This document shows, in pieces, positions 1 to 64,000 of a stretch of 64,000 nt of DNA (positions within the stretch are counted from its first letter, which is position 1; each line of letters begins with the position of its first letter). Source of the stretch: an uncultured Lacinutrix sp. (GTDB lineage: Bacteria > Bacteroidota > Bacteroidia > Flavobacteriales > Flavobacteriaceae); the NCBI GenBank assembly GCA_937129145.1, contig CAKZMU010000009.1, positions 80,551-144,550 on the forward strand. Reading direction: 5' to 3'. The notes beneath the pieces are model-generated. The model did not search any database and was not told the origin of the DNA. It saw nothing but the letters and a program-made list of their open reading frames with translations. The translations under genes were made by a program, and so were the position numbers.

Positions 1-537
1 AGTGAGTATGGTGCTCCAGGAGTGATTATTACCACGCCTAAAGTACTCGAACGTAAACCTAACAATATTCCAGAGCATTTAAAAACCCAAATGCAGGTCG
101 CTACTTTTGGCTATGGTAATGCAAATACCAATTTCGATATATTGGTTATTTCTAAAAAAATGGCATCAACAGAGCCTCCAGGAGGTCATGACCAAGAGCA
201 AACCAAAGAAGACGAAAACAAAATAGACCTTATTCAAGTAGCAGAGGCGCACCTTAAAAACTTTGAGAGTAGAGGCGTAAAAAATATTATCATAAAAAAT
301 GAACAGTTTATAACACCAAATGGTCAAGAAGGTTTAAAAACCTACGGAACTGGCGATTTTGTTACCGAAAACGGAAACGAAGAAAGGGGTAAATATGTCA
401 TTCTTGGCTTTACAACTGAAAATTTATTGCAAGAAGTAATTTTAGTTTGGAAAGAAGACGATGTATATGCCGACCAAATTATGGAGCGTGTTTTAAATTC
501 CATAGAATTAATTAAACTAGAAGAAGACGAAGAATAA
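1..537 (+). CDS. Hypothetical protein immediately upstream of batA; 5' end truncated by the window edge, since frame 1 is open from nt 1 and the track start at 22 is a GTG
   Basis: Open frame from the window start; it sits where Bacteroidota Bat operons carry a conserved hypothetical gene before batA; its stop overlaps the batA start. Confidence 0.5.
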   Translation, partial: SEYGAPGVIITTPKVLERKPNNIPEHLKTQMQVATFGYGNANTNFDILVISKKMASTEPPGGHDQEQTKEDENKIDLIQVAEAHLKNFESRGVKNIIIKNEQFITPNGQEGLKTYGTGDFVTENGNEERGKYVILGFTTENLLQEVILVWKEDDVYADQIMERVLNSIELIKLEEDEE

Positions 538-1544
538 TGCTAGAAGGAATAGACTTTTTAAATAAACAGATGTTTTGGGCATTCTTAACAATACCCTTAG
601 CAATTCTTTGGTATGTTTTTAAGCACAAAAAACAAATAGCAGAGTTTAAAATTTCTAGTATCAAAGGGTTCAAAACAGGAAGCTCATTATTGCCAAAATT
701 AAAACATGCTTTGTTCTTTTTACGATTGCTTGCTTTAGCATTATTAATTACAGCTTTGGCAAGACCACAAACGGTTGATGTATCCACAAAAACAAAAACC
801 ACCCGAGGAATAGATATCGTTATGGCAATAGATGTATCTGCAAGTATGCTCGCCAAAGATTTAAAACCAAACCGACTGGAAGCCTTAAAAAATGTAGCTG
901 CCGAATTTATTAACGGAAGACCCAACGACAGGATTGGACTCGTAGAATACGCTGGAGAAAGCTATACAAAAACACCAATTACAAGCGATAAATCTATTGT
1001 ATTACGCTCTTTAAGAGACATTAAGTACAATACTATTATAGATGGAGGTACTGCCATTGGTATGGGATTAGCAACTGCTGTAAATAGAATTAAAGACAGT
1101 AAAGCAAAAAGTAAAATCATTATTTTATTAACAGATGGTGTCAATAATGCAGGGTTTATAGACCCAAATACTGCAAGCGAATTAGCTCTTGAATATGGCA
1201 TAAAAACTTATACTATTGGCTTGGGAACAAACGGTATGGCATTGTCGCCAATTGCTCAAAGCCAAACAACTGGACAATTTCAATATGGTAGAATTCAAGT
1301 AGAAATTGACGAAGAGCTGCTAAAAGAAATAGCAAATGTTACTGGAGGACAATATTTTAGAGCGACTGATAATAGAAAATTAAAAGAAATCTATAAGGAG
1401 ATTGACAAATTAGAAAAAACAGATGTTGAGGAGTTTAAATTCTATAATTACGAAGAAAAATATAGGCCATTGGTGCTGTTCGCTGGTATATTGTTGCTCA
1501 TAGAATTATTATTACGATTTACAATTTTTAGAAGCTTTGTATAA
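537..1544 (+). CDS. batA: Aerotolerance protein BatA (von Willebrand factor type A domain, N-terminal TM)
   Basis: VWA motif DVSASM…LLTDGVNN, TM helices at both ends, first of two tandem paralogs followed by TPR/BatD/BatE genes. Confidence 0.85.
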   Translation: MLEGIDFLNKQMFWAFLTIPLAILWYVFKHKKQIAEFKISSIKGFKTGSSLLPKLKHALFFLRLLALALLITALARPQTVDVSTKTKTTRGIDIVMAIDVSASMLAKDLKPNRLEALKNVAAEFINGRPNDRIGLVEYAGESYTKTPITSDKSIVLRSLRDIKYNTIIDGGTAIGMGLATAVNRIKDSKAKSKIIILLTDGVNNAGFIDPNTASELALEYGIKTYTIGLGTNGMALSPIAQSQTTGQFQYGRIQVEIDEELLKEIANVTGGQYFRATDNRKLKEIYKEIDKLEKTDVEEFKFYNYEEKYRPLVLFAGILLLIELLLRFTIFRSFV

Positions 1545-2582
1545 ATGTTTCAATTAGAAGAAAAAATATGGTTTTGGCTACTACTTATCATTCCTGTGAT
1601 AGTGGTTCTCTTTTTGGTGCTTCAAATTTGGAAACGACACGTGCAAAAAAAGTTTGCAAACGACCATTTATTAAAGCGATTAAGCCCAAACAAATCAACG
1701 TTTAAATCGGTATTAAAAGTTATTGTTTTATGTTTAGCTTTTGCGTGTTTAACCATTGCGATGGTAAACCCTAAAATAGGCACTAAATTAGAAACCATAA
1801 AACGTGAAGGCGTTGATATTGTGTTCGCAGTCGATGTGTCTAAAAGTATGCTAGCTGAAGATATCGCTCCAAACCGACTAGAAAAATCAAAACAATTAGT
1901 CACTCAAATAATTAACAATCTAGCGAGTGATAGAATAGGAATTATTGCATACGCAGGAAAAGCATTTCCGCAGTTACCAATTACTACCGATTACGCGTCT
2001 GCAAAAATGTTTCTACAAAGCATGAATACCGATATGCTGTCATCACAAGGAACAGCAATAGACGAAGCCATTCAACTTGCAAAAACCTATTACGATGATG
2101 AGGAGCAAACCAATAGGGTGCTTATTATTATTTCTGATGGTGAAGACCATAGCAATATTGCCACTTCAATAGCTCAAGAAGCAAGCGATGAAGGCATTAA
2201 AATATTCACGATTGGTGTAGGCGAAACCAAAGGCGCTCCAATACCTATTAAACGAAACGGCATTGTTCTTAATTATAAGAAAGACAATCAAGGAGAAACC
2301 GTTGTTACCAAGCTCAATGAAGAAACATTAATTGATATTGCGAAAGAGGCAAACGGACAATATATTAACGGAAATAATACTGCCGAAGTGGTTGAAATCA
2401 TCCGGGATATTTTAAACAATATGGATAAAAAGGAGTTTGAAGCGAAGCAATTTGCAGAGTATAAAGACCAATTTCAATGGTTTTTGGGCTTAGGAATTTT
2501 CTTTTTACTCATAGACATATTTTTACTTGAACGTAAAACAGCATGGTTAAACCGTTTAAATTTATTTAACGAAAACTTATGA
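1545..2582 (+). CDS. batB: Aerotolerance protein BatB (VWA domain)
   Basis: Paralog of the preceding ORF (DVSKSM…IISDGEDH MIDAS-like motifs); translationally coupled, with its start adjacent to the batA stop. Confidence 0.85.
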   Translation: MFQLEEKIWFWLLLIIPVIVVLFLVLQIWKRHVQKKFANDHLLKRLSPNKSTFKSVLKVIVLCLAFACLTIAMVNPKIGTKLETIKREGVDIVFAVDVSKSMLAEDIAPNRLEKSKQLVTQIINNLASDRIGIIAYAGKAFPQLPITTDYASAKMFLQSMNTDMLSSQGTAIDEAIQLAKTYYDDEEQTNRVLIIISDGEDHSNIATSIAQEASDEGIKIFTIGVGETKGAPIPIKRNGIVLNYKKDNQGETVVTKLNEETLIDIAKEANGQYINGNNTAEVVEIIRDILNNMDKKEFEAKQFAEYKDQFQWFLGLGIFFLLIDIFLLERKTAWLNRLNLFNENL

Positions 2583-2647
2583 TTTTTTCACATAAAAAAG
2601 TAGTAATATTCGGTATGATTCATCAAACAGGGTCAAATCTATTTAAT

Positions 2648-3463
2648 ATGAAATACGTATTTGCATTTTTACTAACACTATCATTTTCTGTTGTTTTTGC
2701 ACAAGAAAAAGATAAAGCATTGCAAAAGTCCAACGATTTTGTCTATCAAGGTAATAGTTTGATTGAAGACGATTTTATTTCAGCAGAAAAAGAATACAGA
2801 AAAGCCATTTCAAAAAAACCGAGTAACGCTGTAGGTGCTTACAATTTAGGAAACGCCTATTACGAAACCAAAAACTTTGACGAAGCTTTATTGCGCCACA
2901 TAGAAGCTGCTAATGTTGCTAAAACCAAAGAAGAAAAGCACAGAGCATTTCACAATATTGGCAACACCTTAATGGAGCAAAAAAAGTGTAAAGAAGCGGT
3001 TGAGGCTTATAAAAACGCTTTAAGAAATAACCCAAGTGATGAAGAGTCCCGATACAATCTCGTAGTTGCTAAAGAATGTGCTGAACAACAGCAACAAAAC
3101 GAAGACGAGAACAAGGATAAGGACAAAAAAGACGAAGAGAAAGAAGACGAGAAGAAAGAGGATGAAGAAAAGAAGGACGATGGCGAAAAAGAAGATGAAA
3201 ACAAAGACGAAGGCGACCAAGATAAAAAAGATGGTGACCAAAAAGAAGATGAAGAAGGAAAGCCTAAAGACGATGAAAATCAGAAAAAAGATAGCGACCC
3301 TAAAAACCAGAAAGAAAAGCCACAACAGCAACCTGGAAAATTATCGCCTCAGCAAGTTAAAAACTTGTTAGAAGCCATGAATAATGAAGAGAAAAAGGTG
3401 CAACAAAAAATAAATGCTAAAAAAGCCAAAGGAAAGAAAGTAAAAGCCGAAAAAGATTGGTAA
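2648..3463 (+). CDS. batC: BatC: TPR-repeat protein with a signal peptide and a long charged D/E/K low-complexity tail
   Basis: Signal peptide MKYVFAFLLTLSFSVVFAQ, TPR-like AYNLGNAYY repeats, acidic/basic tail; sits at the BatC position of the operon. The track ORF starts at 2579, but the internal Met at 2648 gives the signal peptide. Confidence 0.7.
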   Translation: MKYVFAFLLTLSFSVVFAQEKDKALQKSNDFVYQGNSLIEDDFISAEKEYRKAISKKPSNAVGAYNLGNAYYETKNFDEALLRHIEAANVAKTKEEKHRAFHNIGNTLMEQKKCKEAVEAYKNALRNNPSDEESRYNLVVAKECAEQQQQNEDENKDKDKKDEEKEDEKKEDEEKKDDGEKEDENKDEGDQDKKDGDQKEDEEGKPKDDENQKKDSDPKNQKEKPQQQPGKLSPQQVKNLLEAMNNEEKKVQQKINAKKAKGKKVKAEKDW

Positions 3464-5232
3464 AAATGAAGTCTAAGCTCCTTATAATTACATTCTTAAT
3501 TACCTGTTTTGCTTCAGCACAAGTTACTTTTGAAGCGAAAGTCAGCAAGAAAAAATTAGGCATAAACGAGCGTTTACGCATTGATTTTGTGATGAATAAG
3601 GATGGCGATAACTTCACGCCACCTAGTTTTGAAAATTTTACTATTGTGGGTGGACCAAGTCAAACCATAAGCACACAATGGCTAAACGGCGTTAAAAAAT
3701 CTTCAAAAACGTTTAGCTACTTCTTAGCACCAAAAAAAAGAGGAAAATTCACTATTGGTCAATCTACTATAGAAATTGATGGTGAAATCTACAAAACAGT
3801 CCCTGTTACTATAGAGGTGACTGCTGCTATAGACAAACCAAAAGACCCTAACGACCCTAATTATATTGCTTCCCAAAGCATCCATTTGGTTGCCGAAGTC
3901 TCTAAAACCAATCCTTATTTAAACGAGGCTATTACAGTAGTTTACAAGCTCTATATTTCGCCAAATACAGGCGTTGAAACATGGCGAGAACTGGACAATC
4001 CTAGATATACCGATTTTTGGAGTCAGAATATAAATGTAAAAGAATTAAAGCTAATCCCAAGTAAATATAAAGGTGAAGATTATAGATATGTAGTATTAAG
4101 AAAAACTGTGTTATACCCTCAAAAAACAGGGAAGTTAAATATTGAACCTTTAACTTTAGATGTTAAAGTACAAGTGCCAACCAATAGACGTGATATTTTT
4201 GGAAGTAGGATGGTGAAAATGGTAAGTCGTACGGTTGCAGCAGGCAATAGAACAATTAATGTAAAGCCATTACCTGAAGCTGGGAAGCCATTGGGTTTTT
4301 CAGGAGCTGTTGGGGATTTTGACTTTGAGGTATCTACAAATAAAAGTAAGTTAAAAGCGACCGAGGCATTACAAGCTACAATAAAAGTATCTGGGAAAGG
4401 GAATTTAAAATTGTTTGAGCTTCCTAAATTAACATTGCCAAGTTCATTGGAAGTGTATGAACCAGAACACAGCGAAAAAGTATCCACAAACTTATCGGGA
4501 ATGCAAGGTCAAATAGCCGATAATTATACCATAGTACCTTCCTTTCAAGGAAAATACCCAATACCAAGTGTGTCGTTTTCATATTTTGACTTAAAAACGA
4601 AAAGGTATAAAACAATCACATCAGACGAAATTGTTATAAATGTCAACGAAGGTCCAATTAACAATAGTGCTGAACGCAACGACAATAATTCAAACCTTAC
4701 AAAGCAGCCTATTACGCAATCTGGAGGACAATTTCTATCGTTTAAAACAACAACAAAGTTCATTCCTAAAGAATCTTCGTATTTCTTTAAATCACGATTA
4801 TTTTGGATATTGTTGTTAGTGCCTTTTTTAATGATACCGCTGGCAATTTTCTTAAGACATAAAAAAGAAGAAAGAGACGGTGATGTTGTTGGAAACAAGA
4901 TTAGAGCAGCCAATAAATTAGCACGCAAATACTTGGGTGAGGCTAAAAAATCTTTAGGCAATAAAGAACAGTTTTATAACGCATTGGAACGTGCTTTACA
5001 TAATTATCTAAAAGCCAAACTGAATATTGAAACGAGTGACTTTAGTAAAGATAAAATTGAAGATTTATTAGCGAATAAATCTGTAAATAAAGATTCTATA
5101 GCAGAGTTTATTGATTTATTAAAAAGTTGCGAATTGGCTAGATATACGCCATTTACAAATGTAGAAATGCAACAGGATTATACTAAGGCATCACAAGTAA
5201 TATCTATTATTGACAAACAAATAAGACGATAA
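3457..5232 (+). CDS. batD: BatD (oxygen-tolerance protein; signal peptide, one C-terminal TM)
   Basis: ~590 aa with an N-terminal signal, a TM near aa 455 followed by a cytoplasmic helical tail; position in the operon. Confidence 0.8.
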   Translation: MVKMKSKLLIITFLITCFASAQVTFEAKVSKKKLGINERLRIDFVMNKDGDNFTPPSFENFTIVGGPSQTISTQWLNGVKKSSKTFSYFLAPKKRGKFTIGQSTIEIDGEIYKTVPVTIEVTAAIDKPKDPNDPNYIASQSIHLVAEVSKTNPYLNEAITVVYKLYISPNTGVETWRELDNPRYTDFWSQNINVKELKLIPSKYKGEDYRYVVLRKTVLYPQKTGKLNIEPLTLDVKVQVPTNRRDIFGSRMVKMVSRTVAAGNRTINVKPLPEAGKPLGFSGAVGDFDFEVSTNKSKLKATEALQATIKVSGKGNLKLFELPKLTLPSSLEVYEPEHSEKVSTNLSGMQGQIADNYTIVPSFQGKYPIPSVSFSYFDLKTKRYKTITSDEIVINVNEGPINNSAERNDNNSNLTKQPITQSGGQFLSFKTTTKFIPKESSYFFKSRLFWILLLVPFLMIPLAIFLRHKKEERDGDVVGNKIRAANKLARKYLGEAKKSLGNKEQFYNALERALHNYLKAKLNIETSDFSKDKIEDLLANKSVNKDSIAEFIDLLKSCELARYTPFTNVEMQQDYTKASQVISIIDKQIRR

Positions 5233-5233
5233 T

Positions 5234-5995
5234 ATGAAGAAGATATTATACATACTAACAATTTTATTATGTACTTCTCTAGGTGCTCAAAATAACGTAT
5301 TGTTTGATGCTGGAAACAAAGCCTATAACGAAGGTGACTATCAAGAAGCTATTAATAGTTATGAAAGAATTTTAAACCAAGGCGTACATTCAAGCGAATT
5401 GTATTTTAACCTAGGCAATGCTTACTATAAACTTAATAGAATTGCACCAAGCATTTACTATTATGAAAAAGCCCTACAACTATCACCCAAAAACAAAGAC
5501 GTTAAAGCTAATTTGAGTTTTGCTAAAAACATGACCATAGACGCTATTGAAACTGTGCCAGAAATTGGGTTGTCGAGGATAAGTAAAAGCATTATAAACG
5601 CCTTTAGTTTTGATGCTTGGGCAATGTTTTCGGTAGGATTGGTTATGGTTTTTGCAATTCTGTTTTTAGGCTATTATTTTTCAAGCGCAACCTCTAAAAA
5701 GCGACTGGCTTTTATTGTGAGTTCATCGGCTATTATATTAGCTATTGTTTGTTTGTTTTTTGCCTATCAAAAATATAAATATGTACAAAAAGATAAACCA
5801 GCCATAGTTTTTGCTAAAGAAACCGATATTAAAACAGACCCAAATTTAAGAAGTGAAGTGGCCTTTACACTTCACGAAGGCACCAAAGTTCAGGTTTTGG
5901 AAACCTATGATGAAAATTGGACCAAAATAAAACTGGCAGATGGAAAAACAGGCTGGATTCCAACGGAAGATATTAAGCTGTTGAACAATATTTAA
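5234..5995 (+). CDS. batE: BatE (TPR repeats + TM + C-terminal SH3-like domain)
   Basis: TPR motifs (AYNEGDYQEAINSYERIL…), a central TM, a C-terminal SH3b-like segment (TKVQVLETYDENWTKIKLADGKTGWIP). Confidence 0.75.
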   Translation: MKKILYILTILLCTSLGAQNNVLFDAGNKAYNEGDYQEAINSYERILNQGVHSSELYFNLGNAYYKLNRIAPSIYYYEKALQLSPKNKDVKANLSFAKNMTIDAIETVPEIGLSRISKSIINAFSFDAWAMFSVGLVMVFAILFLGYYFSSATSKKRLAFIVSSSAIILAIVCLFFAYQKYKYVQKDKPAIVFAKETDIKTDPNLRSEVAFTLHEGTKVQVLETYDENWTKIKLADGKTGWIPTEDIKLLNNI

Positions 5996-6055
5996 TATTT
6001 CCTTAACAATTTTAACAAAATCAAAAAGTATATTTGCTTTTCAAAATTTTTTTGG

Positions 6056-6343
6056 ATGAACAAAAGTACTATTGCGCTTCTTTTTTCTATGTTATTTGTG
6101 GCCCTAATATCTGCGCCATCAATAATTAGTGCAGTAGATGATTCTGTTGATATATCCATACTGTACAGTATAACCGAAGAGGAAAATGAAAACATTAAAC
6201 TCACACTACCAGACAGTAAGCTCAAAGAAACAGATAATTTGTTTACAAATTCAAGTGACAAGCATTTAGTATATCGCAATAAAAAATATACTAAACCTCA
6301 CCTTAATTTAACCTTACCACCTCCAGAACAAAGTATTTTATAA
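6056..6343 (+). CDS. Small secreted hypothetical protein
   Basis: 95-aa ORF with an N-terminal signal-peptide-like segment; no recognisable domain. Confidence 0.3.
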   Translation: MNKSTIALLFSMLFVALISAPSIISAVDDSVDISILYSITEEENENIKLTLPDSKLKETDNLFTNSSDKHLVYRNKKYTKPHLNLTLPPPEQSIL

Positions 6344-6469
6344 GCGGCTACACAAGGCTTCTAAGCCTGTGGCAGTTTGTCTAATAGAGAATCTATTAGT
6401 TGAAAAATAAATTATAGCTGTGTATTTTAGATATAACAGCCATAAAATTTTTAAATAAAATACTAAGTT

Positions 6470-7150
6470 TTGAAAAAAACAAGAACACATTTAAAATCAA
6501 AAATTACATTGTTGGTCTTTGCACTAACATTGCCTTTCATTGGGTTTAGTCAGGATAGTAATTTTGGAAATTGGTTAATTTACATTGGGAATAAAAAACT
6601 AAACTCCAAATGGAATATCCATAACGAAGTTCAGTACAGAAACTATAATGCTGTAGGAGATTTAGAGCAATTATTACTTCGTACAGGATTAGGTTACAAT
6701 ATTTCTAGCAAAGACAATATCTTGTTAGGATATGGTTATATCCTATCTGAAAACTATATAGGAAATACGGATGATAAAGCATCAGTTAACGAACATCGTA
6801 TATTTCAACAATTTACAACCAAACAAAATATTGGTAAGGTAAAGTTGAGTCATCGTTACCGTTTTGAACAACGTTTTGTTGAAGACGATTTTAAATTGCG
6901 ATTCCGTTATTTTTTAAGCCTTAATGTTCCCTTAAAAACAAATGATTCAGGAACAAGTCCGTTTTACCTTTCAGCTTACAATGAAATTTTCCTAAACTCC
7001 AAAAGCAGTATTTTTGACAGAAATCGTGTCTATGGAGGATTAGGATATAATGTCAATAAAAATGTAAGGGTTGAATTAGGCTATATGAACCAATTTTTTG
7101 AAACAACTAGTAGAGACCAATTAAATTTAATAACGTTTGTTACTTTTTAA
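6470..7150 (+). CDS. DUF2490-like outer-membrane beta-barrel protein
   Basis: Signal peptide, ~225 aa, alternating aromatic/hydrophilic beta-strand pattern, C-terminal F; resembles the DUF2490 family. Confidence 0.5.
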   Translation: MKKTRTHLKSKITLLVFALTLPFIGFSQDSNFGNWLIYIGNKKLNSKWNIHNEVQYRNYNAVGDLEQLLLRTGLGYNISSKDNILLGYGYILSENYIGNTDDKASVNEHRIFQQFTTKQNIGKVKLSHRYRFEQRFVEDDFKLRFRYFLSLNVPLKTNDSGTSPFYLSAYNEIFLNSKSSIFDRNRVYGGLGYNVNKNVRVELGYMNQFFETTSRDQLNLITFVTF

Positions 7151-7183
7151 AAAATGTTTAAGTAACAATAAAAACCACTAACC

Positions 7184-9046
7184 ATGAAAAATCTATTTTC
7201 GAATTTAAGAGGTGATATTTTTGGAGGTGTTACAGCAGGGATTGTAGCATTACCTTTAGCATTAGCCTTTGGTGTATCCTCAGGATTAGGTCCAAGCGCT
7301 GGATTATATGGCGCAATTTTTATTAGCTTTTTTGCTGCACTTTTTGGAGGAACAAATACTCAAATTTCTGGACCAACTGCACCTATGACAGCCGTAAGTA
7401 TGGTTGTTATTGCAGGTGTTATTGCTGTAAACGATGGCGATGTTGAAAAAGCACTTCCAGCTATATTAACAGTATTTATTTTAGCAGGATTAATGCAAAT
7501 AGGTCTTGGTGCTTTAGGGCTTGGTAAGTATATTAGGTACATCCCTTATCCTGTTGTATCTGGATTTATGACAGCTATTGGAGTCATAATTTTAGTCACT
7601 CAAATTTTACCATCTTTAGGGTATTATCCAAAAGACGATGTGGAGTTTGTTGAGAGCTTCAAACCAGTAGCTGAAGAGTTAATATTGGAAAACATCCTAA
7701 AAGAAGAAGCGGGAGAAGGCATTTTGGTGCTTGAAGATTTTAAAGAAACAATTGACAGAGCTGAAAAAGTAACACCAAACCAAATACTCAAAGAATCTCA
7801 AACTCTAGCAGCTAAGGATGCGTCTGGTGTAATGGGAGCATTTAAAGTATTACCAAGAGCCTTACAAAATATTAATTGGCTTGAACTACTACTGGCTCTC
7901 GGTACTATATTTATCATTTATGGGTTTAAACGAATCACAAAAGCAGTTCCAAGCACATTGGTCGCATTGGTTGTAATGACCTCGATTGCCATTGGATTTA
8001 GTCTTAATTATCAGCCAATCGAAAGAATACCTGAAGGATTACCAACTATTAAAACTGAAATCTTCACCCAATTTAGCTTAGGCTCTATAACACCATATAT
8101 ATTTACAGCATTGACACTAGCACTATTGGGTGCAATCGATTCTCTATTAACTAGCGTTGTTGCCGATAATATGACAAAGACTAAACACAAACCTAATAAA
8201 GAATTAGTAGGTCAAGGAATTGGAAATACCATAGGCGCATTATTTGGAGGAATTCCTGGAGCTGGAGCTACAATTCGTACTGTAGTTAATATTAATTCTG
8301 GGGGGAAAACTAAGTTGTCAGGAATGATAGCTGGAATTATGTTGTTAATAATTCTATTGGCTTTAGCACCATTGGCATCAAAAATTCCTGCAGCAGTTTT
8401 AGCTGGAATTTTAATTACTGTTGGGATAGGTGTGATGGATTATAAAGGGCTAAGGGCTATTCCTGCTTTACCAAAAGATATAAAAGTAGGGCCTCTAAAA
8501 TTAAGCTCAGAAGTAGTCGTAATGCTAATCGTATTATTATTATCTACTTTTTGGAATTTAGTATTTGCTGTTGGAATTGGATTGGTAATTGCGTCATTAA
8601 TGTTTATGAAGAAAATTGGTGATTTAACCGCCGAACGTAGTGATGTGAAACCGCTAAAAGAAGAAGCTTGGAAAGATGAAATAGGATTCCCAGAAAACCT
8701 TAAAGAAGAAGTGTTTATCAAGCACCTTAAAGGGCCTTTGTTTTTTGGTTCCACAAGTGAATTCCAAAATCTTACTTTACAAATCCCAGATACCGCAAGT
8801 ACAGTAATCATGAGATTAGGCCGTATGCAGTATATGGACCAATCTGGATTATATGCCATGGAAGATATGCTTCAGGCACTACAAACTAAAGGTGTGGAAG
8901 TGTTGTTTGTAAATCTATTACAACAACCACGCTATATGATGGAACGAATTGATATTATTCCAGATTTTATTCCAGAAGAGCACATTTTCAATAGCTTTGA
9001 TGACTGTGCAAGCTGGGTTAAAGAAAACGTAAAAGACACGCATTAA
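7184..9046 (+). CDS. SulP-family anion (sulfate/bicarbonate) transporter with a C-terminal STAS domain
   Basis: SulP signature GVTAGIVALPLALAFGVSSGL, multiple TMs, C-terminal STAS (FGSTSEF…); adjacent to a carbonic anhydrase. Confidence 0.85.
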   Translation: MKNLFSNLRGDIFGGVTAGIVALPLALAFGVSSGLGPSAGLYGAIFISFFAALFGGTNTQISGPTAPMTAVSMVVIAGVIAVNDGDVEKALPAILTVFILAGLMQIGLGALGLGKYIRYIPYPVVSGFMTAIGVIILVTQILPSLGYYPKDDVEFVESFKPVAEELILENILKEEAGEGILVLEDFKETIDRAEKVTPNQILKESQTLAAKDASGVMGAFKVLPRALQNINWLELLLALGTIFIIYGFKRITKAVPSTLVALVVMTSIAIGFSLNYQPIERIPEGLPTIKTEIFTQFSLGSITPYIFTALTLALLGAIDSLLTSVVADNMTKTKHKPNKELVGQGIGNTIGALFGGIPGAGATIRTVVNINSGGKTKLSGMIAGIMLLIILLALAPLASKIPAAVLAGILITVGIGVMDYKGLRAIPALPKDIKVGPLKLSSEVVVMLIVLLLSTFWNLVFAVGIGLVIASLMFMKKIGDLTAERSDVKPLKEEAWKDEIGFPENLKEEVFIKHLKGPLFFGSTSEFQNLTLQIPDTASTVIMRLGRMQYMDQSGLYAMEDMLQALQTKGVEVLFVNLLQQPRYMMERIDIIPDFIPEEHIFNSFDDCASWVKENVKDTH

Positions 9047-9066
9047 AAACTTAAAAAATAAAAATC

Positions 9067-9699
9067 ATGATAAAAAATCAAGCAATTACAAAAGACGTAC
9101 AAGACCAATTAACGCCACAATCAGTATTAGCTGATTTAATGGAAGGAAACCAAAGATTTACTTCAGGAAACACTCAAAATGTAGATAATAAAGCATTGGT
9201 AGAACAAACCGTTGGAGGGCAATTTCCTAAAGCAGTTGTGCTATCTTGTATTGACTCAAGAGTACCAGTTGAAACTGTTCTAGACCAAGCCATTGGTGAT
9301 GTGTTTGTAGCTCGTGTCGCTGGAAATTTTGAAAACGTAGATATTCTAGGAAGTATGGAATATTCATGTAAAGTTGCAGGAAGTAAGTTGGTACTAGTAT
9401 TAGGTCACGAGGCTTGTGGTGCTGTAAAAGCAGCTTGCGATGGTGTTGAGCTAGGAAATATTACACATTTATTAAGTAATATTACTCCTGCTGTAAAGCA
9501 ATCGGCAGTTGAGGTTGAAGGTGAAGCAAACTCATCAAACAATGCCTTTGTTGCTAAAACAGTTGAGAACAACGTAAAACTAACTATGGACAGAATTAGA
9601 GAGAAAAGCCCAATTCTTAAAGAAATGGAGGATAATGGCGAGATTTCTATTGTTGGAGGTGTTTACATGTTATCTTCAGGGAAAGTAGAATTATTATAG
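9067..9699 (+). CDS. Beta-class carbonic anhydrase
   Basis: CIDSRVP and HEACGAV zinc-ligand motifs. Confidence 0.85.
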   Translation: MIKNQAITKDVQDQLTPQSVLADLMEGNQRFTSGNTQNVDNKALVEQTVGGQFPKAVVLSCIDSRVPVETVLDQAIGDVFVARVAGNFENVDILGSMEYSCKVAGSKLVLVLGHEACGAVKAACDGVELGNITHLLSNITPAVKQSAVEVEGEANSSNNAFVAKTVENNVKLTMDRIREKSPILKEMEDNGEISIVGGVYMLSSGKVELL

Positions 9700-9713
9700 T
9701 TATTCTATAAGAC

Positions 9714-9742
9714 TAAAAAAGCCGCTTATAGCGGCTTTTTTT
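9714..9742. terminator. Bidirectional rho-independent terminator between the carbonic anhydrase (+) and SOD (-) genes
   Basis: aaaaaGCCGCTtataAGCGGCttttttt hairpin flanked by A and T runs. Confidence 0.65.
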
Positions 9743-9759
9743 ATTGCTTAAAACTAATG

Positions 9760-10368
9760 TTACTTAGCCTCTGCGTAACGTCTTTCGATCTCATTCCAAT
9801 TAATTACATTAAAAAAAGCTTCAATATAATCTGGTCTGCGGTTTTGGTAATTTAAATAGTATGCGTGCTCCCAAACATCCAACCCTAAAATAGGTGTGCC
9901 TCCACAAGTTACTCCTGGCATTAATGGATTGTCTTGATTTGGTGTTGAGCAAACCTCAACTTTACCTCCTTTGTGTACACACAACCAAGCCCAACCTGAA
10001 CCAAATTGAGTCGCAGCTGCTTTACTAAAAGCTTCAATAAAGGCGTCTTTAGAACCGTAAGCTGCTTCAATCGCATCTTTTAATTCTCCAGATAAATAAC
10101 CTCTGTCTTCAGGGTTCATTACTTCCCAAAATAAAGAGTGGTTATAAAACCCTCCTCCATTATTTCTAACAGCGCCATTATTCATATCAAGATTAGTAAG
10201 AATATCTTCAATAGATTTTCCTTCTAAATCTGTTCCTGCAATCGCAGCATTCAGTTTTGTGGTATATCCATTGTGGTGTTTTGAGTGATGTATTTCCATC
10301 GTGCGTGCATCAATGTGAGGCTCTAAGGCATCATACGCATATTTTAATTTCGGTAATTCGAAAGCCAT
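9760..10368 (-). CDS. Fe/Mn superoxide dismutase
   Basis: HHSKHH and DVWEHAYY metal-ligand motifs; 202 aa. Confidence 0.9.
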
Positions 10369-10482
10369 AATTTTAAGTTTTTATATTAATATTTATTTTC
10401 CTATCAAATTTACAATAATGCTTTAAGTTTTGTGTAATTAAGTTATTAAGTTTCCTTATTTTGGTATAAAAATTATCTTTTC

Positions 10483-13400
10483 TTGAGTACATCTTCATTT
10501 AACATCTATAATGCTTCGGCTGGAAGTGGTAAAACCTACACTCTAGTTAAAGAGTATTTAAAAATACTGTTTAAATCGTCTTACAAAGATGCTTACAAAA
10601 ACATACTCGCTATCACTTTTACCAATAAAGCAGTTGGCGAAATGAAAGAGCGAATTATTGAAATGCTTAAACTATTTTCTGCTGAATCGATTATAGAAAA
10701 CCCAAATAGTATGTTTACTGATATCTGTAAAGAATTAGATATTAGCCCAAAACAACTCTCGATAAAATCAAAAAACATCCTAGAAAACATCATCCATAAT
10801 TATGCTGCTTTTGATGTTTCAACCATAGATAAATTCACGCAAAGAGTTATTAGAACCTTTGCTTACGACTTACACCTTCCTTTAAATTTTGAAGTTGAAC
10901 TGGACACAGACACGCTTTTGGCAAAAGCTGTTGATAATTTAATTGCTCGTGCAGGAACTGATAAAGAACTCACAAAAACACTTATAGATTTTACTATTGA
11001 GAAAGCCGATGACGACAAAAGTTGGGATGTAAGCTATGATTTTAATCCGATTGCAAAATTATTGGTCAACGAAAATCATGTACCCTATATTGAATTGCTA
11101 AAAAATAAAAGCTTAAACGATTTTAAAAACTTAAAAACTCACTTAAAAGAAGCATTAACAAAAACTTCAAAAACAATACAAGAAGAATCGCAAGCGGTTT
11201 TAACTTTAATAAGTGAAGCAGGATTGGAGCATAACGATTTTAGCCGAAGTTCGCTCCCTAAGCACTTTAAAAAACTAGCGAATAAAGATTATAAAGTCTC
11301 TTTCGATTTAAATTGGCAAAAAGACCTAATTGAAGGCAACTCGCTCTACCCTAGTCGAGTTACCCAAGATATTTCAAGTATTATTGATGGTATTCAGCCT
11401 GAACTAATTTCAGCATTTCAAAACACAAAACAATTAGTGGTTGATTACAATTTTCTACAAAATTTCTATAACAACGTCACACCTCTTTCGGTGCTTAACG
11501 AGATAAACAAAGAGGTTGCAAAAATTAAGGAAGACAAAAATATATTGCTTATATCAGAGTTCAATTCAATCATCAGCCAACACATTAAAGAACAACCTGC
11601 GCCTTTTATTTACGAGCGTATTGGCGAAAAATTTAAGCACTATTTTATTGATGAGTTTCAAGACACCTCAACCATGCAATGGCATAATTTAGTGCCACTT
11701 GTTGAAAATTCCTTGGCTGCCGAAAACGGAAGCGTCATGCTGGTAGGTGATGCAAAACAAGCTATTTATAGATGGCGTGGTGGAAAAGCGGAACAGTTTA
11801 TAAATTTATATAATGGCAACAACCCTTTTCATCTAGAATCAAACATTGAGCGGTTGCCAGTAAACTACAGAAGCTACAAAGAGATAATAACATTTAATAA
11901 TGGGTTTTTCAAGCACTTATCATCTTTCGTTTTTAGTGATGCTGCTTATGCAAAACTATACCAAGATAGCCATCAAGGTGAATTTAAAACCCATCAAGGC
12001 TATGTAAACATTGACTTTTTAGAGCTTAGTAGAGAAGATGACAGGGACACGGAATACCCAAAACAAGTGTTAAAAACCATAGATAACTGTCTAGAAAATG
12101 GGTTTGAGCTAAGAGATATTTGTGTACTTGTAAGAAAGAAAAAAGAAGGTGTCGCTGTAGCCAATTATTTGTCGGAACATGGAATGGACATTATTTCTTC
12201 GGAAACCTTGCTTATTGGTAATTCGCCTGAGGTTAAATTTATAATCAACCTTTTAAAGTTTATTCTTGAACCAAAAAACCTTCAAGTAAAAATTGACGTT
12301 GTTAGTTATTTGGCTGCCCATAAACTTGAAATTGAAGATACGCATGCATTTTACAAAGAGTTTATTGATTTAGATATTAAAGATTTTTTCTTGAAATGTA
12401 ATTCCTTCGGATTTAATTTTAGTTATACCGAAGCACTTCAAACTTCTGTTTACGAAGTTATTGAAGCTATTATTTATGGATTTAAGCTTGTAGAAACATC
12501 TAATGCCTACATTCAATTTTTCTTAGATTATGCATTGGATTACGTAAACAAAAAAAATGCTAACCTTGTAGATTTCATTACTAATTTTGAAACCAAAAAA
12601 GAATCATTAACAATTGTATCTCCCGAGGGTCAAAATGCAGTTCAAATCATGACCATTCATAAATCTAAGGGACTGGAATTTCCTGTGGTTATCTTTCCTT
12701 ATGCCGATTTGGATATTTACAAAGAAAACAACCCTAAAATATGGTTCCCATTACATCCTGAAAAATTTCAAGACTTTAAAGTCGCTTATTTAAACTACAA
12801 TAAAAACATTGAGGCTATAAATGAAGAGGGTGAACAGTTATACAGTCAACACCAATCGGAATTGGAATTAGACAACATCAATCTCCTATACGTTGCCTTG
12901 ACAAGACCTGTAGAACAATTACATATAATAAGTGATAAAAAACTGCTTAAAAACGGTAGTGAAAACCTAAAAACCTTTAGTGGGTTGTTTATTAATTATT
13001 TGAAGAATATTAATGAATGGGACGACACTAAACTATCTTATTCTTTTGGTGAGCAAAAAAGAGCACCAATTTCTAACGAAAAAACCATAGCCACACAAAA
13101 ACAAGAGCAATTTATTTCCATTCCTAAAAAAAATCACGGTATTAATATTATCGCAAACTCAGGATATTTGTGGGATACAGCCCAAAAAGATGCTATAGAA
13201 AAAGGAAATCTTATTCACGATATCATGTCTCAAATAAAAACCAAAGAAGATATTGATATTACCATGCAACATTTTATATCAGCCGCAGTAATTAACTCTT
13301 CGCAAGCAGAAGAAATAAAAACTGTGGTTGAGAATATTGTTAAGCATCCTAAATTATCACACTTATTTAGTCCTGATGCAACAATTTATAACGAAAAAGA

Positions 13401-13617
13401 TATTATCACAAAACAAGGCGATATTTTACGTCCCGACAGAATCGTAGTCAACACCAACAACACCGCTACAATTGTAGATTACAAAACTGGTTTGCCAAAT
13501 AATAAGCACATAAAACAAGTAGAGAATTATAATAATGCTCTAAAAGACATGTCTTTTAAAGTTACCAAAGGAATACTTATTTACACAAACGATTCCATAG
13601 AAATAAAAGAAGTGTAA
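10483..13617 (+). CDS. UvrD/Rep-type helicase with a C-terminal PD-(D/E)XK nuclease motif (AddA-like)
   Basis: Walker [10 protein letters not shown], helicase motifs ([17 protein letters not shown]), C-terminal nuclease motif …IVDYKTG. Confidence 0.8.
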
Positions 13618-13619
13618 CT

Positions 13620-14831
13620 TTGCAAAAAACAAACATCATGTACGGAAACATAAAAGAATATTTACAAAAAGAAATTCAAGATATTAAGGACAATGGTCTT
13701 TATAAAGAAGAGCGCATTATAACCTCAGCTCAAGGTGCCGAAATCACTCTAAATACAGGCGAAACCGTGCTAAATTTTTGCGCCAACAACTATTTAGGGC
13801 TATCATCGCACCCAGAAGTAATTCAAGCAGCAAAAGACACCATGGATACCTATGGTTTTGGCATGTCCTCGGTACGTTTTATTTGCGGAACTCAAGATAT
13901 TCATAAAGAATTGGAACAAAAGATTGCCGATTTTTATGAAACCGAAGACACTATTTTATATGCAGCAGCTTTTGATGCCAATGGTGGCGTTTTTGAACCT
14001 CTTTTAACAAAAGAAGATGCCATTATTTCAGATTCTTTAAACCACGCCTCTATTATTGATGGTGTACGTTTATGTAAAGCAGCAAGATATCGTTATAAAA
14101 ATAATGATATGGCAGACCTTGAAAAACAATTACAGGATGCTAATAACAATGGTGCTCGCTTTAAAATTATTGTAACCGATGGTGTGTTTTCAATGGATGG
14201 TTTAGTAGCACCATTAGATGACATTTGTGATTTAGCTGATAAATATGATGCCTTGGTTATGATAGATGAATGTCATGCAACTGGTTTTATAGGAAAAACA
14301 GGAAGAGGAACATTAGAAGAAAAAGGTGTTATGGGTCGTATAGACATTATAACAGGCACCTTAGGAAAAGCAATGGGTGGCGCAATGGGTGGTTATACCA
14401 CCGGAAAAAAAGAAATAATCGATATGTTGCGTCAACGCTCAAGACCATATTTGTTTTCAAACTCATTAGCACCAGCAATTGTTGGCGCATCAATTAAAGT
14501 ATTTGACCTTTTATCTAACGATACGTCGTTAAGAGATAAGCTAGAATGGAACACAAATTATTTTAAAAAAGGTATTAAAGATGCTGGTTTCGATATTGTA
14601 GATGGCGATTCTGCCATTGTTCCAGTAATGTTATATGATGCAAAATTATCTCAAATAATGGCAAACAAGCTGTTAGAGGAAGGAATTTACGTGATTGGGT
14701 TCTTTTTTCCAGTAGTACCAAGAGAAAAAGCTAGAATTAGAGTGCAATTATCCGCAGCCCACGAAAAAGAGCATTTAGACAAAGCAATTGCAGCCTTTAT
14801 CAAGGTAGGAAAATCACTCGAAATTGTTTAG
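13620..14831 (+). CDS. kbl: Glycine C-acetyltransferase (2-amino-3-ketobutyrate CoA ligase)
   Basis: Collinear and highly similar to E. coli Kbl ([30 protein letters not shown]-lysine region TLGKA). Confidence 0.85.
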
Positions 14832-14957
14832 AACCTTTATAGATACTAGCATTTTAATATAAAAAAGTCAATATTTTCCTATATTTGTCTTTGTTAATAA
14901 ATTTTAACAACTTACTTTTGCTTACAATTAACACTTAAAAATTAAAAATTATAGAAT

Positions 14958-16325
14958 ATGAAAAATCTTAGCAGATTAATGTTCGCTTTGTTGCTAGTAT
15001 TTGGTTTAAGCAGCATAAACGCACAAGACGACAACAATCCTTGGCAATTTGGCATTGGGACTAACGCCGTTGATTTTTATCCAGTTGGAGACAGTTCTCC
15101 TCTTGGTGGTACATTTGAAAAATTCTTTGATACTAGTCACTGGAATATTGGCCCTGTGGTTAATACTTTATCAGTTTCTAGATACCTAGGAGATGATTTC
15201 TCTTTAGGAGCAATCGGATCTTTCAACAGAATTAAAAAGTTTGGAGAAGCTGATGTAGACGGTTTAAGCTACATGGGGTTAGATGGTATTATCAAATACA
15301 GTCTTGGTAATGCTTTAAATTTAGGTAAATTAGAACCTTACTTAGCAGTAGGTGGTGGTTATACTTGGGTTGATAAAATTGGAGCTGGAACAGCTAATGG
15401 ATCATTTGGAATCAACTATTGGTTAACTGAAAATGTTGGACTAAATGTTCAATCTAGCTACAAGCACTCATTCGAAGATTATTTAGCGAAGCATTTCCAA
15501 CATTCATTTGGGGTTTCAGTTAAATTTGGAGGAAAAGATACTGATGGTGATGGCATCTACGACAAAAACGATGCTTGTCCAGAAGTTCCTGGTTTAGAAG
15601 CTTTCAATGGTTGTCCAGATAGCGATGGTGATGGTATTGAAGATTCAAAAGATACATGTCCTAACGAAGCTGGTTTAGCTGAATTTAACGGTTGTCCAGA
15701 TAGTGATGGTGATGGTGTGTCTGACAACAATGATAACTGTCCTAACGTAGCTGGATTAAAATCTTTAGCTGGTTGTCCAGATGCTGATGGCGATGGTGTA
15801 ACTGATGCTAGTGATAAATGTCCTAATGAAGCTGGTCCTTCTGCAAACAACGGTTGCCCTTGGCCAGATACTGATGGTGATGGTGTGTTAGATAAAGACG
15901 ACCAATGTCCTAACGAAGCTGGTACAGTTGCAAATAATGGTTGCCCAGAAATAGTAGTTCCTACTGTTGAGGTTCAAAACCAATTAACTGAATATGCTAG
16001 AACTATTAACTTTAATACTGGTAAGTCTTCTTTTAAATCTGGTACTGAGCCAACTTTACAGGCAATTACTGCCATTTTAAAAGAATACCCTAAAGCTAAC
16101 TTTACTATTGAAGGTCATACAGACAGTACAGGCGGTAAAGCTTTAAACCAAAGGTTATCTGAAGCTAGAGCAAATGCTGTTATGGATTACTTAGTAAATA
16201 ACGGTATCTCTGCTGCAAGATTAACTGCAAAAGGATATGGTCCAGATATGCCTATCGATAATAACAGAACAAGAGCTGGTAGAGCTGCAAACAGACGTGT
16301 TGAAGTGAAGCTTGTTGATATGTAA
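14958..16325 (+). CDS. OmpA-family outer-membrane protein with thrombospondin type-3 (DxDxDG) repeats
   Basis: Signal peptide; six DTDGDG/DSDGDG Ca-binding repeats; C-terminal OmpA domain (TDSTGG…NRRVEV). Confidence 0.85.
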
Positions 16326-16352
16326 TAAGAATATAATTTTAAATTATATACC

Positions 16353-16386
16353 AAAAAACGCTCCGAAATTTCGGAGCGTTTTTTAT
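16353..16386 (+). terminator. Rho-independent terminator after the ompA-like gene
   Basis: AACGCTCCGAaattTCGGAGCGTT hairpin followed by tttttatttt. Confidence 0.75.
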
Positions 16387-16395
16387 TTTTACACA

Positions 16396-19155
16396 ATGCC
16401 TAGTTTTATAAATGATGTTCTAAAAGACCTTGAAAACAAAAAGGTTGATGTATCTAAAGTAAGTTTTGTACTTCCCAGTAAACGTGCAGGCGTATTTTTG
16501 AAAAATGAAATCGCTTCAAATGCCTCTGAAACAGTTTTTGCACCATCTATAAATAGTATTGAAGAATTTGTTGAAGAACTTTCTCAGCTTAAAAAAACAC
16601 CTAACACTGAGCTGCTTTTTGAATTTTATAGCACTTACAAAGCTGAAACTCCAAAAGACCTAGTAGAAACCTTCGATAATTTTTCTAAATGGGCTCAAAT
16701 ACTCCTACAAGATTTTAACGAAATAGACCGTTACTTAATCGACCCAAAAGTTATTTTTAATTATTTAAGCGCTATTCAAGATGTAAATCATTGGTCGCTG
16801 GAAAAAAACCAAACATCTTTAATAAAAAACTACTTGGCTTTTTGGAAGCGGTTATTTACCTACTATTCAAACCTTCAAAATGAGCTTATAAAAAAAAATA
16901 AGGGCTATCAAGGTTTAATATATAGAGAGGCTGTTGAGAATTTAGAAAGTTATATTCAGCTTAACCCAAATAAACATCATATATTTTTAGGGTTTAATGC
17001 TTTAAATAATGCCGAGAGCATCATAATTCAAGAATTGCTACAAACAGGTTCAGCAAGTATTTATTGGGATATTGACGACGTGTTTTTAAATAATACAAAT
17101 CACGATGCTGGATATTTTATTAGACAACACAAAAAAGAATGGACGTATTTAAAAAACAACCCATTTAAATGGTCACATAATCATTACACAGCTAAAAAAA
17201 ACATAATTGCAACTGGCATTCCTAAAAATGTTGGGCAAGCAAAATATGTGGGAGAATTACTCAGTAAGTTAAAAGCCGAAAAAGGGCATCTTAATAATAC
17301 CGCAGTTGTTTTAGGAGACGAAACATTGTTGTTGCCTGTTTTAAATTCGCTCCCTGAAAATATTGATGCACTTAACATAACCATGGGCTTTCCGTTAAAA
17401 TCCATTCCTTTAGCATCGTTGTTTGACCAATTGTTTTTATTACACAAAGAGGGCGGTGCTTCATACTATTATAAAGATGTTGTTGCCATTATTTCTCATC
17501 CGTATGTTAGACCACTATTTATAGATAATAATGAAGATTGTGGACTATTTATTATTGATACTATTTATAAAAACAATTTGGTTTTTATTGCTCTTAAAGA
17601 GCTTGTTGAGTTTTCACCTCAACAGGAAATTATTTTAAATCTATTATTTAGACCTTGGTCAAATAACACACAACTTGCACTACAAAACTGTTTAACACTA
17701 ATCCTTAAGATAAAGAAACACCTATCAATACACAAAAACGATAACTTGCTTGCGCTTGAATATCTTTACAGGTTCAACGAAGTGTTTAACGCCTTAGACA
17801 GTCTTAATTACAAGTACAGCTATATTACTTCAATAAATGCTCTATACAGCATATATAATGAATTACTCTCTCTTGAAACTCTTGATTTTAAAGGAGAGCC
17901 TTTAAAAGGGTTACAAATAATGGGAATGTTGGAATCTAGGGTTTTAGATTTTGAAACCGTAATTATCACCTCTGTAAACGAAGGTGTATTGCCATCTGGA
18001 AAAAGCAATAATTCTTTTATTCCTTATGATGTAAAAATTGAGAATAAACTACCCACTTATAAAGAAAAAGATGCCGTCTATACCTATCATTTTTATAAGC
18101 TTATTCAACGCGCAAAAAATGTTCATATACTATATAATACTGAACCTGATGTTATTAATGGCGACGAGAAAAGCAGGTTCATAGCACAATTGGAAATTGA
18201 AGGCATTCACAACATACAACACAACATCGTTACACCAGTAACGCCAAAAATAACCACTGACTTAAAGGTAATCTCAAAAACGGATGAAGTTATTTCTGTT
18301 ATAAAATCAATTTCAGAAAAAGGGTTTTCTCCATCATCTTTAACCAGTTATATTAGAAATCCTTTAGACTTTTATTATAGAAAAATTCTGGGAATACAAG
18401 ATTTTAATGATGTTGAGGAAACTGTGGCATCTAACACACTTGGTACTGTCGTTCATAATACGCTAGAAGATTTTTACAAACCTTTAATTGGCAAACTTTT
18501 AACGGTTGAAATTCTTAAAGGATTAAAATCTAAAATTGAAAAAACAGTAACCTTTCATTTTAAGGATATTTACAAAGAAGGTGATATAAAAAGTGGTAAA
18601 AACCTCATCATTTTTGAAATAGCGAAACGGTATGTTTTAAATTTTATAAATCTTGAAATTACACAAGTAAAAGAAGGAAACACAATAAAAATACTGGAAA
18701 TAGAAGCAGATGACAATAGGGTGAAATTAGACATTCCAGAATTGGATTTTCCTGTGTACTTAACTGGAAAAGTGGATAGGGTTGATGAATATAATGGTGT
18801 GACGCGAATTATAGATTATAAAACTGGAAAAGTAGAGCAAGGTAAAGTGACTATTGTGGATTGGGAAGATTTAAACACCGATTACGACAAGTATAGCAAA
18901 CCGCATCAAATTTTAGCTTATGCTTATATGATGAATGCTAAAACACCTTTTACAAATCCTGTTGAAGCTGGAATAATATCGTTTAAAAATTTAAACAACG
19001 GATTTTTAAAGTTTGGCGTAAAAGAATCTTCTCATAGTAGGTCTAAAAACGAGTTGATAACCCAAGAAACACTCGACAACTATTTTCTAGAACTCAAAAA
19101 GTTGATTTTAGAAATTTGTAATCCCCAAGTGGACTTTGTAGAAAAAGAGGTATAA
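16396..19155 (+). CDS. PD-(D/E)XK nuclease family protein (AddB-like partner of the helicase-nuclease)
   Basis: ~920 aa; C-terminal nuclease motif GKVDRVD…IIDYKTGK. The start is placed at the ATG at 16396 (MPSFINDV), downstream of the terminator; the track start at 16312 would overlap ompA and the terminator. Confidence 0.75.
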   Translation: MPSFINDVLKDLENKKVDVSKVSFVLPSKRAGVFLKNEIASNASETVFAPSINSIEEFVEELSQLKKTPNTELLFEFYSTYKAETPKDLVETFDNFSKWAQILLQDFNEIDRYLIDPKVIFNYLSAIQDVNHWSLEKNQTSLIKNYLAFWKRLFTYYSNLQNELIKKNKGYQGLIYREAVENLESYIQLNPNKHHIFLGFNALNNAESIIIQELLQTGSASIYWDIDDVFLNNTNHDAGYFIRQHKKEWTYLKNNPFKWSHNHYTAKKNIIATGIPKNVGQAKYVGELLSKLKAEKGHLNNTAVVLGDETLLLPVLNSLPENIDALNITMGFPLKSIPLASLFDQLFLLHKEGGASYYYKDVVAIISHPYVRPLFIDNNEDCGLFIIDTIYKNNLVFIALKELVEFSPQQEIILNLLFRPWSNNTQLALQNCLTLILKIKKHLSIHKNDNLLALEYLYRFNEVFNALDSLNYKYSYITSINALYSIYNELLSLETLDFKGEPLKGLQIMGMLESRVLDFETVIITSVNEGVLPSGKSNNSFIPYDVKIENKLPTYKEKDAVYTYHFYKLIQRAKNVHILYNTEPDVINGDEKSRFIAQLEIEGIHNIQHNIVTPVTPKITTDLKVISKTDEVISVIKSISEKGFSPSSLTSYIRNPLDFYYRKILGIQDFNDVEETVASNTLGTVVHNTLEDFYKPLIGKLLTVEILKGLKSKIEKTVTFHFKDIYKEGDIKSGKNLIIFEIAKRYVLNFINLEITQVKEGNTIKILEIEADDNRVKLDIPELDFPVYLTGKVDRVDEYNGVTRIIDYKTGKVEQGKVTIVDWEDLNTDYDKYSKPHQILAYAYMMNAKTPFTNPVEAGIISFKNLNNGFLKFGVKESSHSRSKNELITQETLDNYFLELKKLILEICNPQVDFVEKEV

Positions 19156-19157
19156 AA

Positions 19158-19994
19158 ATGACTGTCAAAAAAAACATATTAATTCTAGGAAAACACGACA
19201 AACCCATTCTAACCGATTTATATTATTTAGAAGATGGTAAACCCAAACCCATCATAATATTTTGTCATGGGTATAAAGGTTTTAAAGATTGGGGAGCGTG
19301 GAATGTAATGGCAAAAGAATTTGCAACACAAGGATACTGTGTTATAAAATTCAATTTTGCTTATAATGGAGGAACTGTTGAGCAACCTATAGATTTTCCT
19401 AATTTAAATGCCTTTGGAAACAACAATTACACAAAAGAATTAGACGATTTAGACTCGGTACTTAATTGGGTTGAAGCTAATTTAAGTTCAAATAATAACA
19501 TAAACACTAACAATATTACACTTTTAGGTCACAGTCGAGGTGGCGGAATAGTGACCATTAAAGCTGAAGAAGATTCACGAATTTCTAACATAATTTCTCT
19601 AGCTGGAATATGCGATTTTGGTAAGCGAACTGCCACAATTGGAAACTTGGAAGAATGGAAAAAAGAGGGCGTTAAATATGTTTTAAATGGTCGTACTAAA
19701 CAGCAAATGCCACATTTTTATCAATTCTATGAAGATTTTGAGCAAAACAAAGAGCGTCTTACTATAAAAAGAGCTGCTTCAAATTTAAAAATCCCTCATT
19801 TAATCATACATGGAGACGCAGATACGTCCATAGCAATTGAAGAGGCAAAAAACCTCCATCAATGGAACCCTAAAAGTGAATTAAAAATTATTGAAGGTGC
19901 CAATCACGTGTTTAACACCAAACATCCTTGGGAAAGCAGCAAACTGTCTCCTGAACTAGAGACTGTTGTTAAATATATTTTGGATTTTTGTTAG
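19158..19994 (+). CDS. Alpha/beta hydrolase (dienelactone-hydrolase/esterase-like)
   Basis: GHSRGG nucleophile-elbow motif; C-terminal catalytic His region (HGDADTS…ANHVF). Confidence 0.7.
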   Translation: MTVKKNILILGKHDKPILTDLYYLEDGKPKPIIIFCHGYKGFKDWGAWNVMAKEFATQGYCVIKFNFAYNGGTVEQPIDFPNLNAFGNNNYTKELDDLDSVLNWVEANLSSNNNINTNNITLLGHSRGGGIVTIKAEEDSRISNIISLAGICDFGKRTATIGNLEEWKKEGVKYVLNGRTKQQMPHFYQFYEDFEQNKERLTIKRAASNLKIPHLIIHGDADTSIAIEEAKNLHQWNPKSELKIIEGANHVFNTKHPWESSKLSPELETVVKYILDFC

Positions 19995-19995
19995 T

Positions 19996-20069
19996 GGAGA
20001 AGATGGGATTCGAACCCACGACCTCTTGACTGCCAGTCAAGCGCTCTAGCCAACTGAGCTACATCCCCT
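19996..20069 (-). tRNA. tRNA-Ala(GGC)
   Basis: The reverse complement GGGGATGTAGCTCAGTTGGCTAGAGCGCTTGACTGGCAGTCAAGAGGTCGTGGGTTCGAATCCCATCTTCTCCA folds as a cloverleaf with a G3:U70 pair, anticodon loop cuGGCag and a TTCGAAT T-loop; the acceptor stem has one T:T mismatch; no encoded CCA. Confidence 0.8.
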
Positions 20070-20072
20070 TTT

Positions 20073-20873
20073 TTATTTCAATCCACTCAACACTAAAACA
20101 GGTCTTGGGCTATGAAAATCTTTCTTTAAAATGGTGTTTTTCTCCCATTTCTTGGTAAAAAACCCTCGCTTACGTCTTACAACACACAACATATCTGGGT
20201 CGTTAGATTTAAAATGCTCTAAAACACCTTGAAATGTTGTAGCATTTTCTGTGGTTGTCGTGTTATTGACCATGTTACTTAATTCTTCATTCACATCAAA
20301 ATCGCCTTCATTGTAATATGGTGTTTTAACCAATAATAAACTGGCTATGGCATCAAATTTACTTTGAATCGCTTTTAATGGCTCTAAAACACCTTCCTTT
20401 TTTATAATAGCCGATTTAACAGCAAATAATATTCTTGCAATAGGTCTAAAAACATACCCTTCAGGAACAATAAGTACTGGTATTTGTGTTTGCTTTACGA
20501 TTTTTCCAGAGGTTTTTCCTAAAAAGACCTCCTCTTTAATCGAGTTGGTTCTTGGCTCAACAATAATAAGATCAATCTCACCTTTTTTACAAGCTAATTC
20601 AACAGTGTCTATTAGTTTTCCTTTAAGGGTTCTAGTTTGTACATCTACATCTTTAGTATCTATTTGAGACACCAAACTGTTTAAAAACTCTTGGCTTTCT
20701 CGTTCTAAAATATGGTCTATTTTAATCATAGTCCCAGCCTTTGTATATACGTTGTACACTTGCACTATATACAATCTTGCATCAAATGCTTTAGCAAAAT
20801 CAACAGCGTATTGCAAATGGCTTTTTGCATTTTTTGAGGAACCAACAGGAACTAAAATATTCTTCATAATCAA
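20073..20873 (-). CDS. Universal stress protein (tandem UspA domains)
   Basis: N-terminal Usp motif ILVPVGSS…; two-domain length of 266 aa. Confidence 0.75.
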   Translation of the reverse strand: MIMKNILVPVGSSKNAKSHLQYAVDFAKAFDARLYIVQVYNVYTKAGTMIKIDHILERESQEFLNSLVSQIDTKDVDVQTRTLKGKLIDTVELACKKGEIDLIIVEPRTNSIKEEVFLGKTSGKIVKQTQIPVLIVPEGYVFRPIARILFAVKSAIIKKEGVLEPLKAIQSKFDAIASLLLVKTPYYNEGDFDVNEELSNMVNNTTTTENATTFQGVLEHFKSNDPDMLCVVRRKRGFFTKKWEKNTILKKDFHSPRPVLVLSGLK

Positions 20874-20948
20874 AATTTTAAAGACTAAATTTACTGAAAA
20901 TTATACTGCAAAAATAAGCATTAATAATAATTAGTTTTAAAAAAGCTT

Positions 20949-22283
20949 TTGAATACAAATATATCTTTAAAACAAATAAATAAATTGGCGATTCCTGCAT
21001 TAATTTCGGGAGTGTCTGAGCCTATTTTATCTCTTACTGATGCTGCTATTGTTGGGAATATTGAGGTAAATGCCACAGAATCTTTAGCAGCTGTTGGTAT
21101 TGTGACCACATTTTTATCGATGCTTATTTGGGTTCTTGGGCAAACGCGTAGTGCTATTTCGTCATTAGTATCTCAATACTTGGGCGCTAATAACCTTGAG
21201 GCTATCAAGTCGCTTCCAGCGCAAGCTATATTTCTTATTACATCTTTAAGTATATTGATAATAATTACCACATACCCTTTTGCCGAACCTATTTTTAAAC
21301 TTTATAATGCTTCAAATTTAATATTGGATTACAGTGTAGATTACTATAAAATTCGTGTGTTTGGCTTTCCTTTCACTTTATTTACCATTGCCGTTTTTGG
21401 AACCTTTCGCGGATTGCAAAATACCTACTATCCTATGCTTATTGCTATTGTTGGTACCATAGCAAACATTATTTTAGATGTCGTTTTGGTATATGGTGTC
21501 GAAGGTTTTATTCCTGCTATGAACATAAAGGGAGCTGCCTATGCAAGTGTGTTGGCACAACTCCTTATGGCAGCTTTATCTGTGTTTTATTTATTAAGAA
21601 AAACCGAAATTTCACTCATTCCACGGCTCCCGTTTAATAAAGAAATGCGAACGTTTATACTTATGATTCTTAATTTATTTGTGAGAACTTTAGCATTGAA
21701 TGTTACCTTATATTTTGCAAGTGCTTTTTCAACAAGTTATGGTGCAGCGTACATTGCCGCTTATACTATTGCTATAAACTTATGGTTTTTAGGTGCTTTT
21801 ATTGTCGATGGTTATTCAAGTGCTGGAAACATTTTATCAGGAAAATTATATGGTCAAAAAAACTATAAAAGTTTAGTGGTTTTAAGTAATAAGCTCATTA
21901 AATATGGTATTATTCTAGGAATTGCTATTGCCATTATTGGAGGCTTTTTATATTATCCTATCGGAAATATTTTTACTAACGACCCAGAAGTACTCAATCA
22001 GTTTTATAATATTTTTTGGATTGTATTGGCAATGCAGCCTATTTGTGCGTTGGCATTTATTTTTGATGGTGTCTTTAAAGGACTTGGTAAAATGAAGTAC
22101 TTAAGAAATGTGTTGCTGTTTTCAACATTTATCGTTTTTGTACCAATTCTTTTTTGGTTAGATTCCCTAGACTACAAACTGTATGCTATTTTTATAGCTA
22201 TAACTTTCTGGATGATTGCACGAGGCGTTCCTTTAATTATAAAATTTAGACGACAATTTTTGCGGCTTTCACAAAAGACGTAA
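20949..22283 (+). CDS. MATE-family efflux transporter
   Basis: 12-TM, 444 aa; N-terminal LAIPALISGVSEPILSLTDAAIVG typical of MATE. Confidence 0.85.
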   Translation: MNTNISLKQINKLAIPALISGVSEPILSLTDAAIVGNIEVNATESLAAVGIVTTFLSMLIWVLGQTRSAISSLVSQYLGANNLEAIKSLPAQAIFLITSLSILIIITTYPFAEPIFKLYNASNLILDYSVDYYKIRVFGFPFTLFTIAVFGTFRGLQNTYYPMLIAIVGTIANIILDVVLVYGVEGFIPAMNIKGAAYASVLAQLLMAALSVFYLLRKTEISLIPRLPFNKEMRTFILMILNLFVRTLALNVTLYFASAFSTSYGAAYIAAYTIAINLWFLGAFIVDGYSSAGNILSGKLYGQKNYKSLVVLSNKLIKYGIILGIAIAIIGGFLYYPIGNIFTNDPEVLNQFYNIFWIVLAMQPICALAFIFDGVFKGLGKMKYLRNVLLFSTFIVFVPILFWLDSLDYKLYAIFIAITFWMIARGVPLIIKFRRQFLRLSQKT

Positions 22284-22305
22284 CTTTGGCTTAATAATAT
22301 GGTTT

Positions 22306-22479
22306 ATGATGTTAGCAACAATACTTCAAGAGGTAAACATTGAAGAAAAAATAAAGAATGCTCCCGATAGTGGATATGAAATTGGTGTATTTATTGGCTC
22401 AATGCTACCTTTTGTGATTCTAGCTATCATCGCATATACTATATATTACTACAATAAAAAACGTATAAATAAAGAATAA
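22306..22479 (+). CDS. Possible 57-aa single-TM protein (below the ORF-track cutoff)
   Basis: ATG…TAA ORF translating to MMLATILQEVNIEEKIKNAPDSGYEIGVFIGSMLPFVILAIIAYTIYYYNKKRINKE, with one hydrophobic helix followed by a basic tail. Confidence 0.25.
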   Translation: MMLATILQEVNIEEKIKNAPDSGYEIGVFIGSMLPFVILAIIAYTIYYYNKKRINKE

Positions 22480-22560
22480 GATGGTAGGAAATATGCTTTT
22501 TTTGACTTTAGCAATAATATTAATTGTTGTTTATTTTATTAACCGAAACAAGCGACGTTA

Positions 22561-23013
22561 ATGAGTAATATTCGAATTACAAAACAGTTTTCATTTGAAA
22601 CAGGTCATGCGCTTTATGGTTATGACGGAAAGTGCAAAAATGTTCATGGTCACAGCTATAGACTATTTGTGACGGTTATTGGTAAACCTATTTCAGATAG
22701 CTCAAATGTGAAATTTGGAATGGTTATCGACTTTGGTGACCTTAAAAAAATAGTAAAAGAAGACATTGTTGATGTGTTTGACCACGCCACAGTTTTTAAT
22801 GAAAATACACCTCATGTAGAATTAGCAAAAGAACTTGAAGATAGAGGTCATAATGTATTATTGGTGGATTACCAACCTACAAGCGAAATGATGGTGATAG
22901 ATTTTGCATCTAAAATAAAAAAGCGTTTGCCTCATAATATTGAATTATTCTCATTAAAACTCCAAGAAACAGCAACCAGTTTTGCCGAATGGTTTGCAAG
23001 CGATAATGAATAA
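22561..23013 (+). CDS. queD: 6-carboxy-5,6,7,8-tetrahydropterin synthase (QueD / PTPS family)
   Basis: FSFETGHALYGY…CKNVHGHSY zinc-binding motif; 150 aa. Confidence 0.8.
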   Translation: MSNIRITKQFSFETGHALYGYDGKCKNVHGHSYRLFVTVIGKPISDSSNVKFGMVIDFGDLKKIVKEDIVDVFDHATVFNENTPHVELAKELEDRGHNVLLVDYQPTSEMMVIDFASKIKKRLPHNIELFSLKLQETATSFAEWFASDNE

Positions 23014-23776
23014 AGCTACGCACATAACAATTCCTCAAGGAAAGAAAATTTATTTTTCGTCCGACAATCATTTAGGTGCACCAACACAAGAATCTTCATT
23101 GCCTCGTGAGAAAAAATTTGTGGCTTGGTTAGACGAGATTAAAGAAGATGCGGCTGCTATTTTTTTGTTAGGCGATTTGTTCGATTTTTGGTTTGAATAC
23201 AAAAAAGTAGTGCCAAAAGGCTTTACAAGAACCTTAGGGAAACTTGCCGAAATATCAGATTCTGGTATTCCTATTTACTATTTTGTTGGCAATCATGATT
23301 TATGGATGAATGGCTATTTTGAAGAAGAGTTAGGTATTCCTGTCTTTCATAAACCACAAGAGTTTTTCTTTAATCAAACCTCTTTTTTAATTGGTCATGG
23401 CGATGGTTTAGGGCCTGGAGACAAAGGCTATAAGCGCATGAAAAAAGTATTTACCAATTCATTTAGTAAATGGCTGTTTCGTTGGCTACATCCAGACTTG
23501 GGTGTGCGATTAGCACAATATATGTCTGTGAAGAACAAATTGATTTCAGGTGATGAAGACGCTAAGTTTTTAGGAGAAGACAACGAGTGGTTAGTGCAAT
23601 ATTGCAAACGAAAGCTTGAAGAAAGTCATCGTGATTATTTTGTGTTTGGTCATCGACATTTGCCTTTGGAAATTGATTTAAAGCCCAATTCAAAATACAT
23701 CAATCTTGGTGATTGGATACGATATTATACGTATGGAGAATTTGATGGTGAAAAAATGAGTTTAAAGAAGTATTAA
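23006..23776 (+). CDS. LpxH-family metallophosphoesterase (UDP-2,3-diacylglucosamine diphosphatase-like)
   Basis: Calcineurin-like motifs (SDNHLG, GDLFDFW, GNHD, GHGD, GHRH), collinear with LpxH. Start chosen at the internal Met (MNKATHI), which overlaps the queD end by 8 nt. Confidence 0.6.
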   Translation: MNKATHITIPQGKKIYFSSDNHLGAPTQESSLPREKKFVAWLDEIKEDAAAIFLLGDLFDFWFEYKKVVPKGFTRTLGKLAEISDSGIPIYYFVGNHDLWMNGYFEEELGIPVFHKPQEFFFNQTSFLIGHGDGLGPGDKGYKRMKKVFTNSFSKWLFRWLHPDLGVRLAQYMSVKNKLISGDEDAKFLGEDNEWLVQYCKRKLEESHRDYFVFGHRHLPLEIDLKPNSKYINLGDWIRYYTYGEFDGEKMSLKKY

Positions 23777-24162
23777 TAACTGTTTTTTAAGCGGTATTTT
23801 AAAACCCAAACAACATAACTTCCTAAAACTAGTTCGCCAATAACTCCTATAATATAAGGTGATGTTGGTGTTCCGTCAAAAAACAGACTTAATAATCTTC
23901 CAATACCTAAACCCAACATGAAAACGATGTTAGATACAATTGCTATACGAAGATATTTAGATTTTATAATGCCTAAAATCCAAAGTAAAGAAAAGCCCAA
24001 ATATAAACCCATGAAAGCTTTAAAAGCATTTTTCTCATCGATTGTATCTAAATAGATATCAAATTCTAAATCAGGTTGAAAACCATAAATAATTGCTACT
24101 GGAATTACAATTATTAAAGAGATAATTAAATGAATCTTATTTATTATATCAGATTTTTTCAT
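23773..24162 (-). CDS. Small integral membrane protein (4 TM), hypothetical
   Basis: 129-aa hydrophobic ORF abutting the MFS gene. Confidence 0.5.
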   Translation of the reverse strand: MKKSDIINKIHLIISLIIVIPVAIIYGFQPDLEFDIYLDTIDEKNAFKAFMGLYLGFSLLWILGIIKSKYLRIAIVSNIVFMLGLGIGRLLSLFFDGTPTSPYIIGVIGELVLGSYVVWVLKYRLKNSY

Positions 24163-24164
24163 AA

Positions 24165-25433
24165 CTAATCCTCTTCTTCGTGTGCTTCTATATCCTTAGT
24201 CAAGTCTAGTTTTCTAAACGATGGCATAGCAATTCCTGTGGTAACAACCGTTAAAAGTGTCATTGTGCCGCCAAAAACCACAGCATTCACTGTTCCCATG
24301 AGTTTTGCTGTCAACCCACTTTCAAAAGCACCCAATTCATTTGAAGAGCCAACAAACATAGAATTAACCGACGACACACGACCACGCATATTGTCTGGTG
24401 TTTTTAATTGTAAAATTGTTTGCCTTATTACCATAGATACGCCATCAGTTACACCGCTAAAAAATAATGCTGCCACCGAAAGCCAAAATGAGGTGGACAA
24501 TCCAAATACAATGATGCTAATACCAAACCCAAAAATAGCGACAAGCAGTTTCATCCCTGCGTTTTTGCTTATTGGAATATAAGCTGTTACCAACATGGTT
24601 AAAAATGCACCAACGGATGGAGCTGCAACCAAAATACCAAAACCTTTGGGGCCTACTTTTAAAATATCTTCAGCAAATACCGCTAATAACGCAACTGCTC
24701 CTCCAAATAGCACCGAAACCATATCTAACGTAAGAGCGCCCAAAATGGCTTTCGTTTTAAAGACGAAGGACACGCCTTCCTTTAGACTTTTCATAATAGG
24801 TTCGCCTATTTTTGGGTTAAGAATAGGTTTCTTTTTTATTCTAAACACCACGAGAAAAGCAAAAACCACCAAGGCAAAAACAATACATAACGACCAGTGT
24901 ACACCAATCCAACTAATAGAAAACCCCGCAAAAGCGACACCTAAAACACGAGATATTTGCCAAGTAGAGCTGCTCCACGTTGCTGCATTTGGATATAATT
25001 TTTTTGGAACAATTAAAGCTACTAATGAAAAAACCGTAGGGCTAAAAAAAGCTCTTAAAATTCCACCAAAAAAAACTAGAGCATATATAGAGTACAAAAT
25101 AACCTGTTTAGACCAGGTTGCTTCAATTTTAGATGTAGTTAACCAAAACAATCCAAAACTTATTAATGAAAATGCAGCAATACACCTTGCTAATAAATTT
25201 CGCTTTTCTTGCTGATCTACAATATGTCCTGCAAAAGGAGCCATTAAAAACGCAGGTATAAATTCACAAGCCCCAATTATACCCAAAGACAAGGGATCTT
25301 TTGTAAGTGCATAAACTTGCCATTCAATAACTACAAATTGCATTGACCATCCAAAAATTAATGCAAACCTAATTACAAGAAAAATATTAAATTCTTTAAA
25401 TCGAAGTGACGCATAAGGGTCTTTTTTTGCCAT
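24165..25433 (-). CDS. MFS transporter
   Basis: 422 aa, ~12 TMs, MFS-like loop motifs. Confidence 0.8.
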   Translation of the reverse strand: MAKKDPYASLRFKEFNIFLVIRFALIFGWSMQFVVIEWQVYALTKDPLSLGIIGACEFIPAFLMAPFAGHIVDQQEKRNLLARCIAAFSLISFGLFWLTTSKIEATWSKQVILYSIYALVFFGGILRAFFSPTVFSLVALIVPKKLYPNAATWSSSTWQISRVLGVAFAGFSISWIGVHWSLCIVFALVVFAFLVVFRIKKKPILNPKIGEPIMKSLKEGVSFVFKTKAILGALTLDMVSVLFGGAVALLAVFAEDILKVGPKGFGILVAAPSVGAFLTMLVTAYIPISKNAGMKLLVAIFGFGISIIVFGLSTSFWLSVAALFFSGVTDGVSMVIRQTILQLKTPDNMRGRVSSVNSMFVGSSNELGAFESGLTAKLMGTVNAVVFGGTMTLLTVVTTGIAMPSFRKLDLTKDIEAHEEED

Positions 25434-25434
25434 A

Positions 25435-27126
25435 TTAAGATTTAATATCTCTCAATTTTAATTGTAACGATACTTTGCCGTTCCAATGGTTTTCATCAAC
25501 AGAATATACCGCTTTAAACAGTTTTCTGTTTTTTATCAAGCTCAGCTTGTCGCCTAACCCAAATCCTATACAGACTATTTTTTCTTTTCCTGATTGCGTA
25601 ACAGTAATTCGTAAATGTTTATCGTCTTCGCCAACACATTTGCCATAACCTGTATCTTTTAAATTATCTGTCATAAAAATCGGTGTCATATTTCCTGGAC
25701 CGAAAGGTGCAAATTGGTGCATAATGCGCATTAATTTATTATCAACTTGATGAAGATTAATTTTTAAGTCTATTTTAATCTCTGGAGTTAATAATGATTT
25801 GTTAATGGTTTTGGACACCTCATCTTCAAACGCTTGTTTAAAAGCATCGTAGTTTTCTTCCTTAAGTGTTAATCCAGCGGCATATTTATGTCCTCCAAAT
25901 TGTTCGATATGTTCACTACAAGCATCCAAAGCGTTATACACATCAAACCCTGACACCGAACGTGCCGAAGCTGCTAGCTTATCGCCGCTTTTGGTAAATA
26001 CCAAGGTTGGCCTATAATAAGTTTCGGTTAGCCTTGAAGCCACAATACCAATTACGCCTTTATGCCAAGTGTCTTGATAGACAACTGTTGTAAAGCGGTC
26101 TTGTTCATTGTTGTCTTCAATTTGTTGAAGAGCTTCAACAGTAATTTCTCTGTCTGCTTCTCGTCTATCTGTGTTGAATTCTTCTATTTCGGCAGCATAT
26201 TCTTCAGCTAATTTATAATCCATTTCAGTTAATAACGTCACCGCATAATTCCCATGTTTCATACGTCCAGCAGCGTTTATTCTTGGAGCGACAATAAACA
26301 CGACATCAGTAATCGTAAGTTCTTCCTTTTTAACCTGGTTGATAATAGCTTTAATGCCTGGTCTTGGATTGGAGTTAATCACTTGTATACCAAAATAGGC
26401 CAAAGCTCTGTTTTCACCAGTAATAGGAACAATATCGGCTCCAATTGCTGTGGCAACCAAATCTAAGTATTCAGCTAAATCTTCAACTTCTTTTCCTTCA
26501 TTTGAAGCCAAAGCTTGAATCAGCTTAAATCCAACACCACAACCACACAATTCTTTATATGGATACTCACAATCCTCACGTTTTGGGTCTAAAACTGCAA
26601 TTGCTACAGGCAATTTATTTCCTGGTCTGTGGTGGTCGCAAATAATAAAATCAATTCCTTTTTCTTTAGCATAAGCCACCTTATCTATGGCTTTTACGCC
26701 ACAGTCTAAGGCAATAATAAGTGTAAAATCGTTATCGTGAGCAAAATCAATACCTTTGAAGGAAACGCCATAACCTTCGTCATACCTATCAGGAATATAG
26801 GTGGCAATATTTTCTGACCGCGTTTTTAAGTAGGAGGACATTAAGGCTACAGACGACGTTCCATCCACATCATAATCGCCATATACTAAAATATTTTCGC
26901 CTTGAAGAAGTGCTACTTCAATTCTAGAAACAGCCAAATCCATATCCTTCATCAAAAAGGGATTGTGTAAATCGCTGAAGCTTGGTCTAAAAAACGTTTT
27001 GGCATCCTCGTAAGTTTCAATGCCTCGTTGTAGCAATAAAGTTGCCACCACATCATCTACTTGAAGTGCCTCTTTTAATGCTGCTACTTTGGCAGCTTCA
27101 GGTTTTGGTTTGAGCGTCCAGCGCAT
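25435..27126 (-). CDS. recJ: Single-stranded-DNA-specific exonuclease RecJ
   Basis: DHH motifs (YGDYDVDG, DHH at IICDHHRPG), DHHA1 region (GGH…AAG); 563 aa. Confidence 0.9.
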   Translation of the reverse strand: MRWTLKPKPEAAKVAALKEALQVDDVVATLLLQRGIETYEDAKTFFRPSFSDLHNPFLMKDMDLAVSRIEVALLQGENILVYGDYDVDGTSSVALMSSYLKTRSENIATYIPDRYDEGYGVSFKGIDFAHDNDFTLIIALDCGVKAIDKVAYAKEKGIDFIICDHHRPGNKLPVAIAVLDPKREDCEYPYKELCGCGVGFKLIQALASNEGKEVEDLAEYLDLVATAIGADIVPITGENRALAYFGIQVINSNPRPGIKAIINQVKKEELTITDVVFIVAPRINAAGRMKHGNYAVTLLTEMDYKLAEEYAAEIEEFNTDRREADREITVEALQQIEDNNEQDRFTTVVYQDTWHKGVIGIVASRLTETYYRPTLVFTKSGDKLAASARSVSGFDVYNALDACSEHIEQFGGHKYAAGLTLKEENYDAFKQAFEDEVSKTINKSLLTPEIKIDLKINLHQVDNKLMRIMHQFAPFGPGNMTPIFMTDNLKDTGYGKCVGEDDKHLRITVTQSGKEKIVCIGFGLGDKLSLIKNRKLFKAVYSVDENHWNGKVSLQLKLRDIKS

Positions 27127-27147
27127 GAATTGATTTTGAGTAAATTC

Positions 27148-27570
27148 CTATTTATCGTGGTAATGTATTTCTATGTCTAATTTTGAAAACTGACGAAACA
27201 TTTCCATCACGCCACAGTATTTTTCAACCGAAAGATCAACGGCTTTTTTTATTTTCTTCTCGTTTAAATCCTTTCCGTAAAAGTGATAATCTAGTTTCAC
27301 TTTGTGAAAATATTTAGGGTGTTCTTGCGTTAATTCGCCTTCTACATCCATTTTAAACTCATAGTCAGTAACTTTCATTTTTTCTAAAACCGAGACCACA
27401 TCCAATCCTGAACATCCTGCAAGCGCAGACAACATCATGGATTTGGGAGATACTCCAAATCGTTCGTCTGAACCTTCAACTTCCGTATCCATTATAACTG
27501 AATTTCCTCCTGGATCATCAGATTCAAAAGTCATTCCTCCATTCCATTCAGCAGTGATTTTTCTAAACAT
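27148..27570 (-). CDS. OsmC/Ohr-family peroxiredoxin-like protein
   Basis: 140 aa; conserved Cys pair (ALAGCSG…YCGV) typical of OsmC. Confidence 0.75.
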   Translation of the reverse strand: MFRKITAEWNGGMTFESDDPGGNSVIMDTEVEGSDERFGVSPKSMMLSALAGCSGLDVVSVLEKMKVTDYEFKMDVEGELTQEHPKYFHKVKLDYHFYGKDLNEKKIKKAVDLSVEKYCGVMEMFRQFSKLDIEIHYHDK

Positions 27571-27637
27571 ATCTAAATAATTTTTCGTTTATTGTTAGTT
27601 CAAAAATACTACTTAAAAACTAAAATAAATTAAGAAT

Positions 27638-28240
27638 ATGGCATTAGTAACACCACTTAACCCTAATCATGATGAGGAAACCAAAAAACTTTCAGATTTC
27701 TACAATGAAACGCTTGGGTTTTGTCCAAATTCGGTACTCACAATGCAACGTCGTCCAGCCATTTCAAAAGCATTTATTAATTTGAATAAAGCGGTAATGG
27801 CAAATGAAGGTCGTGTGACTTCTGCCTTAAAACGCATGATTGCTTGGGTGAGTAGTAACTCAACTGGTTGCAGATATTGTCAAGCGCATGCCATAAGAGC
27901 TGCAGAACGTTATGGCGCTGAACAAGAACAATTAGATAATATTTGGGAATACCGAACACATCCTGCTTTTAACGAAGCTGAACGTGCTGCGCTCGATTTT
28001 AGTTTAGCAGCTTCTATGGTGCCTAATGCTGTTAATGAAGATATTAAAGCGAGATTACATGAACATTGGGATGATGGTGAAATTGTAGAAATGCTCGGTG
28101 TTATAGCGCTCTTTGGTTATCTCAATCGTTGGAATGATAGTATGGGAACCAATATTGAAGAAGGTGCTGTTGAAAGTGGCGAACAGTACTTAGGCAAACA
28201 CGGTTGGAATGAAGGCAAGCATGATGGGTCACAATATTAA
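27638..28240 (+). CDS. Carboxymuconolactone decarboxylase-family (AhpD-like) protein
   Basis: CxxH-type motif GCRYCQAHA in a CMD-fold context. Confidence 0.7.
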   Translation: MALVTPLNPNHDEETKKLSDFYNETLGFCPNSVLTMQRRPAISKAFINLNKAVMANEGRVTSALKRMIAWVSSNSTGCRYCQAHAIRAAERYGAEQEQLDNIWEYRTHPAFNEAERAALDFSLAASMVPNAVNEDIKARLHEHWDDGEIVEMLGVIALFGYLNRWNDSMGTNIEEGAVESGEQYLGKHGWNEGKHDGSQY

Positions 28241-28836
28241 ATTTGCATCGTATAGTATAAAAATCACATATTTGCACCTAGAAATGAAAAACACAATAGT
28301 ACATAACGCACCTAAATCACTGTTTTGCCAGTGGGATTATCGAGGAATAAGAGAATTATTCCTTCGGTCAAGGACGTTTTGTAGTTGTTTTAACTGATTT
28401 TTTATATACGATATAACTAAGAAAATCTATAATTATAACAAGCGTCCAAGAAATTGGGCGCTTTTTTTATTAAAAAAATCGAAGAATTTGAAAATAAATT
28501 TTAAAAACTAAAATATTAAGCATTGAAGAGTAAGCAATTGGGAGACAAACACTTGCACATAAACTCAAGTATCTGTTAAAAAACGGACAGGAATATCTTT
28601 GCTTAAACCCAACACAACTATTTGATTATCAATAAATTAAATTGAAGTTTTGCTTGTTTTTTAAAACATAGATTCTCATCTTTGCATCGCAGTTTTAAAT
28701 AACTACTGCAATACATATTAATAATTAAAAACAAGAAGCCATGCTAAAGTATATGATAGCATTACAACCCTTAGGTTATGATCTTGAGTCATTTACAAGG
28801 CTTCGGTATTTTCTGTAGATAATTTCCTAGAGAAGA

Positions 28837-28869
28837 ATCCGAAGCAAACAAACTGTTTCGGATTTTTTT
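28837..28869 (+). terminator. Orphan rho-independent terminator inside a ~700-bp noncoding gap
   Basis: ATCCGAAgcaaacaaactgtTTCGGATttttttt; no protein gene ends here. Confidence 0.45.
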
Positions 28870-28951
28870 ATTCCAAAATTTTAAGAGTACATCAATCTGG
28901 CAGTTTTAAGAGCATCATAAAAAATGGTGCATTTAAGACAATAATAAACTA

Positions 28952-29497
28952 TTGAATAAAACAAACATGGAAAATAATTTACACAACAACTATGTCTTTA
29001 AAGCTATGGACGCATATCCATACGAGCTTGAAGAAACATTGGAAGCATTAAACTATGCTTTATCATATAACAATAAAGATGCGCAAGCATTATGCTTAAT
29101 GGGACGTGTTTATGCTGAACAATTAAAAGATTACGAAACAGCTAAACAATATTTTGCTGAAGCTATTGCGCAACACATGGAAATGCCAAAAACATATCCA
29201 TTTTATATCCAAACTTTATTATGGAATGGTGATTATGAAGAAGCAGATAAATTAATAACATTTGGACTAACTGTAAAGGGTACTGACAAAGCTTTATTAC
29301 AATTATTACAAGGTATTCTTTTTGAAAAACAGGGGGATTTTAAGGCTGCTATCAAGGCATATAAAAAAGCTAATAAAACAGCAACAAACAACTGCTTTAT
29401 TGAATATGTGAATAATGAAATATCTAGGGTTAAAAAGAAAATGGACCCCAGAAAGAAGAAGAAAAAGAAGTCTAACAAAAAAAGAAAGGGGAAATAA
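28952..29497 (+). CDS. TPR-like hypothetical protein with a poly-lysine C-terminus
   Basis: 181-aa ORF; TPR-like helices; KKKKKKSNKKRKGK tail. Confidence 0.5.
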   Translation: MNKTNMENNLHNNYVFKAMDAYPYELEETLEALNYALSYNNKDAQALCLMGRVYAEQLKDYETAKQYFAEAIAQHMEMPKTYPFYIQTLLWNGDYEEADKLITFGLTVKGTDKALLQLLQGILFEKQGDFKAAIKAYKKANKTATNNCFIEYVNNEISRVKKKMDPRKKKKKKSNKKRKGK

Positions 29498-29501
29498 AAA
29501 A

Positions 29502-29526
29502 ATCGGCAATCTTGTCTTGCCGATTT
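29502..29526 (+). terminator. Hairpin (weak terminator) between the TPR gene and the tRNA array
   Basis: ATCGGCAAtcttgtcTTGCCGAT followed by tt. Confidence 0.4.
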
Positions 29527-29529
29527 AAT

Positions 29530-29613
29530 GGGAACTCGTCAACGTTGGAGAGTTGGTGCAGATTGTAAACCTGTTGCTTAAATGCTAAGAAAGTTCGAAT
29601 CTTTCAGTTCCCA
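29530..29613 (+). tRNA. tRNA-Tyr(GTA), class II (long variable arm)
   Basis: Acceptor GGGAACT/AGTTCCC, anticodon loop ttGTAaa, variable stem-loop cttaAATGCtaag, T-arm GAAAGttcgaatCTTTC; one A·C mismatch in the anticodon stem. Confidence 0.7.
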
Positions 29614-29627
29614 CAAATAAATAGATT

Positions 29628-29700
29628 GACAAGGTGGCTGAACGGTTAAGGCAACAGACTGCAAATCTGTTTTTTGTGAGTTCAAATCTCACCCTTGTCT
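29628..29700 (+). tRNA. tRNA-Cys(GCA)
   Basis: Acceptor GACAAGG/CCTTGTC, anticodon arm ACAGActGCAaaTCTGT, T-arm GTGAGttcaaatCTCAC. Confidence 0.85.
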
Positions 29701-29706
29701 CAAAAT

Positions 29707-29779
29707 AGTATCGTAGCTCAATGGCTAGAGCGCTCGGTTGTCTCCCGAGAAGTTGCGGGTTCGAATCTCGTCGGTACTG
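29707..29779 (+). tRNA. tRNA-Asp(GTC), noncanonical (A1:U72, U37)
   Basis: Acceptor AGTATCG/CGGTACT, D arm GCTCaatggctaGAGC, anticodon arm CTCGGttGTCtcCCGAG, T-arm GCGGGttcgaatCTCGT. Confidence 0.65.
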
Positions 29780-29780
29780 C

Positions 29781-29844
29781 GAAGCAGTTTAAGAGATGAG
29801 AAGTTTACCCTGAGCGTAGTCGAAGGGAATCTTGTCGGTACTGC
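29781..29844 (+). repeat. 46-nt conserved spacer module (…AAGAGATGAGAAGTTTAccCTGAGCGtAGTCGAAGg) followed by an 18-nt direct repeat (17/18 identical) of the tRNA-Asp T-loop-to-3'-end segment
   Basis: gaatctCgtcggtactgc at 29763–29780 recurs as gaatctTgtcggtactgc at 29827–29844; the intervening module is ~85–90% identical to the one at 30183–30226. Confidence 0.8.
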
Positions 29845-29848
29845 AAAT

Positions 29849-29931
29849 CTGGGAGGATAATCCCGAAGGTTCGGGAGTGGTTTACTCGCTTTGGAAGCGA
29901 GAGGTTGTAGGTTCAAATCCTACCTCTCAGA
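29849..29931 (+). tRNA. tRNA-Pro(TGG)-like gene with an aberrant 29-nt D region; possibly a pseudogene
   Basis: Acceptor CTGGGAG/CTCTCAG (one G·U pair), perfect anticodon arm CTCGCttTGGaaGCGAG, perfect T arm GTAGGttcaaatCCTAC. The D region is ~10 nt too long and contains the hairpin TCCCGAaggtTCGGGA. Confidence 0.45.
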
Positions 29932-29937
29932 CAAAAT

Positions 29938-30009
29938 ACTCCGTTAGTCAAATGGCTAAGACGCCTGACTTTCTATCAGGAATTAAGGGTTCAATTCCCT
30001 TACGGAGTA
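29938..30009 (+). tRNA. tRNA-Glu(TTC), noncanonical (A1:U72, U37)
   Basis: Acceptor ACTCCGT/ACGGAGT, anticodon arm CCTGActTTCtaTCAGG, T arm AAGGGttcaattCCCTT. Confidence 0.65.
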
Positions 30010-30014
30010 CACAT

Positions 30015-30100
30015 TGAGATATAGCTTAATTGGTAGAGCGTCGCTCTCATAAGGCGAATGGTTTAGGTTCTCCCGATAGTTATCGGGACTAATATCTCAA
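30015..30100 (+). tRNA. tRNA-Met/Ile2(CAT)-like gene with an 18-nt hairpin insertion in the T loop; possibly a pseudogene
   Basis: Acceptor TGAGATA/TATCTCA, D arm GCTTaattggtaGAGC, anticodon arm TCGCTctCATaaGGCGA. The T region is TTAG-gttc-[TCCCGATAgtTATCGGGA]-CTAA. Confidence 0.45.
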
Positions 30101-30106
30101 CAACAC

Positions 30107-30179
30107 GCAGGAATGGCGAAACGGCAAACGCACTCGACTTAGAATCGAGAAACTGGGAGTTCGAATCTCTCTTCCTGTA
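30107..30179 (+). tRNA. Class-I (short variable arm) tRNA with Leu anticodon TAG
   Basis: Acceptor GCAGGAA/TTCCTGT, D arm GCGaaacggcaaaCGC, anticodon arm CTCGActTAGaaTCGAG, variable region aaact, T arm GGGAGttcgaatCTCTC, A73. Confidence 0.55.
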
Positions 30180-30182
30180 CGA

Positions 30183-30246
30183 AGTAAGGAAAGAGATGAG
30201 AAGTTTATGCTGAGCGAAGTCGAAGTGAATCTCTCTTCCTGTACGA
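30183..30246 (+). repeat. 44-nt conserved spacer module followed by a perfect 20-nt direct repeat of the upstream tRNA's T-loop-to-3'-end segment
   Basis: gaatctctcttcctgtacga at 30163–30182 and again at 30227–30246; the module agtaaggaAAGAGATGAGAAGTTTAtgCTGAGCGaAGTCGAAGt is homologous to 29781–29826. Confidence 0.85.
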
Positions 30247-30247
30247 T

Positions 30248-30321
30248 GCTCCACTAGCCCAAATGGAAGAGGCAACAGTTTTAAGCGCTGTTAAGTCCAA
30301 GTTCGAATCTTGGGTGGAGTA
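30248..30321 (+). tRNA. Class-I tRNA with Leu anticodon TAA
   Basis: Acceptor GCTCCAC/GTGGAGT (G1·U72), anticodon arm ACAGTttTAAgcGCTGT, variable region taagt, T arm CCAAGttcgaatCTTGG, A73. Confidence 0.5.
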
Positions 30322-30327
30322 CAAAAT

Positions 30328-30451
30328 AAGCTTATGGTGTAATGGAAAGCACACAAGGTTTAGCTCATGCATATCTATTTCAAGAAATAGGTATTCGTGA
30401 ATGCAAAGCATTTCGAACCTTGGAGTATGGGTTCAAGTCCTATTAAGCTTA
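30328..30451 (+). tRNA. 124-nt tRNA-like gene carrying a ~52-nt structured insertion in the anticodon loop
   Basis: Acceptor AAGCTTA/TAAGCTT, D arm GTGTaatggaaaGCAC, anticodon stem CAAGG…CCTTG separated by 59 nt, T arm ATGGGttcaagtCCTAT. Mature anticodon TAG if spliced at 37/38, TCG if at 33/34. Confidence 0.45.
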
Positions 30452-30456
30452 CAAAA

Positions 30457-30527
30457 TAACCTGTGGTGTAACGGTAACACTCAAGATTTTGATTCTTGTA
30501 TTATAGGTTCGAATCCTATCAGGTTAT
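30457..30527 (+). tRNA. tRNA-Gln(TTG)
   Basis: U1:A72 acceptor TAACCTG/CAGGTTA, D arm GTGTaacggtaACAC, anticodon arm CAAGAttTTGatTCTTG, T arm ATAGGttcgaatCCTAT. Confidence 0.8.
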
Positions 30528-30535
30528 CAAAAAAT

Positions 30536-30608
30536 GGAACAGTAGCAAAGTTGGTCAATGCGTCGGACTGAAAATCTGAAAATACAGGTTCAATTCCTGT
30601 CTGTTCCA
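30536..30608 (+). tRNA. tRNA-Phe(GAA)
   Basis: Acceptor GGAACAG/CTGTTCC, anticodon arm TCGGActGAAaaTCTGA, T arm ACAGGttcaattCCTGT. Confidence 0.85.
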
Positions 30609-30621
30609 CTAAAATTAAAGA

Positions 30622-30639
30622 TTCCTGCCTATGCAGGAA
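30622..30639 (+). other. Perfect 7-bp hairpin TTCCTGCctatGCAGGAA inside the array; the agattcctgc motif recurs at 31045–31056
   Basis: Inverted repeat read directly; no T-tract follows, so it is not a canonical terminator. Confidence 0.4.
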
Positions 30640-30767
30640 ATAATATCAAGCTGGTCTTGTTGAGTGTTTCGGTATAGCACTATTGTATAAATCGTTGCAG
30701 AAATGCATCATGAGTTTATGTTCAACTAGACTTGAAGGTTTTGACTGTTAACCAAAAAATGGTCTCC

Positions 30768-30843
30768 CCCTATAGGTCGTGGGTTCGACTCCCACTTATC
30801 CCAATTGGGATAGTAGTTCAGTGGTTAGAACAATAGGATGTAG
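30768..30843 (+). tRNA. Apparently circularly permuted tRNA gene: 3' half (nt 38–73), 3-nt linker, then 5' half (nt 1–37); the mature anticodon would be GTA
   Basis: 3' half: c-CCTAT-aggtc-GTGGGttcgactCCCAC-TTATCCC-a. Linker att. 5' half: GGGATAG-ta-GTTCagtggttaGAAC-a-ATAGG-atGTAg. The acceptor pairs over 7 bp and the anticodon stem ATAGG/CCTAT pairs over 5 bp. Confidence 0.45.
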
Positions 30844-30888
30844 GTGTTGCTGGTTCGATTCCAGTCGTTTGCTTGGAGAAATTCCTTG

Positions 30889-30948
30889 GCAATAGTAGCT
30901 CAATTGGTAGAGCACTGCACTTTTAATGCAGGTTTGGACTCAAAATCC
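30889..30948 (+). pseudogene. Truncated tRNA-Lys(TTT)-like 5' portion with a degenerate T arm and no 3' acceptor strand
   Basis: GCAATAG-ta-GCTCaattggtaGAGC-a-CTGCActTTTaaTGCAG-gttt, then only a 3-bp GGA/TCC stem; no complementary 3' acceptor strand nearby. Confidence 0.4.
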
Positions 30949-30988
30949 ACAATCAAAAGCCCATCATCTTTTAAAACTGATGACCAAC

Positions 30989-31005
30989 GCAGATTGTCAT
31001 TCTGC
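30989..31005 (+). other. Isolated anticodon-arm-like hairpin GCAGAttGTCatTCTGC, a tRNA fragment
   Basis: A 5-bp stem with a 7-nt loop reading as an Asp GTC anticodon. The nearby ggtcgtggga at 31081 resembles the T-arm of the permuted gene. Confidence 0.35.
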
Positions 31006-31450
31006 TCAACAAAAATGACAAAAATAGTAGATTGCAAGTCGGCTTTAGATTCCTGCATTACTGACGCATCGGTCAACACTGGTCGTGGGAATGACAAAAC
31101 TAGAGCAGTCTTGAAAGTGCCTTGAAATACTGATTTTTAATAGTAGAAGTGGTTACTGTTTTGTAATAAGAAATTATATAAATCTGATTATCGATTCATA
31201 TAGTTGTCACAATACTCAGCACTAATTACAGGCACTATTAATATGAGTATTTCCGCACCAGAAAAATGATTTGCTTTCTGCTATTTTTAACAATGAAGAG
31301 ATATAAAAATATACTTCAATTAATGATGAACTCGTCATTGTTTTTTGAAGTTGGTAAGCCTTCCGTTACAAGAATTGCCGCCACGCTCAAAAATGGGCAA
31401 CAATAAATGTTTAATCTTCCTGAAATAAATTCAGGATAAAAAAATTAGAA

Positions 31451-32551
31451 ATGATGAAACGAGTAAGAATTAATGTTGGAGAAGTAGGATTGGTTTTCAA
31501 AAGAGGTGATTACAAAAGAGTAATTACTCAAGGAAAAAACTGGTTAGGGTTTGGCGAGCGTGTTTTAACCTATAACTTAGCTCATGCTTTCGTTGCTCCA
31601 AAAACACTAGAACTCTTGCTAAAAGACGAGGTGTTGGAGGCAATGTTAGACATTATTGAAGTAAAGGATGGTGAACTTGTATTGGTTTACGAAAAAGGGA
31701 GCTTTAAAACTGTTTTAACTGCTGGTCGTTATGTGTACTGGAAGGGTTTGATTAATCGTGAATATACACGCGTTGATTTAAGCAAAATTTATATTACTGA
31801 AAACATTGACAAAGCATTGTTTAGTAACTATGAATTAAGCAAATACATTCGAGTTTTTGAAGTAGCTGCTTACGAAAAAGCTATCCTTTTGGTAGATGAT
31901 GTATATACAAAGACGCTTGACGGCGGTACATACCGATTCTGGAGAAATGATACCACAATTAAAATTGCTAAGGCTGATTTACGTCAGTTACAACTAGAAA
32001 TTGCTGGACAAGAATTGTTAACTAAAGATAAAGCAGCTATTCGTATCAACTTTTACACACAGTATAAAGTAACAGATATTGAAAAGGCTTTACTAGGAAA
32101 CAAAGATTATGAAAAGCAATTATACATTGCTATGCAATTGGTATTGCGCGCTTACATTGGTACTTACACACTAGATGAATTGCTAGAGCGTAAAGAAAAC
32201 ATTGCAGAAGCTGTATTTGAAGATGTTAAAGCAAGTGCATCAAAATTAGGTGTAAGCGTTTTAAGCTGCGGTATTAGAGATGTGATTTTAACCGGAGATA
32301 TGAAAGAGATTATGAACCAGGTTTTAGTTGCACAAAAGAAAGCGCAAGCAAATACAATTACAAGACGTGAAGAAACAGCTTCTACTCGTAGCTTGCTAAA
32401 TACGGCAAAGTTGATGGAAGAGAATAACATGCTGTACAAGCTAAAAGAAATGGAGTATGTTGAAAAAATCGCTGAGAAAATTGGTGAAATCACAGTCTCA
32501 GGTAATGGTGGAATGGTAACACAATTGAAAGAGATTTTCTCTGGAAAATAA
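31451..32551 (+). CDS. SPFH/band-7 (slipin-like) domain protein
   Basis: 366 aa; C-terminal SPFH-like region with a coiled coil (VLVAQKKAQANTITRREETA…). Confidence 0.65.
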   Translation: MMKRVRINVGEVGLVFKRGDYKRVITQGKNWLGFGERVLTYNLAHAFVAPKTLELLLKDEVLEAMLDIIEVKDGELVLVYEKGSFKTVLTAGRYVYWKGLINREYTRVDLSKIYITENIDKALFSNYELSKYIRVFEVAAYEKAILLVDDVYTKTLDGGTYRFWRNDTTIKIAKADLRQLQLEIAGQELLTKDKAAIRINFYTQYKVTDIEKALLGNKDYEKQLYIAMQLVLRAYIGTYTLDELLERKENIAEAVFEDVKASASKLGVSVLSCGIRDVILTGDMKEIMNQVLVAQKKAQANTITRREETASTRSLLNTAKLMEENNMLYKLKEMEYVEKIAEKIGEITVSGNGGMVTQLKEIFSGK

Positions 32552-32560
32552 GTGGGTGTA

Positions 32561-32592
32561 AATGCGCTAGTTTTTAACTAGCGCATTTTTTA
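32561..32592. terminator. Bidirectional terminator between the SPFH gene (+) and the M28 peptidase gene (-)
   Basis: AATGCGCTAGTTtttaAACTAGCGCATT followed by ttttt. Confidence 0.7.
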
Positions 32593-34311
32593 TTTTGCTC
32601 CTAAAATATTTTTAACTTCCAAAGCCTTATCGCTAATAGCCTTTTGAGTCGCTTCAATATCAGCTTTAATTAAACTCGCATCATTTACCATATCGTTAGT
32701 AGTATTGACGGCTTTTAAATACCAATCTTCCCAAGTGCTGATAATTTCGATTTGTTCTTCAAGTGTATCTCCATTTTCCATGGCTAGCTTACTTTGTTTT
32801 TGCTCTTCTTCTAAACGGCTAATAGCTGCTTTCTCAATGCTTTTTAACACGCGTTTTGCAGTGTTTTCACCTGAGTTTACTAATTCAATAGCAGACACTA
32901 ATGCGCCTGTAGCTACATTCTTTAAAGTGCTTTTCGATACTTTGTCTATTCTATCATTATCTGTGTGGTAAAACTGGTCGGTAAAATGCCAAAACAACAC
33001 ACTTGGAATATCACCTCTTAAAAAAGGCACGTGGTCACTTCCGCCTTCATAAGGATTGGTGTTTACTTCCCAATTGGCACGTTTCCCTTGTTCTTTAAAC
33101 TTTTCGATGACGAAATCGTTTAGATAATGAGGTGTCATGTCTTCAATTTTTAGGGGTCTTCCTCCCCATTCGGTATGCTTATCGTTCCCTCTGGTCCAAA
33201 TCGCACTAGGGTCTGGCATTTTTTCTATTAGAAAAGAGCCTCCTGTTTTTTCGGTATCTTCTCCAACCATATCCAAAGATATTCCCCATTTAATATCCTT
33301 AGCTCTTATGCTATCTTCTTGAACATAGCGTCTGGTGGATACAATCTCGTCTCCCCAAAGAAAGGTAAGAGTTCTTTTTGGTAGAAATCTTCCGTCTTTG
33401 AACAATTTAGCAGCCACCGATGCCATTTCTAAAGTGGCTCCAACTCCTGAAGCATTATCGTTTGCTCCTGGTTCTTGAATATGAGCGCTAAAAGCCAATC
33501 GCTCTTTAGGTAATTCATTTCCTTTAATATCGGCAACAATGGTTAATTCTTCTGAAGGATAAATATTGGTTTTAACCTTTACGTTTAAAGTCGTTTTTCC
33601 TTTTGATAAGCTATTTTTTAGTCGCTCTTTAGCTTCAAAAGACATAGCAATTCCAAAAGATTTACTCACAGAATCCAATGGAACAGAACGAAATTGAATG
33701 GAGGTTATGTTTTTCTCTGGTTGCAAATAATCTGGATTATTATAAGTAATGATTCCGAATGCTCCACCTTCAGTTACAGCAGTTTTAAAAATTCGTCCTG
33801 GATGTGTTTCGGCAAAAACAATTTTATCTTTTACATCTGTTTCAGCTAATTTTTTAATGTCTTCTATGTAAATTACCTCAGCAGTCACGCCTTCTTCAGC
33901 TGTGCTGTAAGAGTTTATTGCAATCATGTTTCTATTGGTAGCATGACTAAGTAACGGCGTTTCTTCGCCATTAATAGTGACGGTTGCATCAACCGATTCC
34001 CATGTTGGTCTTTTTAACGGTCTTGTTTCAATGCGATACGTTAAAAAGTCTTCTCCTGTAGCATTTTCTTCTAAAACATAACCATCTTTTTCAAGCTGTT
34101 CAGCAATTTTGTAAACACTTTTGTTGAATCCTGTGTTCCCAACAACACGCCAATATTTTTCAACAAATGCTGTGGTTTCGTAAGCTAAATCTCCTGTAAG
34201 TTCTTGATTAACAACATCAAAATATTCTTCGGTAGTTATTTCATTGGTTTGCTTACATGAAACAAAAGTGATTACAAGTATTGTAAAAAAGTAAAAGATT
34301 TTTTTTGACAT
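32590..34311 (-). CDS. M28-family Zn-aminopeptidase with a PA domain (secreted)
   Basis: Signal peptide; M28 metal-ligand blocks (HIQEPGANDNASG, DMVGED, GGSDH). Confidence 0.75.
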   Translation of the reverse strand: MSKKIFYFFTILVITFVSCKQTNEITTEEYFDVVNQELTGDLAYETTAFVEKYWRVVGNTGFNKSVYKIAEQLEKDGYVLEENATGEDFLTYRIETRPLKRPTWESVDATVTINGEETPLLSHATNRNMIAINSYSTAEEGVTAEVIYIEDIKKLAETDVKDKIVFAETHPGRIFKTAVTEGGAFGIITYNNPDYLQPEKNITSIQFRSVPLDSVSKSFGIAMSFEAKERLKNSLSKGKTTLNVKVKTNIYPSEELTIVADIKGNELPKERLAFSAHIQEPGANDNASGVGATLEMASVAAKLFKDGRFLPKRTLTFLWGDEIVSTRRYVQEDSIRAKDIKWGISLDMVGEDTEKTGGSFLIEKMPDPSAIWTRGNDKHTEWGGRPLKIEDMTPHYLNDFVIEKFKEQGKRANWEVNTNPYEGGSDHVPFLRGDIPSVLFWHFTDQFYHTDNDRIDKVSKSTLKNVATGALVSAIELVNSGENTAKRVLKSIEKAAISRLEEEQKQSKLAMENGDTLEEQIEIISTWEDWYLKAVNTTNDMVNDASLIKADIEATQKAISDKALEVKNILGAK

Positions 34312-34344
34312 AACGTGGTGTGTTTAGACTATAATATTACAACT

Positions 34345-34917
34345 TTATGAGATAATTTCAGCAACTTTATTTTTAAGCATCGGAATAACCTCTGCTTCAA
34401 ACCATGAATTTTTAGTTAACCAAAATCTATTTCGAGGTGAAGGATGTGGCAACACAAAATATTTTGGCAAATACTCTGTATAATTGGCAACCGTTTCTGT
34501 GAGTGTTTTTTTAGCTTCTTTTTTTAAATAATACTTCTGCGCATACATACCAATAAGAATAATCAGTTCTAAATTTGGCATAAAATCAAACAACGGTTGG
34601 TGCCATTGCGGTGCACATTCTGGTCGTGGAGGTAAATCGCCACTTTTACCTTTTCCAGGGTAGCAAAACCCCATTGGCACAATGGCAAATTTAGTTTCGT
34701 CATAAAAATCTTCATTAGACACATTTAGCCATTTACGTAATTGTTTACCGCTAGCATCATCCCAAGGGATTCCGGAATTATGAACTTTTGTTCCTGGCGC
34801 TTGACCAATAATGACAATTTTTGACTCTGGATGCCCAGAAACTACAGGTCGTGGACCAAATTGTAAATGTTTAGAACAAATGGTGCATTGGCCTATTTCG
34901 TGAAGTAACTCTTGCAT
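34345..34917 (-). CDS. Uracil-DNA glycosylase superfamily protein (family 4/5-like)
   Basis: GQAPG motif (IIGQAPGTKVHNSGIPW); C-terminal HPSPRN motif. Confidence 0.7.
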   Translation of the reverse strand: MQELLHEIGQCTICSKHLQFGPRPVVSGHPESKIVIIGQAPGTKVHNSGIPWDDASGKQLRKWLNVSNEDFYDETKFAIVPMGFCYPGKGKSGDLPPRPECAPQWHQPLFDFMPNLELIILIGMYAQKYYLKKEAKKTLTETVANYTEYLPKYFVLPHPSPRNRFWLTKNSWFEAEVIPMLKNKVAEIIS

Positions 34918-34950
34918 TAGTTAGATGTTTCAACTGCGCTTAACATGACA

Positions 34951-35622
34951 TTATTTTTTCCCAGACACAACAATTACAATTTCACCCTTAGGAGGTTTAT
35001 TGGTGTAATACTCCAATACTTCTTTGGCAGTACCTCGAATGGTTTCTTCATAAAGCTTCGTCAATTCTCTTGATACTGAAACTTGTCTGTCTTCGCCAAA
35101 ATAGTCGCAGAAATGCCCTAAAGTTTTCAATAATTTATGAGGGCTTTCATAAAAAATCATGGTTCTGGTTTCTTCAGCAAGTAGTTTTAGTCTTGTTTGA
35201 CGCCCTTTTTTTACAGGAAGAAATCCTTCAAATACAAATCTATCGTTTGGTAGTCCAGAATTCACCAATGCTGGCACAAATGCTGTTGCTCCTGGTAAAC
35301 ATTCTACATCTATATTATTTTCCAAGCAAGCTCTAGTAAGCAAAAAACCAGGGTCTGAAATTGCTGGTGTTCCAGCATCGCTAATTAAAGCAATGGTCAT
35401 TCCTGAATTGATTTTTTGAACAATGGCATTCACGGTTTTATGCTCATTGTGCATATGGTGAGACTGTGAGGGCGTATTAATCTCGAAATGTTTTAAAAGC
35501 TTTCCTGAAGTTCGCGTGTCTTCGGCTAAAATTAAGTCAGATTCTTTTAAAACCTCAATAGCTCTTAAAGTAATATCCTTTAAATTTCCTATTGGTGTTG
35601 GAACAATATAAAGTTTGCTCAT
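34951..35622 (-). CDS. rsmI: 16S rRNA (cytidine1402-2'-O)-methyltransferase RsmI
   Basis: Tetrapyrrole-methylase-fold start MSKLYIVPTPIGNLKDIT…, ~223 aa. Confidence 0.8.
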   Translation of the reverse strand: MSKLYIVPTPIGNLKDITLRAIEVLKESDLILAEDTRTSGKLLKHFEINTPSQSHHMHNEHKTVNAIVQKINSGMTIALISDAGTPAISDPGFLLTRACLENNIDVECLPGATAFVPALVNSGLPNDRFVFEGFLPVKKGRQTRLKLLAEETRTMIFYESPHKLLKTLGHFCDYFGEDRQVSVSRELTKLYEETIRGTAKEVLEYYTNKPPKGEIVIVVSGKK

Positions 35623-36363
35623 TTACTCAAACTTACTTTGAATAATTCCCATAAAACGCTCTTCAAACTCTTCCTTTCCTTCCCAATGGTTGTAATCTGG
35701 TTTTACGATGTTTTGAATTAAAGTGTTTACTTCCTCAAAAGATTGAGATGTATTAATTTGTGACACCACGCGCTCAAAATCTTCATTATTGCCATCAAAC
35801 AAATGCTTTATAAAAGCGATTTTATCGTTTAATCCAAACGTGAGTGCCTTCCCCTTTAAGGCATCGTTTAGCGTTTTTTTGGTGTCTTCTTTTGGTTTTG
35901 TTTCGGTAACAGCTTCAAAAACTGGCATATCTTTAAAACCAGCTGTCAGCTCTTCAAAATCATTTTCTGAATTATCTTCAGGAGGAATAACAGATTTTAG
36001 AAAATCGTCAACACCATGTGTTTCTTGAGGCATTTGAGCAACCATATCTTTAATTTTCTCAATCGCTGGTTCCATAATACCATCATCTTCTATCTCATCT
36101 AGATTTACATAAATTCTATCGCCAACCTCAACATTATCACTTACTTTATTGTTGAAAGCTTGGTCTAACATGCCAAAGAAAGACGAATCGCTGCCAATTG
36201 TTGGTATATCGTCTTCAAAATTTTCGTGAGCGAATTTCAAAACGGTTAACTTTTCATACAACGCTTCTACTTCTGCATGCATTTTTAAAACATCTTCTTT
36301 ACCTTTTAATTTTAGAATTCTATGTGCTATACTAATTAAATCTGATTCTAGCTTCTTCTTCAT
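35623..36363 (-). CDS. Acidic hypothetical protein
   Basis: 246-aa ORF translationally coupled to rsmI; no recognisable domain. Confidence 0.45.
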   Translation of the reverse strand: MKKKLESDLISIAHRILKLKGKEDVLKMHAEVEALYEKLTVLKFAHENFEDDIPTIGSDSSFFGMLDQAFNNKVSDNVEVGDRIYVNLDEIEDDGIMEPAIEKIKDMVAQMPQETHGVDDFLKSVIPPEDNSENDFEELTAGFKDMPVFEAVTETKPKEDTKKTLNDALKGKALTFGLNDKIAFIKHLFDGNNEDFERVVSQINTSQSFEEVNTLIQNIVKPDYNHWEGKEEFEERFMGIIQSKFE

Positions 36364-36464
36364 AACTTTTAAATTTAATGCGCTTTTGGTTTTTGATTTT
36401 TAATAAATTTACGCCACCTTTATGCAAACGAATATTTGCATTATTTTAGTGTTAAAATTACAAA

Positions 36465-37112
36465 ATGTTTCTTGAAAATACAGTAAATCATAAAGAACAA
36501 TTTGGTTGGATTGAGGTTATTTGTGGCTCCATGTTCTCTGGAAAAACAGAAGAATTGATTCGCAGGCTCAAACGTGCGCAATTTGCAAGGCAAAAAGTAG
36601 AAATTTTTAAGCCAGCTGTTGATGTGCGTTATGATGACGAAATGGTAGTATCTCACGACTCCAACGAAATCCGTTCAACTCCTGTTCCTGCAGCTGCAAA
36701 CATCCCTATTTTAGCGGATGGATGTGACGTTGTTGGTATTGACGAGGCGCAATTTTTTGATGATGAAATTGTAAGGGTTTGCAATGATTTAGCCAATAAA
36801 GGTATTCGTGTAATTGTTGCTGGATTGGATATGGATTTTAAAGGAAACCCCTTTGGGCCAATGCCAAATTTAATGGCAACTGCCGAATATGTAACTAAAG
36901 TGCATGCGGTTTGCACCAGAACAGGAAACTTAGCACAATACAGTTACAGAAAAGCCAAAAGTGATGATTTAGTACTTTTAGGTGAAGTTGACGAATACGA
37001 ACCTTTAAGTAGAGCTGCATATTACAAAGCCATGTTAAGAGACAAGGTGCGTAACATGAAGGTTAATGAAGCTGAAGAAATTTCTCCAAAATTAAAAACA
37101 GGAAATGGCTAA
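36465..37112 (+). CDS. tdk: Thymidine kinase
   Basis: P-loop [18 protein letters not shown]-terminal zinc-ribbon region. Confidence 0.9.
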
Positions 37113-38211
37113 AGCTCAAGAAACGGTTCTTGAAATAGACCTTAATGCGCTTACGCATAATTTTGAATACCTCAAGTCGAAACTTAAAGAAAACACCAAG
37201 TTTTTAGCGGTTGTAAAAGCATTTGCTTATGGTAGCGATGCCGAAAAAATTGCACTCCATCTTCAAAATTTAGATGTAGATTATTTTGCAGTTGCTTATA
37301 CTTCAGAAGGTGTTGCGTTGCGAGATGCTGGCATAACAAAGCCTATTTTGGTATTGCATCCACAGCCAGTAAACTTTAAAACCATTATTGACCGCTGTTT
37401 GGAACCTAGTTTATATAATGCTAGAGTTTTGAGGAGTTTTATTTCTTGTGCAGAAAAAGAAAAACAGTCAAACTATCCTGTACACATAAAATTCAATACG
37501 GGCTTAAACAGACTTGGTTTTTGGGAAAATGATGTGGATTATATTTCATCACAATTAAAAAGCAACCACTCCATTAAAGCTGCATCTATTTTTTCTCACC
37601 TTGCTGCTAGTGAAGACTTAAATGAAAAAGAATTTACTCAAACTCAAATATCAAGTTTTAAAAATTCTGCAAAAGAGTTAATTGACGCCTTGGGTTACAG
37701 TGCCATGCTTCATCTTTGTAATACTTCAGGAATATTAAACTATCCCGAAGCACATTTTGATATGGTTAGAAGCGGCATAGCGTTATATGGTTTCGGAAAT
37801 TCTGCCAAAGAAAACAAAAATTTAAAACCCATAGCCTCTTTAAAGTCGGTTGTTTCACAAATACACTTAATAGAAAAAGGTGAAACGGTAGGCTATAATA
37901 GAGCTTATAAAAGTGAAGGTTTCAAAAAAATAGCAACTATTCCAATTGGTCATGCTGATGGGATTGGCAGACATTTTGGAAATGGTAAAGGATTTGTATT
38001 CATTAATAAAGAAAAAGCCAACATTATTGGAAATGTTTGTATGGACATGATTATGGTTGATATTACCCATATAGAATGTCATGAAGGTGACGAAGTAATT
38101 ATCTTTGATAATCAATTTACAGCCGAAAATTTAGCGGAATCTGCCAATACTATTTCTTACGAGTTAATTACTTCTATTTCTAGACGTGTAAAGCGAAAAA
38201 TTATAAAATAG
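37105..38211 (+). CDS. alr: Alanine racemase
   Basis: PLP-lysine motif AVVKAFAYG; 368 aa; C-terminal beta domain. Confidence 0.85.
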
Positions 38212-38280
38212 TTTTAAGATTATTTTAACATTTGATTTTTTTGTATTTTGGGCATTAATTAACTAAAACATTAAACTATT

Positions 38281-38685
38281 ATGCTTAAAGAATTTAAGAA
38301 TTTTATTATGACTGGCAATGTAATTGATTTTGCAGTTGCAGTTATTATGGCAGGCGCTCTAGGTGCTGTAATTAATGGCTTTGTATCTAATATTGCAATG
38401 CCTTTTGTTGGTTACTTTGCAGGCGGAATGAATTTTGAAGACCTTCATTATGCAATGGACGGAAATGAATATGCATCATTAGCCGCAGCAAAAGAAGCAG
38501 GGGCTGCAGTTATTGCTTATGGAGCATGGATAAACACAATAATTAACTTATTAATTGTTGGATTAGTAATGTTTATGATAGTAAAAGCATACAATAAAAC
38601 TAAAAAACCAGCTGAAGAGGCTGCTCCAGCAGGACCTTCAGATAACGACTTACTTACAGAAATTCGTGATTTGTTAAAGAAATAA
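38281..38685 (+). CDS. mscL: Large-conductance mechanosensitive channel MscL
   Basis: MLKEFKNFIMTGNVIDFAVAVIMAGA N-terminus; two TMs; 134 aa. Confidence 0.9.
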   Translation: MLKEFKNFIMTGNVIDFAVAVIMAGALGAVINGFVSNIAMPFVGYFAGGMNFEDLHYAMDGNEYASLAAAKEAGAAVIAYGAWINTIINLLIVGLVMFMIVKAYNKTKKPAEEAAPAGPSDNDLLTEIRDLLKK

Positions 38686-38705
38686 CATTTAAAAATAAAC
38701 TTGTT

Positions 38706-38742
38706 AAAAAGAGGCGATTCTTAAGAATCGCCTCTTTTTTTG
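38706..38742 (+). terminator. Rho-independent terminator after mscL
   Basis: AGAGGCGATTCttaaGAATCGCCTCT followed by ttttttt. Confidence 0.8.
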
Positions 38743-38801
38743 TTGGTCAATATTAACATCAAAATAAATTATTGCCTACTTTTGTTTCCTAAATTTTACT
38801 T

Positions 38802-39791
38802 ATGAAAGTAGCTGTTGTTGGTGCCACTGGAATGGTTGGCAATGTCATATTAAAAGTTCTTGAAGAACGTAATTTTCCTGTGTCTGAGCTAATTCCTGTA
38901 GCTTCTGAAAGAAGTGTAGGAAAAACAATTGAGTTTAGAGGAAAACCTTATAAAATAGTTGGACTTACTGATGCTGTAAATATGAAACCTGATGTGGCGT
39001 TATTTTCAGCTGGAGGGAATACCTCATTAGAATGGGCTACTAAATTTGCAAAAATTGGTACAACAGTCATCGATAATTCTTCGGCTTTTAGAATGGATCA
39101 GGACAAAAAATTAGTAGTCCCAGAAATTAACGCAAAAGCACTCACTAAAGAAGATAAAATTATTGCAAACCCAAATTGCTCAACCATTCAATTGGTTTTG
39201 ACTTTAGCGCCTTTACACAAAGCATACAAGATGAGGCGTGTGGTTGTGTCAACATATCAGTCTGTTTCAGGAACTGGTGTAAAAGCAGTTGAGCAACTTG
39301 AAAATGAAATTAATGGTATTGAGGGCGATATGGCATATCCTTATCCAATTGGACGAAACGCTTTACCGCATTGCGATGTATTTCTTGAAAATGGGTACAC
39401 TAAAGAGGAAATGAAATTAGCTAGAGAGCCTCAAAAAATATTGGATGATAGAACTTTTTCGGTGACTGCAACTGCCGTGAGAATTCCAACAGCTGGAGGG
39501 CATTCTGAGTCTGTAAACGTTCAGTTTGAAAATGATTTCAACCTACAAGAAGTGCGTGAATTATTAGCAAAAACCGAAGGCATTATTGTACAAGATAATC
39601 CAAATACAAACACCTATCCTATGCCGATTTTAGCACATGGAAAAGATGAGGTTTTTGTTGGTAGAATTAGACGCGACGAAACCCAACCAAACACTCTAAA
39701 TATGTGGATTGTTGCCGATAATTTACGAAAAGGTGCTGCTACCAATGCCGTACAAATAGCCGAATACTTAGTAACCAACCAATTATTATAG
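38802..39791 (+). CDS. asd: Aspartate-semialdehyde dehydrogenase
   Basis: MKVAVVGATGMVG Rossmann start; active-site region NPNCSTIQ. Confidence 0.9.
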   Translation: MKVAVVGATGMVGNVILKVLEERNFPVSELIPVASERSVGKTIEFRGKPYKIVGLTDAVNMKPDVALFSAGGNTSLEWATKFAKIGTTVIDNSSAFRMDQDKKLVVPEINAKALTKEDKIIANPNCSTIQLVLTLAPLHKAYKMRRVVVSTYQSVSGTGVKAVEQLENEINGIEGDMAYPYPIGRNALPHCDVFLENGYTKEEMKLAREPQKILDDRTFSVTATAVRIPTAGGHSESVNVQFENDFNLQEVRELLAKTEGIIVQDNPNTNTYPMPILAHGKDEVFVGRIRRDETQPNTLNMWIVADNLRKGAATNAVQIAEYLVTNQLL

Positions 39792-39918
39792 TGTAAGCCT
39801 TGTCGTTTATAGGGAAAATCTGCCTTTTAACATATCGTATGGAAATTTTGGTATTATAACTAATTAATTACTAGCAACTTTACCTTTTAGTTAAATTAGC
39901 TATCCAAATTTTCTATAA

Positions 39919-41004
39919 ATGACAAAAAATTACTCCTGTTTAATAGGGCTTTTGCTATTTGTATTTGCTTGTACATCGTGTTCGGAAGATGATAACTATG
40001 TACAGGTTCAACCTACGCCAACTTCTCCTGTGTCTTTAAACCTAGAGAATGTTCCTTATTCTAATCTTTCAGAATATAATTTTTTTGAAGGTAATATGGC
40101 AGATTTAACACCTGTTTACGGTGTTTTACCATACAAAATTACTAGCGGACTATTTATAGATTATGCCAAAGCACAAACATTTGTTTGGATGCCTAAAGGC
40201 TCTAAAGCCAATTATGTTAATGACCACAGTATATTAGATTTTCCTGATGGCGCCGTATTAATTACCACGCACTATTTTGAAAATGTCTTGCCTGAAAAGA
40301 ATAGAAAAATGATTGAAACACGCCTTATCATAAAAAAAGAAGGCGAGTGGGTATTGGTAAATTATAAGTGGAACAATGAACAAACAGAAGCAGTCTATAC
40401 TACCGAAGGTAGTTTTGTTAACGTAAAGATTGAAGACAATAACGAAGCTAAAGCTGTTAATTATAAAATCCCATCATATAACGAGTGCTTTACTTGTCAC
40501 AATAAATACGATGAGATTTTGCCAATAGGTCTAAAGCCACAAAATATTAATGCCGATTTTACTTTTAAAGACGGTGTAAAAAACCAATTAAAGAAATGGG
40601 CAGAATTTGGGTACTTAGAAACCTCCAATATTCCTGCTGAAATTGTTTCGGTAGTGGACTGGGCAGATGTTTCACAACCATTAGACTTAAGAGTTAGGTC
40701 GTATCTAGATATAAATTGTGCGCATTGCCATTCAGATAAAGGATACTGTGAGTATGCACCAATGAGATTTTCTTTTAAAGATACCGAAGACTTTGCAAAC
40801 ATGGGTGTTGATGTTGAGCATAATTTTGAACTTGAAGGAGACTTATCACACATTATAGCTCCAGGAAAACCAGAAGAATCAGCTTTGCTGTTTAGGCTTA
40901 AATCAACCTTAGACGAATATAAAATGCCAATTATGGGAAGAAACCTTCAGCATAAAGAAGGTGTACAACTTATAGAACAATGGATTAACTCATTAGAAAA
41001 ATAA
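39919..41004 (+). CDS. Lipoprotein with two CxxCH heme-binding motifs (putative di-heme c-type cytochrome)
   Basis: Lipoprotein signal with Cys (…VFACTSC); CFTCH and CAHCH motifs. Confidence 0.55.
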   Translation: MTKNYSCLIGLLLFVFACTSCSEDDNYVQVQPTPTSPVSLNLENVPYSNLSEYNFFEGNMADLTPVYGVLPYKITSGLFIDYAKAQTFVWMPKGSKANYVNDHSILDFPDGAVLITTHYFENVLPEKNRKMIETRLIIKKEGEWVLVNYKWNNEQTEAVYTTEGSFVNVKIEDNNEAKAVNYKIPSYNECFTCHNKYDEILPIGLKPQNINADFTFKDGVKNQLKKWAEFGYLETSNIPAEIVSVVDWADVSQPLDLRVRSYLDINCAHCHSDKGYCEYAPMRFSFKDTEDFANMGVDVEHNFELEGDLSHIIAPGKPEESALLFRLKSTLDEYKMPIMGRNLQHKEGVQLIEQWINSLEK

Positions 41005-41037
41005 AATTGAATAAAATATTATAATATCCCAATCAAT

Positions 41038-43098
41038 ATGAAAACAAAATTACTCTTTTTAATTATTTGCTTAATGCCTTTTGCTATTAAGGCGCAAAGC
41101 AGTTCAAACACTTGTTCAGCAGCAGATGCTGCAACACATATAACAAGCGGTGGAACATACTCAATAACCTCGTTTGATGGAACAGCACCAGCTCCTGGTT
41201 GCTCTCCTGGAAGTATCGCAAGCAATGGAGAATGGTTTGCATATACACCAGCTAACGATTATCAAGTTACTATTTCGTCTGATATTGCTGGAAACGATGG
41301 AAAAGACACTAAACTTCAGGTTTATAATGGGACTTGCGCTGCTTTAAACTGTTTCGCAAATAGTGATGATGATGGTGTAGATGTTTACAGTCGTCTATCC
41401 GTCGTACAATTTGTAGCTCAAGCAAATACAACCTATTATATTGCTTGGGATAATAGATATGATTCATCTGCCTTCGATTTTGAATTAACCGAAACCACAC
41501 TACAACCAATTAGCTTTACTGAGCAATCAAGGTCTGGTGGCGGAACTTTAAGGGGTGCCGTAGATATGAATAATGATGGGTTAGACGATATTGTCTCTAT
41601 TGTTCCAAAAAACGTAAACGATAGTAATGTTTACGATATAAATATTCAAGAGCAAGAGCCTAATGGCAGTTTTACTGGTCACGATTACCCAGTTTCTGCG
41701 CCTTACAGTGCATCGTGGAGTTTAGCTGCTGGTGACTATAATGGTGATGGATACAATGACCTTGTTTGGGGAAATGGTTCTGGTGTAAACATTATTAAAG
41801 CAACTAACAGCGGAACTGATTATGCCATTGCTGAAACGCAAAGTGGCATATTTACTCAGCGTACAAATTTTGTGGATATCAACGAAGATGGTCGTTTAGA
41901 CGTTTTTATTTGCCACGATATTGCACCAAACATATACTATATGAATGAACCAAGTGGGTTAGAATATTATCAAGGAGCCGATCCAAATGGTGTTCCCGAA
42001 GGATTAGGTATTTACCCTTCTGGAGGTAATTATGGTTCTGTTTGGGTAGATTACGATAATGATGGTGACATCGATATGTTTATGGCAAAATGTGGTGGTG
42101 GTACAGCTAGACGTACAAATCAGTTATTTAGAAACAATGGAAATGGGTCTTTTACCGAAGTTGCTGCGGCAGCAAATTTAGCCGACCCAATTCAAACATG
42201 GTCTGGAGCATGGGGAGATTATGATAATGATGGAGATATGGATGTTTTTATTGGTGGTTACAATGGTACGTCTCACAAAATGATGCGTAACAATGGGGAT
42301 GGTACTTTTACCGATATTACGGCAACTACAAATTTAGGATTCTTTACTTATACAGGTATTGATAATGTAACTGCAGATTTTAATAATGATGGGTTTATAG
42401 ACATTCTTTCTAATGGTAATATTTTAGTTAACGACGGTAATCCAGCAAATATGTCGTTTACAGCTTACACTACAGATGTGCCTCCTCAAGGTGCTATTGG
42501 AGATTTAGATAATGATGGCTTTTTAGATGTTGCCAGCGGTTCTAAAATATATTATAATAACGGAAGCCCTAACAATTATTTTAAAATAAAATTAAACGGA
42601 AGTGGTCTTAATAAGGCTGGAATTGGAGCTCGTATAGAAATTACTACTAGTTCTGGAACTCAAATACGTGATGTTAGAAGTGGTGAAGGATTTAGATACA
42701 TGAATAGTTTAACAACGCACTTTGGTCTAGGTGTTGACACAAATATTACATCTGTTAAAGTGTATTGGCCTTCTAATACAGTAGATATCATGAACAATGT
42801 TGGTGTAAATCAAACCATTACTTTGTCTGAAGGTTCTACATTAAGCACACAAACTGAAGTATTTGCCGAGGATTTAACATTGTTCCCTAATCCAGCAAAA
42901 AGCACCTTATATGTTCGTACAAAATACAACCTGAGCGATGCCATTTATACCGTTTTTGATATTTCTGGTAAGCGTGTGTTAAACAGTAAATTTGGAAGAG
43001 AAAATACTGTTAATGTATCATCGTTAAGTACTGGAACTTACTTTTTAAGAGTGATGCAAGATGGTTTATCTCACACACAAAAATTTATTAAAGAGTAA
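41038..43098 (+). CDS. FG-GAP/VCBS-repeat (ASPIC/UnbV-like) secreted protein with a T9SS C-terminal sorting domain
   Basis: Repeated DxDNDGxxD(I/V) motifs; C-terminal LFPNPAKSTLYV…GTYFLRV Por-secretion tail. Confidence 0.75.
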   Translation: MKTKLLFLIICLMPFAIKAQSSSNTCSAADAATHITSGGTYSITSFDGTAPAPGCSPGSIASNGEWFAYTPANDYQVTISSDIAGNDGKDTKLQVYNGTCAALNCFANSDDDGVDVYSRLSVVQFVAQANTTYYIAWDNRYDSSAFDFELTETTLQPISFTEQSRSGGGTLRGAVDMNNDGLDDIVSIVPKNVNDSNVYDINIQEQEPNGSFTGHDYPVSAPYSASWSLAAGDYNGDGYNDLVWGNGSGVNIIKATNSGTDYAIAETQSGIFTQRTNFVDINEDGRLDVFICHDIAPNIYYMNEPSGLEYYQGADPNGVPEGLGIYPSGGNYGSVWVDYDNDGDIDMFMAKCGGGTARRTNQLFRNNGNGSFTEVAAAANLADPIQTWSGAWGDYDNDGDMDVFIGGYNGTSHKMMRNNGDGTFTDITATTNLGFFTYTGIDNVTADFNNDGFIDILSNGNILVNDGNPANMSFTAYTTDVPPQGAIGDLDNDGFLDVASGSKIYYNNGSPNNYFKIKLNGSGLNKAGIGARIEITTSSGTQIRDVRSGEGFRYMNSLTTHFGLGVDTNITSVKVYWPSNTVDIMNNVGVNQTITLSEGSTLSTQTEVFAEDLTLFPNPAKSTLYVRTKYNLSDAIYTVFDISGKRVLNSKFGRENTVNVSSLSTGTYFLRVMQDGLSHTQKFIKE

Positions 43099-43121
43099 AA
43101 AACTAACTAATATATAATACT

Positions 43122-43148
43122 AAGCCATCTCAATTGAGATGGCTTTTT
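43122..43148 (+). terminator. Rho-independent terminator after the FG-GAP gene
   Basis: AAGCCATCTCaattGAGATGGCTT followed by ttt. Confidence 0.75.
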
Positions 43149-43178
43149 ATGTTATTTTTGCAGTTAACTATTTATATG

Positions 43179-44093
43179 CTTAAGGTTAAAAATATTTCTT
43201 TTGGTTATAAAAAAAGCAAGGTTTTAAAAACTGTTGACTTTTCGGTATTGCCTAGTGAAAATGTTTCAATTATTGGTGAAAGTGGCTCAGGAAAAAGCAC
43301 TTTGTTGAAGTTAATATATGGTGAATATGATTTAGATGAAGGTTCTATAAGTTGGAAAAATCAATCCATATTAGGTCCAAGTCACAACTTGGTAGTTGGT
43401 TATGATTTTATGAAATATGTAGCTCAAGAATTTAACTTAATGCCTTATATAACCGTTGAGGAAAATATTGGCAAATTCTTGTCGAATTTCTTTCCTGAAG
43501 AAAAACAAACACGCATCAATGAACTTATTGAAATTGTTGAGTTAATTGAGTTTGCAAACGTAAAAGTGAAATATTTAAGTGGAGGTCAAAAACAGCGAGT
43601 GGCTTTGGCTAGAGCCATAGCGTTACAGCCAGAAATTATTTTGTTGGACGAACCTTTTAGCCATATTGACAATTTTAAAAAACAATCACTACGTCGAAAC
43701 CTATTTGGCTATTTAAAAAAACACAATATTGCCTGCATTGTTGCAACGCACGATAAAAATGATGTACTCCCTTTTTCTGATAAAATAATTGTACTTCATA
43801 AAGGAGTAATTCTAGCAAATGACGCACCACAAGTATTATACAAAAACCCTAAATCACCTTTAGTTGCTTCGTTTTTTGGTGAGTTTAGTGTTCTAGAACC
43901 TTACGGAATTTTATACGCACATCAGCTTAAATTAGTTGAACATTCTAGCCTAAAAGCAACTGTGTTAGAAAGCTATTACAACGGCAATCATTACTTAGTT
44001 AAAGCAACGGTAGATGATGCCATTGTTTTTTTTGAATCTAAATCTGCCATTAAAACTAACGACGTGGTGTGTTTAGAAGTTTCTAAAAGCTAA
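43179..44093 (+). CDS. ABC transporter ATP-binding protein
   Basis: Walker A GESGSGKST, signature LSGGQKQR, Walker B ILLDEP. Start placed at MLKVKN, downstream of the terminator. Confidence 0.8.
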   Translation, partial: LKVKNISFGYKKSKVLKTVDFSVLPSENVSIIGESGSGKSTLLKLIYGEYDLDEGSISWKNQSILGPSHNLVVGYDFMKYVAQEFNLMPYITVEENIGKFLSNFFPEEKQTRINELIEIVELIEFANVKVKYLSGGQKQRVALARAIALQPEIILLDEPFSHIDNFKKQSLRRNLFGYLKKHNIACIVATHDKNDVLPFSDKIIVLHKGVILANDAPQVLYKNPKSPLVASFFGEFSVLEPYGILYAHQLKLVEHSSLKATVLESYYNGNHYLVKATVDDAIVFFESKSAIKTNDVVCLEVSKS

Positions 44094-44543
44094 TTATTCA
44101 ATTTTTTGAATCAATATATTTTTCCCATTAAAAACAACCATATCATTAATACTTTTGCCCAGTAATAGTTTTCCAATGGGTGAAATAGATGAAATGGCAT
44201 AAAACGATTGACCGTTCACTTCTAATTTTCCTGCGCTTACAGCAATAAAATAGTTTAACTGGTTGGTGTAAACCAACGACCCAAGCGCCACCACGGTAGC
44301 GCTTTTATCAACTTGAACCCTATTTAAAACAGCCCGCATTTTATTGATTTCAGCTAATTGATTTCCTGTTTTTTCGCGTTCAAGTTGTAGCATTGCTCTA
44401 CCTGTTTCATGTTTATCTCCTGCGCTGCTTTTGGTTTCGGACAATAAGGATTCTTGAATTTCTAAAATAGTATTTTGAATAATTAACAAACGATTATCTA
44501 TAAACTCAATACACTTGTTGTATAATTTTTCCTTAATAGACAT
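44094..44543 (-). CDS. GreA/GreB-family transcription elongation factor homolog
   Basis: 149 aa; C-terminal FKBP-like Gre domain pattern. Confidence 0.6.
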   Translation of the reverse strand: MSIKEKLYNKCIEFIDNRLLIIQNTILEIQESLLSETKSSAGDKHETGRAMLQLEREKTGNQLAEINKMRAVLNRVQVDKSATVVALGSLVYTNQLNYFIAVSAGKLEVNGQSFYAISSISPIGKLLLGKSINDMVVFNGKNILIQKIE

Positions 44544-45652
44544 TACACTAAATCAGCTAATTCCTTACCAACCAAACTTCCTATGGCAACTCCCATTCCG
44601 CCAAGTCGGACGCCGCAAAAAACATGATTGGACACTTGTTTTACAATTGCTTTTTTCTGGCTTCCAACTCCCATAATTCCACTCCATCTATGGTCAATTT
44701 CAAAAGGTGTTTCTGGTAAAATTGTAGTTTTAAGTAGTTGTTCTAATTTGTTTTGGATGGTTTTTGTTTGTCCAAAATCCGTGGTTTCTTCAGTTTTATA
44801 GTCAAGGTTTCGACCTCCTCCAAACAATATTCTATTATCAATATTTCTGAAATAATAGTACCCTCTTTCTAAGTGAAAAGTACCCTTTATTTGTAAATTT
44901 TTTATTGGCTTAGTAATTAATACTTGTGCTCTTGCTGGCTTTACGCCTTCTATATTTAGTTGAGAAGAAAACCCATTGGTGGCTATTAGTAATTTTGAGG
45001 ATGAAAATTCAAAATGATTTGTGTCTATTTTAACCGAATTATTGTCTTCAAAAAAACCTGTTACAGTTGTATTGTTTAAAATTTTAATTCCTTTTGATAA
45101 CACTTTCTTAAGTAAGGTTTCCATCATTTTGCCTGTGTCCAATTGCCCTTCAAACTTATTGAAAATATACTTCTGTTTTATATTTATAAATTGAAAAACA
45201 TTGTCGCTAACACTATACACATTATCATTAAAAATTGGTTTAAGCAACCTATTTATAGCTTCCTTTTTCTCTAAACATTCTTCTAATAAGTTGTCTTGAT
45301 TGGAAAACAACTCAAACCCTCCCAATGCTTTATAGTTAATAGCCTTATCGCTTAGGGTTTTTCTTAGTAATTGCAAACCATCAATACGTTTTTTTACGAG
45401 CTCTAAGACTTCTTCTTTTGTGTGTGATTTTAAGTCGTCCAAAATTTCACTTAAACTACCAAAACATGCAAAGCCAGCATTTTTTGTGCTAGCTCCTTGT
45501 GGCAATATGCCTTTTTCGAGTATTAAAATTTTAGCTTCTGGAAAACGTCCTTTTAAATGCAATGCACAGTTAAGTCCAACTATTCCACTACCAATTATAG
45601 TATAATCAACATCTGTTAACCACGATTTTATTTCCCAATACGACAATTTCAT
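44543..45652 (-). CDS. FAD-dependent oxidoreductase (DAO family)
   Basis: N-terminal GSGIVG dinucleotide-binding motif. Confidence 0.7.
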   Translation of the reverse strand: MKLSYWEIKSWLTDVDYTIIGSGIVGLNCALHLKGRFPEAKILILEKGILPQGASTKNAGFACFGSLSEILDDLKSHTKEEVLELVKKRIDGLQLLRKTLSDKAINYKALGGFELFSNQDNLLEECLEKKEAINRLLKPIFNDNVYSVSDNVFQFINIKQKYIFNKFEGQLDTGKMMETLLKKVLSKGIKILNNTTVTGFFEDNNSVKIDTNHFEFSSSKLLIATNGFSSQLNIEGVKPARAQVLITKPIKNLQIKGTFHLERGYYYFRNIDNRILFGGGRNLDYKTEETTDFGQTKTIQNKLEQLLKTTILPETPFEIDHRWSGIMGVGSQKKAIVKQVSNHVFCGVRLGGMGVAIGSLVGKELADLV

Positions 45653-45692
45653 AGAGTAAAAATAGTGGTTTTGATTGATTATGTGTTAAAAA

Positions 45693-45720
45693 CAAAAAAA
45701 CCTGAATTTTCATTCAGGTT
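45693..45720 (-). terminator. Rho-independent terminator of the accB-accC operon (minus strand)
   Basis: CCTGAATtttcATTCAGG with an A-run on the plus side, which is a U-run on the minus strand. Confidence 0.7.
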
Positions 45721-45727
45721 TCTTTAA

Positions 45728-47083
45728 TTAATCTTTATACTGTTCATCCATTTCAAAATCTTCCATGAATTTAGTAGTATAATTACCTGCTAAATAATCT
45801 GGATGGTCCATTAATTGTCTGTGAAACGGAATGGTTGTTTTTATCCCTTCAATAATAAATTCATCTAAGGCACGCTTCATTTTATTGATGGCCTCTTCAC
45901 GAGTTTGCGCAGTTGTAATTAACTTGGCAATCATTGAATCGTAATTTGGCGGAATAGAATACCCTGCATATACATGCGTATCTAAACGCACGCCATGACC
46001 TCCAGGAGCGTGTAATGTTGTAATTTTTCCTGGTGATGGTCTAAAGTCGTTAAATGGGTCTTCGGCGTTAATTCTACACTCAATTGAATGTAAATTTGGA
46101 GAATAATGCTTTCCAGAAATTGGCACACCAGCAGCTACTAATATTTGCTCACGAATCAAATCGAAATCTATTACTTGTTCCGTAATAGGGTGCTCTACTT
46201 GAATACGTGTGTTCATTTCCATGAAATAGAAATTTCTATGCTTATCAACCAAGAATTCTACCGTCCCAGCGCCTTCATACTTAATATATTCGGCAGCTTT
46301 TACAGCAGCTTCACCCATTTTTTTACGTAAGGCTTTGGTCATAAATGGAGAAGGAACTTCTTCCGTTAGCTTTTGATGGCGTCGTTGCACCGAACAATCT
46401 CTTTCAGATAAATGGCAAGCAACACCTCGAGAATCTCCAACAATTTGAATTTCAATATGTCTAGGTTCTTCAATGAGTTTTTCCATGTACATATCGTCAT
46501 TTCCAAAGGCTGCTTTCGATTCTTGTCTTGCAGAATCCCAAGCTTCTTTTAAATCTTCAGGTTTCCAAACGGCACGCATCCCTTTTCCACCACCTCCTGC
46601 AGAGGCTTTAAGCATTACAGGATAGCCTGTTTCTACAGCAAGCTTTTCACATTCTTCAAAATCTTCTATCACACCTTCACTTCCTGGAACACATGGCACT
46701 CCTGCTGCTTTCATCGTAGCTTTTGCGTTGGCCTTGTCTCCCATTCTATCAATCATTTCAGAAGATGCTCCAATAAATTTAATGTCGTGTTCCCCACATA
46801 TTTTTGAGAATTTGGCATTTTCAGATAAGAATCCATATCCAGGATGTATCGCATCGGCGTTAGTAATTTCTGCCGCTGCAATAATGTTAGACATTTTTAA
46901 ATACGATTCGTTACTAGGTGCTGGACCTATACAAACCGCTTCGTCAGCAAATTTTACGTGAAGACTTTCGGCATCAGCTGTAGAATATACTGCAACTGTT
47001 TTAATTCCCATTTCTTTACAGGTTCTAATAACACGTAATGCTATTTCCCCTCGATTGGCTACTAATATTTTTTTAAACATAAC
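45728..47083 (-). CDS. accC: Acetyl-CoA carboxylase biotin carboxylase subunit
   Basis: [14 protein letters not shown] start, ATP-grasp motifs; ~451 aa from the internal Met; the track ORF extends further upstream. Confidence 0.9.
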
Positions 47084-47179
47084 TCTTGTTTTAAAAATTT
47101 CAAATTCCTTACTCCAAATTCCAAATATTGGATTTTGAGTCCCGATAATCATCGAGATGTGTTTTGGAATTTTTAATTG

Positions 47180-47656
47180 TTATGATGGGTCCACCAAAAA
47201 TAATGGTTGGTCAAATTCTACTGGAGAAGAGTCGTCAACTAGTATTTTAACTATTTTACCAGAAACTTCAGATTCTATCTCATTAAAAAGTTTCATTGCC
47301 TCAATAATACAAAGTACATCCCCTTCTGAAATATTTTGTCCTACCTCAACAAATAATGGTTTATCTGGTGATGGTTTTCTGTAGAAGGTTCCTATAATAG
47401 GTGATTTTATTGTAATATATTTTGAGTCGTCCTCAGCTGGAGCTGCTGGTGTAGCTGTTGGTGCAGGCGCGGAAGCAACTGGTTGAGCAGCGGCTTGTGG
47501 CATTTGCGCTTGTACTGGAACTTGCTGTACTATTGTGGTTTCAGAATCTGATCCTGTTTTAATGGTGATTTTTACATCATCCATCTCCAATTTAACCTCG
47601 TTAGCACCAGACTTGGCAACAAACTTGATTAAGTTTTGAATCTCTTTTAAATCCAT
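47180..47656 (-). CDS. accB: Acetyl-CoA carboxylase biotin carboxyl carrier protein
   Basis: Biotinyl-lysine motif [10 protein letters not shown]; Ala/Pro-rich linker. Confidence 0.9.
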
Positions 47657-47685
47657 AATTTGCTATTTTTAATTTAGTTAGTTTG

Positions 47686-48681
47686 TTAAGAATTATAGGC
47701 CCATTTTAAATAAATGGAACCCCAAGTAAATCCGCCTCCAAAAGCGGCAAAAATTATATTATCTCCTTTTTTAAGGTGTGATTCGTAATCGTGTAATAAT
47801 AACGGAAGCGTTGCCGACGTAGTATTACCATATTTTTCAATATTCATCATTACCTTGTCTTTGTCGAGCTCTATCCTGTTGGCGGTTGCATCAATAATTC
47901 GTTTATTGGCTTGATGAGCAGCTAACCAAGCAACATCATCTTTTGTTAAATTATTGCGCTCTAATATTTTTACTGCTACATCTGCCATATTAAATACAGC
48001 ATTTTTAAATACTGTTTTTCCGTCTTGAAAAACATAATGCTTACCATCGTTAAAAGCCTCTTGAGTCATAGGGTAAGATGAGCCACCATAAGTTGCTTGT
48101 AAAAACTCCCTTCCAGAGCCATCGCTTCTAAGGTATTCGTCTTGAAGTCCTAAACCCTCTTCATTAGGTTCAAATAAAACAGCTCCTGCGCCATCTCCAA
48201 AAATGATACACGTTGCTCTATCTTCATAATTAATAAATGATGAATTTTTATCAGCGCCTATTAATAACACATTTTTATATCTTCCTGATTCAATATATTT
48301 TGCAGCTGTAGACATTCCAAACAAAAAGCTTGAACAGGCTGCCTCCAAGTCAAAAGAAAATGCGTTTGTAGCACCAATTTGTGTTGCTGTATAAGCAGCT
48401 GTTGACGCTGCCTTCATATCTGGAGTTGCGGTTGCAACTATAACGAGTTCTATATTTTTTGGGTCAATTCCTTTTTTCTTTATTAAATCTTCTGCCGCTT
48501 TAATAGCCAAAAAAGAGGTTCCTTTCCCTTCATCTTTAAGGATTCTACGTTCCTTAATTCCTGTTCTAGTTGTAATCCATTCATCATTAGTATCAACCAT
48601 GGTTTCCAATATTTGGTTGGTTAATACATATTCTGGCACATATGCGCCAACAGCTGTAATCGCTGCTGTGATTTTACTCAT
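47686..48681 (-). CDS. fabH: 3-oxoacyl-ACP synthase III
   Basis: Catalytic Cys (AACSSF), His and Asn regions (AHQAN, GNTTSAT); 331 aa. Confidence 0.9.
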   Translation of the reverse strand: MSKITAAITAVGAYVPEYVLTNQILETMVDTNDEWITTRTGIKERRILKDEGKGTSFLAIKAAEDLIKKKGIDPKNIELVIVATATPDMKAASTAAYTATQIGATNAFSFDLEAACSSFLFGMSTAAKYIESGRYKNVLLIGADKNSSFINYEDRATCIIFGDGAGAVLFEPNEEGLGLQDEYLRSDGSGREFLQATYGGSSYPMTQEAFNDGKHYVFQDGKTVFKNAVFNMADVAVKILERNNLTKDDVAWLAAHQANKRIIDATANRIELDKDKVMMNIEKYGNTTSATLPLLLHDYESHLKKGDNIIFAAFGGGFTWGSIYLKWAYNS

Positions 48682-48811
48682 AGTTATAGTTTAGTTTTGA
48701 ACAAAAAGTCGCAAAATTGACGTAAAACGCCAAAAAAGTGATGAAAAATACCACTTTTTACACAAATATGGTGCAAAATAGGTGTTTTTGGCTTCAAAAA
48801 AAATTTATCAT

Positions 48812-48836
48812 AAAAAAAACGCTCACAAGTGAGCGC
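48812..48836 (-). terminator. Rho-independent terminator after rpmF (minus strand)
   Basis: CGCTCACaaGTGAGCG with an A-run on the plus side. Confidence 0.65.
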
Positions 48837-48860
48837 TTAATTATATTGTTAGCAATGTGC

Positions 48861-49061
48861 TTATGCTATATTTTCTTCTTGAGAATTATCTACCAACACT
48901 TGACCTCTGTAGTAAAGTTTTCCTTCGTGCCAATGAGCTCTGTGGTATAAGTGTGCTTCTCCTGTAGTAGGACACGTAGCAATTTGTGGTACTGTTGCCT
49001 TGTAATGTGTTCTTCTCTTATCTCTTCTTGTTTTCGAGATTTTTCTTTTAGGATGTGCCAT
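48861..49061 (-). CDS. rpmF: 50S ribosomal protein L32
   Basis: [22 protein letters not shown]. Confidence 0.9.
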
Positions 49062-49069
49062 TTTCTATA

Positions 49070-49615
49070 TTATTTATCCGTTAATAATTTTTTTAATGTA
49101 TTCCAACGAGGGTCAATATCCTCATTTTCTGTTTTTTCTTCTAAGCTTTTTGGGCTTAATTCTTCTAATTTATTGAGTATTTCTGAGCTTAAAGACCCGT
49201 CTATTACGCCTGGGTGCACTCTTTTATGCGGAACTGATAACACAATTAATTCGTAAATATATTGCGAAATATCCACTTCATATTCTGAATGAGGTATGAT
49301 TAAAATTTCCTCATTTTCATCATTATACTCATTTCCGAACTTTACAACCAAATTAAAATCGTTTTCGATAGCTTGGTCAAAAGGTTCGTTTGTTAAATCA
49401 CAGTTTACATTAACTGCTCCAGACACTATAAAATGCCATTCTAATAACGTTGTTTTTTTATTTAAAACAACTTTTACATCTAGATTAGCATCGTTAAATT
49501 CGTCGTACTCAAAATGGTTAAAGAACTTATTGTCAATTTTATACTCGAAATGATGTTCTCCTTGTTTTAATCCTATAAATTGAATTACAAACTCTTTCAT
49601 TTTCTTCATCTCCAC
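49070..49615 (-). CDS. YceD/DUF177 family protein
   Basis: Conserved gene directly upstream of rpmF; 181 aa, acidic. Confidence 0.75.
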   Translation of the reverse strand: MEMKKMKEFVIQFIGLKQGEHHFEYKIDNKFFNHFEYDEFNDANLDVKVVLNKKTTLLEWHFIVSGAVNVNCDLTNEPFDQAIENDFNLVVKFGNEYNDENEEILIIPHSEYEVDISQYIYELIVLSVPHKRVHPGVIDGSLSSEILNKLEELSPKSLEEKTENEDIDPRWNTLKKLLTDK

Positions 49616-49682
49616 ATTTATTTCGAGCGTGCAAATATATAAAATAATATTTACCTATTTGTGGTTATAAACATTTTTTTGT

Positions 49683-50729
49683 TTATATCTTTTTTCTTTG
49701 TTTTTTTAAGGGATTGCTACTTATTTTTTGAAATTCTTCTCGGTTTTTAAAAATTTGAATTCCTGTAAACAGTGCTTCTTTAAACGAACTGTTATCGGCT
49801 TGTCCTTTTCCTGCTATTTCATAAGCTGTTCCGTGGTCTGGAGAGGTTCTCACACCACTAAGTCCAGCAGTGAAATTTACACCTTGACCAAAAGATAGTG
49901 TTTTAAATGGGATGAGTCCTTGGTCGTGATATGCAGCAATAATAGCGTCGAAATTGTTATAATTGTTGGAGCCAAAAAAACTATCGGCCGAATAAGGTCC
50001 AAAAACCAATTTCCCAGTGTCACGTATCTCTACCAATGTTGGTTTTAAAATGTCATCATCTTCGGTTCCAATAACACCATTGTCTCCTGTATGAGGGTTA
50101 ATGCCTAAAACAGCTATTTTTGGCTTTCTAATACCAAAATCTATTTTTAATGTTTTATTAATGGTTTCTATTTTTGATGTAATCAATTCTTTGGTGATTT
50201 TTGATGACACTTCACTCACAGGAACATGGTCCGTTAAAAGTCCCACCTTTAAACTATTGGTAATCATAAACATGAGGCCTTCGCCTTCTAGTTCTTGAGA
50301 TAAATAGTCGGTGTGCCCTGGAAAATTAAAAGAACTTGACTGAATGTTGTGTTTGTTAATTGGTGCTGTTACTAAAACATCAATTTTATTGTTTTTTAAA
50401 TCATTTGTTGCTGTCTTAAAAGATTTTATGGCATACTCACCTATTTTCATATCCTCGTTGCCAAAATTAATGGCCACGTTTTCTTTCCAAACGTTCAGTA
50501 CATTAACTTTACCATGTATAGCCTGTTCTGGTTTATGAATTCCGTTAAAACTTATATCACTTTTAAAATGTGTTTTAAAAAACGCAAATGCTTTATTTGA
50601 CGCGTAAATAATTGGTGTGCAAAAATCAAGAATTCTATTATCCTCAAAAGTTTTAAGAATTATTTCGCCACCAATGCCATTTAAATCCCCAACAGAGATA
50701 CCCACTAAAACTTTTTCCTCTTTTCTCAT
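49683..50729 (-). CDS. pdxA: 4-hydroxythreonine-4-phosphate dehydrogenase
   Basis: ~348 aa; PdxA-like metal-binding His regions (GHTDY, AYHDQG). Confidence 0.8.
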   Translation of the reverse strand: MRKEEKVLVGISVGDLNGIGGEIILKTFEDNRILDFCTPIIYASNKAFAFFKTHFKSDISFNGIHKPEQAIHGKVNVLNVWKENVAINFGNEDMKIGEYAIKSFKTATNDLKNNKIDVLVTAPINKHNIQSSSFNFPGHTDYLSQELEGEGLMFMITNSLKVGLLTDHVPVSEVSSKITKELITSKIETINKTLKIDFGIRKPKIAVLGINPHTGDNGVIGTEDDDILKPTLVEIRDTGKLVFGPYSADSFFGSNNYNNFDAIIAAYHDQGLIPFKTLSFGQGVNFTAGLSGVRTSPDHGTAYEIAGKGQADNSSFKEALFTGIQIFKNREEFQKISSNPLKKQRKKI

Positions 50730-50791
50730 TAATAATGATGACTTTTGTTTGTAATTTTGATGTTACAAATTTAACTAAATAAAACCGTTAT

Positions 50792-51382
50792 ATGTTTACT
50801 GGTATTATAGAAGATATTGGAATAGTTACAAATTTAAAGAAAGAAGGAGATAATATTAGTATAACTATTGAAAGTAGTATAACCAACGAATTAAAAATTG
50901 ACCAAAGTGTTGCCCATAACGGTGTTTGTTTAACTGTTGTAAACATAAAAGATAAAGAATATACAGTAACTGCCATTAAGGAAACCATTGATAAATCTAA
51001 CATAGGTGGTCTAATGGTTGGTGGTTTGGTAAACCTAGAAAGAGCCATGAAGCTTGGTGATAGACTCGACGGACATATAGTTCAAGGGCATGTAGACCAA
51101 GTTGCAACTTGTATAGACGCAAAAGAGCTTGATGGAAGTTGGGAATACACTTTTAGGTATGACGCTTCACTAGAAAACATTACCATCGAAAAAGGTTCTA
51201 TCACTGTTAATGGCGTAAGCCTAACTGTGGTTAATTCTAAAAAAGACACTTTTAGCGTCGCTATTATACCTTATACTCACGAGCACACAAATTTTAATAC
51301 TCTAGCAAATGGAACTATTGTTAATTTGGAATTTGATGTAATAGGGAAATACGTGAGCAAGCTTCAGAAAAAGACAGCTTAA
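50792..51382 (+). CDS. ribE: Riboflavin synthase alpha subunit
   Basis: MFTGIIEDIG start; duplicated lumazine-binding halves (VAHNGVCLTV / ITVNGVSLTV). Confidence 0.9.
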   Translation: MFTGIIEDIGIVTNLKKEGDNISITIESSITNELKIDQSVAHNGVCLTVVNIKDKEYTVTAIKETIDKSNIGGLMVGGLVNLERAMKLGDRLDGHIVQGHVDQVATCIDAKELDGSWEYTFRYDASLENITIEKGSITVNGVSLTVVNSKKDTFSVAIIPYTHEHTNFNTLANGTIVNLEFDVIGKYVSKLQKKTA

Positions 51383-51576
51383 CGTTTAGATTTTGATTTA
51401 ATAAAACCTAAATGTTTTATCGCTCCGTAAACAAGTGCTAAGACAAACACAAAAACTACAGCACCGTCAATAGGCAGTCCAACTGGTGGTGGTCCCGAAG
51501 GCGGCGGCGGTACAGGTCCTCCCTGATAGGCGTAAGCCATATTAGAAAAAACAAATAAGATTTGGGTTATTTTCAT
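51379..51576 (-). CDS. 65-aa protein made of a signal peptide, a Pro-rich linker and a C-terminal LPIDG + TM + KSKSKR sorting-signal-like tail
   Basis: MKITQILFVFSNMAYA… GGPVPPPPSGPPPVGLPIDGAVVFVFVLALVYGAIKHLGFIKSKSKR. Confidence 0.4.
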   Translation of the reverse strand: MKITQILFVFSNMAYAYQGGPVPPPPSGPPPVGLPIDGAVVFVFVLALVYGAIKHLGFIKSKSKR

Positions 51577-51935
51577 ATTGTTTTATGAATCATTTTGCTG
51601 TAAAAGTATGAAAAAAAGCGAGTTATCAAAATTTTTACTACAAAAAACACCTATGAAATGCTCAAAAACATCGATTAAGTGCATTCTAGGTTACAATTGA
51701 CACTAACTAATTGACTAAATATTAAAAGAATTAACTGTGTTTATAATCCCTTTGTTATCCCTTAATATGGCAAAAATAAATATTTTGTATGTATTTTCTG
51801 AAATATTTTTGGGTTTATTGATATCGTTTCAAAAAACGATAGGTTAAAATTTGACACTTACTTGTTTGTTAAGTCACTCCTATTTCTGTGAAAACAAAAA
51901 GGTTTTAGTAAAAAAACTAAAACCTTGCTTTTGTT

Positions 51936-51949
51936 GTGGTCCCACTTGG
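51936..51949. repeat. 14-nt direct repeat of the 3' end of the tRNA-Met gene at 61700–61773; putative distal att-like boundary of a ~9.8-kb islet
   Basis: gtggtcccacttgg is identical at 51936–51949 and 61699–61712. Confidence 0.6.
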
Positions 51950-52254
51950 AATACTACTAATTACAATTATAGAGAGTGTTGTGGAGTAATACGGAGTTTC
52001 GAATAGATTTATTGTTTACTGAAAGAGTAATAAAGAATACTATAGATGTATAAAGGTTTGAGCATCGATTGATTTTTTTATCCTTTTTGTCAAAATTAGA
52101 AAGGCCATTCCTACAAAAGAATAGCCTTTTCATTTTTATATTATATCTATGTCTTTCATAATTTCTAAAGAAACAGGTGCTACTGGGTTAGAAATCATTT
52201 TAAATACTTGATAGAATTTTGCTAATTGCCCCATAGCTATATATAATTTCACTT

Positions 52255-53379
52255 TTAATTGCTTACTAAAAATCCAGAGTTAAATGCATACTGATTCCAT
52301 TTTGGCAATGGATGAAATTCACTCGCCTGCACATCTCTAAACAAACGTTCTAATTCATTTTTACTGTAATAACTTCCACCTCCAATAAGCTCCATGGCAT
52401 ATTTAACTGTGTCAATACAAGCCTCGCTTACATTTGTTTTTAAGCTTAGAATTTCTGATGATAGTTGTTTGGAAGGTGAGAATTCGAGTTCATCTGTACG
52501 TTCATACATGGCTTTCCATTGTACTTTGGCGCTTAAAAATGCATTGTCCAATTTACCTAATACATAAGGCATATGACCTTGATTTGATGTGTTGTTCTTA
52601 GCAAAATTGATGGCAATTTCTCTAGCACGTTCAGCAATACCAATATAAGCAGACATTATTAATGGCATAGCCACTGTGATTACAATATTCCAAACATTAT
52701 GAAACTCATCTTGTGGTCTTTCTAAAGCAATCGCGCTATCTGGAACAAACACGTCTTTTAAAACTACGGTTTGAGAACCTGTTGCTCTCATTCCCATAAC
52801 ATGCCAATCGTCTAATAGACTTAATCCTTCTGTTTTAAAAGGCACTCCAAAATGCAATACTTTGCGCTCACCTCTTTCATTTTCATAAGGTGCTGAAGTC
52901 ACTAATATGTTTCCTGTAGCTGACTGACTCGCAAATGCCTTTTTTGCATTTACCAAATAACCACCCTCTACTTTAGTCATTTCTCCATTAGAACCCAACC
53001 AATCTCTTGCACCTGTACTTACAAGTACTAATTGATTATCTGCAACATTAGCCAATAATGGTTTGCCTGTGTTTTTATGTTTGTATTTCCAAACTGTAGC
53101 AGCCACAAGGTGTTGATGCATTGAAAACGCTAAAGCTGTTGAACCACAATTATTTCCAAATAGTCTAATAATATTACATACTTCAGAGTAAGGCAAACCT
53201 GCTCCTCCTAATTCTTCTGGAACCATTAAAGAGAAAAACTCATTCGCTTTTAACTTCTCGTAATTTTCATAAATGAATTCACCTGTTTTATCTTTTTCTG
53301 ATGCATATTCTGCAAAAGATTGTGCTAAATCATTAGCTATTTTATTCCAATCTGTATTATTTGATGTTACTGTATTCAT
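52255..53379 (-). CDS. Acyl-CoA dehydrogenase-family flavoprotein
   Basis: 374 aa; ACAD-like middle and C-terminal domains. Confidence 0.6.
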   Translation of the reverse strand: MNTVTSNNTDWNKIANDLAQSFAEYASEKDKTGEFIYENYEKLKANEFFSLMVPEELGGAGLPYSEVCNIIRLFGNNCGSTALAFSMHQHLVAATVWKYKHKNTGKPLLANVADNQLVLVSTGARDWLGSNGEMTKVEGGYLVNAKKAFASQSATGNILVTSAPYENERGERKVLHFGVPFKTEGLSLLDDWHVMGMRATGSQTVVLKDVFVPDSAIALERPQDEFHNVWNIVITVAMPLIMSAYIGIAERAREIAINFAKNNTSNQGHMPYVLGKLDNAFLSAKVQWKAMYERTDELEFSPSKQLSSEILSLKTNVSEACIDTVKYAMELIGGGSYYSKNELERLFRDVQASEFHPLPKWNQYAFNSGFLVSN

Positions 53380-53414
53380 TATTTCTTGTTTTTTATGATT
53401 AATCCTTTTGATGT

Positions 53415-54923
53415 TTATTGGTTTTGTAATTGTAATACGCTGTCGGTTAGCATCTGTTGATGCACTTTATTACCTTCTTCTTCAACAATATCAATGATCT
53501 CTTCAATGTCTTTTTTAGACGTTCTAAAATTGACGATGCAGCTTCTTAAGCAATAATTTTCGTTGATAATAGCATTAGAAATAAACACTTCTCCGCTTTT
53601 TTGTAATCGCGTTGTTAGTTTTTCGTTTAACTCATTTAAGTACACTTGTTTATTTTCTAAATGTTGAGGTATTTCTGAAGGTATATACCTAAACGTCGCG
53701 ATACTTAAACTTTGGGTTACTGCATCAAGGTTTGGGTGTTGATCTGCTAATTCAAATAATAATTTAGACAACTTTATATCTTCAGATATCATTTCTTGAT
53801 AACCTTGTCTTCCTACTTGCTGAAGCATTAACCATACTTTTAATGCTCTAAATCCTCTAGAATTTTGAAGTCCGTATTCATAATAATTTTGTTCAGCATC
53901 TTCTGTATCAAAATTGAAATACTCTGGATGTGAACTATATGCATCAGTTAAATGTTTTGGGTTTTTAACCAAAGTACAACCAGCTTCTAACGGACTATAC
54001 AACCATTTGTGTGGGTCGATCGCAATAGAGTCTGCTTCTTTTATACCTTTAAAAGTTGCTTCTAATTCTGGAATAATATTGGCTGGTGCACCATAAGCTC
54101 CATCAACGTGAAACCACATATGATACAATTTACAAATGGCCGAAATACCTTCTAAATTATCGACTGTTCCTGTGCTTACATCACCAGCAGTACCAACTAC
54201 AAAAAAGGGTTCATTGCCTTCAATAATATCTGTTGTGATTGCGTTTTCTAATGCTTCTAAATTCATTTTATTATCCGCATCAGTTTCTATCCATCTAATT
54301 GCATTTGTTCCGTGTCCAAATAAAATGGCAGCTTTATCTATCCATGTATGTGTTGACTTTGAACAATACATGATTAGTTTTTTCTTCAAAGAACCAAGGC
54401 CTTCTTCTTTAATATTGGCTGGTGCTTTAGCTGTTCGTGCCGCAAGAAATGCTGTGAAATTTGCCATGTTCCCACCACTAACTAACACACCTCCATAATT
54501 AGATTCTACTCCAATAAATTGTGCTAGCCATTGTATGGTTTGCTTTTCAATTTCTGTTGCCATTGGTGATAATGCAAATGCGCCAACGTTAGGGTTTACC
54601 GAAGCTGCTAACAAATCTCCTAATGCTCCAATTGGTGCTGCTGAACCTGTGATATAACCCATAAATTTTGGGTGGCCATTAAATAATGAATGGTTATACA
54701 ATAAATCTGTAGCTTTCTCTAATAAAACTGATGCAGAGGTTCCGTTTTCTGGAAATGATTGATTACCTAATAGCGACTGTAACTGCTTTGGTGTTTCGCC
54801 AGTCGTAACTGGTCGCTCCGAAATAGTTTCGTTAAAACCAGAGATACTATCTATTAAGTTATGTCCTAAAGATTTAAATTCTTTAGCTGTTAATTCTAAT
54901 GGTGCTTTTCTATTATTCTCCAT
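53415..54923 (-). CDS. PLP-dependent amino-acid decarboxylase (group II: aromatic-L-amino-acid / glutamate / tyrosine decarboxylase family)
   Basis: 502 aa; fold-type I decarboxylase blocks (IDPHKW…, SGGNMANF). Confidence 0.75.
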   Translation of the reverse strand: MENNRKAPLELTAKEFKSLGHNLIDSISGFNETISERPVTTGETPKQLQSLLGNQSFPENGTSASVLLEKATDLLYNHSLFNGHPKFMGYITGSAAPIGALGDLLAASVNPNVGAFALSPMATEIEKQTIQWLAQFIGVESNYGGVLVSGGNMANFTAFLAARTAKAPANIKEEGLGSLKKKLIMYCSKSTHTWIDKAAILFGHGTNAIRWIETDADNKMNLEALENAITTDIIEGNEPFFVVGTAGDVSTGTVDNLEGISAICKLYHMWFHVDGAYGAPANIIPELEATFKGIKEADSIAIDPHKWLYSPLEAGCTLVKNPKHLTDAYSSHPEYFNFDTEDAEQNYYEYGLQNSRGFRALKVWLMLQQVGRQGYQEMISEDIKLSKLLFELADQHPNLDAVTQSLSIATFRYIPSEIPQHLENKQVYLNELNEKLTTRLQKSGEVFISNAIINENYCLRSCIVNFRTSKKDIEEIIDIVEEEGNKVHQQMLTDSVLQLQNQ

Positions 54924-54950
54924 GATGTTTTGTTTTAAAACGTTTAATTA

Positions 54951-55295
54951 TTAAGCCGCTGTTATTAAAATGCGTTCTATACCAGCAAAGCAATTATTCA
55001 TTATAATCCTGTGTTCTTTTTTTGCTCTTACTAGAAGATTTTTTACTTCAAAAAGAAATGCTTGTAATTGATTTTTTGAGTAGTTTTTATCTTCTATTGC
55101 TTTGCATATTTTCTGAATGCCTTGATAATCATTATCAGCATTAAACTCGGTTTGCATTTTATTAATTTCAGTTTCACTAATATGAATAGAGGTGAAATCG
55201 ATATGATTCTTTTTTGTGAAATTTGAATGCATTAAAAATAAAAGCAGATACACTTTTAGTTCTTCTGTTGTCCATGTTGGTTTATGATTTTTCAT
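54951..55295 (-). CDS. Hypothetical protein
   Basis: 114-aa ORF; no recognisable motif. Confidence 0.35.
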   Translation of the reverse strand: MKNHKPTWTTEELKVYLLLFLMHSNFTKKNHIDFTSIHISETEINKMQTEFNADNDYQGIQKICKAIEDKNYSKNQLQAFLFEVKNLLVRAKKEHRIIMNNCFAGIERILITAA

Positions 55296-55315
55296 GACTT
55301 TGGTACTTTTAAATT

Positions 55316-56170
55316 TTAATTACAGTTTTCGCCAAAAGCTGAGAAACCATCAATACCTGATGACCAGTTTGCATTACTATAAATAGCATCATCTACTTCA
55401 ATACAATAAAGGTTAGAATTAGACCTTGCTTCAAAATCGGTTAAGCTTCCATTGTTTCCATTCTTTACACTTAGGTTTGTTAGTTGATTATTAGAGACGT
55501 CTAAGTCTTCTAATAAACTGTTTTGGCTTAAATCTAATTCTGTAAGTTGATTATGAGCTACTTTAAACCAATACAAATTCGCACTATTCGTAACATCTAT
55601 ACTGGTTAAAAGGTTATTAGAAGTACCTAATCTTACAAGATTTATATTATTTGCTACATCTAAATCTGTTAATTGGTTATTATCGCAGATTAATACCTCT
55701 AAATTTATGTTGCTTCTAACGTCAATACTCGTTAGACTATTTATATAAGCACTAACAGTTTTCAATTCTAAATTGTTACTTAAATCTAAACTTGTAAGCT
55801 GATTGTCTTCTGTATTTAAATTACTTAACTTTAGATTATCGCTTACATCTAAATTGGTTAAACTATTACCATAACATTCTAACACTTCAAGGTTTGTAAA
55901 TGCATCTATACCTTGTAAACTACTAATGTTTTTCTCTGAAACATCTAACTGAATTACAGCTTCGGCATCTGTGATTAAAATGGTTCCGTTTAAGCCATTG
56001 GTATCTATCCCTAAATCGATTAGGGCTTGTTCAAAATTTGAGTCTGGAATGTTGACTTCCGTTCTTTCTGTTTTTTCTACATCATCATCGTTTTTACTGC
56101 ATGATGAGAACATTGTTAGAGCCATTAATAGGCTTAAAATTGTACGATTTGTTGTATTAAGTGATTTCAT
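55316..56170 (-). CDS. Leucine-rich-repeat lipoprotein; a single module of the type repeated four times in the downstream gene
   Basis: Lipoprotein signal (…LTMFSSCSK); ~22-aa LxxLxLxxNxLTxLD(V/L)SxN repeats; C-terminal CIEVDDAIYSNANW…ENCN cap. Confidence 0.7.
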   Translation of the reverse strand: MKSLNTTNRTILSLLMALTMFSSCSKNDDDVEKTERTEVNIPDSNFEQALIDLGIDTNGLNGTILITDAEAVIQLDVSEKNISSLQGIDAFTNLEVLECYGNSLTNLDVSDNLKLSNLNTEDNQLTSLDLSNNLELKTVSAYINSLTSIDVRSNINLEVLICDNNQLTDLDVANNINLVRLGTSNNLLTSIDVTNSANLYWFKVAHNQLTELDLSQNSLLEDLDVSNNQLTNLSVKNGNNGSLTDFEARSNSNLYCIEVDDAIYSNANWSSGIDGFSAFGENCN

Positions 56171-56255
56171 TATTTATTGTTTTAAATTTGATTTTTGAGT
56201 ATAGGAAGCCACCAAACCTATGACGGCTTCCAAAATTTTTAATATGTGATTTGAA

Positions 56256-59200
56256 TTAGTTTACGACCAGTTTCTTTACTGTTTCGCCTAAATTATTTTT
56301 GATATTTACTAAATATATTCCCGAAGGGATTTGACTAACATTAACAGATTGATTGTTGTTAATTGTTGTTGCCAAAATGCTCCTTCCGTTGAAATCATAG
56401 ATTTTTATTTGCGAATCTTCTTGAAGCCCTTTTACATAAAATACCTCTGATGATGGGTTTGGATATAGACTTACAGTATCAAATATGGATTCTTCATTTA
56501 CTCCTAATGATTCACAATTTTCATCAAAACTTGTTTGCGCATCTATATAACTACTCCAAAGTGCGGTACTGTAAGGTGCGTTATCTACTTGAATACAATA
56601 CAGATTGGGATTATTATCTGCTTCAAAATCAGTAATGATAGTGTTATTGCCATTTTTAACATTAAAACTTGTTAGTTGGTTATTGGCAGCATATATTTCA
56701 ATTAGCACTGTATGATTATTTAAATCCATACTTGTTATTTGATTACTTGCAAAACTTAATTCCTCTAAATCAAGATTGTTACTAATATCTAATGTTGTTA
56801 GTTGATTTTCATACAACTCCAGATATGTTAAATCTGGATTATTACTTACATTTATATTTGTAAGTTGACATGTAGAACATGTTAATGATTCTAATAAAAT
56901 GTTGTTAGATACATCTAAACTACCAATTGCATTTCCGCCTGCGTGCAATTCTTTTAATGCTATATTATTTGATATATTTAAACTTGTTAAATCATTATTA
57001 TTACATATTAATATTTCCAAATCTTCAAGACTATTAATGCCTTCCAGATCTTCAATATCATTATTTCCAATTCGTAATTCTATTAAATTTATAAAGCCTT
57101 CTATTCCTGTTGCATTTGAAATATTTTCATTACCTACATCTAGACTTATTACTGCTTCTGCTTCCGACTGAAGAATATTTCCTGTTAAACCATTATTATC
57201 ATATCCTAAATCGATTAAGGCTTGTTCAAAATTTACATCTGGAATAGCAATAGTTGGAAACGGAACGCTACAGTCTTCGCTAAAATTTGTTTGTGGGTCT
57301 ATAAAGGCACTCCAATTTGCATTACTATAGGCAACATCATCTACTTCAATACAGTATAGACTTGGGTTGTTTGTTGCATAGACTCCATCTATATTAACAT
57401 TATTTCCATTTTTTACATTAAGGTTGGTAAGTTGATTATTAGTTATTGATAATTCAAACAATTGAAGATTATTACTAGCATCCATATTTGTAATTTGGTT
57501 ATAACCAATAAGTATTGAAGATAATGCTGTATTGTTTTCAATATTTAAAACTGTTAGTTGATTATTATCTGCTAGCAACTCGTACATGACCATATTGTTC
57601 CCAAGCAATAGTGTTGTTAATTGATTATGACTGCAATCCAATTGTGCAAGCGCTAAATTATTACTTACATCTAAGCTCGTAAGATTATTGTTTTCACATT
57701 GTAGGGCGCTTAAATTTGTAAAGCCTTCAATTCCTAAAAGACTAGAAATATTTTTATTGTTAACATTAAGATTTGTTACCGCTTCGGCTTCACTTTGTAA
57801 AATATCACCTGTAAATCCATTAGTGTCTATACCTAAATCTATGAGTGCTGTTTCAAAATTATCATCTGGAATAGCAATGGTTGGCGCAGATGCATTACAA
57901 TCTTCACTAAAACTAGTTTGTGCATCAATATTCGTCCAATTCGTATTACTATACGCAACATTATCTACATCAATACAAGTTAAATTAGAATTATTTGTTG
58001 TGCTTATACTCGTAAGCATCGTGTTGTTTCCATTTTTTAAGTTTAAACTTGTTAAATTATTATTAGCACAACTAAAAACTGCTAATGCAGGATTATTACT
58101 CAAATCTAAACTTGCTAATTGGTTTCCCCAAACCCTAAAATCTTCTAACAATATGTTATTGCTAACATCTATACTTAAAATTTCTCCATCAGAACAACGT
58201 AATTCTTTTAAATTAATATTCGTATTTACGTTTAAACTGGTGAATAAATTGCTATAACATTGAAGGTATTCTAATGCAGTTGCATTGCTAACATTCAAAT
58301 TAGTAATATCGTTACTATAGCAATACAATGTTTGTAATAAAGAAAGGTTACTTACATCTAAACTTGTGAGTTCATTAGAATGTACATACATAGTTTCTAA
58401 TACAGTATTGTTGCTTACATTTAGATTAGTTAACTGATTAAAAGGCACACTCAAATAAGTTAATAGTGTATTACTACTTATATCTAAACTCGTTAATTGA
58501 CTATTTATGGCTATTAAATATGTTAAGGATGTATTATTGCTAATATCTATACTTGACAGGTTATTGTTACTACAATCTAACGTTTGCAAAGCAGTATTAC
58601 TGCTTAAATTTAAACTCGTCAAATTGTTGTTACTACAAACAATACTAGTAACATTAACAAAACCTTCTATACCTTGTAGAGAATTGATGCCTTTATTATT
58701 TAGTGCTAACGTGTTTACAGCCTCGGCATCAGATTGTAAAATAAGACCATTTATTGTTCCATCACTGTCTTGACCAGCGTCTATAAGTGCTTGTTCAAAA
58801 TTAGAATCTGGAATAGCGACTGTTTGTGCAGTTGTTGCTGCTATAGAAAACATAGTAAATAACATCCAAAACATAGTTTTGCTTTTCAACTTATTCACAC
58901 GTTTTAAATACTCTTTTTTTGTATTGCTTTTTTTAGGAAATGGAACATACATAGGTGTATTTTCTACATAATGCTTATAAAGGTTTCCAAATTCTTTTCG
59001 TAAATCTTTTTCTTCAAAAAAGGTTCCTATAATGAAATATGCCGATAAGAAAATGGCAAAAACAAGATGAGTTCCTGTCATAACTGGTGTAGCCCAAAGT
59101 CCCAACATGCCTCCAAAATAAATTGGATGTCTCATGTACTTATAAAACCCAACCACTTCAAAATTTAATGGTTTATAAGGTTTTTTCATGATCTCGAAAT

Positions 59201-59657
59201 ACACTTGTCTCAAACCAAAGAAATCTAAGTGGTTAATTAAAAATGTACTGATAAATAGAATAGACCATCCAATAAAAAAAAGAGCATACATAAAGTAATT
59301 TAGAGTAATATTAGAAGACACGTCCCATAATAAACCGCCTAATGGTTGCCATTGTATAACCAAAAAGAATAGCAATAAACCAGAGACTAAAATAAAAGTG
59401 CTGCGTTCTATAGCTCTTGGAAAATAGCTAGAGAAAAAATCTTTGAACCATGGTCTTGCCATGATGCTGTGCTGCACTCCAAAAAGAGCAACTAAAACTA
59501 AGTTGTTAAGTAGTGCTAATAAGAATGGCACTCTTGGTTCTTGGTCGATAGATATTTCAGGTATTAAATGACTTACTGATAATATCCAGTATACGATAGA
59601 GGCAAAGCCAACTAAATAGGCCGCGATTGAATAGATTAACATTGTAAAACTTTTCAT
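56256..59657 (-). CDS. 1133-aa fusion ORF: N-terminal ICMT/PEMT-like membrane methyltransferase domain, four tandem ~220-aa LRR modules and a T9SS C-terminal sorting domain
   Basis: N-terminal RHPIYFGGMLGLW motif with multiple TMs; an internal signal-peptide-like Met (MFWMLFTMFSIAATTAQ, ~58877) in the same frame with no intervening stop; four AIPDSNFEQALID…C(I/T)(D/E)VD(D/N)VAYSN modules; C-terminal YPNPSSEVFYV…GIYLVNI tail. Confidence 0.65.
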   Translation of the reverse strand: MKSFTMLIYSIAAYLVGFASIVYWILSVSHLIPEISIDQEPRVPFLLALLNNLVLVALFGVQHSIMARPWFKDFFSSYFPRAIERSTFILVSGLLLFFLVIQWQPLGGLLWDVSSNITLNYFMYALFFIGWSILFISTFLINHLDFFGLRQVYFEIMKKPYKPLNFEVVGFYKYMRHPIYFGGMLGLWATPVMTGTHLVFAIFLSAYFIIGTFFEEKDLRKEFGNLYKHYVENTPMYVPFPKKSNTKKEYLKRVNKLKSKTMFWMLFTMFSIAATTAQTVAIPDSNFEQALIDAGQDSDGTINGLILQSDAEAVNTLALNNKGINSLQGIEGFVNVTSIVCSNNNLTSLNLSSNTALQTLDCSNNNLSSIDISNNTSLTYLIAINSQLTSLDISSNTLLTYLSVPFNQLTNLNVSNNTVLETMYVHSNELTSLDVSNLSLLQTLYCYSNDITNLNVSNATALEYLQCYSNLFTSLNVNTNINLKELRCSDGEILSIDVSNNILLEDFRVWGNQLASLDLSNNPALAVFSCANNNLTSLNLKNGNNTMLTSISTTNNSNLTCIDVDNVAYSNTNWTNIDAQTSFSEDCNASAPTIAIPDDNFETALIDLGIDTNGFTGDILQSEAEAVTNLNVNNKNISSLLGIEGFTNLSALQCENNNLTSLDVSNNLALAQLDCSHNQLTTLLLGNNMVMYELLADNNQLTVLNIENNTALSSILIGYNQITNMDASNNLQLFELSITNNQLTNLNVKNGNNVNIDGVYATNNPSLYCIEVDDVAYSNANWSAFIDPQTNFSEDCSVPFPTIAIPDVNFEQALIDLGYDNNGLTGNILQSEAEAVISLDVGNENISNATGIEGFINLIELRIGNNDIEDLEGINSLEDLEILICNNNDLTSLNISNNIALKELHAGGNAIGSLDVSNNILLESLTCSTCQLTNINVSNNPDLTYLELYENQLTTLDISNNLDLEELSFASNQITSMDLNNHTVLIEIYAANNQLTSFNVKNGNNTIITDFEADNNPNLYCIQVDNAPYSTALWSSYIDAQTSFDENCESLGVNEESIFDTVSLYPNPSSEVFYVKGLQEDSQIKIYDFNGRSILATTINNNQSVNVSQIPSGIYLVNIKNNLGETVKKLVVN

Positions 59658-59826
59658 GATTATTTATTTTTAAGTTCGAGACAAACATATTCACGAAAAG
59701 AGTGGATAGCACAAAATTTAATGGATACAAATGGGTGACAAGCGCCTAATTTACGGATGACAAATGGGTGACGAAAAGAAAAATAAATTTATTAACTAAT
59801 TAGTAATCAGTATTTTAATAAATTAA

Positions 59827-61596
59827 TTAAAATGTTTTTAAAAAAGCGTCTAAATCTTCTTCAGGTGACAGATTAAGTTTTTTTCTGAGCCTGTTTCGGC
59901 TCTTTTTTACGGAAGAAGGGTTGATATTTTGAAGTGCTGCTATCTGTTTTGTATCTAAATCTAGTTTGATTAATGAACATAATCTTATTTCCGTTTTGGT
60001 TAAACCTTCAAATTGAGTGGTTAACTTATCATAGAACGAACTGCTTAACGCATCTATTTTGGTATAAAAGTCATCTGCACTTTTATCAACCCAAATTTTG
60101 TTTTTTATTTCGGTATCTAATTCCTCTAACTCTTTGGCGCGTTTTCTGCCTGTTGAGGTTTTTAGATTCTCCATACGTTCTGCTAAAGACAAAGCCCATT
60201 CTTGGTTATTAGATATATTAACAGCAAAATTGGTAAGGTCTTTTTTCTTATATTCTATTTCTGAGTTTAATAATTTATTCTGTAAGTCTTTATATTTCAC
60301 ACGTTGTTTATATCGATAGTATAGTAAACTCATTAAGAAAATAGCAGCTAGACTTCCAAAAATTATCCATTGGCTTTTTGCTCTGTTTTTTGTGTTAAGT
60401 AATGAAATCTCTGATTCTTGAGTTTTAAGTTTTTCCTCTGCAATACGCGCTTCTTTAGCTTTAACAATACTGTCTAATCGCATGGTTTTAGCAAATTCCA
60501 TTTGCTGCAACTGCTTACCAACTTCATCTTTTTTTAAGCTATCATTTAAAGTGGCCATTTCTTCATGATATTCTAAAGCTTTAACTTTATTACCTAAAGC
60601 TTTGTATCCACGATATAGACAATCACAAGCGTTTTTCTTTTGTATTAGACTATTTAATTCGAATGCAATTTTGTAACTTCTTGTACAAGTTTCAATACTT
60701 TTTGAATATGCTTTTTGCTCGAGATAAAGTTCACCTAAGTCGATAACAGTTTCGGATATTAATGGTAGACTCCCTATTTTTTCACGAAGCGCTAAGCTTC
60801 TATTGTAATAATTTAATGCCTCCTTAAGACTTCCTTTTTTTTGATAAACATCACCAATATAACCTAGTGATATTGCTTTATTTCTTGCCAATTTAAGTTC
60901 GCTTGTTCGCTTTAAACTTCTATTAAAATAGTCAAGAGCCAAATTATAATCTGCTTGTTTTAAGTAGGACTTCCCTATATTATTGAGAGTTAATGAATTA
61001 TTCTTATCAATTTCCAAACAACGTTGAAAATAGGTTATTGCTTTCTCACTATTACCTTGATCATAATATAAATCACCAATGGTATTTAAAGTAAAAAATG
61101 TTCTGTTGTTATCTCCTAGTTCTTCACGGATTTTCAGGCTTTTTTGTAAGTAATTTAAAGCTTTTATACCATTGCCTATATCACTATAAACGATTCCAAA
61201 TTTATTGTAAGTTGCTGCTATACCTTCTTTATCTCCTAGTTCTTTTTCAATAACAAGTTCTTTTTCAAAATGTCTAAGCGATTCTATATAATTTCCCTTA
61301 ACCCAATTTGCTGTCCCTAAAGCTTTGTGTGCATGAGCAATGTGCTTTTTAGACTTGATATTTGTCGCATAATCGTATTCTATTTTTCCATAGTATATTG
61401 TACTGTCTGGTTCGGTAAATACTATATTCCAAGAGTACTCTCCTAAGGCATTTAACCTTAAACTATCTTGCTTAGTTATATCGTTCCAAACGGATAAAAG
61501 AGAATCCATCTCTATGTCAAAATCAGTTTTATTTTCTTGACCAAAAGAAGAATAGCTAATCAAAAGAAGAAAAAAAAGTATGGCTCGTTTAAACAT
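59827..61596 (-). CDS. TPR-repeat, single-TM regulator with a C-terminal LuxR-type HTH
   Basis: Signal/TM, ~8 TPR units, a TM (WIIFGSLAAIFLMSLLYY), C-terminal LuxR HTH (…TKQIAALQNINPSSVKKSRNRLRKKL). Confidence 0.7.
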   Translation of the reverse strand: MFKRAILFFLLLISYSSFGQENKTDFDIEMDSLLSVWNDITKQDSLRLNALGEYSWNIVFTEPDSTIYYGKIEYDYATNIKSKKHIAHAHKALGTANWVKGNYIESLRHFEKELVIEKELGDKEGIAATYNKFGIVYSDIGNGIKALNYLQKSLKIREELGDNNRTFFTLNTIGDLYYDQGNSEKAITYFQRCLEIDKNNSLTLNNIGKSYLKQADYNLALDYFNRSLKRTSELKLARNKAISLGYIGDVYQKKGSLKEALNYYNRSLALREKIGSLPLISETVIDLGELYLEQKAYSKSIETCTRSYKIAFELNSLIQKKNACDCLYRGYKALGNKVKALEYHEEMATLNDSLKKDEVGKQLQQMEFAKTMRLDSIVKAKEARIAEEKLKTQESEISLLNTKNRAKSQWIIFGSLAAIFLMSLLYYRYKQRVKYKDLQNKLLNSEIEYKKKDLTNFAVNISNNQEWALSLAERMENLKTSTGRKRAKELEELDTEIKNKIWVDKSADDFYTKIDALSSSFYDKLTTQFEGLTKTEIRLCSLIKLDLDTKQIAALQNINPSSVKKSRNRLRKKLNLSPEEDLDAFLKTF

Positions 61597-61699
61597 TATG
61601 AATTTTAGTTGGTTGTGATTGAAAAATACTTGCTCTAAGGTAAAGAAAAATATAACGAAGAAAAAAGCCTCTCATTTCTGAAAGGCTTGTGTTTAAAAG

Positions 61700-61773
61700 T
61701 GGTCCCACTTGGGCTCGAACCAAGGACCCTCTGATTATGAGTCAGATGCTCTAACCAACTGAGCTATGGGACC
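61700..61773 (-). tRNA. tRNA-Met(CAT) (elongator Met or Ile2-lysidine type; not distinguishable by eye)
   Basis: The reverse complement GGTCCCATAGCTCAGTTGGTTAGAGCATCTGACTCATAATCAGAGGGTCCTTGGTTCGAGCCCAAGTGGGACCA is a canonical cloverleaf with anticodon loop ctCATaa. Confidence 0.85.
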
Positions 61774-61820
61774 AATTAAGGCTGCAATATTACTACTTAT
61801 TTTATTTCTTAGCAAGGAAA

Positions 61821-62234
61821 TTATTCTTTATTAGTACGCTCTTGGCACAGCTCAATTAACACACCGTTTGTCGATTTTGGATGTAAAAAAGCGACCAACT
61901 TATTATCGGCTCCTTTTTTAGGTTTATTGTTTAAAATAGTAAAGCCTTCTTCTTTTAATCGTTTTATTTCTTTTTCAATATCATCTACATCAAACGCTAT
62001 GTGGTGTATGCCTTCGCCCTTTTTCTCAATAAATTTTGCAATTGGGCTGTCTTCGTTAGTCGCTTCTAAAAGCTCAATTTTATTCTCTCCTACCTTAAAA
62101 AATGATGTTTTAACGCCTTCGCTTTCTACCGATTCTGTTTTATAATGTGGTTCACCAAAAAGTTTTTCAAACAACTCATTGGACGTTTCAATGTTTTTTA
62201 CCGCAATTCCTATATGTTCAATTTTATTCATCAT
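61821..62234 (-). CDS. Methylmalonyl-CoA epimerase (VOC/glyoxalase superfamily)
   Basis: 137 aa; VOC metal-ligand pattern (HIGIAV…, EL). Confidence 0.7.
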   Translation of the reverse strand: MMNKIEHIGIAVKNIETSNELFEKLFGEPHYKTESVESEGVKTSFFKVGENKIELLEATNEDSPIAKFIEKKGEGIHHIAFDVDDIEKEIKRLKEEGFTILNNKPKKGADNKLVAFLHPKSTNGVLIELCQERTNKE

Positions 62235-62302
62235 GCTACAAATTTAATTTAAAACACTAACGTTTTAAAGCATTAACTAACGAAATGTATTATTTTTGTG
62301 GC

Positions 62303-62695
62303 ATGGAAAGTAATAGACAGAAAAAAATAGCATCGGTTTTACAACGAGATTTAGTAGATGTGCTGCAAAATGCAGCAACGCAAGGTGGTATGAAAGGTGT
62401 AATTATTTCGGTAACAAAAGTAAATGTAACTGTTGACCTTTCCATTGCGAAAGTGTATTTAAGTATTTTTCCTGTTGAAAAAGGCGCAGAATTATTAGAG
62501 GGCATCACATCCAACGCTGCACTTATAAAACATGAATTGGCGCAACGCACCAAACACCAGCTAAGACGCATGCCTCAGCTGTCTTTTTATATTGATGATT
62601 CGTTGGAATATATTGATAAAATTGACCGTTCTTTAAAAGGGTTGGACAACCCATTGAATGACCCTGATTTATTAGAAAAAAGAAAGAAAAAATAG
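62303..62695 (+). CDS. rbfA: Ribosome-binding factor A
   Basis: Start placed at the internal Met (MESNRQKKIASVLQRDL…); KH-like RbfA fold motifs; 130 aa. Confidence 0.8.
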   Translation: MESNRQKKIASVLQRDLVDVLQNAATQGGMKGVIISVTKVNVTVDLSIAKVYLSIFPVEKGAELLEGITSNAALIKHELAQRTKHQLRRMPQLSFYIDDSLEYIDKIDRSLKGLDNPLNDPDLLEKRKKK

Positions 62696-63898
62696 TTGAG
62701 TTTTCCTTTTTATATAGCTAAACGTTATCTGTTTTCTAAAAGCAGTAATAATGCCATTAATTTTATTACGATAATTGCTGCTATCGGAATTATTATTGGT
62801 AGTGCTTCGCTGTTTATTGTGTTGTCTGGTTTTGCTGGTTTAAAGGATTTTAGCCTTCAGTTTACATCTTTTGTGGACCCCGACCTTAAGGCAATTCCAA
62901 CTCAAGGAAAATCATTTACACTTTCTGAAGATATTGTAAATAAGATTAATAACGTTGAAGGCATCGCTTCTTACACTAAAATTATTGAAGAACGCGCAGT
63001 ACTCAATTTTAAGGATAAACAGCTTATCGTAACCCTAAAAGGTGTTGACCAAAATTACCCGCAAACTACCATTGATTCTCTTGATGTTATTGGCCAATGG
63101 TTTGAGCATGGAACAGACCAAATAGTTGCTGGCTCTGGTGTTTCAAATTATTTGTCCTTTGGAATTTTTGATTATGGAGAAAGTATTAAGGTTTCGGTGC
63201 CTAAGCCTGGAAAAGGGCAGCCAACATCTGTAAATTCAATCTTTAAATCGGTTAATGCGGTAAATTCAGGGATTTTTGTGGTTAACGAAGACCTTGATAA
63301 CTCACTTATATATGCCAATTTAGAAACCGCACAATACTTGCTCAATTATAATGAAAACCAAGTAAGTGGCATTGAATTTGTACTCGAAGACATCGAAAAT
63401 ATTGAAACTGTACAAGAAGAACTAAAGTTAGCACTAGAAAATTCTTTTGCCTTAAAAACCAGAGAACAACTAAACGATGCGCTTTATAAAATGTTAAATA
63501 CCGAAAATCTTGCCGTATATTTAATATTTACGTTAGTGTTAATTATTGCACTTTTTAATGTTATTGGTTCAATAATTATGATGATTCTAGACAAGAAGAA
63601 AAACCTAAACACCCTGTTTAATATTGGTGCTACCGTAAAAGATATTAGAAAAATCTTTTTTCTTCAAGGAAGTTTAATGAGTGTGTTGGGCGGAAGTGTT
63701 GGATTGTTTTTGGGTTATCTTATTGTTGTGCTACAAAAACAATTTTCGCTTGTTATGATAACTGCCAGCTTCCCATATCCTGTAGCGATAGACCTGAAAA
63801 ATATTTTTATAGTATTTGTTACTATAACCATTTTAGGAATCTTAGCTTCTAAATTAGCATCGTCAAGAATCACAAAGCGATTAATCGTTGAGGCTTAA
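62696..63898 (+). CDS. FtsX-like ABC transporter permease (LolC/LolE lipoprotein-release type)
   Basis: 400 aa; N-terminal TM, a large periplasmic domain, three C-terminal TMs. Confidence 0.75.
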   Translation: MSFPFYIAKRYLFSKSSNNAINFITIIAAIGIIIGSASLFIVLSGFAGLKDFSLQFTSFVDPDLKAIPTQGKSFTLSEDIVNKINNVEGIASYTKIIEERAVLNFKDKQLIVTLKGVDQNYPQTTIDSLDVIGQWFEHGTDQIVAGSGVSNYLSFGIFDYGESIKVSVPKPGKGQPTSVNSIFKSVNAVNSGIFVVNEDLDNSLIYANLETAQYLLNYNENQVSGIEFVLEDIENIETVQEELKLALENSFALKTREQLNDALYKMLNTENLAVYLIFTLVLIIALFNVIGSIIMMILDKKKNLNTLFNIGATVKDIRKIFFLQGSLMSVLGGSVGLFLGYLIVVLQKQFSLVMITASFPYPVAIDLKNIFIVFVTITILGILASKLASSRITKRLIVEA

Positions 63899-64000
63899 GC
63901 AAATTGAAAATCTGAAAACTTATCTTCCACCTCATCAAAAGCTGCAAACACATCTTTCGCGTCGTCGCTGGTAACCATTTTCATTCGGTAGTCTTTAAAA

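Follow-up and report, generated by a model that had tools for sequence, protein, structure and literature searches.

A palindrome in the T loop of an accessory tRNA(CAT) gene of an uncultured Lacinutrix sp., probably a solo relic of a tRNA-associated GIY-YIG selfish element

How does a bacterial tRNA gene come to carry an 18-nt hairpin where part of its T loop should be? The question is raised by a gene at 30015–30100 of a stretch of 64,000 nucleotides (here called the window) from an uncultured Lacinutrix sp., which a first-pass annotation had read as Met/Ile2-like with a CAT anticodon, canonical over its 5' two-thirds, and possibly interrupted by an intron of the archaeal bulge-helix-bulge (BHB) type. 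The flanking genes, which encode RecJ, an MFS transporter, OsmC, a TPR protein, an SPFH protein, an M28 peptidase and UDG, show that the window is bacterial chromosome, with ~34% G+C. The gene lies in a tRNA array between the TPR and SPFH genes, and the features on which the argument turns are the following:

29530–30609, plus strand: accessory tRNA array, in the order Tyr, Cys, Asp, Pro (disrupted), Glu, Met (disrupted), Leu, Leu, Arg (disrupted), Gln, Phe
29849–29931, plus strand: tRNA-Pro(TGG) gene, D loop exchanged for the palindrome in its 16-bp form (from alignment with the nearest genome, L001)
29861–29876, no strand: 16-bp palindrome TCCCGAAGGTTCGGGA, a single mismatch away from TCCCGAAGCTTCGGGA
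30015–30100, plus strand: accessory-array tRNA(CAT) gene, Met or Ile2 type and not initiator, T loop disrupted (from sequence, Rfam, orthologs and in-silico reversion)
30048–30050, plus strand: anticodon CAT (same anticodon arm in the orthologs)
30071–30088, no strand: 18-bp near-perfect palindrome TCCCGATAGTTATCGGGA in place of T-loop nucleotides 57–61 (GATTC in the orthologs)
61699–61773, minus strand: housekeeping canonical tRNA-Met(CAT) (from ARAGORN, Rfam and synteny)

The array packs eleven co-oriented tRNA or tRNA-derived genes, separated by spacers of 4–7 nt, into 1.08 kb, and so belongs to the long, accessory kind of array described as 'L-array' (PMC8421152). We collected 80 syntenic Flavobacteriaceae loci via the SPFH protein, whose closest match is in Gaetbulibacter sp. 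S0825 (92% identity), and across these genomes the array is highly variable, the site holding between 0 and 17 tRNA genes in varying order. A phage origin of the array was considered and rejected, as a blastn search against 50,697 phage records returned matches to single tRNAs only. Some members of the array are unusual in their own right. The tRNA-Tyr(GTA) at 29530–29613 has the long variable arm of class II together with an A31-C39 mismatch, and it is missed by ARAGORN, as is the identical sequence in L001, while orthologs at other loci are called Tyr(gta). The two 'Leu' tRNAs, at 30107–30180 (TAG) and 30248–30322 (TAA), are of class I size (74–75 nt) and have no long variable arm, and one member of 71–73 nt, found between Gln and His/Phe in L004–L073, has an anticodon that varies by species (ATA, AAA, TAT, TGT, CAT or ATC). 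From the class I 'Leu' genes and the shifting anticodon, the array tRNAs may not be ordinary decoders.

The identification of the gene at 30015–30100 as a CAT-anticodon tRNA was borne out both by its sequence and by the tRNA-Met(cat) calls of its orthologs, and its 5' two-thirds is indeed intact. The acceptor stem has 7 bp (TGAGATA at 30015–30021 with TATCTCA at 30093–30099, followed by the discriminator A at 30100), the D arm is normal (GCTT-AATTGGTA-GAGC), and the anticodon arm TCGCT-CTCATAA-GGCGA has a 7-nt loop and is followed by the variable region ATGGT; in all three arms the gene has the canonical bacterial features. The departure comes after this point. The T stem is only 4 bp long (TTAG/CTAA), with G53 opposite an A, and the sequence GTTC after its 5' strand runs directly into TCCCGATAGTTATCGGGA, which, as the annotation had it, stands in for the 3' part of the T loop, where the orthologs have GATTC. 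The insert consists of 8-nt arms around a central GT and as RNA would form 7 bp closed by a 4-nt loop; it is a single mismatch away from the perfect palindrome TCCCGATAGCTATCGGGA, which is itself present in L024, L063, L149, L202 and L208. A canonical T arm, with a 5-bp stem, a 7-nt loop, T54, Psi55, C56, A58 and the G53-C61 pair, is absent, A58 and C61 both being missing. ARAGORN does not call the gene, and the Rfam tRNA model (RF00005) matches it with 30.6 bits against a gathering score of 29 bits, over model positions 6–65 only. The fold of 30015–30100 is strong for its composition (z = -2.8), and a cloverleaf with the additional hairpin is within 1.7 kcal/mol of the minimum free energy. 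By the standard structural rules of tRNA, no T loop or elbow can form once A58 and the G53-C61 pair are lost, and the accessory gene has most likely ceased to give a functional tRNA. One other CAT tRNA exists in the window, the housekeeping tRNA-Met, 31 kb from the array.

Comparison with relatives tells in which direction the change went. In six other Flavobacteriaceae (L001, L005, L015, L021, L027 and L078) the orthologous gene has a normal T arm, TTAGG-TTCGAWT-CCTAA, and is called tRNA-Met(cat); the hairpin is therefore a derived replacement, at the DNA level, of 5 nt by 18 nt. The arrays of the window and of L001 are near-identical apart from discrete indels, one of which is the exchange of GATTC (nucleotides 57–61) for the 18-mer. 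In-silico reversion to GATTC restores an ARAGORN call of tRNA-Met, whereas excision of the hairpin gives no call.

The replacement is not confined to this gene. In the window, the pattern TCCCGA-N(2-12)-TCGGGA has exactly two matches, 30071–30088 and 29861–29876, where none is expected (100 shuffles), and no further copies of either palindrome are found in the 64 kb at up to three mismatches. The second match lies in the neighbouring Pro gene, and the arms that the first-pass annotation saw in both genes are confirmed. Alignment with L001 shows the Pro D loop changed from CGATGGTT to TCCCGAAGGTTCGGGAGTG; ARAGORN is silent on the gene as it stands and calls Pro again once the change is reverted in silico. 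The same D-loop cassette is found in the Pro gene of Hyunsoonleella (L014), so that the allele occurs in two genera, and it is accompanied by compensatory changes in the acceptor and T stems, which could mean that cassette-bearing genes are under selection; the Hyunsoonleella gene also has a C-U mismatch in its anticodon stem.

Beyond the window, other tRNA copies in Flavobacteriaceae arrays have lost a T, D, anticodon or variable loop to palindromes with TCCCGA/TCGGGA arms, and such palindromes also occur in metagenomic contigs of 31–66% G+C. The cassette directly follows GGTTC in the Arg genes of L020 and L056; L041, which has a second array, carries it at this position in four of the tRNAs there. 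In the Asp gene of L024 it has taken the place of the entire T arm. The Arg gene of L056 is identical to the canonical Arg gene of L028 except that AAATC is replaced by CCCCGAAGTTTCGGGA, and since the two differ by the cassette alone, such events must be recent and independent. Cassette sites lack 3–12 nt and show no target-site duplication. We provisionally define the family in part by the replacement of 3–12 nt of a tRNA loop, in T loops right after GGTTC, and by a dyad of 14–20 bp with TCCCGA/TCGGGA arms that is perfect or has few mismatches; the window copy has all of these properties.

The cassettes carry a signature which points to DNA rather than RNA. Among 45 distinct cassettes in tRNA context, nearly all are of even length (14–20 nt) and 12 are perfect palindromes through their very centre, against 2.2 expected, with most of the remainder a single mismatch away from perfection. 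A hairpin selected as RNA would not be expected to become palindromic through its loop, so the signature is one of the DNA level.

What brings such palindromes into tRNA genes? A scan of metagenomes with the pattern GGTTCYCCCGA-N2-8-TCGGGA gave 129 matches, of which ~100, some in coding regions, have no detectable tRNA or GIY-YIG context (at least one, in L114, is at the domain V/VI junction of a group II intron, and several others have the same flanking sequence). The other ~30 have a common layout: an intact tRNA (Phe, Asn, Cys, Val, Met, Leu or Ala), often followed by an ORF, and then a direct repeat of the 3' part of the tRNA, at times running through the terminator, with the palindrome in the T loop of the repeat. 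The ORFs are of ~90–105 aa and match PF01541, the GIY-YIG catalytic domain. We also approached the association from the side of the nuclease, picking eight places by homology to two GIY-YIG proteins alone, with the palindrome not a criterion. At all eight the palindrome is present in a duplicated tRNA fragment beside the GIY-YIG ORF, although in different tRNAs and loops:

L207, Aquimarina: tRNA-Met, anticodon loop
L211/L212, Aquimarina: tRNA-Met, anticodon loop
L208, Aequorivita: tRNA-Asn, variable loop
L210, Flavobacterium MAG: tRNA-Asn, variable loop
L214 and L215, high-G+C contigs: tRNA-Asn, 5' strand of the anticodon arm
L209, Pedobacter: tRNA-Leu, T loop
L213, ENA metagenome contig: tRNA-Phe, D loop of a duplicated 5' half

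At L210, L213 and L215 the unit is amplified in tandem: up to five or more GIY-YIG ORFs stand in a row, and a partial tRNA marked by the palindrome follows every one of them. Rfam searches of the GIY-YIG loci returned tRNAs only. Several details of these loci may be recorded here. The tandem array of L215 (JGI contig Ga0562384_00030) adjoins the gene for queuine tRNA-ribosyltransferase (tgt), and in the Asn family the ORF ends inside tRNA-derived sequence (...LLNGRVPTxRD*), its stop codon lying in the former anticodon loop. On the 4.0-Mb metagenomic contig L092 a copy of a tRNA-Ala T-arm/acceptor minihelix (7330–7480, minus strand) has the palindrome in its T loop and directly follows a tRNA-Ile/tRNA-Ala pair, probably in the spacer of an rRNA operon.

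The window itself holds the counterpart of one of these loci. The housekeeping tRNA-Met at 61699–61773 lies in the synteny RbfA–glyoxalase–tRNA-Met, in which Aquimarina L207 and L211 carry the element and the window does not, so that the window gene is the 'empty site' of a presence/absence polymorphism. As for the array, phmmer searches with two family members as queries covered every window ORF of 45 aa or more and the arrays of the 80 related loci; they found no GIY-YIG ORF in any of these or near the window array, and 29530–30609 contains no ORF at all; L063 has two GIY-YIG ORFs of the family, both outside its array. Two further traits of the family, an adjacent PF01541 ORF of ~90–105 aa and a place in a duplicated, as a rule truncated, copy beside an intact one, are absent from the cassette-bearing tRNA(CAT) gene, which is full length and single within the array; nor do any of the 80 related loci contain the intermediate, that is, an intact Met gene, an element and a marked duplicate. 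Because neither the window nor the related arrays contain a GIY-YIG ORF, what links the window copy to the nuclease is the identity of its cassette sequence.

Taken together, we consider it probable that TCCCGATAGTTATCGGGA is the solo relic of a tRNA-associated GIY-YIG selfish element, a DNA-level cassette and not an intron. In this scenario a TCCCGA/TCGGGA palindrome of 16–18 bp overwrote T-loop nucleotides 57–61 of an otherwise intact, redundant tRNA(CAU) gene. The cassette family is the constant companion of small (~90–105 aa) stand-alone GIY-YIG genes lodged beside tRNA genes, in elements where the nuclease gene is flanked by a partial duplicate of the tRNA whose T, D, anticodon or variable loop has been turned into the palindrome; the window copy is called a solo relic because no nuclease gene lies beside it. 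We infer two possible routes by which the palindrome could have reached the gene at 30015–30100. An intact tRNA gene may have undergone homologous recombination or gene conversion with a palindrome-marked duplicate, with loss of the nuclease gene and retention of the palindrome in a full-length gene, or a nuclease encoded elsewhere in the genome may have acted in trans. For the element, the palindrome could be the site of the nuclease, could make the spare copy immune, or could block recombination by interrupting homology.

The array and its surroundings contain further elements that are distinct from the cassette. Two of them, which we call AB modules (29781–29844 and 30181–30245), sit directly 3' of tRNA-Asp and tRNA-Leu(TAG). 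Each copies the 3' strands of the T stem and acceptor stem of the preceding tRNA and places a complementary 5' strand ahead of them, so that a minihelix results, with a ~38-nt conserved core (GAGAAGTTTA-YCC-TGAGnnnAGTCGAA-GGG-AA) in place of the T loop. The 5' strand of the module covaries with the identity of the tRNA in at least 10 genomes; the closest genome, L001, has no AB module, and in L211 one follows the GIY-YIG element at tRNA-Met. Rfam has no match for the modules, and a role as ribozymes was rejected after threading them by eye on hammerhead, HDV-like, hairpin, twister and pistol folds, as the helices are nested and the core motifs missing. Viral contigs were scanned for both kinds of element: matches to the AB-module core were chance matches in coding regions only, and the T-loop cassette was not found.

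The third disrupted gene, tRNA-Arg(TCG) at 30328–30451, is split in its anticodon loop by a 49-nt element (30362–30410) with a TTT duplication at its flanks; removal of 52 nt brings back an ARAGORN call of Arg(tcg). Elsewhere this element is found in the opposite orientation: at least 17 array tRNAs of other genomes have it in their T loops, behind GGTTCGA. The reverse complement of the Arg anticodon stem-loop is CCAAGGTTCGAA, which indicates that the element recognises a DNA motif and not tRNA structure. Downstream of the array, a non-coding stretch (30640–31050) is kept in nearly all of the 80 syntenic loci, whether or not they have a tRNA array. Rfam matches it weakly with YrlA (Y RNA-like, 32.9 bits), tmRNA-like models and tRNA. 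Within it, a T arm is succeeded by TATCCCAATTGGGATA (30797–30812), a perfect palindrome that closes an acceptor-like stem, and from this stem the sequence continues into a D arm; the stretch looks like a cluster of permuted tRNA-like (Y-RNA-like) genes. At gathering thresholds and at E ≤ 10 Rfam returned only tRNA and these weak YrlA- and tmRNA-like matches.

How do other explanations of the hairpin compare with the relic? An RNA-level intron, of archaeal BHB type or otherwise, removed after transcription to give a mature tRNA, would account for a stable hairpin at a non-canonical position such as is used by tRNA introns of Thermoproteales. However, neither the BHB geometry (3 nt, 4 bp, 3 nt) nor a BHL is present at the junctions: the T stem of 4 bp is followed by a 4-nt bulge (GUUC) in one strand, a helix of 7–8 bp and a 4-nt loop, with no second bulge. 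Since GATTC, including A58 and C61, is deleted relative to the orthologs, excision could not rebuild the T loop, as the silence of ARAGORN after excision also indicates. The cassette moreover occurs in loops of truncated, duplicated tRNA fragments beside GIY-YIG genes and there spans the 3' end of the nuclease ORF (...VPTxRD*), and the excess of central palindromes belongs to DNA. To our knowledge, no tRNA-splicing endonuclease is known in bacteria. Rfam found no intron match on the gene, and a bacterial group I intron was rejected, as these lie in anticodon loops, are at least ~200 nt long and have a P1–P9 core, against 18 nt in a T loop here. With the BHB motif missing, five T-loop nucleotides lost and the palindromy at the DNA level, the archaeal-type intron suggested in the first-pass annotation finds no support, and one half of what that annotation itself counted against an intron, an intact paralogous tRNA-Met, is present at 61699–61773; we regard an intron of any kind as highly improbable. 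Even less can be said for a one-off local mutation, such as template switching at a quasi-palindrome, or for an assembly artefact. Quasi-palindrome correction is able to create perfect inverted repeats, but numerous independent assemblies, from different genera and from metagenomes, contain these arms and often the complete sequence, and this recurrence already refutes such an origin, to which we give practically no credence.

A functional reading deserves more weight, in which the gene encodes a non-canonical tRNA or tRNA-like RNA whose T arm (in Pro, the D arm) is a long bent hairpin kept by selection. The perfectly intact acceptor stem, D arm and anticodon arm, the energetically plausible cloverleaf with its hairpin, the compensatory changes in the Pro allele common to the window and Hyunsoonleella, and the fact that a similar closed hairpin, TCCCGAAAATTCGGGA, is the acceptor-like stem of the conserved downstream YrlA-like RNA (L002, L041, L069) all argue in this direction. 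Yet the flanks are the same as in canonical alleles, so the events are recent and the intact remainder says little; the gene lacks A58 and C61, the cassette is also present in truncated fragments unable to fold as tRNAs, central palindromy is not a product of selection on RNA function, and the Hyunsoonleella Pro gene has its anticodon-stem mismatch. Functional RNA of this sort, which might for example serve as a protein-binding module or as a variant that escapes a nuclease recognising the tRNA elbow, is in our view distinctly unlikely. Alternatively, the palindrome might be a REP- or MITE-like miniature mobile repeat that enters GGTTCGA and has nothing to do with GIY-YIG genes, their co-occurrence reflecting a common preference for tRNA genes. 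Solo copies without an ORF in full-length array tRNAs would be expected from such a repeat, and GGTTCGA is in these arrays the target of the unrelated 49-nt element as well, which is oriented by the DNA motif and not by the tRNA strand. Against it stand the cassettes in or by the adjacent tRNA duplicate at every one of the places picked by GIY-YIG homology, the occurrence of just two copies in 64 kb, both inside tRNA genes, and the loss of 3–12 nt at sites that show no target-site duplication, so that an independent miniature repeat appears unlikely, though not negligible.

We therefore return to the GIY-YIG relic as the preferred reading, and a more specific version of it can be considered. 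Possibly, although we advance this tentatively and would not put it at an even chance, the palindromes are the cognate sites of the ~95-aa GIY-YIG nucleases, a widespread family, which together with them form a new parasite of tRNA genes, and solo copies such as 30071–30088 are its non-autonomous footprints. This parasite would be made up of the gene for the nuclease, a copy of one half of a tRNA and the palindrome that replaces a loop, would be capable of tandem amplification, and would parallel the relationship of REPs and RAYTs, with the best-conserved tRNA-gene motifs as its targets. In the open-access literature on tRNA arrays of Flavobacteria, on T-loop insertions and on GIY-YIG genes with tRNAs or palindromes we found no description of the palindrome/duplicate architecture.

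If the relic reading holds, bacterial array tRNA genes with an 'extra arm' would be marks of a compact selfish element rather than exotic introns, annotators would gain a simple signature for a class of tRNA pseudogenes, and part of the fast turnover of accessory tRNA arrays would be accounted for. The element would parasitise tRNA genes across bacteria of widely differing base composition, and the palindrome would give a family of minimal GIY-YIG nucleases, abundant but uncharacterised, a candidate site on DNA. It would also offer a natural system in which a nuclease element sits beside an essential gene, duplicates it in part and disables the spare copy.

Several known systems invite comparison. 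RAYTs are HUH Y1 transposases and the REPs associated with them are extragenic and numerous; REP/REPIN systems resemble the present case in that short GC-rich palindromes flank a small nuclease-type gene and solo copies are found elsewhere, but here the enzymes are of the GIY-YIG type and the palindromes are inside tRNA loops, with two in 64 kb. Among integrative elements, those with tRNA genes as their targets bring along a substitute 3' part of the tRNA, which creates att duplications. Their layout of an intact tRNA, an element and a direct repeat of the tRNA from a loop to its 3' end and beyond is the one seen here, except that there is no integrase, the payload is one nuclease gene of ~300 nt, and the displaced copy bears the palindrome. 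Archaeal BHB introns likewise enlarge the D or T loops of tRNA genes, whereas the window hairpin has no BHB motif, does not restore the tRNA on excision, is palindromic as DNA and is found in a bacterial host. Published L-arrays, like this one, are compact sets of about a dozen accessory tRNA genes, variable among relatives and with some non-functional members, although recurrent loop-replacing palindromes are not reported in them (PMC8421152). In fungal mitochondria, mobile GC-rich palindromic clusters and double-hairpin elements are also tiny, polymorphic hairpin DNAs inserted in otherwise conserved sequence of AT-rich genomes (PMC4478555), but they are mitochondrial, of other sequence, and without the architecture of GIY-YIG gene and tRNA duplicate.

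The nearest described case is SegB of phage T4, a free-standing GIY-YIG homing endonuclease in a tRNA gene cluster (PMC2330249, PMC13096335). SegB is larger, phage-encoded and equipped with DNA-binding regions, whereas the proteins discussed here have ~90–105 aa and only the catalytic domain and are chromosomal; for Seg enzymes, neither a conserved palindrome cassette nor the replacement of loops in duplicated halves of tRNAs has been described. In both cases, however, a GIY-YIG gene lies among or beside tRNA genes as a selfish cassette inherited with flanking tRNA sequence, and SegB has been linked to segmental amplification of tRNA loci (PMC2330249, PMC13096335), for which the tandem repeats of GIY-YIG genes and tRNA fragments in L210, L213 and L215 provide the parallel.

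Follow-up and report, generated by a model that had tools for sequence, protein, structure and literature searches.

A direct repeat in a Bacteroidota tRNA array as the probable target duplication of a miniature unit anchored in the tRNA T-loop

The tRNA-Leu(TAG)-like gene in the 64,000-nt stretch of DNA analysed here (hereafter the window) is followed by a second copy of its own 3' end, and we consider that this repeat is probably a duplication of the target, produced on insertion of a miniature, non-autonomous unit that would be anchored in the T-loop of tRNA genes. A specific mechanism, either targeted insertion with duplication or site-specific recombination, had already been put forward in a preliminary description of the region. 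This proposal is now backed by the clean empty sites present in related arrays, the recurrent anchoring of the duplication at A58, the presence of zero to three units per site and a predicted fold that resembles half a tRNA. The features to which the text refers are the following.

30107-30180, + strand: tRNA-Leu(TAG)-like gene, the presumed insertion target (ARAGORN; Rfam tRNA, 66.6 bits at 30107-30179)
30164-30180, + strand: X, first copy of AATCTCTCTTCCTGTAC (limits set by the empty sites of L126 and L128 and the filled site of L129)
30181-30183, + strand: 3-nt loop GAA, leading from X to the inverted copy (from the sequence)
30184-30197, + strand: antiX, GTAAGGAAAGAGAT (fold; inner-helix covariation in 25 units)
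30198-30207, + strand: predicted single-stranded junction GAGA-AGUUUA (alignment of 25 units)
30208-30227, + strand: core hairpin UGCU-GA-GC-GAA-G(U)C-GA-AGUG (pairing in 25 units; covariation in 127 copies)
30228-30244, + strand: X', second copy of tRNA positions 58-74 (from the sequence)
30181-30244, + strand: 64-nt unit after Leu(TAG), consisting of loop, antiX, junction, hairpin and X' in this order
30248-30322, + strand: tRNA-Leu(TAA)-like gene (ARAGORN)
29781-29844, + strand: sister 64-nt unit after tRNA-Asp(GTC), which lies at 29707-29780 (alignment and fold; orthologous units in L126 and L129)
29781-29783 and 29784-29797, + strand: loop and antiX (GCAGTTTAAGAGAT) of the sister unit (from the sequence)
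29798-29807, 29808-29827 and 29828-29844, + strand: GAGA-AGTTTA, hairpin and X' (AATCTTGTCGGTACTGC) of the sister unit (from the sequence)

The 20-nt repeat originally noted, GAATCTCTCTTCCTGTACGA, is present in exactly two copies in the whole 64-kb window, at 30163-30182 and 30227-30246, both on the + strand and identical at 20 of 20 positions; a third match was absent from the window even when 3 mismatches were allowed. None of 100 dinucleotide shuffles contained two matches to GAATCTCTCTTCCTGTACGA, and a chance origin of the repeat is excluded. The preliminary description had judged chance to be very unlikely and had recognised a second copy of the spacer module, and it was right on both counts: the 35-nt AAGAGATGAGAAGTTTAnnCTGAGCGnAGTCGAAG occurs only at 29791-29825 and 30191-30225, where 0 copies are expected by chance. 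The 44 nt that separate the two copies of the repeat (30183-30226) also read as they had been given, and ARAGORN places the start of tRNA-Leu(taa) at 30248, the position named earlier for the Leu(TAA)-like gene. One detail has to be corrected. The repeat had been described as ending 1 nt beyond the tRNA, and it actually ends 2-3 nt past it, depending on whether the gene end of ARAGORN (30180) or that of Rfam (30179) is taken.

Comparison with orthologues shows that the true evolutionary duplication is 17 nt long, namely AATCTCTCTTCCTGTAC, which corresponds to tRNA positions 58-74 and is found at 30164-30180 and 30228-30244. Of the three further bases of the 20-mer, the G on the left is the final base of the module hairpin, and the GA on the right is a chance agreement between the loop (GAA) and the spacer (GAT). 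The upstream gene encodes a class I tRNA with a short variable arm and does not encode CCA; X comprises the T-loop A58, the 3' strand of the T-stem, the 3' strand of the acceptor, the discriminator and C74. The 47 nt located between the 17-nt repeats make up the non-target part of the unit. They begin with the 3-nt loop, which reads AAA in L129 and L126, and continue with antiX, an imperfect 14-nt reverse complement of positions 74-59 of X' less two bases, whose partner would be X' or, alternatively, X. The core hairpin of 20 nt consists of a 4-bp stem, tandem G·A pairs, 2 bp with a bulged U and a GNA triloop, and its general form can be written as YNCU-GA-GC-GNA-G(U)C-GA-AGNR. In the case of the sister unit, X' (AATCTTGTCGGTACTGC) is identical at 16 of 17 positions to X at 29764-29780, and the single change, C-to-T, preserves a G·U pair with antiX. 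Both units found in the 64 kb are in direct orientation and linked to a tRNA gene. With two copies only in the 64-kb window, the element does not seem to be multiplying in this genome.

The window represents ordinary chromosomal DNA of a Flavobacteriia-like member of Bacteroidota and not a phage. The tRNA array is flanked by genes for RecJ, OsmC, a CMD-family protein, a TPR protein, an SPFH/Band-7 protein and an M28 peptidase, and elsewhere the window (GC ~34%) contains genes for T9SS-tail proteins, a BatA operon and PdxA. A phage origin was considered and rejected, because isolated tRNA similarities were all that blastn of the array found among 50,697 phage records and the flanking genes are chromosomal genes of Bacteroidota. 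No integrase gene adjoins the array, and no RAYT/IS200-like transposase was found among the 25 largest of the 99 protein families in the window. An exact look-up of the TPR protein gave no match, and the contigs that match the SPFH protein in such a look-up break at the array. The array itself is rich in degenerate tRNA-like sequences and contains other small insertions.

Relatives were found via the SPFH gene in related Flavobacteriia-like metagenome contigs, in which a homologous tRNA array is located upstream of this gene; these SPFH-linked loci constitute the only unbiased sample of units. Five of seven arrays (L126, L128, L134, L135 and L138) have no unit between Leu(tag) and Leu(taa), the two tRNAs being 3-4 nt apart; only the window and L129 have one there, of 63-64 nt. 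Empty and filled Leu sites differ by exactly the module plus one repeat, and the flanks of L128 and L129 are near-identical, with the unit present in L129 only. Because the more distant genomes are empty, the empty state is taken to be the ancestral one, and the unit was gained. The distribution observed, with the unit present in the window and L129 and absent from L126 and L128, can be reached only by two gains or by a single gain with two precise losses. At the Asp site, L135 and L137 are empty, the window and L126 have one unit each and L129 has two. Tandem pairs of units are present in L005, L022, L114, L115 and L129, and L149 has three tandem units after tRNA-Lys, where an additional insertion is seen in the hairpin apex. 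When a covariance model of the unit was run over 640 kb of SPFH-linked loci, no extra copies were detected except the three of L149. With no unit in most arrays and one to three tandem units in others, the unit is thus gained, lost and amplified as one block.

The link with tRNA genes is a property of those copies of the hairpin that are preceded by GAGA. Among the matches listed, 22 of 23 GAGA-class copies lie at most 200 nt 3' of a tRNA gene on the same strand, the second unit in L096 being the sole exception, versus 2 of 106 other copies. In 18 of the 20 GAGA copies among the matches listed, the 3' flank recurs upstream as a direct repeat, versus 3 of 90 others and 2 of 90 in a shifted control, and the last two values led us to reject the idea that the hairpin as such comes with a direct repeat. 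As judged from these sequence matches, GAGA is diagnostic of a tRNA-linked subclass. Twelve tRNA species (Ile, Lys, Gln, Met, Thr, His, Leu, Asn, Gly, Arg, Trp and Asp) are represented among the matches listed, and the hosts of this class among them are Flavobacteriaceae, one cyanobacterial MAG and two Pseudomonadota MAGs; in the cyanobacterial MAG (L005), two units are located in the 16S-23S spacer after tRNA-Ile. Cultured strains that carry the unit include Olleya aquimaris DSM 24464, Gelidibacter gilvus IC158, Winogradskyella immobilis E313, Croceitalea marina KCTC 52368 and Arenibacter sp. 6A1. The duplicated tRNA copy starts at the T-loop A58 in every unit, and hence the upstream tRNA stays intact. 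Also in every unit, the 5' arm of the module is complementary to the copied tRNA strand. The copy ends at position 74 when the genes are tightly packed and at position 76 when CCA is encoded (L096), and in some genera it extends up to 84 nt further, with trailer and terminator included; between genera, the length of the repeat ranges from 8 to >80 nt.

An alignment of 25 units separates the conserved from the variable positions, as had been proposed at the outset: GAGA-AGUUUA is invariant in 24 of them, the exception being L126, which has GAGG, and antiX and X' differ for each tRNA. In the MFE fold, antiX and X' form a 14-bp helix with two bulges that is similar to a stacked acceptor/T arm. 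It should be noted that the stability of single sequences relative to shuffles was insignificant (z of -1.36 and -0.04), and that the structure is proposed because of comparative evidence, not because of folding energy. In the 25-unit alignment, the proposed structure has 89.5% of its cells paired, and both partners have changed in 9 of its 13 pairs; none of 500 shuffles reached these values, and slid registers gave 37-54%. The 6 proposed pairs of the core hairpin are 100% paired in these units. Covariation links the base preceding GAGA to tRNA position 59 (C-G, 16 units; U-A, 6 units), a pairing that leaves A58 as the sole unpaired base at the 3' junction. Covariation is also seen at the two variable pairs of the core stem over the 127 distinct copies listed, where the inner pair is C-G in 98, G·U in 14 and A-U in 11 copies, and the outer pair is U·G in 55, C-G in 40 and U-A in 31; there are ~5 mismatches, and G·U is plentiful at these two pairs, whereas C·A occurs in just 2 of 254 cells. 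An asymmetry of this kind, rich in G·U and poor in A·C, implies that the hairpin forms on the strand given here, either as RNA or as single-stranded DNA, and the pairing pattern indicates that this is no symmetric duplex site.

The comparative data show a predicted fold in which the tRNA-sense strand adopts an extended mimic of the acceptor/T arm, with the core hairpin replacing the 5' half of the T-loop. Compared with a tRNA minihelix (a ~12-bp acceptor/T helix with a 3' single strand and a T-loop), the unit has the 14-bp helix with its two bulges, and a 30-nt core in place of the T-loop. The earlier suggestion that module plus repeat might mimic a tRNA 3' half therefore finds support in both the fold and the 25-unit covariation, since the two together resemble the 3' half of the acceptor/T arm. 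We interpret antiX as an inverted copy of the 3' strand because it pairs with the discriminator, position 74 and T-loop positions 59-60. The alternative that antiX represents the tRNA's own 5' strands, as in an internally deleted tRNA copy, was rejected on account of the pairs that antiX makes at positions 73-74 and 59-60 and because an inverted copy calls for fewer changes. A junction formed via a TCGA microhomology between T-loop and hairpin was also rejected, as the full hairpin comes before A58.

The core hairpin itself is very widespread, which, like the inverted tRNA copy within the module, was beyond the reach of the preliminary description. It was searched for with AGTTTANNCTGAGCGNAGTCGAAG against one genome per species, with 21 exact bases demanded, and this genome scan yielded at least 119 loci in >15 phyla; because of the requirement for 21 exact bases, the apparent sequence conservation is partly a product of how the copies were found, and the figure of at least 119 is no measure of abundance. 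The hosts belong to Bacteroidota, Cyanobacteria, Chloroflexota, several Patescibacteria, Acidobacteriota and Delta-, Gamma- and Alphaproteobacteria, and further to Planctomycetota, Omnitrophota, Armatimonadota, Eremiobacterota, Binatia, Dependentiae, Ignavibacteria and Gemmatimonadota, a list that is non-exhaustive. An exact search of viral contigs with the 31-nt module gave 0 matches, and the 24-nt core had just 4 matches among 2.9 million viral contigs. The core hairpin is found on either strand and in many unrelated contexts, and some genomes contain multiple copies (L060, L093 and L107; Flavivirga). Many copies are nested in the apical loop of another palindrome, which in some cases is a CGTC-tagged REP-like hairpin (tag according to PMC3733652) and in others an inverted copy of the element itself, of the CCTTCGAC..GCTCAGG class. 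All-against-all clustering of the ORFs located within 2.5 kb of the 119 listed loci revealed no shared neighbour protein, only the synteny of close relatives. Rfam 15 reported no family on the module at E<=10 (searched over 29300-31200) and none at gathering score in 18 related loci; a 17-bit Rfam match to SNORD38 is noise. A mini-ORF, MRSL(P/C)*, was discarded as it is confined to UGAGA variants.

If the repeat is indeed a target duplication, the unit would enter the tRNA gene by Campbell-type exchange, the donor being a small copy of the unit in circular or folded form. Where such a copy is single-stranded, pairing of antiX with X' would provide a stand-in for the duplex 3' end of the tRNA at which the exchange would take place. 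The order X-loop-antiX-core-X' fits this scheme because it is exactly what a Campbell-type exchange predicts. Loss or multiplication of the unit could occur by recombination or slippage between the 17-nt direct repeats, and the catalyst would be a trans-acting enzyme that is encoded elsewhere and not nearby. Within the polycistronic RNA, the unit probably amounts to a harmless minihelix, to be trimmed by RNase P/Z. Points against the insertion reading are the low copy number in the window and the variable length of the repeat, classical transposases producing target duplications of fixed length. The direct repeat is found only in the tRNA-linked subclass, and for this reason the units could also be a selected functional arrangement and not a by-product of insertion.

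Such an arrangement would be a cis-acting RNA element that benefits the host, i.e. a tRNA-like minihelix in which antiX:X' imitates the acceptor/T arm of the upstream tRNA, and we regard this as a rather unlikely explanation of the sequences. The element might provide a surrogate downstream 'tRNA' for RNase P, RNase Z or RNase E and thereby a short 3' trailer for a CCA-less tRNA; it might be a stable minihelix small RNA or a decoy for tRNA-binding factors; or the GAGA-AGUUUA junction and the hairpin might form a protein or nuclease site, AG|UUU in the junction being in keeping with the preference of RNase E. Consistent with a role as RNA, the unit is always in the tRNA-sense strand and inside transcribed spacers of tRNA/rRNA operons, and it folds as a single strand with many G·U pairs. 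In L109, X' has been held identical to X (21/21) as the adjacent duplicated terminators diverged (~24/28), the changes observed in X' remain wobble-compatible with antiX (C-to-U in the Asp unit of the window and A-to-G in L126), and a compensatory double change from G·U to C-G separates the Leu hairpin of the window from that of L129. However, the unit is dispensable, as most orthologous arrays are without it and close relatives differ in this respect; the orthologous units of the window and L129 have diverged faster than the flanking tRNA (~17% vs ~5%, hand count); some copies are decaying (the loop of the L129 Leu unit and the units of L149); and the hairpin is present on either strand in many unrelated contexts. 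A small self-cleaving ribozyme of the theta, hammerhead or hairpin-like type that trims tRNA trailers is a separate and highly improbable explanation. Theta (minimal HDV-like) ribozymes are adjacent to tRNAs in gut phages (PMC10879173), and the unit resembles them in being a small, structured, RNA-like element immediately 3' of tRNAs in clusters, where it occupies the entire inter-tRNA spacer; it also has strongly conserved unpaired nucleotides, tandem G·A pairs and a superficial likeness to the CUGA...GAA boxes of hammerheads. It differs from theta ribozymes in that it resides on a bacterial chromosome and is nearly absent from phage contigs, carries a copy of the tRNA 3' end and has no HDV match in Rfam. 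The hallmarks of HDV-like ribozymes are a nested double pseudoknot (P1, P1.1, P2, P3 and P4) and a catalytic cytosine as the first base of J4/2 (PMC10879173), whereas the comparative structure and the MFE folds contain two nested helices only, without double-pseudoknot topology and without a J4/2 cytosine, the 3' junction being a single A. No Rfam ribozyme family was detected at E<=10, and none at gathering score in 18 other loci, and in many Flavobacteriaceae a terminator intervenes between the tRNA and the module. The hammerhead was rejected because CUGAGCG...CGAAG lies in one continuous hairpin, there is no three-way junction with a CUGANGA core and GAAA, and Rfam gave no match; when hammerhead, hairpin, twister, pistol and HDV ribozymes were each compared by eye with the conserved bases and the comparative fold, none fitted.

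A direct repeat that runs from the T-loop to the 3' end is the classical signature of integrase insertion into tRNA genes, and the repeat described here has this very extent. The unit could accordingly be viewed as the scar or minimal att site of a tyrosine-integrase island, with the intact tRNA as attL, the 3' fragment as attR and the module as the island end, and a XerD-like recombinase gene is indeed present near 4 of the 119 listed loci. We nevertheless consider this very unlikely. All 23 listed GAGA copies but the second unit of L096 have a tRNA on the same strand within 200 nt of the module, no full-length island with the module at one end is present among the listed loci, and no integrase gene is adjacent in the window. 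Moreover, a single 31-nt core occurs beside 12 different tRNAs in three phyla, an inverted target copy inside a scar would be unexpected, and so would a one-strand fold with G·U pairs in a duplex att site. We find it hardly credible that the repeat arose by chance or by ordinary duplication, tandem or segmental, in a tRNA array that is accessory and decaying. Such an origin would agree with an array that is full of degenerate tRNA-like sequences and with the tandem copies in relatives, but chance is excluded, and the arrangement recurs in unrelated genomes and tRNAs, so that the recurrence statistics already refute it. The preliminary description had named a longer duplicated block in related genomes as the observation that would point to ordinary segmental duplication. 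Tandem and longer repeats do exist in relatives, and they are always anchored at A58 and always carry at the junction the conserved module with its target-complementary arm, which is why the block is not an ordinary segmental duplication.

Seen as an insertion unit, the 64-nt element shares with tRNA-targeting integrative elements the tRNA-gene target, the T-loop-to-3'-end direct repeat and the regenerated tRNA, as well as an order of parts that fits a Campbell-type exchange and the capacity to be lost precisely; as in those elements, the 3' part of the tRNA (A58 to 74 or beyond) forms the bounding direct repeat. It differs from them in that the insert is only 47-100 nt long and non-coding, with no integrase or cargo between the repeats, and in having an inverted target copy, a one-strand G·U fold and a single 31-nt core for many tRNAs. 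Phages of the CTX type integrate as folded single-stranded DNA by means of XerCD (IMEX); they are kilobase-sized and target dif. In their case, too, a hairpin of two inverted copies imitates the duplex target, and the target is left on both sides with an inverted copy inside, which is the order of parts in X-loop-antiX-core-X'. A MITE differs from the unit in that the inverted arms of the latter are derived from the target and are different for every tRNA, its repeat is not of fixed length and no transposase is found. Compared with PATEs derived from IS200/IS605, a duplication is present and the left hairpin, X:antiX, is tRNA-specific and not conserved. The cyanobacterial SDRs that Elhai et al. 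reportedly described in 2008 are 21-27-nt repeats that look mobile and nest in each other and in hairpins; SDRs are not known to show duplication of a tRNA 3' end.

The core, for its part, resembles the REP families, i.e. the GTAG- and CGTC-tagged palindromic repeats and REPINs (PMC3733652, PMC3116915), in being a hairpin repeat of ~26 nt with an unpaired 5' tag (AGUUUA) that is intergenic, present in many phyla and often nested in or beside other palindromes. IS elements are known to insert into REP loops, for instance IS1397 (cited in PMC3116915). As with the CGTC repeats, no dedicated transposase is found nearby: no protein, and thus no RAYT/IS200-like transposase flanked by the repeats, recurs within 2.5 kb of the 119 listed loci. 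The differences are that the tag is neither GTAG nor CGTC and the stem, too, departs from those families, that 21 or more identical bases are shared across >15 phyla, whereas REPs are usually lineage-specific, and that the copy number is low in the window. REPs and REPINs occur in many copies per genome, mostly as inverted dimers; the window has two direct copies in 64 kb, and some genomes have several. Nothing like the tRNA-linked subclass, in which the target is copied both directly and in inverted form, appears in the REP papers (PMC3733652, PMC3116915). Neither the core nor the tRNA-linked unit was found described in Rfam 15 or in the literature searched by sequence string and keyword, and we rate the two as combining features of small palindromic repeats with those of tRNA-targeted integration with 3'-end duplication.

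It is tempting to ask whether this is a new kind of genetic element, either a minimal integrative element or a conserved RNA module grafted onto different tRNAs, a view that we put forward tentatively and hold to be possible though on the unlikely side. In the former case, it could be an integrative element smaller than a tRNA, whose folded single strand imitates the 3' end of a tRNA gene and integrates at the T-loop, and this would create the direct and inverted target copies. In the latter case, it could be a tRNA-minihelix small RNA or a processing device that is found on a dozen tRNAs across phyla. With ~47 nt of non-target sequence, 21 or more bases kept across >15 phyla and a single T-loop nucleotide targeted, something widespread must recognise the element.

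The combination of GAGA-AGUUUA, the 20-nt hairpin and a copy of the tRNA from position 58 onward provides a signature that can be searched for, and this signature accounts for the incomplete tRNA 3' ends and the tandem repeats that follow tRNA genes in Flavobacteriaceae, in a cyanobacterial rRNA spacer and in Pseudomonadota. For annotation, it gives grounds against calling such downstream fragments pseudo-tRNAs or att sites of missing islands. A mobile unit would be among the smallest known site-specific elements and would make tRNA arrays unstable and assemblies prone to break there; a unit acting as an RNA device would be a new player in the processing of tRNA operons. Should either view be true, an unrecognised trans-acting machinery that reads tRNA T-arms would be at work.

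The region at 29540-30960 of the window is an accessory tRNA cluster, whose position upstream of an SPFH gene is kept in many related metagenome contigs. Its tRNAs do not have an encoded CCA, and the array 'Leu' tRNAs (TAG and TAA) are of class I, with a length of 73-75 nt and without a long variable arm, a form from which bacterial tRNA-Leu normally differs. Several further members of the array are degenerate, being visible as weak Rfam tRNA matches at 29547, 29871, 30807 and 30889. The following features of the array are relevant here:

30014-30100, CAT-anticodon tRNA-like gene with a T-loop insertion at 30071-30088, after GGTTC
30358-30409, insertion of 52 nt (GTTTAGCTCATGCATATCTATTTCAAGAAATAGGTATTCGTGAATGCAAAGC), AT-rich and able to form a hairpin, within the anticodon loop of a tRNA (30328-30446) that resembles Arg(ACG)
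30734-30835, T-arm/acceptor-like fragment ggtcgtgggttcgactcccac with weak matches to the tmRNA tRNA-like domain and to YrlA

The last of these scores 23 bits against the tmRNA tRNA-like domain and 32.9 bits against YrlA (Y-RNA-like), the gathering score of the latter being 69; the tmRNA- and YrlA-like matches are probably further degenerate tRNA pieces.

The 52-nt insertion has removed the ACG anticodon of the Arg(ACG)-like tRNA, and it is absent from the orthologues in the related metagenome contigs L126, L128 and L129. A relative of this insertion in reverse orientation (ATGCATAGCATTCATAAGTACCTATTTATAAAAATAGATAC...) is present in the T-loops of other tRNAs of L128 and L129, contigs with almost identical flanks. 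In the CAT-anticodon tRNA-like gene, which was missed by ARAGORN and scores just 30.6 bits with Rfam, the T-loop insertion is an 18-nt perfect hairpin, TCCCGATAGTTATCGGGA, and the L128/L129 counterpart of this tRNA carries the AT-rich hairpin, of ~50 nt, at the same T-loop site. The AT-rich insertions look like a second family of mini-insertions aimed at tRNA loops.

Other insertions were observed in the orthologous Leu tRNAs. The Leu(TAA) gene of L129 contains an insertion of ~50 nt, attggcaagtaaaaactatagtttttacgaaggcaccgagcgtagctctg, in the anticodon-stem region (about 2455-2505), which is absent from L128 and terminates in a GAGCGTAGCTC hairpin, a relative of the bulge-less 'GAGCGNAGCGA' palindromes. 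The Leu(TAG) orthologue of the related contig L134 has a 19-nt GC-rich hairpin, GGCCTGCCTGCCGCAGGCA, directly 5' of the T-arm (about 2705-2725; alignment of the Leu(TAG)|Leu(TAA) junction).

Two metagenome contigs (L120 and L121), encoding an SPFH protein identical to that of the window, stop at the border of the tRNA array, within 60-400 nt upstream of the gene. This suggests that short-read assemblies break at the array on account of its repeats and of variation among strains. In Arenibacter, a Flavo-1 RNA (Rfam RF01705, 47.7 bits; L116, 7274-7358, minus strand) shares one 8-kb locus with a tRNA-Asn unit, to which it is probably unrelated.

In a Babeliaceae (Dependentiae) genome (L058, 2840-2935), the widespread 20-nt hairpin element is located on the opposite strand from a tRNA gene and between the two copies of a 13-nt direct repeat, CCACCCCGGCGCA, which equals the reverse complement of the 5' end of that tRNA; this repeat is a duplication at the other (5') end of the tRNA gene. 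In L129, the D-loop of an ATA-anticodon tRNA contains a diverged core hairpin, CTGAGCACAGTCGAAG, in reverse orientation (2726-2745, minus strand), and this D-loop is intact in the near-identical L128. The hairpin element can thus land in tRNA loops in either orientation.

Follow-up and report, generated by a model that had tools for sequence, protein, structure and literature searches.

The DNA analyzed here, a 64,000-nt stretch from an uncultured Lacinutrix sp. (GCA_937129145.1, CAKZMU010000009.1:80551-144550; "the window" below), is a piece of low-GC (about 34%) Flavobacteriaceae chromosome, with genes for RecJ, an AddAB-like helicase-nuclease, AccC, alanine racemase, PdxA and T9SS-sorted proteins. 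A phage origin was considered and is ruled out by these housekeeping and T9SS genes; comparison with phage databases gave generic tRNA similarity and one chance match. Between a TPR gene and a Band-7 gene lies an array of tRNA genes (Table 1), which is also found upstream of Band-7 in many other Flavobacteriaceae genera. Eighty syntenic loci were gathered using the Band-7 protein (from Gaetbulibacter, Jejuia, Wocania, Winogradskyella, Seonamhaeicola, Hyunsoonleella, Aquimarina, Tenacibaculum, Cellulophaga, Flagellimonas and others), most of them with the array upstream of the Band-7 gene.

The array has several peculiarities. Its Leu-anticodon tRNAs are 74-75 nt long and lack the long variable arm, the anticodons ATA, TAT, AAA and ACA occur, some members are low-scoring or degenerate, and among the array loci the Arg anticodon switches between ACG, TCG and TCT. 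It may be an accessory set under relaxed constraint. The window's array holds a single Arg gene, which is interrupted.

An original prediction, made from the sequence, had described this gene as a tRNA with its arms and discriminator in register and a 52-nt structured insertion separating the two strands of the anticodon stem by 59 nt. All of these parts were recovered. The conserved T-loop and D-loop bases are present within 30328-30451, and ARAGORN, with introns allowed, calls a 73-nt tRNA-Arg(tcg) and places an insert of 52 nt between nt 32 and 33; the 7-bp hairpin and the ATGCaaaGCAT palindrome reported within the insert are there as well. The prediction had left the mature anticodon as either TAG or TCG, and it is TCG that fits the position called by ARAGORN, while TAG drops out. 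The 7-nt anticodon loop, TTTCGAA, is not continuous in the gene and is restored only without 30360-30411; the exact junctions are ambiguous within 30359-30413, since both flanks have runs of T. Neither ARAGORN at default settings nor the Rfam tRNA model reports the interrupted gene, although both call its neighbors. Folded in full, the 124 nt give an intact cloverleaf (z = -3.1) whose anticodon arm is extended (z = -4.3 for this arm by itself) and on which the insert forms a separate three-way junction.

Table 1. Features of the interrupted tRNA-Arg gene, its insert and the surrounding array (positions counted from the first base of the window).
Feature	Position	Strand	Sequence, composition or basis
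tRNA array hosting tRNA-Arg	29530-30960	+	Tyr, Cys, Asp, Pro, Glu, Met-like, Leu-TAG, Leu-TAA, Arg, Gln, Phe, then degenerate tRNA-like pieces
tRNA-Arg, 5' part	30328-30359	+	sequence; ARAGORN with introns; 97% identity to L001 5012-5042
tRNA-Arg, acceptor	30328-30334 / 30444-30450	+	AAGCTTA / TAAGCTT; discriminator A 30451
tRNA-Arg, D arm	30337-30352	+	GTGT-aatggaaa-GCAC; preceded by nt 8-9, then nt 26
tRNA-Arg, anticodon stem	30354-30358 / 30418-30422	+	CAAGG / CCTTG; strands 59 nt apart
tRNA-Arg, loop nt 32	30359	+	T; last base of 5' part
tRNA-Arg, 3' part	30412-30451	+	sequence; ARAGORN with introns; 97% identity to L001 5046-5083
tRNA-Arg, loop nt 33-38	30412-30417	+	TTCGAA; anticodon TCG 30413-30415
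tRNA-Arg, variable loop	30423-30426	+	
tRNA-Arg, T arm	30427-30443	+	ATGGG-ttcaagt-CCTAT
Type-1 insertion element, 52 nt	30360-30411	-	absent from orthologs; R1 covariance match; ARAGORN intron 32/33
Element sense strand		-	reads ATGCTTTGCAT TCACGA ATACCTATTTCTTGAAATAGATATGCA TGAGCTAA
Hairpin Pa (AATGC-nnn-GCATT)	30400-30412	-	most conserved part of type-1 family; pairs 13-17/74-78, alignment A4
Palindrome ATGC-aaa-GCAT	30401-30411		sequence
Helix 3, 5' strand (CACGA-AT)	30393-30399	-	pair counts on family alignment
Helix 3, 5' strand, single bases	30393-30397	+	Y = g30397; tandem G.A = c30396, t30395; X1 = t30394; X2 = a30393
Helix 3, 3' strand and 3' terminal motif (A-TGAGC-TAA)	30360-30368	-	+ strand reads TTAGCTCAT
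Hairpin Pb, apical part (CTATTTC-aa-GAAATAG)	30375-30390	-	variable between copies

Comparison with other loci points to insertion into a previously intact gene. At the syntenic position in the nearest relative, a Gaetbulibacter sp. (L001; neighboring gene 92% identical at the amino acid level), there is an uninterrupted tRNA-Arg(ACG) (5012-5083, caagg-CTACGAA-ccttg), to which the remainder of the window's gene is 97% identical, with only two substitutions in the tRNA body. The insert is likewise absent from the syntenic loci L018, L006, L046, L023, L037 and others, and intact Arg(TCG) alleles of the window's gene family occur in L059, L060 and L078. Interrupted homologous genes are found in L033, L047 and L042; for the Arg(TCT) genes of L047 and L033, intact orthologs with the loop TTTCTAA indicate a clean insertion.

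The loop of L001 (CTACGAA) and the restored loop of the window (TTTCGAA) do not match, a difference that would require two extra loop substitutions before the insertion, or co-conversion, or import of an already interrupted allele. Two additional loop changes in a gene otherwise differing at two positions would suggest one of the latter two. Co-conversion of loop bases by the element was rejected: an interrupted tRNA-Ser gene keeps its native TTCAA^TT flanks (^, element boundary), and the Arg(TCT) cases are pure insertions.

The insert belongs to a family of elements, designated type-1 here. A covariance model (R1), built from 16 copies, finds 56 copies in 37 loci at a cut-off of E<=1e-4, about ten of these loci being metagenome contigs; a metagenome pattern scan gave mostly chance matches, with real copies in only about 10 of 80 loci. 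The model, whose copies come from other genomes, matches the window over its full length at 30353-30424 on the - strand (79 bits, E about 3e-17). This is the only type-1 copy in the 64-kb window, which contains no donor copy of the element. Type-1 elements are 46-54 nt long, non-coding and structured, and almost all lie within the conserved Flavobacteriaceae tRNA array. Apart from tRNA, Rfam contains no match to them, and no account of such an element turned up in the literature, searched by topic and by sequence string. The original prediction had taken a repeat scattered through intergenic regions as a finding that would speak against it; the insert is indeed a member of a repeat family, which in essence refutes that prediction's intron reading, although the copies are in tRNA loops, mostly T-loops, rather than in intergenic sequence.

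Most copies are in T-loops, after nt 58/59 and in tRNA-sense orientation, immediately following five bases of the T-loop motif (TTCGA^A..^T). Their layout is GG-TTCGAA^ATGCnnnGCAT TCAYGA ..hairpin.. YGAR(C)TAA^T-CC, and the window insert is the reverse complement of this. The hosts comprise at least 13 isoacceptors (Pro, Met, Phe, His, Ile, Gln, Leu(TAG), Leu(TAA), Ser, Cys, Asp, Lys, Asn, Arg(TCT)). Excision in silico yields a tRNA callable by ARAGORN in 33 of 39 cases, in the window a tRNA-Arg(tcg). Among cultured carriers, Aquimarina litoralis JCM 15974 (L047) combines a sense copy in the T-loop of tRNA-His with an antisense one in the anticodon loop of tRNA-Arg(TCT), and Winogradskyella algicola IMCC33238 (L013) has T-loop copies in Met and Ser genes; Flagellimonas oceanensis 40DY170 (L038) is a further carrier, and Aquimarina sp. 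LLG6339-5 (CP159328) has an interrupted tRNA-Gln(TTG). A few hosts are truncated or decayed (L073:2359, L011, L007, L097), and one copy (L139) is outside any tRNA, just past the stop codon of an aconitase gene at a locus without tRNAs.

Placement and orientation follow a single rule. A stringent pattern picks out 15 sense copies, every one in a T-loop, and four antisense copies, every one in the anticodon loop of an Arg(TCG) or Arg(TCT) gene; outside this set, antisense copies occupy the anticodon loop of a Gln(TTG) gene (L159) and an Arg-like gene in decay (L097). In Arg genes antisense copies recur in at least four lineages, with the core kept. Read as the reverse complement, the anticodon loops that host the four stringent antisense copies are GG-TT(C/A)GAA..A-(C/T)CC. 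The motif common to all sites, on the element's own strand, is a stem ending in GG, then TTCGAA (or TTAGAA, TTCAA, TTTGAA or ATCAAA), the element, one or two loop bases, and CC; insertion always follows TT(C/A/T)(G/A)AA, in one constant polarity. In the window, the bottom strand, caaGG-TTCGAA^..^A-CCttg, has the element between positions 6 and 7 of a TTCGAA-type, G-C closed 7-nt loop, and its polarity relative to the motif is the same as in the T-loops. On that strand the Arg anticodon arm, GG-TTCGAA-A-CC, is a near-perfect imitation of a T arm, GG-TTCGAA-T-CC, which explains the reversal of the window copy. Sense placement in T-loops together with antisense placement in anticodon loops, on one motif, indicates that a DNA motif on either strand guides placement, rather than the tRNA transcript. 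All junctions are consistent either with no target duplication or with a 2-nt AA duplication (TTCG-AA-(element)-AA-T). Terminal inverted repeats were not found: the two ends of the element (ATGC... and ...GAGCTAA) are not inverted copies of each other. On these sequence comparisons, the locus is most likely a recently interrupted tRNA-Arg gene, with an inverted copy of an apparently undescribed, tRNA-loop-specific structured element.

The element has a conserved fold, derived with RNAalifold and then explicit pair counting on the 56-sequence model alignment (51 distinct rows). There are three helices: the host stem, hairpin Pa and a helix 3. This arrangement pairs 94.4% of cells, where slid registers reach 43% at most, and its covariation score of 0.533 compares with 0.203 in shuffles (0/500). 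Pa (AAUGC/GCAUU) is 98.8% paired, with the compensatory variants ATGT/ACAT, ATAT/ATAT and ATAC/GTAT. Helix 3 consists in order of a Y-R pair, tandem G.A and A.G mismatches, and the pairs X1-Y1 and X2-Y2, followed by a variable hairpin (in the window Pb, to which CCTATTT...AAATAG in copies of L013, L073 and L097 is similar). The Y of CAYGA pairs with the R of YGARC as C-G (24), U-A (24), U-G (1) or otherwise (2); the mismatches are G.A in 37 of 42 (otherwise A.A) and A.G in 42 of 42; X1-Y1 is A-U (37) or G-C (10), and X2-Y2 is U-A (34) or C-G (12). The Y-R and X1-Y1 states are found in all four combinations, so that the two covariations are not one inherited event. Both strands of helix 3 read 5'-YGAR-3', the context preferred by tandem sheared G.A pairs in nearest-neighbor and NMR work.

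Other readings of the same bases were tried and rejected. A "P0" helix between the T-loop GUUC and the element's GARC, which would have been a mirror-image bulge-helix-bulge (BHB), is ruled out because the R in question pairs with the Y of CAYGA (CG 24, UA 24). An alternative register, UCAYG with CRUGA, receives no support from the second subfamily, and box C/D-like or SECIS-like interpretations of the G.A motif lack core positions or the bulge and have no Rfam match.

The G.A motif is confined to the element's own strand, because its complement gives pyrimidine-pyrimidine mismatches, and it is the one feature by which the element's strand was assigned. Fold energies were also considered as an indicator of the strand of function: before composition control, T-loop copies gained 1.9 kcal/mol when folded as their reverse complement (p = 5e-4), a preference that vanished in composition-matched shuffles (z -0.80 vs -0.76, p = 0.77) and is an artefact of U-richness. 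In the window, the G.A motif is on the non-transcribed strand. Pre-tRNA-Arg would therefore retain Pa and the Watson-Crick pairs c30364-g30397, a30367-u30394 and u30368-a30393, with the mismatches u30365.c30396 and c30366.u30395 where the element strand has G.A and A.G.

The ages of copies can be judged from their similarity. Copies in the same host gene of different species are 0.83-1.0 identical (Gln, three Aquimarina loci, 0.94-1.0; Ser, Winogradskyella and metagenome loci, 0.94-1.0; Leu(TAA), four Aquimarina loci, 0.83-0.85), while those within one genome are 0.65-0.77 identical and those at one locus 0.41-0.77. The divergence of intragenomic copies argues against a recent burst. Within same-host groups the core differs at 0.17 per site and the variable parts, which align poorly, at 0.49; as copies are found via the core, its conservation could partly be detection bias. 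In 38 of 41 cases the interrupted gene is the sole copy of its isoacceptor in its array. Antisense anticodon-loop copies, in contrast to this shared pattern, are each confined to one lineage whose close relatives have the gene intact; one of them is in a decayed gene. They are closest to each other (window vs L047:2508, 0.85; L033 vs window, 0.78), by a small margin (0.85 vs 0.83 to T-loop copies); similarity margins of this size are too small to tell whether they form a separate sub-lineage. The simplest reading of these patterns is that T-loop copies may be compatible with survival of the host gene, and anticodon-loop copies not.

The interpretation favored here, at a probability of roughly 70%, is that the tRNA-Arg gene of a conserved Flavobacteriaceae array recently received a structured insertion element of the 46-54-nt type, guided by a DNA motif, inverted with respect to the gene, and a dead end. 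A T-arm-like DNA sequence or stem-loop, on either strand, would guide the insertion, which would be carried out by a factor encoded elsewhere; the tandem G.A motif would be the feature recognized by any processing or mobility factor. A transcript with 52 nt between nt 32 and 33 would be unable to decode unless the insert were removed, and that transcript would lack the one conserved, strand-specific feature capable of marking the insert for removal. With the G.A motif on the non-transcribed strand and 52 extra bases in the loop, the window copy is most likely, judging from its sequence, a dead-end insertion that silences the only Arg gene of the array. If the array were the cell's only source of tRNA-Arg, the gene would still have to work, contradicting the "dead end". 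The loop mismatch with L001, not accounted for by this reading, also counts against it, as does the lack of a donor copy and of a mobility gene within the 64-kb window. T-loop copies, by comparison, may be removed from the transcript, or may be tolerated at positions 59/60. These nucleotides normally bulge out of the T-loop motif.

A wider, tentative extension of this interpretation is that the type-1 family could be a new class of bacterial tRNA intervening sequence: a mobile element of about 50 nt whose tandem-G.A three-way junction would permit either excision from pre-tRNAs or tolerance as an extra arm at 59/60, and which would spread via T-arm-like DNA stem-loops, the window copy being a case of spreading onto the "wrong" strand. 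This general claim is a good deal less secure than the account of the window copy itself.

Another possibility, somewhat less likely again, is that the family is a purely selfish miniature element in a redundant, decaying accessory array. All copies, including those in T-loops, would then kill their hosts, and the fold would serve mobility only, as single-stranded DNA recognized by a transposase encoded elsewhere. The non-canonical composition of the array is in keeping with this, as is the way in which it changes: the window and L001 arrays are nearly identical (tRNA-Tyr 100%), yet differ by five precise structured indels, namely the type-1 element in Arg, a second type of element after tRNA-Asp and again after tRNA-Leu(TAG) (there shared with L002), a palindromic hairpin in place of part of the tRNA-Met T-loop, and an 11-nt hairpin-forming insertion in the D region of tRNA-Pro. 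An array this odd and dynamic, and possibly accessory, keeps the selfish explanation alive; the truncated or decayed hosts, the copy outside any tRNA and the setting of orientation by a DNA motif also fit it. The age structure does not: divergent intragenomic copies, with same-host copies common to several species, are the opposite of an active burst. Also opposed to it are the high proportions of hosts that are intact after excision and that are the only isoacceptor copy in their array, the three-fold greater conservation of the core over the variable parts in old copies, and the lack of terminal inverted repeats. The synteny of the array across many genera further argues for its retention for some reason.

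Distinctly unlikely, though with a number of observations behind it, is the idea that the element is a new bacterial tRNA intron spliced in the antisense orientation too, with an endonuclease and a ligase such as RtcB recognizing features present on both strands (Pa, the Watson-Crick pairs of helix 3, the host-stem junction) to give a functional tRNA-Arg(UCG). The tRNA body has remained intact, two substitutions from L001, in the only Arg gene of the window's array; the transcript folds well, and the insert makes up a three-way junction of its own; insertions into Arg genes recur in at least four lineages with the core kept; and the anticodon-loop copies are each other's closest relatives. That similarity margin is small, however, and the tandem G.A, the sole strand-specific conserved motif, is lost in the transcript. 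The lineage-private distribution of antisense copies, one of them in a decayed gene, is the pattern of short-lived insertions, and no genes for RtcB, endonuclease-like proteins, transposases or integrases were seen within the 64-kb window.

The original prediction had noted that the size of the insert matches archaeal and eukaryal tRNA introns, and had proposed folding of the flanks into a BHB motif as a check. The size of 52 nt and the anticodon-loop location do resemble those introns, and archaeal mini-introns transpose between tRNA genes and positions (PMC4033280). A protein-spliced intron of this kind is nevertheless very improbable in the window. A BHB has two 3-nt bulges on either side of a 4-bp helix that carries both splice sites. 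Four splice registers would restore a 7-nt loop, and none of them gives such a motif: the nearest approach, the helix GCUC/GAAC, forms three of its four pairs, at the cost of an anticodon-stem base and with a bulge of 5 nt. The position of the insert is 32/33 rather than 37/38, and the insert belongs to a repeat family. Its orientation is opposite to that of the same element in T-loops, which an RNA-level splicing signal would not allow. No gene for RtcB or a splicing endonuclease (EndA/Sen) was seen in the 64-kb window. [quoted passage not shown] A chance hairpin-rich spacer between half-tRNA-like sequences, or an assembly artefact, has in its favor the failure of default tRNA finders and nothing else, and can be dismissed: orthologs exist in interrupted and uninterrupted form, the boundaries are precise, and independent assemblies and metagenomes supply 56 homologous copies.

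What makes the family of wider interest is that dozens of bacterial tRNA genes, of at least 13 isoacceptors and in many Flavobacteriaceae genera, carry a structured T-loop element of about 50 nt that is kept across species. If the interrupted genes are functional, bacteria would have an unrecognized means of removing or tolerating tRNA insertions, and standard tRNA finders would be missing real genes; if they are not, the element would be a selfish one of unusual target specificity, recognizing tRNA stem-loops as DNA. The inverted window copy separates the insertion rule (a DNA motif, on either strand) from any processing rule (strand-specific), and could serve as a natural negative control.

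Several known systems share features with the type-1 elements. Among them are the transposing tRNA mini-introns of archaea (Thermoproteales; Fujishima et al. 2010, reviewed in PMC4033280), which are also shorter than 100 nt and non-coding, with similar sequences in different tRNAs and at non-canonical positions, loops included, and with presence/absence polymorphism between relatives. Transposing mini-introns at non-canonical positions are, however, an archaeal feature tied to BHB-recognizing endonucleases (PMC4033280). They are BHB-defined and always in transcript sense, whereas type-1 elements are bacterial, lack a BHB, are oriented by a DNA motif, and have a conserved core of their own (hairpin plus tandem-G.A helix).

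Group I introns interrupt bacterial tRNA anticodon loops and are mobile. They need a catalytic core (P3-P9) of roughly 100 nt or more, with about 10 helices, and have U at -1 and a terminal G. The original prediction had considered the insert far too short for one, and this holds: it is 52 nt long, with no Rfam intron match at E<=10. Unlike group I introns, the type-1 family is mostly in T-loops, and in the window it is antisense.

The tandem G.A/A.G next to a hairpin, the three-way junction and the type-III-like topology (host stem, Pa, Pb) recall the hammerhead core and the K-turn. The hammerhead, defined by CUGANGA, GAA and the cleavage-site H at a three-way junction, was rejected, the element having UUCAYGA instead of CUGANGA (C3 and G5 missing), an A14 equivalent that covaries as a Watson-Crick partner, extra junction bases and no Rfam match. 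The K-turn was rejected likewise: there is no 3-nt bulge 5' of the G.A pairs, which are flanked directly on both sides by covarying Watson-Crick pairs.

Among mobile elements, MITEs and the Rickettsia palindromic elements are small, non-coding, multi-copy and structured, are mobilized in trans, and insert into genes that can stay intact; type-1 elements share these traits, and would likewise be mobilized in trans. In contrast to MITEs, these have no terminal inverted repeats and at most a 2-nt AA duplication, and their copies within a genome are divergent, where those of DDE-type MITEs are near-identical. Their target specificity is extreme (position 6/7 of a G-C closed, TTCGAA-type 7-nt loop), and they have a covarying internal helix with tandem G.A.

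IS200/IS605-type elements have similar subterminal hairpins at both ends and are longer than the type-1 element, in which Pa and Pb are unrelated and one hairpin starts at the very end. They resemble it in inserting 3' of a short fixed motif, in fixed orientation and with no long duplication, and in having strand-specific hairpins. The type-1 family thus lacks the defining features of group I introns, BHB introns, hammerheads, K-turns and DDE-type MITEs, and its common ground with IS200/IS605-type elements is insertion logic only. By analogy, single-strand transposition of the IS200/IS605 type would explain insertions on either strand of a tRNA gene, the loops being exposed in folded single-stranded DNA.

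The tRNA array of the window holds, in addition to its one type-1 element (from the family of ~50-nt structured insertions found mostly in tRNA T-loops), copies of a second element type, which lie 3' of tRNA genes and gave no match in Rfam. Besides the two copies in the window, 13 more are found in comparison loci (L002, L013, L021, L022, L029, L031, L034-L036, and L074), with tandem double copies in L036 and L074; the element is precisely absent from L001, the Gaetbulibacter sp. locus that is the closest relative. Each copy opens with a host-specific segment that is antisense to the 3' end of the tRNA, continues with a conserved core, GATGAGAAGTTTA-YSC-TGAGCnnnGTCGAA-GKG, and closes by repeating the tRNA's final ~18 nt, which start at GAATC in the T-loop and run to the 3' end. 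Within the core, YSC and GKG covary, and UGAG/CGAA forms the same YGAR/YGAR tandem-G.A context as in the type-1 element.

Features of the tRNA array and of comparison loci, with coordinates
Feature	Sequence	Position	Remarks
Class II tRNA-Tyr(GTA)	window	29530-29613	
Second element type	window	29781-29844	3' of tRNA-Asp(GTC)
tRNA-Pro(TGG), additional D-region hairpin	window	29849-29931	hairpin 29861-29876
tRNA-Met-like gene, anticodon CAT	window	30016-30099	hairpin 30071-30088
tRNA, Leu anticodon TAG	window	30107-30180	
Second element type	window	30181-30244	3' of tRNA-Leu(TAG)
tRNA, Leu anticodon TAA	window	30248-30322	
Circularly permuted tRNA-like module	window	30771-30835	inside conserved non-coding stretch ~30636-30981
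Degenerate tRNA-like sequence	window	30807-30873	array 3' end; 26.2 bits
Degenerate tRNA-like sequence	window	30889-30955	array 3' end; 30.5 bits
Type-1 variant, 93 nt	L056	509-621	in tRNA-Pro T-loop
Type-1 copy not in any tRNA gene	L139	6607-6676	

Two other tRNA genes of the window carry a hairpin each. In the tRNA-Met-like gene a perfect palindrome, TCCCGATA-gt-TATCGGGA, takes the place of the T-loop, which is normal (TTCGATT) in L001; the ortholog in L013 (Winogradskyella algicola IMCC33238) has a type-1 element at the same place. The tRNA-Pro(TGG) hairpin, TCCCGAA-gg-TTCGGGA, resembles it in sequence; 11 nt of it are missing in L001, and the Rfam call at this gene is limited to a truncated tRNA of 61 nt (36 bits). 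Among type-1 elements, the L056 variant has ~40 additional nt within, or in place of, hairpin Pa. The L139 copy, outside any tRNA gene, follows an aconitase stop codon at a distance of 5 nt; TTCGAA still precedes it, and a short, imperfect direct repeat (ATTACGATT / ATTACGAATT) lies on its two sides.

Several tRNAs of the array are themselves atypical. The tRNA-Tyr(GTA), whose anticodon stem has an A.C mismatch at its bottom end, is missed by ARAGORN and scores only 15.6 bits in Rfam, despite which it is 100% identical to its L001 counterpart. A long variable arm is normal for bacterial tRNA-Leu; the two tRNAs with Leu anticodons are class I (74-75 nt, variable loop of 5 nt), the TAG tRNA having 83% identity to Vibrio phage tRNAs. 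Both degenerate sequences have mismatched acceptor stems. Across L001-L080, the syntenic Flavobacteriaceae loci, the anticodon of the orthologous array Arg gene is ACG, TCG, or TCT depending on lineage, and the arrays also hold Tyr ATA, Ile TAT, Phe AAA, Cys ACA, and Asp ATC, anticodons unusual in bacteria.

Another unusual feature is the permuted module, in which a T arm is followed by a closed acceptor-like hairpin (CTTATCCC-aatt-GGGATAG) and then a D arm. No Ro/Rsr gene was seen among the ORFs scanned. The ~350 nt around the module are 70-79% conserved across genera, and the module itself gives a match to the tRNA-like domain of YrlA, a Y-RNA-like family; the score, 32.9 bits (E = 4e-5), falls short of the gathering score, which is 69.

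Follow-up and report, generated by a model that had tools for sequence, protein, structure and literature searches.

Bacterial YrlA Y RNAs carry a circularly permuted, closed-acceptor tRNA-like domain (PMC4201824; bioRxiv 10.1101/312249). They have been likened to circularly permuted tRNAs, and an origin from a dimeric tRNA was proposed by the authors of these studies (Chen et al. 2014, PMC4201824; Wang et al. 2018, bioRxiv 10.1101/312249). The distance between a YrlA gene and rsr is at most about 4 kb, and the two share a strand (PMC4201824). Circularly permuted tRNA genes are described in Cyanidioschyzon merolae, other algae, and one archaeon, and they yield mature decoding tRNAs via a circular intermediate that depends on a bulge-helix-bulge (BHB) motif (PMC3978253; PMC3218864). 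No tRNA splicing endonuclease has been reported in bacteria (bioRxiv 10.1101/312249). Finally, the large RNA GOLLD (RF02032) contains embedded tRNAs (PMC12286853; PMC12990946). An initial annotation of the DNA studied here had proposed a permuted tRNA gene at 30768-30843 and was aware of no bacterial case, a statement that is out of date, since the YrlA Y RNAs share the permuted, closed-acceptor domain.

We analyzed a stretch of 64,000 nucleotides (the window) and compared the locus with its orthologs. On the evidence of these sequences, a conserved structured RNA of ∼644 nt probably contains the element at 30769-30837 as the first of its two tRNA-like modules. This RNA of ∼650 bases is apparently new to description, as we found no relevant prior account of it in Rfam 15 or in the open-access literature. 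The locus is organized as follows.

30536..30609, + strand, tRNA-Phe(gaa), final gene of the upstream tRNA array (ARAGORN; Rfam tRNA, 72.6 bits)
30645..31288, + strand, core block of the large structured RNA, starting with ATCAAGCTGGTCTTGTTGAGTGTTTC and ending with TTCCGCACCAGAAAAATGATTTGCTTTCTGCTATTTTT, supported by its conservation profile
31289..31450, + strand, spacer before the slipin gene, in which additional hairpins are seen as conserved blocks in the alignment
31451..32551, + strand, stomatin-like gene of the SPFH/Band 7 ("slipin family") group (Pfam Band_7, 8.9e-29)

The sequence of the first module reads exactly as it had been described, with the 3' half, a short linker, and then the 5' half.

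30769..30773, + strand, "anticodon-stem" strand CCTAT, pairing with 30833-30837
30774..30778, + strand, variable-loop equivalent AGGTC, in which C30778 is position 48
30779..30795, + strand, T arm GTGGG-TTCGACT-CCCAC, 100% paired, 4 of 5 pairs covarying
30796..30813, + strand, hairpin-closed "acceptor" stem TTATCCC-AATT-GGGATAG (strands 30796-30802 and 30807-30813, loop 30803-30806), whose six outer pairs all covary
30814..30832, + strand, U8, A9, D arm GTTC-AGTGGTTA-GAAC (30816-30831), and A26
30833..30837, + strand, "anticodon-stem" strand ATAGG, pairing with 30769-30773

The window's module thus has a 7-bp closed stem and a 4-nt loop, AATT, which comprises the discriminator A of the initial annotation plus ATT; no CCA is encoded. 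Across orthologs, the closed stem measured 4 to 8 bp and its loop 3 to 22 nt. We aligned 61 distinct sequences by position, without fitting them to the structure, and found 98.1% of the 1,220 cells paired, versus 37 to 50% in slid controls. Double (compensatory) changes occurred at 15 of the 20 pairs, and the observed values were reached in 0 of 500 shuffles. The anticodon-type stem (5 pairs) was 99.3% paired in the 61 sequences, with double changes at 3 pairs (one position is AU in 39 sequences and GC in 22), and the D arm was 99.6% paired, with 2 of 4 pairs covarying and GG conserved in its loop. At the Levitt pair 48:15, 58 sequences have C:G and the other 3 have U:A, without a mismatch. 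All of the pairings proposed initially were sustained, every helix being kept by compensatory changes in orthologs. ARAGORN called the joined halves (5' half, 7-nt loop, 3' half) as a tRNA-Tyr(gta) cloverleaf with all stems paired and found no tRNA gene in the native order. We also searched both strands with a strict pattern of the permuted layout, which called for four perfect stems: a T stem of 5 bp (loop TTCRANY), a hairpin-closed stem of 7 bp, a D stem of 4 bp (GG in the loop), and a closing stem of 5 bp. Its only match in the window was module 1, and 300 first-order Markov randomizations of the window gave no match. Module 1 showed no homology to the unusual class I "tRNA-Tyr(ata)" genes present in related arrays.

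A second module follows a short linker.

30838..30848, + strand, linker, not conserved, which holds ATGTAG with the would-be anticodon of the initial annotation
30849..30865, + strand, T arm GCTGG-TTCGATT-CCAGT, 100% paired in 49 sequences
30866..30895, + strand, hairpin-closed acceptor-like stem, 7 of 7 pairs covarying in 49 sequences
30896..30914, + strand, U8, A9, D arm GCTC-AATTGGTA-GAGC (30898-30913; 100% paired), and A26
30915..30931, + strand, anticodon-like arm CTGCA-CTTTTAA-TGCAG, 99.6% paired, 4 of 5 pairs covarying

The last linker bases form the variable loop of module 2, with T30848 as position 48 and A30903 as its partner; this 48:15 pair covaries (C:G in 43 sequences, U:A in 5, and 1 mismatch). 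Overall, module 2 was 97% paired, with compensatory changes at 14 of 21 pairs, and 5 of the 7 outer pairs of the acceptor-like stem form in the window. Its anticodon-like loop reads CUNNNAA with a variable NNN. In module 2 (30848-30931), the permutation point is the variable loop, and a closed anticodon-like arm of its own is present. Its 5' half (about 40 nt) is 82 to 92% identical to tRNA-Lys genes of neighboring arrays. In addition, two tRNA remnants in normal order overlap the modules, at 30807-30873 (Rfam tRNA, 26.2 bits, below 29, with unpaired acceptor strands) and at 30889-30955 (30.5 bits). Together with the tRNA-Lys-like half, these remnants bear out the likely origin from tandem tRNAs that had been suggested initially.

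The modules are flanked by two further structured domains.

30646..30735, + strand, 5' domain, a three-way junction (RNAalifold, 54 sequences)
30646-30655/30725-30735, + strand, helix P1 (RNAalifold)
30664-30668/30676-30680, + strand, helix P2 (RNAalifold)
30685-30692/30714-30721, + strand, helix P3 (RNAalifold)
30696-30707, + strand, helix P3a, TGCA-GAAA-TGCA (RNAalifold)
30743..30764, + strand, P4 hairpin GACTGT/ATGGTC, with CCAAAAA in its loop (covariation)
30935..30949, + strand, hairpin TGGA-CTCAAAA-TCCA, at the degenerate T-arm position of an ancestral tRNA
30951..31288, + strand, 3' domain with a U-rich end (RNAalifold, 28 sequences)
30962-30965/30979-30982, + strand, 3'-domain hairpin (RNAalifold)
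31034-31040/31268-31274, + strand, 3'-domain long-range helix (RNAalifold)
31108-31111/31264-31267, + strand, 3'-domain long-range helix (RNAalifold)
31124-31131/31246-31253, + strand, 3'-domain long-range helix (RNAalifold)
31149-31160/31218-31229, + strand, 3'-domain long-range helix (RNAalifold)

The large RNA is therefore built of a 5' three-way junction, tandem tRNA-like modules that number 2 to 4 among orthologs, and a 3' domain of ∼330 nt. In round figures the core block is ∼640 to 650 nt long. Its start motif was present as a single copy in 78 of 80 genome loci, and the end motif lay 534 to 702 nt past the start motif in 68 of these 78. Compensatory changes were found at 25 of 38 pairs in the 5' region (P1 to P3a, P4, and the T arm of module 1; RNAalifold, 54 sequences) and at 36 of 48 pairs in the 3' domain (RNAalifold, 28 sequences). 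All six predicted stem pairs of P4 covary, and its loop sequence is conserved. The hairpin at 30935..30949, which the Rfam tRNA match at 30889-30955 takes as its T arm, varies among orthologs. The U-rich tract at 31284-31288 closes the core block. At E≤10, Rfam returned only partial YrlA and weak tRNA matches on the core block, and the 5' and 3' domains had no match in three ranges of the window and eleven orthologous loci. The single-sequence minimum free energy fold was uninformative (z = -1.7). A protein-coding origin of the conserved block was rejected, as its indels are not multiples of three and the ATG frame of the spacer is stopped early in ortholog L015. Altogether, we regard the structural identity of the module and of the large RNA as very likely.

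We then placed the RNA in its genomic context. Of 80 Flavobacteriaceae genomes, 78 kept the permuted module and the large-RNA block at the equivalent position, as did 59 metagenome contigs. The locus is fixed, chromosomal, syntenic, and family-wide. The carriers of module 1 belong to different genera, with slipin proteins 35 to 92% identical to that of the window. The large RNA is often preceded by a tRNA array (about 29528-30609 in the window), sometimes also by a GOLLD RNA, and it begins 0 to 18 nt past the 3' end of an array tRNA in at least 14 related loci. Further neighbors in the window are TPR, CMD, OsmC, and RecJ upstream and, downstream, Band_7, M28 peptidase, and UDG (Pfam). A blastn search against 50,697 phage records gave generic tRNA similarity to the array only and no match for the element, which argues that the window is not phage. 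Likewise, a scan of 2.9 million viral contigs (viral_contigs) for the 5' motif yielded 0 matches.

Both the large RNA and the slipin gene could be placed in 115 loci, and in every one of these the gene lay 3' of the RNA on the same strand, 531 to 1,171 nt after the RNA start; it still followed the RNA in loci without tRNAs. The relatives listed for slipin were all at least 76% identical, and the RNA-slipin link is not extendable to other orders from them. Conserved hairpins run on from the large RNA up to the slipin start codon. The spacer may be part of the large-RNA transcript, and the RNA mapped at 30645-31288 possibly extends to the start codon at 31451. The short ATG-started ORF in the window's spacer is not conserved and, read by eye, is the frame that stops early in L015. 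The canonical Bacteroidetes -7 box (TAnnTTTG) was found upstream of the slipin ATG in 2 of 115 loci and upstream of the RNA start in 3 of 115 (background, 4.6%). On the + strand, TAnnTTTG was absent between 28602 and 34569, including the spacer, which is weak evidence because the motif is no commoner than chance in the whole window. No canonical terminator hairpin was found by a sigma-70 promoter/terminator scan, which is uninformative for a Bacteroidota genome. Taken together, the sequence data incline us, by a modest degree, toward a functional or transcriptional link of the large RNA with the slipin gene.

GOLLD and ROOL RNAs are typically phage-associated. The large RNA has the traits of this group, since it exceeds 500 nt, contains many covarying helices in several domains, and lies near tRNA islands. 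It may be a free-standing ornate RNA of the same kind, for example, a homo-oligomer in which tRNA-like units are displayed or stored, and its link with slipin would then be mere synteny. Like GOLLD, it is a multidomain RNA in tRNA arrays with tRNA units built in between its 5' and 3' domains. tRNAs are embedded in GOLLD (PMC12286853; PMC12990946), and a GOLLD RNA occurs directly upstream of the large RNA in 11 genome loci and 3 contigs, 13 of these 14 local copies containing the same closed-acceptor module. The U-rich tract at the end of the core block also fits such an RNA. However, the GOLLD and ROOL covariance models showed no similarity to the large RNA and had no match in the window at E≤10, and in ortholog L010, the GOLLD RNA (129.9 bits) is separate from and upstream of the large RNA. 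Moreover, unlike GOLLD, the large RNA is chromosomal, syntenic, and family-wide and not part of a phage or prophage, its 5' motif being absent from the viral contigs, and its embedded units are closed, permuted mimics rather than tRNAs that can be released. The slipin gene that invariably follows, even where tRNAs are lacking, the hairpins conserved up to its start codon, and the absence of a canonical terminator hairpin also speak against a free-standing RNA, which we consider an unlikely though serious explanation.

Among known RNAs, the tRNA-like domain of YrlA comes closest to the module. Both consist of an anticodon-type stem made by the entering and leaving strands, a variable loop, a T arm, a closed acceptor stem, and a D arm, and both show conserved elbow nucleotides, a 15:48 pair covarying between G:C and A:U, and a closed stem of variable length. 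This raised the question of whether the large RNA is a bona fide YrlA-family Y RNA, in which the module would be the effector domain and the RNA would bind a Ro60 protein (Rsr) encoded elsewhere and tether it to an exoribonuclease. RF02553 (YrlA) was the sole named non-tRNA family to match the module, with 32.9 bits at 30771-30835 in the window (E = 3.7e-5, 861-nt search, permuted order) and 28.4 to 43.5 bits in eleven orthologs (E down to 2.5e-6), and its alignment keeps the same order of elements. Levitt-pair covariation is reported for YrlA, and the Y RNAs of D. radiodurans are cotranscribed with a tRNA (PMC4201824). Nevertheless, every score was below the Rfam gathering score of 69, and the matches fell mainly on the tRNA-like core (model positions 23 to 85 in the window). 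The Ro60-binding motif GNCGAAN0-1G was absent from the conserved 5' region; the closest conserved string there, GACTTGAAGG, forms the 3' strand of helix P1. No TROVE/Rsr protein was detected by Pfam in 30 ORFs of the window, including all 16 of at least 400 amino acids, and thus no rsr lies within the 64 kb, in contrast to the 4-kb proximity described for YrlA genes (PMC4201824). Here, the invariant neighbor is the slipin gene. Furthermore, YrlA is an RNA of ∼100 to 150 nt, whereas the module resides in an RNA five to six times the length of a Y RNA, with 2 to 4 modules and large 5' and 3' domains. A genuine Y RNA is therefore improbable.

Two-piece (permuted) tmRNAs exist in some lineages. 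The module resembles tmRNA in being part of a bacterial RNA with a T arm and an acceptor-type helix that mimic tRNA, in permuted gene order in those lineages, but tmRNA ends in an open acceptor with CCA and contains a tag reading frame and pseudoknots. ARAGORN found no tmRNA in the window, and the Rfam tmRNA models matched the T arm only (13 to 25 bits, 13.4 in the window, versus 47).

We also weighed whether the element is a genuine permuted tRNA-Tyr(GUA) gene, as the initial annotation had proposed, its transcript being circularized across the anticodon loop and the acceptor loop opened by RNase P and RNase Z to give a decoding tRNA. Bacterial tRNA-Tyr is not of class I, and the class I scaffold of the element does not fit it; related arrays already contain a normal class II tRNA-Tyr(gta). 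The joined halves do form a flawless cloverleaf, and the window's closed stem has the 7 bp of M. smegmatis YrlA, which is cleaved by RNase P and given CCA (PMC4201824). As in the permuted genes of C. merolae and other organisms, the 3' half precedes the 5' half, a short linker joins the acceptor ends, and the cloverleaf is complete (PMC3978253; PMC3218864). Unlike in those genes, however, the anticodon is not conserved: among 100 orthologs, 65 different 7-mers followed the module 1 stem, and only 2 orthologs had GTA where the window has it. The closed stem is mostly short, below 7 bp in 64 of 100 orthologs; it reaches 7 to 8 bp in about 36, including the window, and 15 of these have a 16- to 22-nt loop. 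In the window, the loop is merely 4 nt long and lacks CCA. The flanks vary among orthologs, and neither a conserved pairing nor a bulge-helix-bulge was visible by eye, in bacteria that have no reported splicing endonuclease (bioRxiv 10.1101/312249). The element is, in addition, internal to a larger conserved fold, and the probability of this explanation is very small. Just as improbable is meaningless debris, with halves of different decaying tandem copies adjacent by chance, for although the module clearly descends from tandem tRNAs and the window's array holds degenerate tRNAs (29871-29931 and 30020-30078) and an interrupted tRNA-Arg gene (30328-30455), its retention at the same position across genera and the compensatory changes in every helix and in the tertiary pair contradict decay, which would not keep the pairing.

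We thus favor tRNA-like modules built into a large structured RNA. Each module would fold as an L-shaped tRNA body, with the canonical T arm stacked on the hairpin-closed "acceptor" stem and the canonical D arm able to form the elbow by docking on the T loop. Since the 5-bp "anticodon stem" of module 1 is made by the entering and leaving strands, it would be the joint that connects the module to the remaining RNA. The modules are probably relics of tandem tRNA genes in the neighboring array that are now domain swapped: a unit contributes its T arm and 3' acceptor strand to pair with the 5' acceptor strand of the unit that follows. They would not be matured to decoding tRNAs. On the evidence of the alignments, selection maintains the helices, the nucleotides of the elbow, and the tertiary pair 15:48, but neither the anticodon nor the acceptor end. 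RNase P could open closed stems of 7 to 8 bp if these behave like M. smegmatis YrlA (PMC4201824), so some processing of the acceptor loop could occur. From the sequence, we infer that the large RNA is cotranscribed with the upstream tRNAs, that 3' processing of a tRNA would generate its 5' end, and that its transcription probably reads into the slipin gene. The modules might act as tRNA mimics, offering rigid elbows to tRNA-binding factors or for architectural contacts, a role that we liken to that of the YrlA tRNA-like domain and of the tRNAs embedded in GOLLD. Resting on analogy, any specific molecular role of the large RNA is put forward only tentatively.

Some genomes carry spurious tRNAs reported by tRNA finders within the large RNA, and annotation pipelines therefore need a model for it. 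Bacterial closed-acceptor permuted tRNA mimics were previously known solely as the effector domain of Ro60-bound YrlA RNAs. Here, the same device is found without a Ro60 context, in 2 to 4 tandem copies, inside a family-wide large RNA and inside the local GOLLD RNAs. These observations point to a domain-swapped tRNA concatemer as a general route by which large RNAs gain tRNA-shaped modules. Because it is chromosomal and its carriers include cultivable marine bacteria (Winogradskyella, Aquimarina, and Tenacibaculum), the locus offers a tractable system that may be used to probe the meaning of the tRNA association in GOLLD/ROOL-type RNAs.

The initial annotation had read window positions 30768-30843 as an apparently circularly permuted tRNA gene. 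Re-reading the site gave identical bases and the same layout, and joining the two halves with a 7-nt loop inserted produced a cloverleaf that ARAGORN called as tRNA-Tyr(gta), with all stems paired. In the native order, ARAGORN called no tRNA gene there. A strict pattern search for this layout, hereafter module 1, matched once in the 64-kb window (at 30769-30837) and never in 300 randomised windows.

Elements of module 1 (window positions, + strand)
30769-30773, +: CCTAT, one "anticodon-stem" strand as read from the sequence, followed by AGGTC
30779-30795, +: T arm, GTGGG-TTCGACT-CCCAC, stem perfect
GGGATAG at 30807-30813, +: closed "acceptor" stem, made of TTATCCC, the 4-nt loop AATT and GGGATAG
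30816-30831, +: D arm, GTTC-AGTGGTTA-GAAC, stem perfect, preceded by TA
30833-30837, +: ATAGG, the other "anticodon-stem" strand, preceded by A

Module 1 lies within a large conserved RNA. For comparison, 80 loci were fetched around orthologs of the Band_7/SPFH gene at 31451-32551 (the slipin gene), and blastn with 30700-30960 found matches at the same site upstream of this gene in nearly all of them. A conservation profile delimited a non-coding block from ~30640 to ~31290, with more conserved patches as far as the start codon. The first 26 nt of the RNA (ATCAAGC..GTCTTGTTG.GTGTTTC) occurred as a single copy in 78 of the 80 loci, the remaining 2 being without upstream DNA, and a 3' motif, TTCCGT...GATGATTTGC...TTTT, followed the 5' motif at 534-702 nt (median 610) in 68 loci. 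A search of Rfam 15 at E≤10 returned no family for the large RNA, only a partial YrlA match and weak tRNA matches. We found no prior description of it in Rfam 15 or the searchable literature, which does not by itself prove that none exists.

Elements of the large RNA (window positions, + strand)
30645-31288: large RNA block, 644 nt in the window
30646-30655/30725-30735: P1 of the 5' domain, a three-way junction in which P1 closes P2 and P3/P3a
3' of the three-way junction: P4 hairpin, loop CCAAAAA conserved
Between modules 1 and 2: variable linker, 8-14 nt
30849-30865: module 2 T arm
30866-30895: module 2 hairpin-closed acceptor-like stem
30898-30913: module 2 D arm
30915-30931: module 2 closed anticodon-like arm
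Between module 2 and the 3' domain: small hairpin
3' domain: ~330 nt, closed by long-range helices, e.g. 31034-31040/31268-31274

RNAalifold predicted 38 pairs in the 5' region (54 sequences), including P4 and the first T arm, 25 of them compensatory, and 48 pairs in the 3' domain (28 sequences), 36 of them compensatory. Most relatives carry two T arms per large RNA, 15 carry three and 3 carry four, and some units in Tenacibaculum and Polaribacter are class II-like, with long variable arms. Since T-arm number and unit type vary among relatives, the middle of the RNA is a cassette region of tRNA-like units flanked by constant 5' and 3' domains. Within the large RNA of several relatives, identified by locus number and position within the locus, ARAGORN called "tRNAs" of 85-96 nt (Lys, Leu, Phe, Ile, Arg; L031:5338-5433, L059:5414-5499, L061:5319-5409, L062:5443-5529, L071:5463-5554, L043:5610-5700 and L060:5552-5647). 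These calls span a closed-hairpin strand, a D arm, an anticodon-like arm and the next T arm, and are probably annotation artefacts.

So that structure would not bias the alignment, the module 1 orthologs were cut by position alone, keeping the T arm with 12 nt on its 5' side, 6 nt from each end of the intervening hairpin, and the D arm with 8 nt on its 3' side, and the pieces were aligned with MAFFT. Among 61 distinct sequences, 98.1% of 1220 cells were standard pairs, against 37-50% when partners were slid by 1-3 columns; both sides had changed in 15 of 20 pairs, and none of 500 shuffles matched the observed values. All six pairs tested in the closed "acceptor" hairpin covaried (e.g., TTATCC/GGATAA, CTTCCC/GGGAAG, CGGGAC/GTCCCG, CATAAA/TTTATG), as did 3 of 5 in the "anticodon" stem (CTAT/ATAG, CTGT/ACAG, CAAT/ATTG). 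The tertiary Levitt pair was never mismatched: 58 sequences had C48:G15 and 3 had U48:A15. Module 2 was 97% paired, with compensatory changes at 14 of 21 pairs, a closed stem covarying at 7 of 7, and a 48:15 pair that was C:G in 43 sequences, U:A in 5 and mismatched in 1. On this evidence, modules 1 and 2 are real, selected, L-shaped tRNA-like folds.

The proposed permuted tRNA-Tyr gene did not withstand comparison across 100 orthologs from genomes and metagenomes. The 7 bases 3' of the 5' anticodon-stem strand took 65 distinct forms, with GTA at the window's anticodon position in only 2 orthologs. The closed stem was shorter than 7 bp in 64 orthologs. A stem of 7-8 bp was combined with a short loop in 21, the window included, and with an A/U-rich loop of 10-22 nt in 15. 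Module 1 encodes no CCA, and an ordinary class II tRNA-Tyr(gta) is already present in related arrays. We therefore rejected a permuted tRNA gene on the grounds of the variable anticodon position, the short closed stems, the missing CCA and the ordinary tRNA-Tyr(gta). Inspection of the orthologs by eye revealed no conserved pairing between the module 1 flanks, whose sequences are variable. What selection has preserved is the module's helices and elbow; neither the anticodon nor the acceptor end has been kept. Tandem pseudogene decay, including the case in which the two halves belong to different decaying copies, is excluded because the module helices covary in orthologous loci.

The tandem-tRNA origin suggested in the initial annotation fared better than the working permuted gene. 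The Rfam tRNA model found normal-order remnants at 30807-30873 and 30889-30955, and tRNA-Lys genes of the arrays share 82-92% identity with the 5' half of module 2. The middle of the large RNA looks like at least three tandem tRNAs turned domain-swapped, in which the T arm and 3' acceptor strand of one unit would pair with the 5' acceptor strand of the next; the modules thus probably arose from tandem tRNA genes.

The closest known counterpart is the tRNA-like domain of YrlA, a bacterial Y RNA family (RF02553). Ro60/Rsr binds YrlA RNAs, whose genes share a strand with rsr and lie no more than 4 kb from it (Chen et al. 2014, PMC4201824); close to the 5' end, the RNAs carry a GNCGAAN0-1G motif. 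Their domain, built of a T arm, a closed acceptor stem-loop and a D arm, covaries at 15:48 and is a target of modification by TruB and DusA; in Mycobacterium smegmatis YrlA, which has a 7-bp stem, RNase P cleavage is followed by CCA addition (PMC4201824). By analogy, module 1 would work like this domain. We rejected YrlA membership on four features: the YrlA model scored 28-43.5 bits against a gathering score of 69; the GNCGAAN0-1G motif is absent from the large RNA, the closest string being the P1 3' strand; as to an rsr neighbour, no TROVE ORF was found among the 30 window ORFs scanned, which included all of at least 400 aa; and the large RNA differs from YrlA in size and architecture.

An Rfam scan of orthologous loci detected the large ornate RNA GOLLD (RF02032) at L010:708-1210, between tRNA-Phe and the large RNA (129.9 bits, E 3.8e-34; gathering score 150). 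With nhmmer, a ~900-nt GOLLD was found in 11 genome loci and 3 metagenome contigs of marine Flavobacteriaceae, always in the same slot (L010:294-1219, L005, L006, L009, L011, L012, L017, L020, L021, L022, L080, L084, L087 and L103); the window has none, only a 35-nt gap there. In 13 of 14 copies, a T arm, a covarying hairpin-closed stem and a D arm are present (e.g., L010:786-870), often then an anticodon-like arm. These embedded units are the same kind of module as in the large RNA. Genuine tRNAs embedded in GOLLD are on record, and neither report mentions a closed, permuted tRNA unit (PMC12286853; PMC12990946). GOLLD and another large ornate RNA, ROOL, share with the large RNA an association with tRNA islands but, unlike it, are typically phage-borne; a scan of 2.9 million viral contigs for the large RNA 5' motif returned nothing.

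Scanning metagenomes for a two-part 5' motif added 59 contigs with the large RNA. Across 115 placeable loci, the slipin start codon lies 531-1171 nt (median 737) 3' of the RNA start, always on the same strand, and the arrangement persists where slipin identity to the window's protein drops to 35-55%. Because slipin follows in all 115 of these loci and ~26 contigs lack any tRNA in the 3 kb 5' of the RNA, the invariant partner of the large RNA is the slipin gene, not the tRNA array. In at least 14 loci, the RNA starts 0-18 nt 3' of a tRNA end, which argues for a transcript shared with the array tRNAs and an RNA 5' end formed by tRNA 3' processing. The canonical Bacteroidetes -7 box TAnnTTTG was seen in the 120 nt preceding the slipin ATG in 2 of 115 loci and upstream of the RNA start in 3 of 115 (background, 4.6%), and was absent from the + strand at 28602-34569 of the window; this scarcity is weakly suggestive of a single transcription unit. 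No canonical terminator hairpin was found 5' of the U tract at 31284-31288. The slipin protein itself has three N-terminal five-stranded beta modules, an SPFH core and a long helix, and among solved structures only the major vault protein aligns over all three parts.

The element bearing the modules sits at the 3' end of a tRNA array (29628-30609; seven intact genes plus degenerate ones) between a TPR ORF and the slipin gene; upstream arrays range from 0 to 18 genes among loci. The window's ORFs form a Bacteroidota-chromosome set (BatA/BatD, T9SS sorting domains, RecJ, AddAB-like helicase-nuclease, PdxA and others), its G+C is ~34%, and the Band_7 protein is closest to that of Gaetbulibacter sp. 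S0825 (92%), then Jejuia, Wocania and Winogradskyella. A phage origin of the window was rejected, since blastn against 50,697 phage records matched only the array, through generic tRNA similarity.

The window's array is partly decayed relative to those of relatives (up to 18 genes). Of two degenerate tRNAs, at 29871-29931 and 30020-30078, the D arm is missing from one (36.3 bits) and the other is truncated (30.6 bits), and 29531-29612 resembles by eye a remnant of the class II tRNA-Tyr(gta) that heads relatives' arrays. The tRNA-Arg(ACG) gene at 30328-30455, not called by ARAGORN, has halves near-identical to L003:5012-5084, split in the anticodon loop by a hairpin-forming insert of ~57 nt, much smaller than a group I intron; either the gene may have been disrupted or the insert may be a mini-intron of an unusual kind. 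Immediately 3' of tRNA-Asp(gtc) and tRNA-Leu(tag) lie ~65-nt inserts (29781-29846 and 30181-30247) with the common core AGAGATGAGAAGTTTAyyCTGAGCGwAGTCGAAGkGAATCT, then a repeat of the 17-20 nt that end the preceding tRNA. This core recurs in the arrays of ~10 other Flavobacteriaceae loci; the insert has no Rfam match and may represent a small mobile insertion, the scar of an integration event or an element for 3' processing. Absent from the window is a conserved 71-72-nt class I tRNA with A34, directly 5' of tRNA-Phe in relatives (L010:141-212, L011:3929-4000, L018:4730-4801, L006:3971-4042, L022:3976-4048) and called as Tyr(ata), Phe(aaa) or Asp(atc); such an anticodon is unusual in bacterial tRNAs. 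Extra conserved non-coding cassettes of ~300 nt each, with no Rfam match, lie between array and large RNA at L030:4190-5182 and homologous stretches in ~30 loci (Aquimarina and others), in combinations that differ by genome. With these cassettes, the locus resembles an island of structured RNAs. A Tenacibaculum MAG has a match to Flavo-1 RNA (RF01705) upstream of its large RNA, at L082:3726-3897 (- strand), scoring 41.3 bits (gathering score, 42).

We regard as established how the modules fold, that they are conserved, that they descend from tRNAs, that they belong to a large structured RNA and that slipin is its fixed partner. The large RNA would share a transcript with the array, and probably also with the slipin gene. 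Its modules would be tRNA mimics, either with elbows recognised by tRNA-binding factors or serving as rigid architectural units, and the closed acceptor ends would keep them from maturation or charging; variants with a 7-8-bp stem and a long loop may be nicked by RNase P, as in M. smegmatis YrlA. The large RNA as a whole may be a giant leader, the slipin protein's partner or a free-standing assembly.
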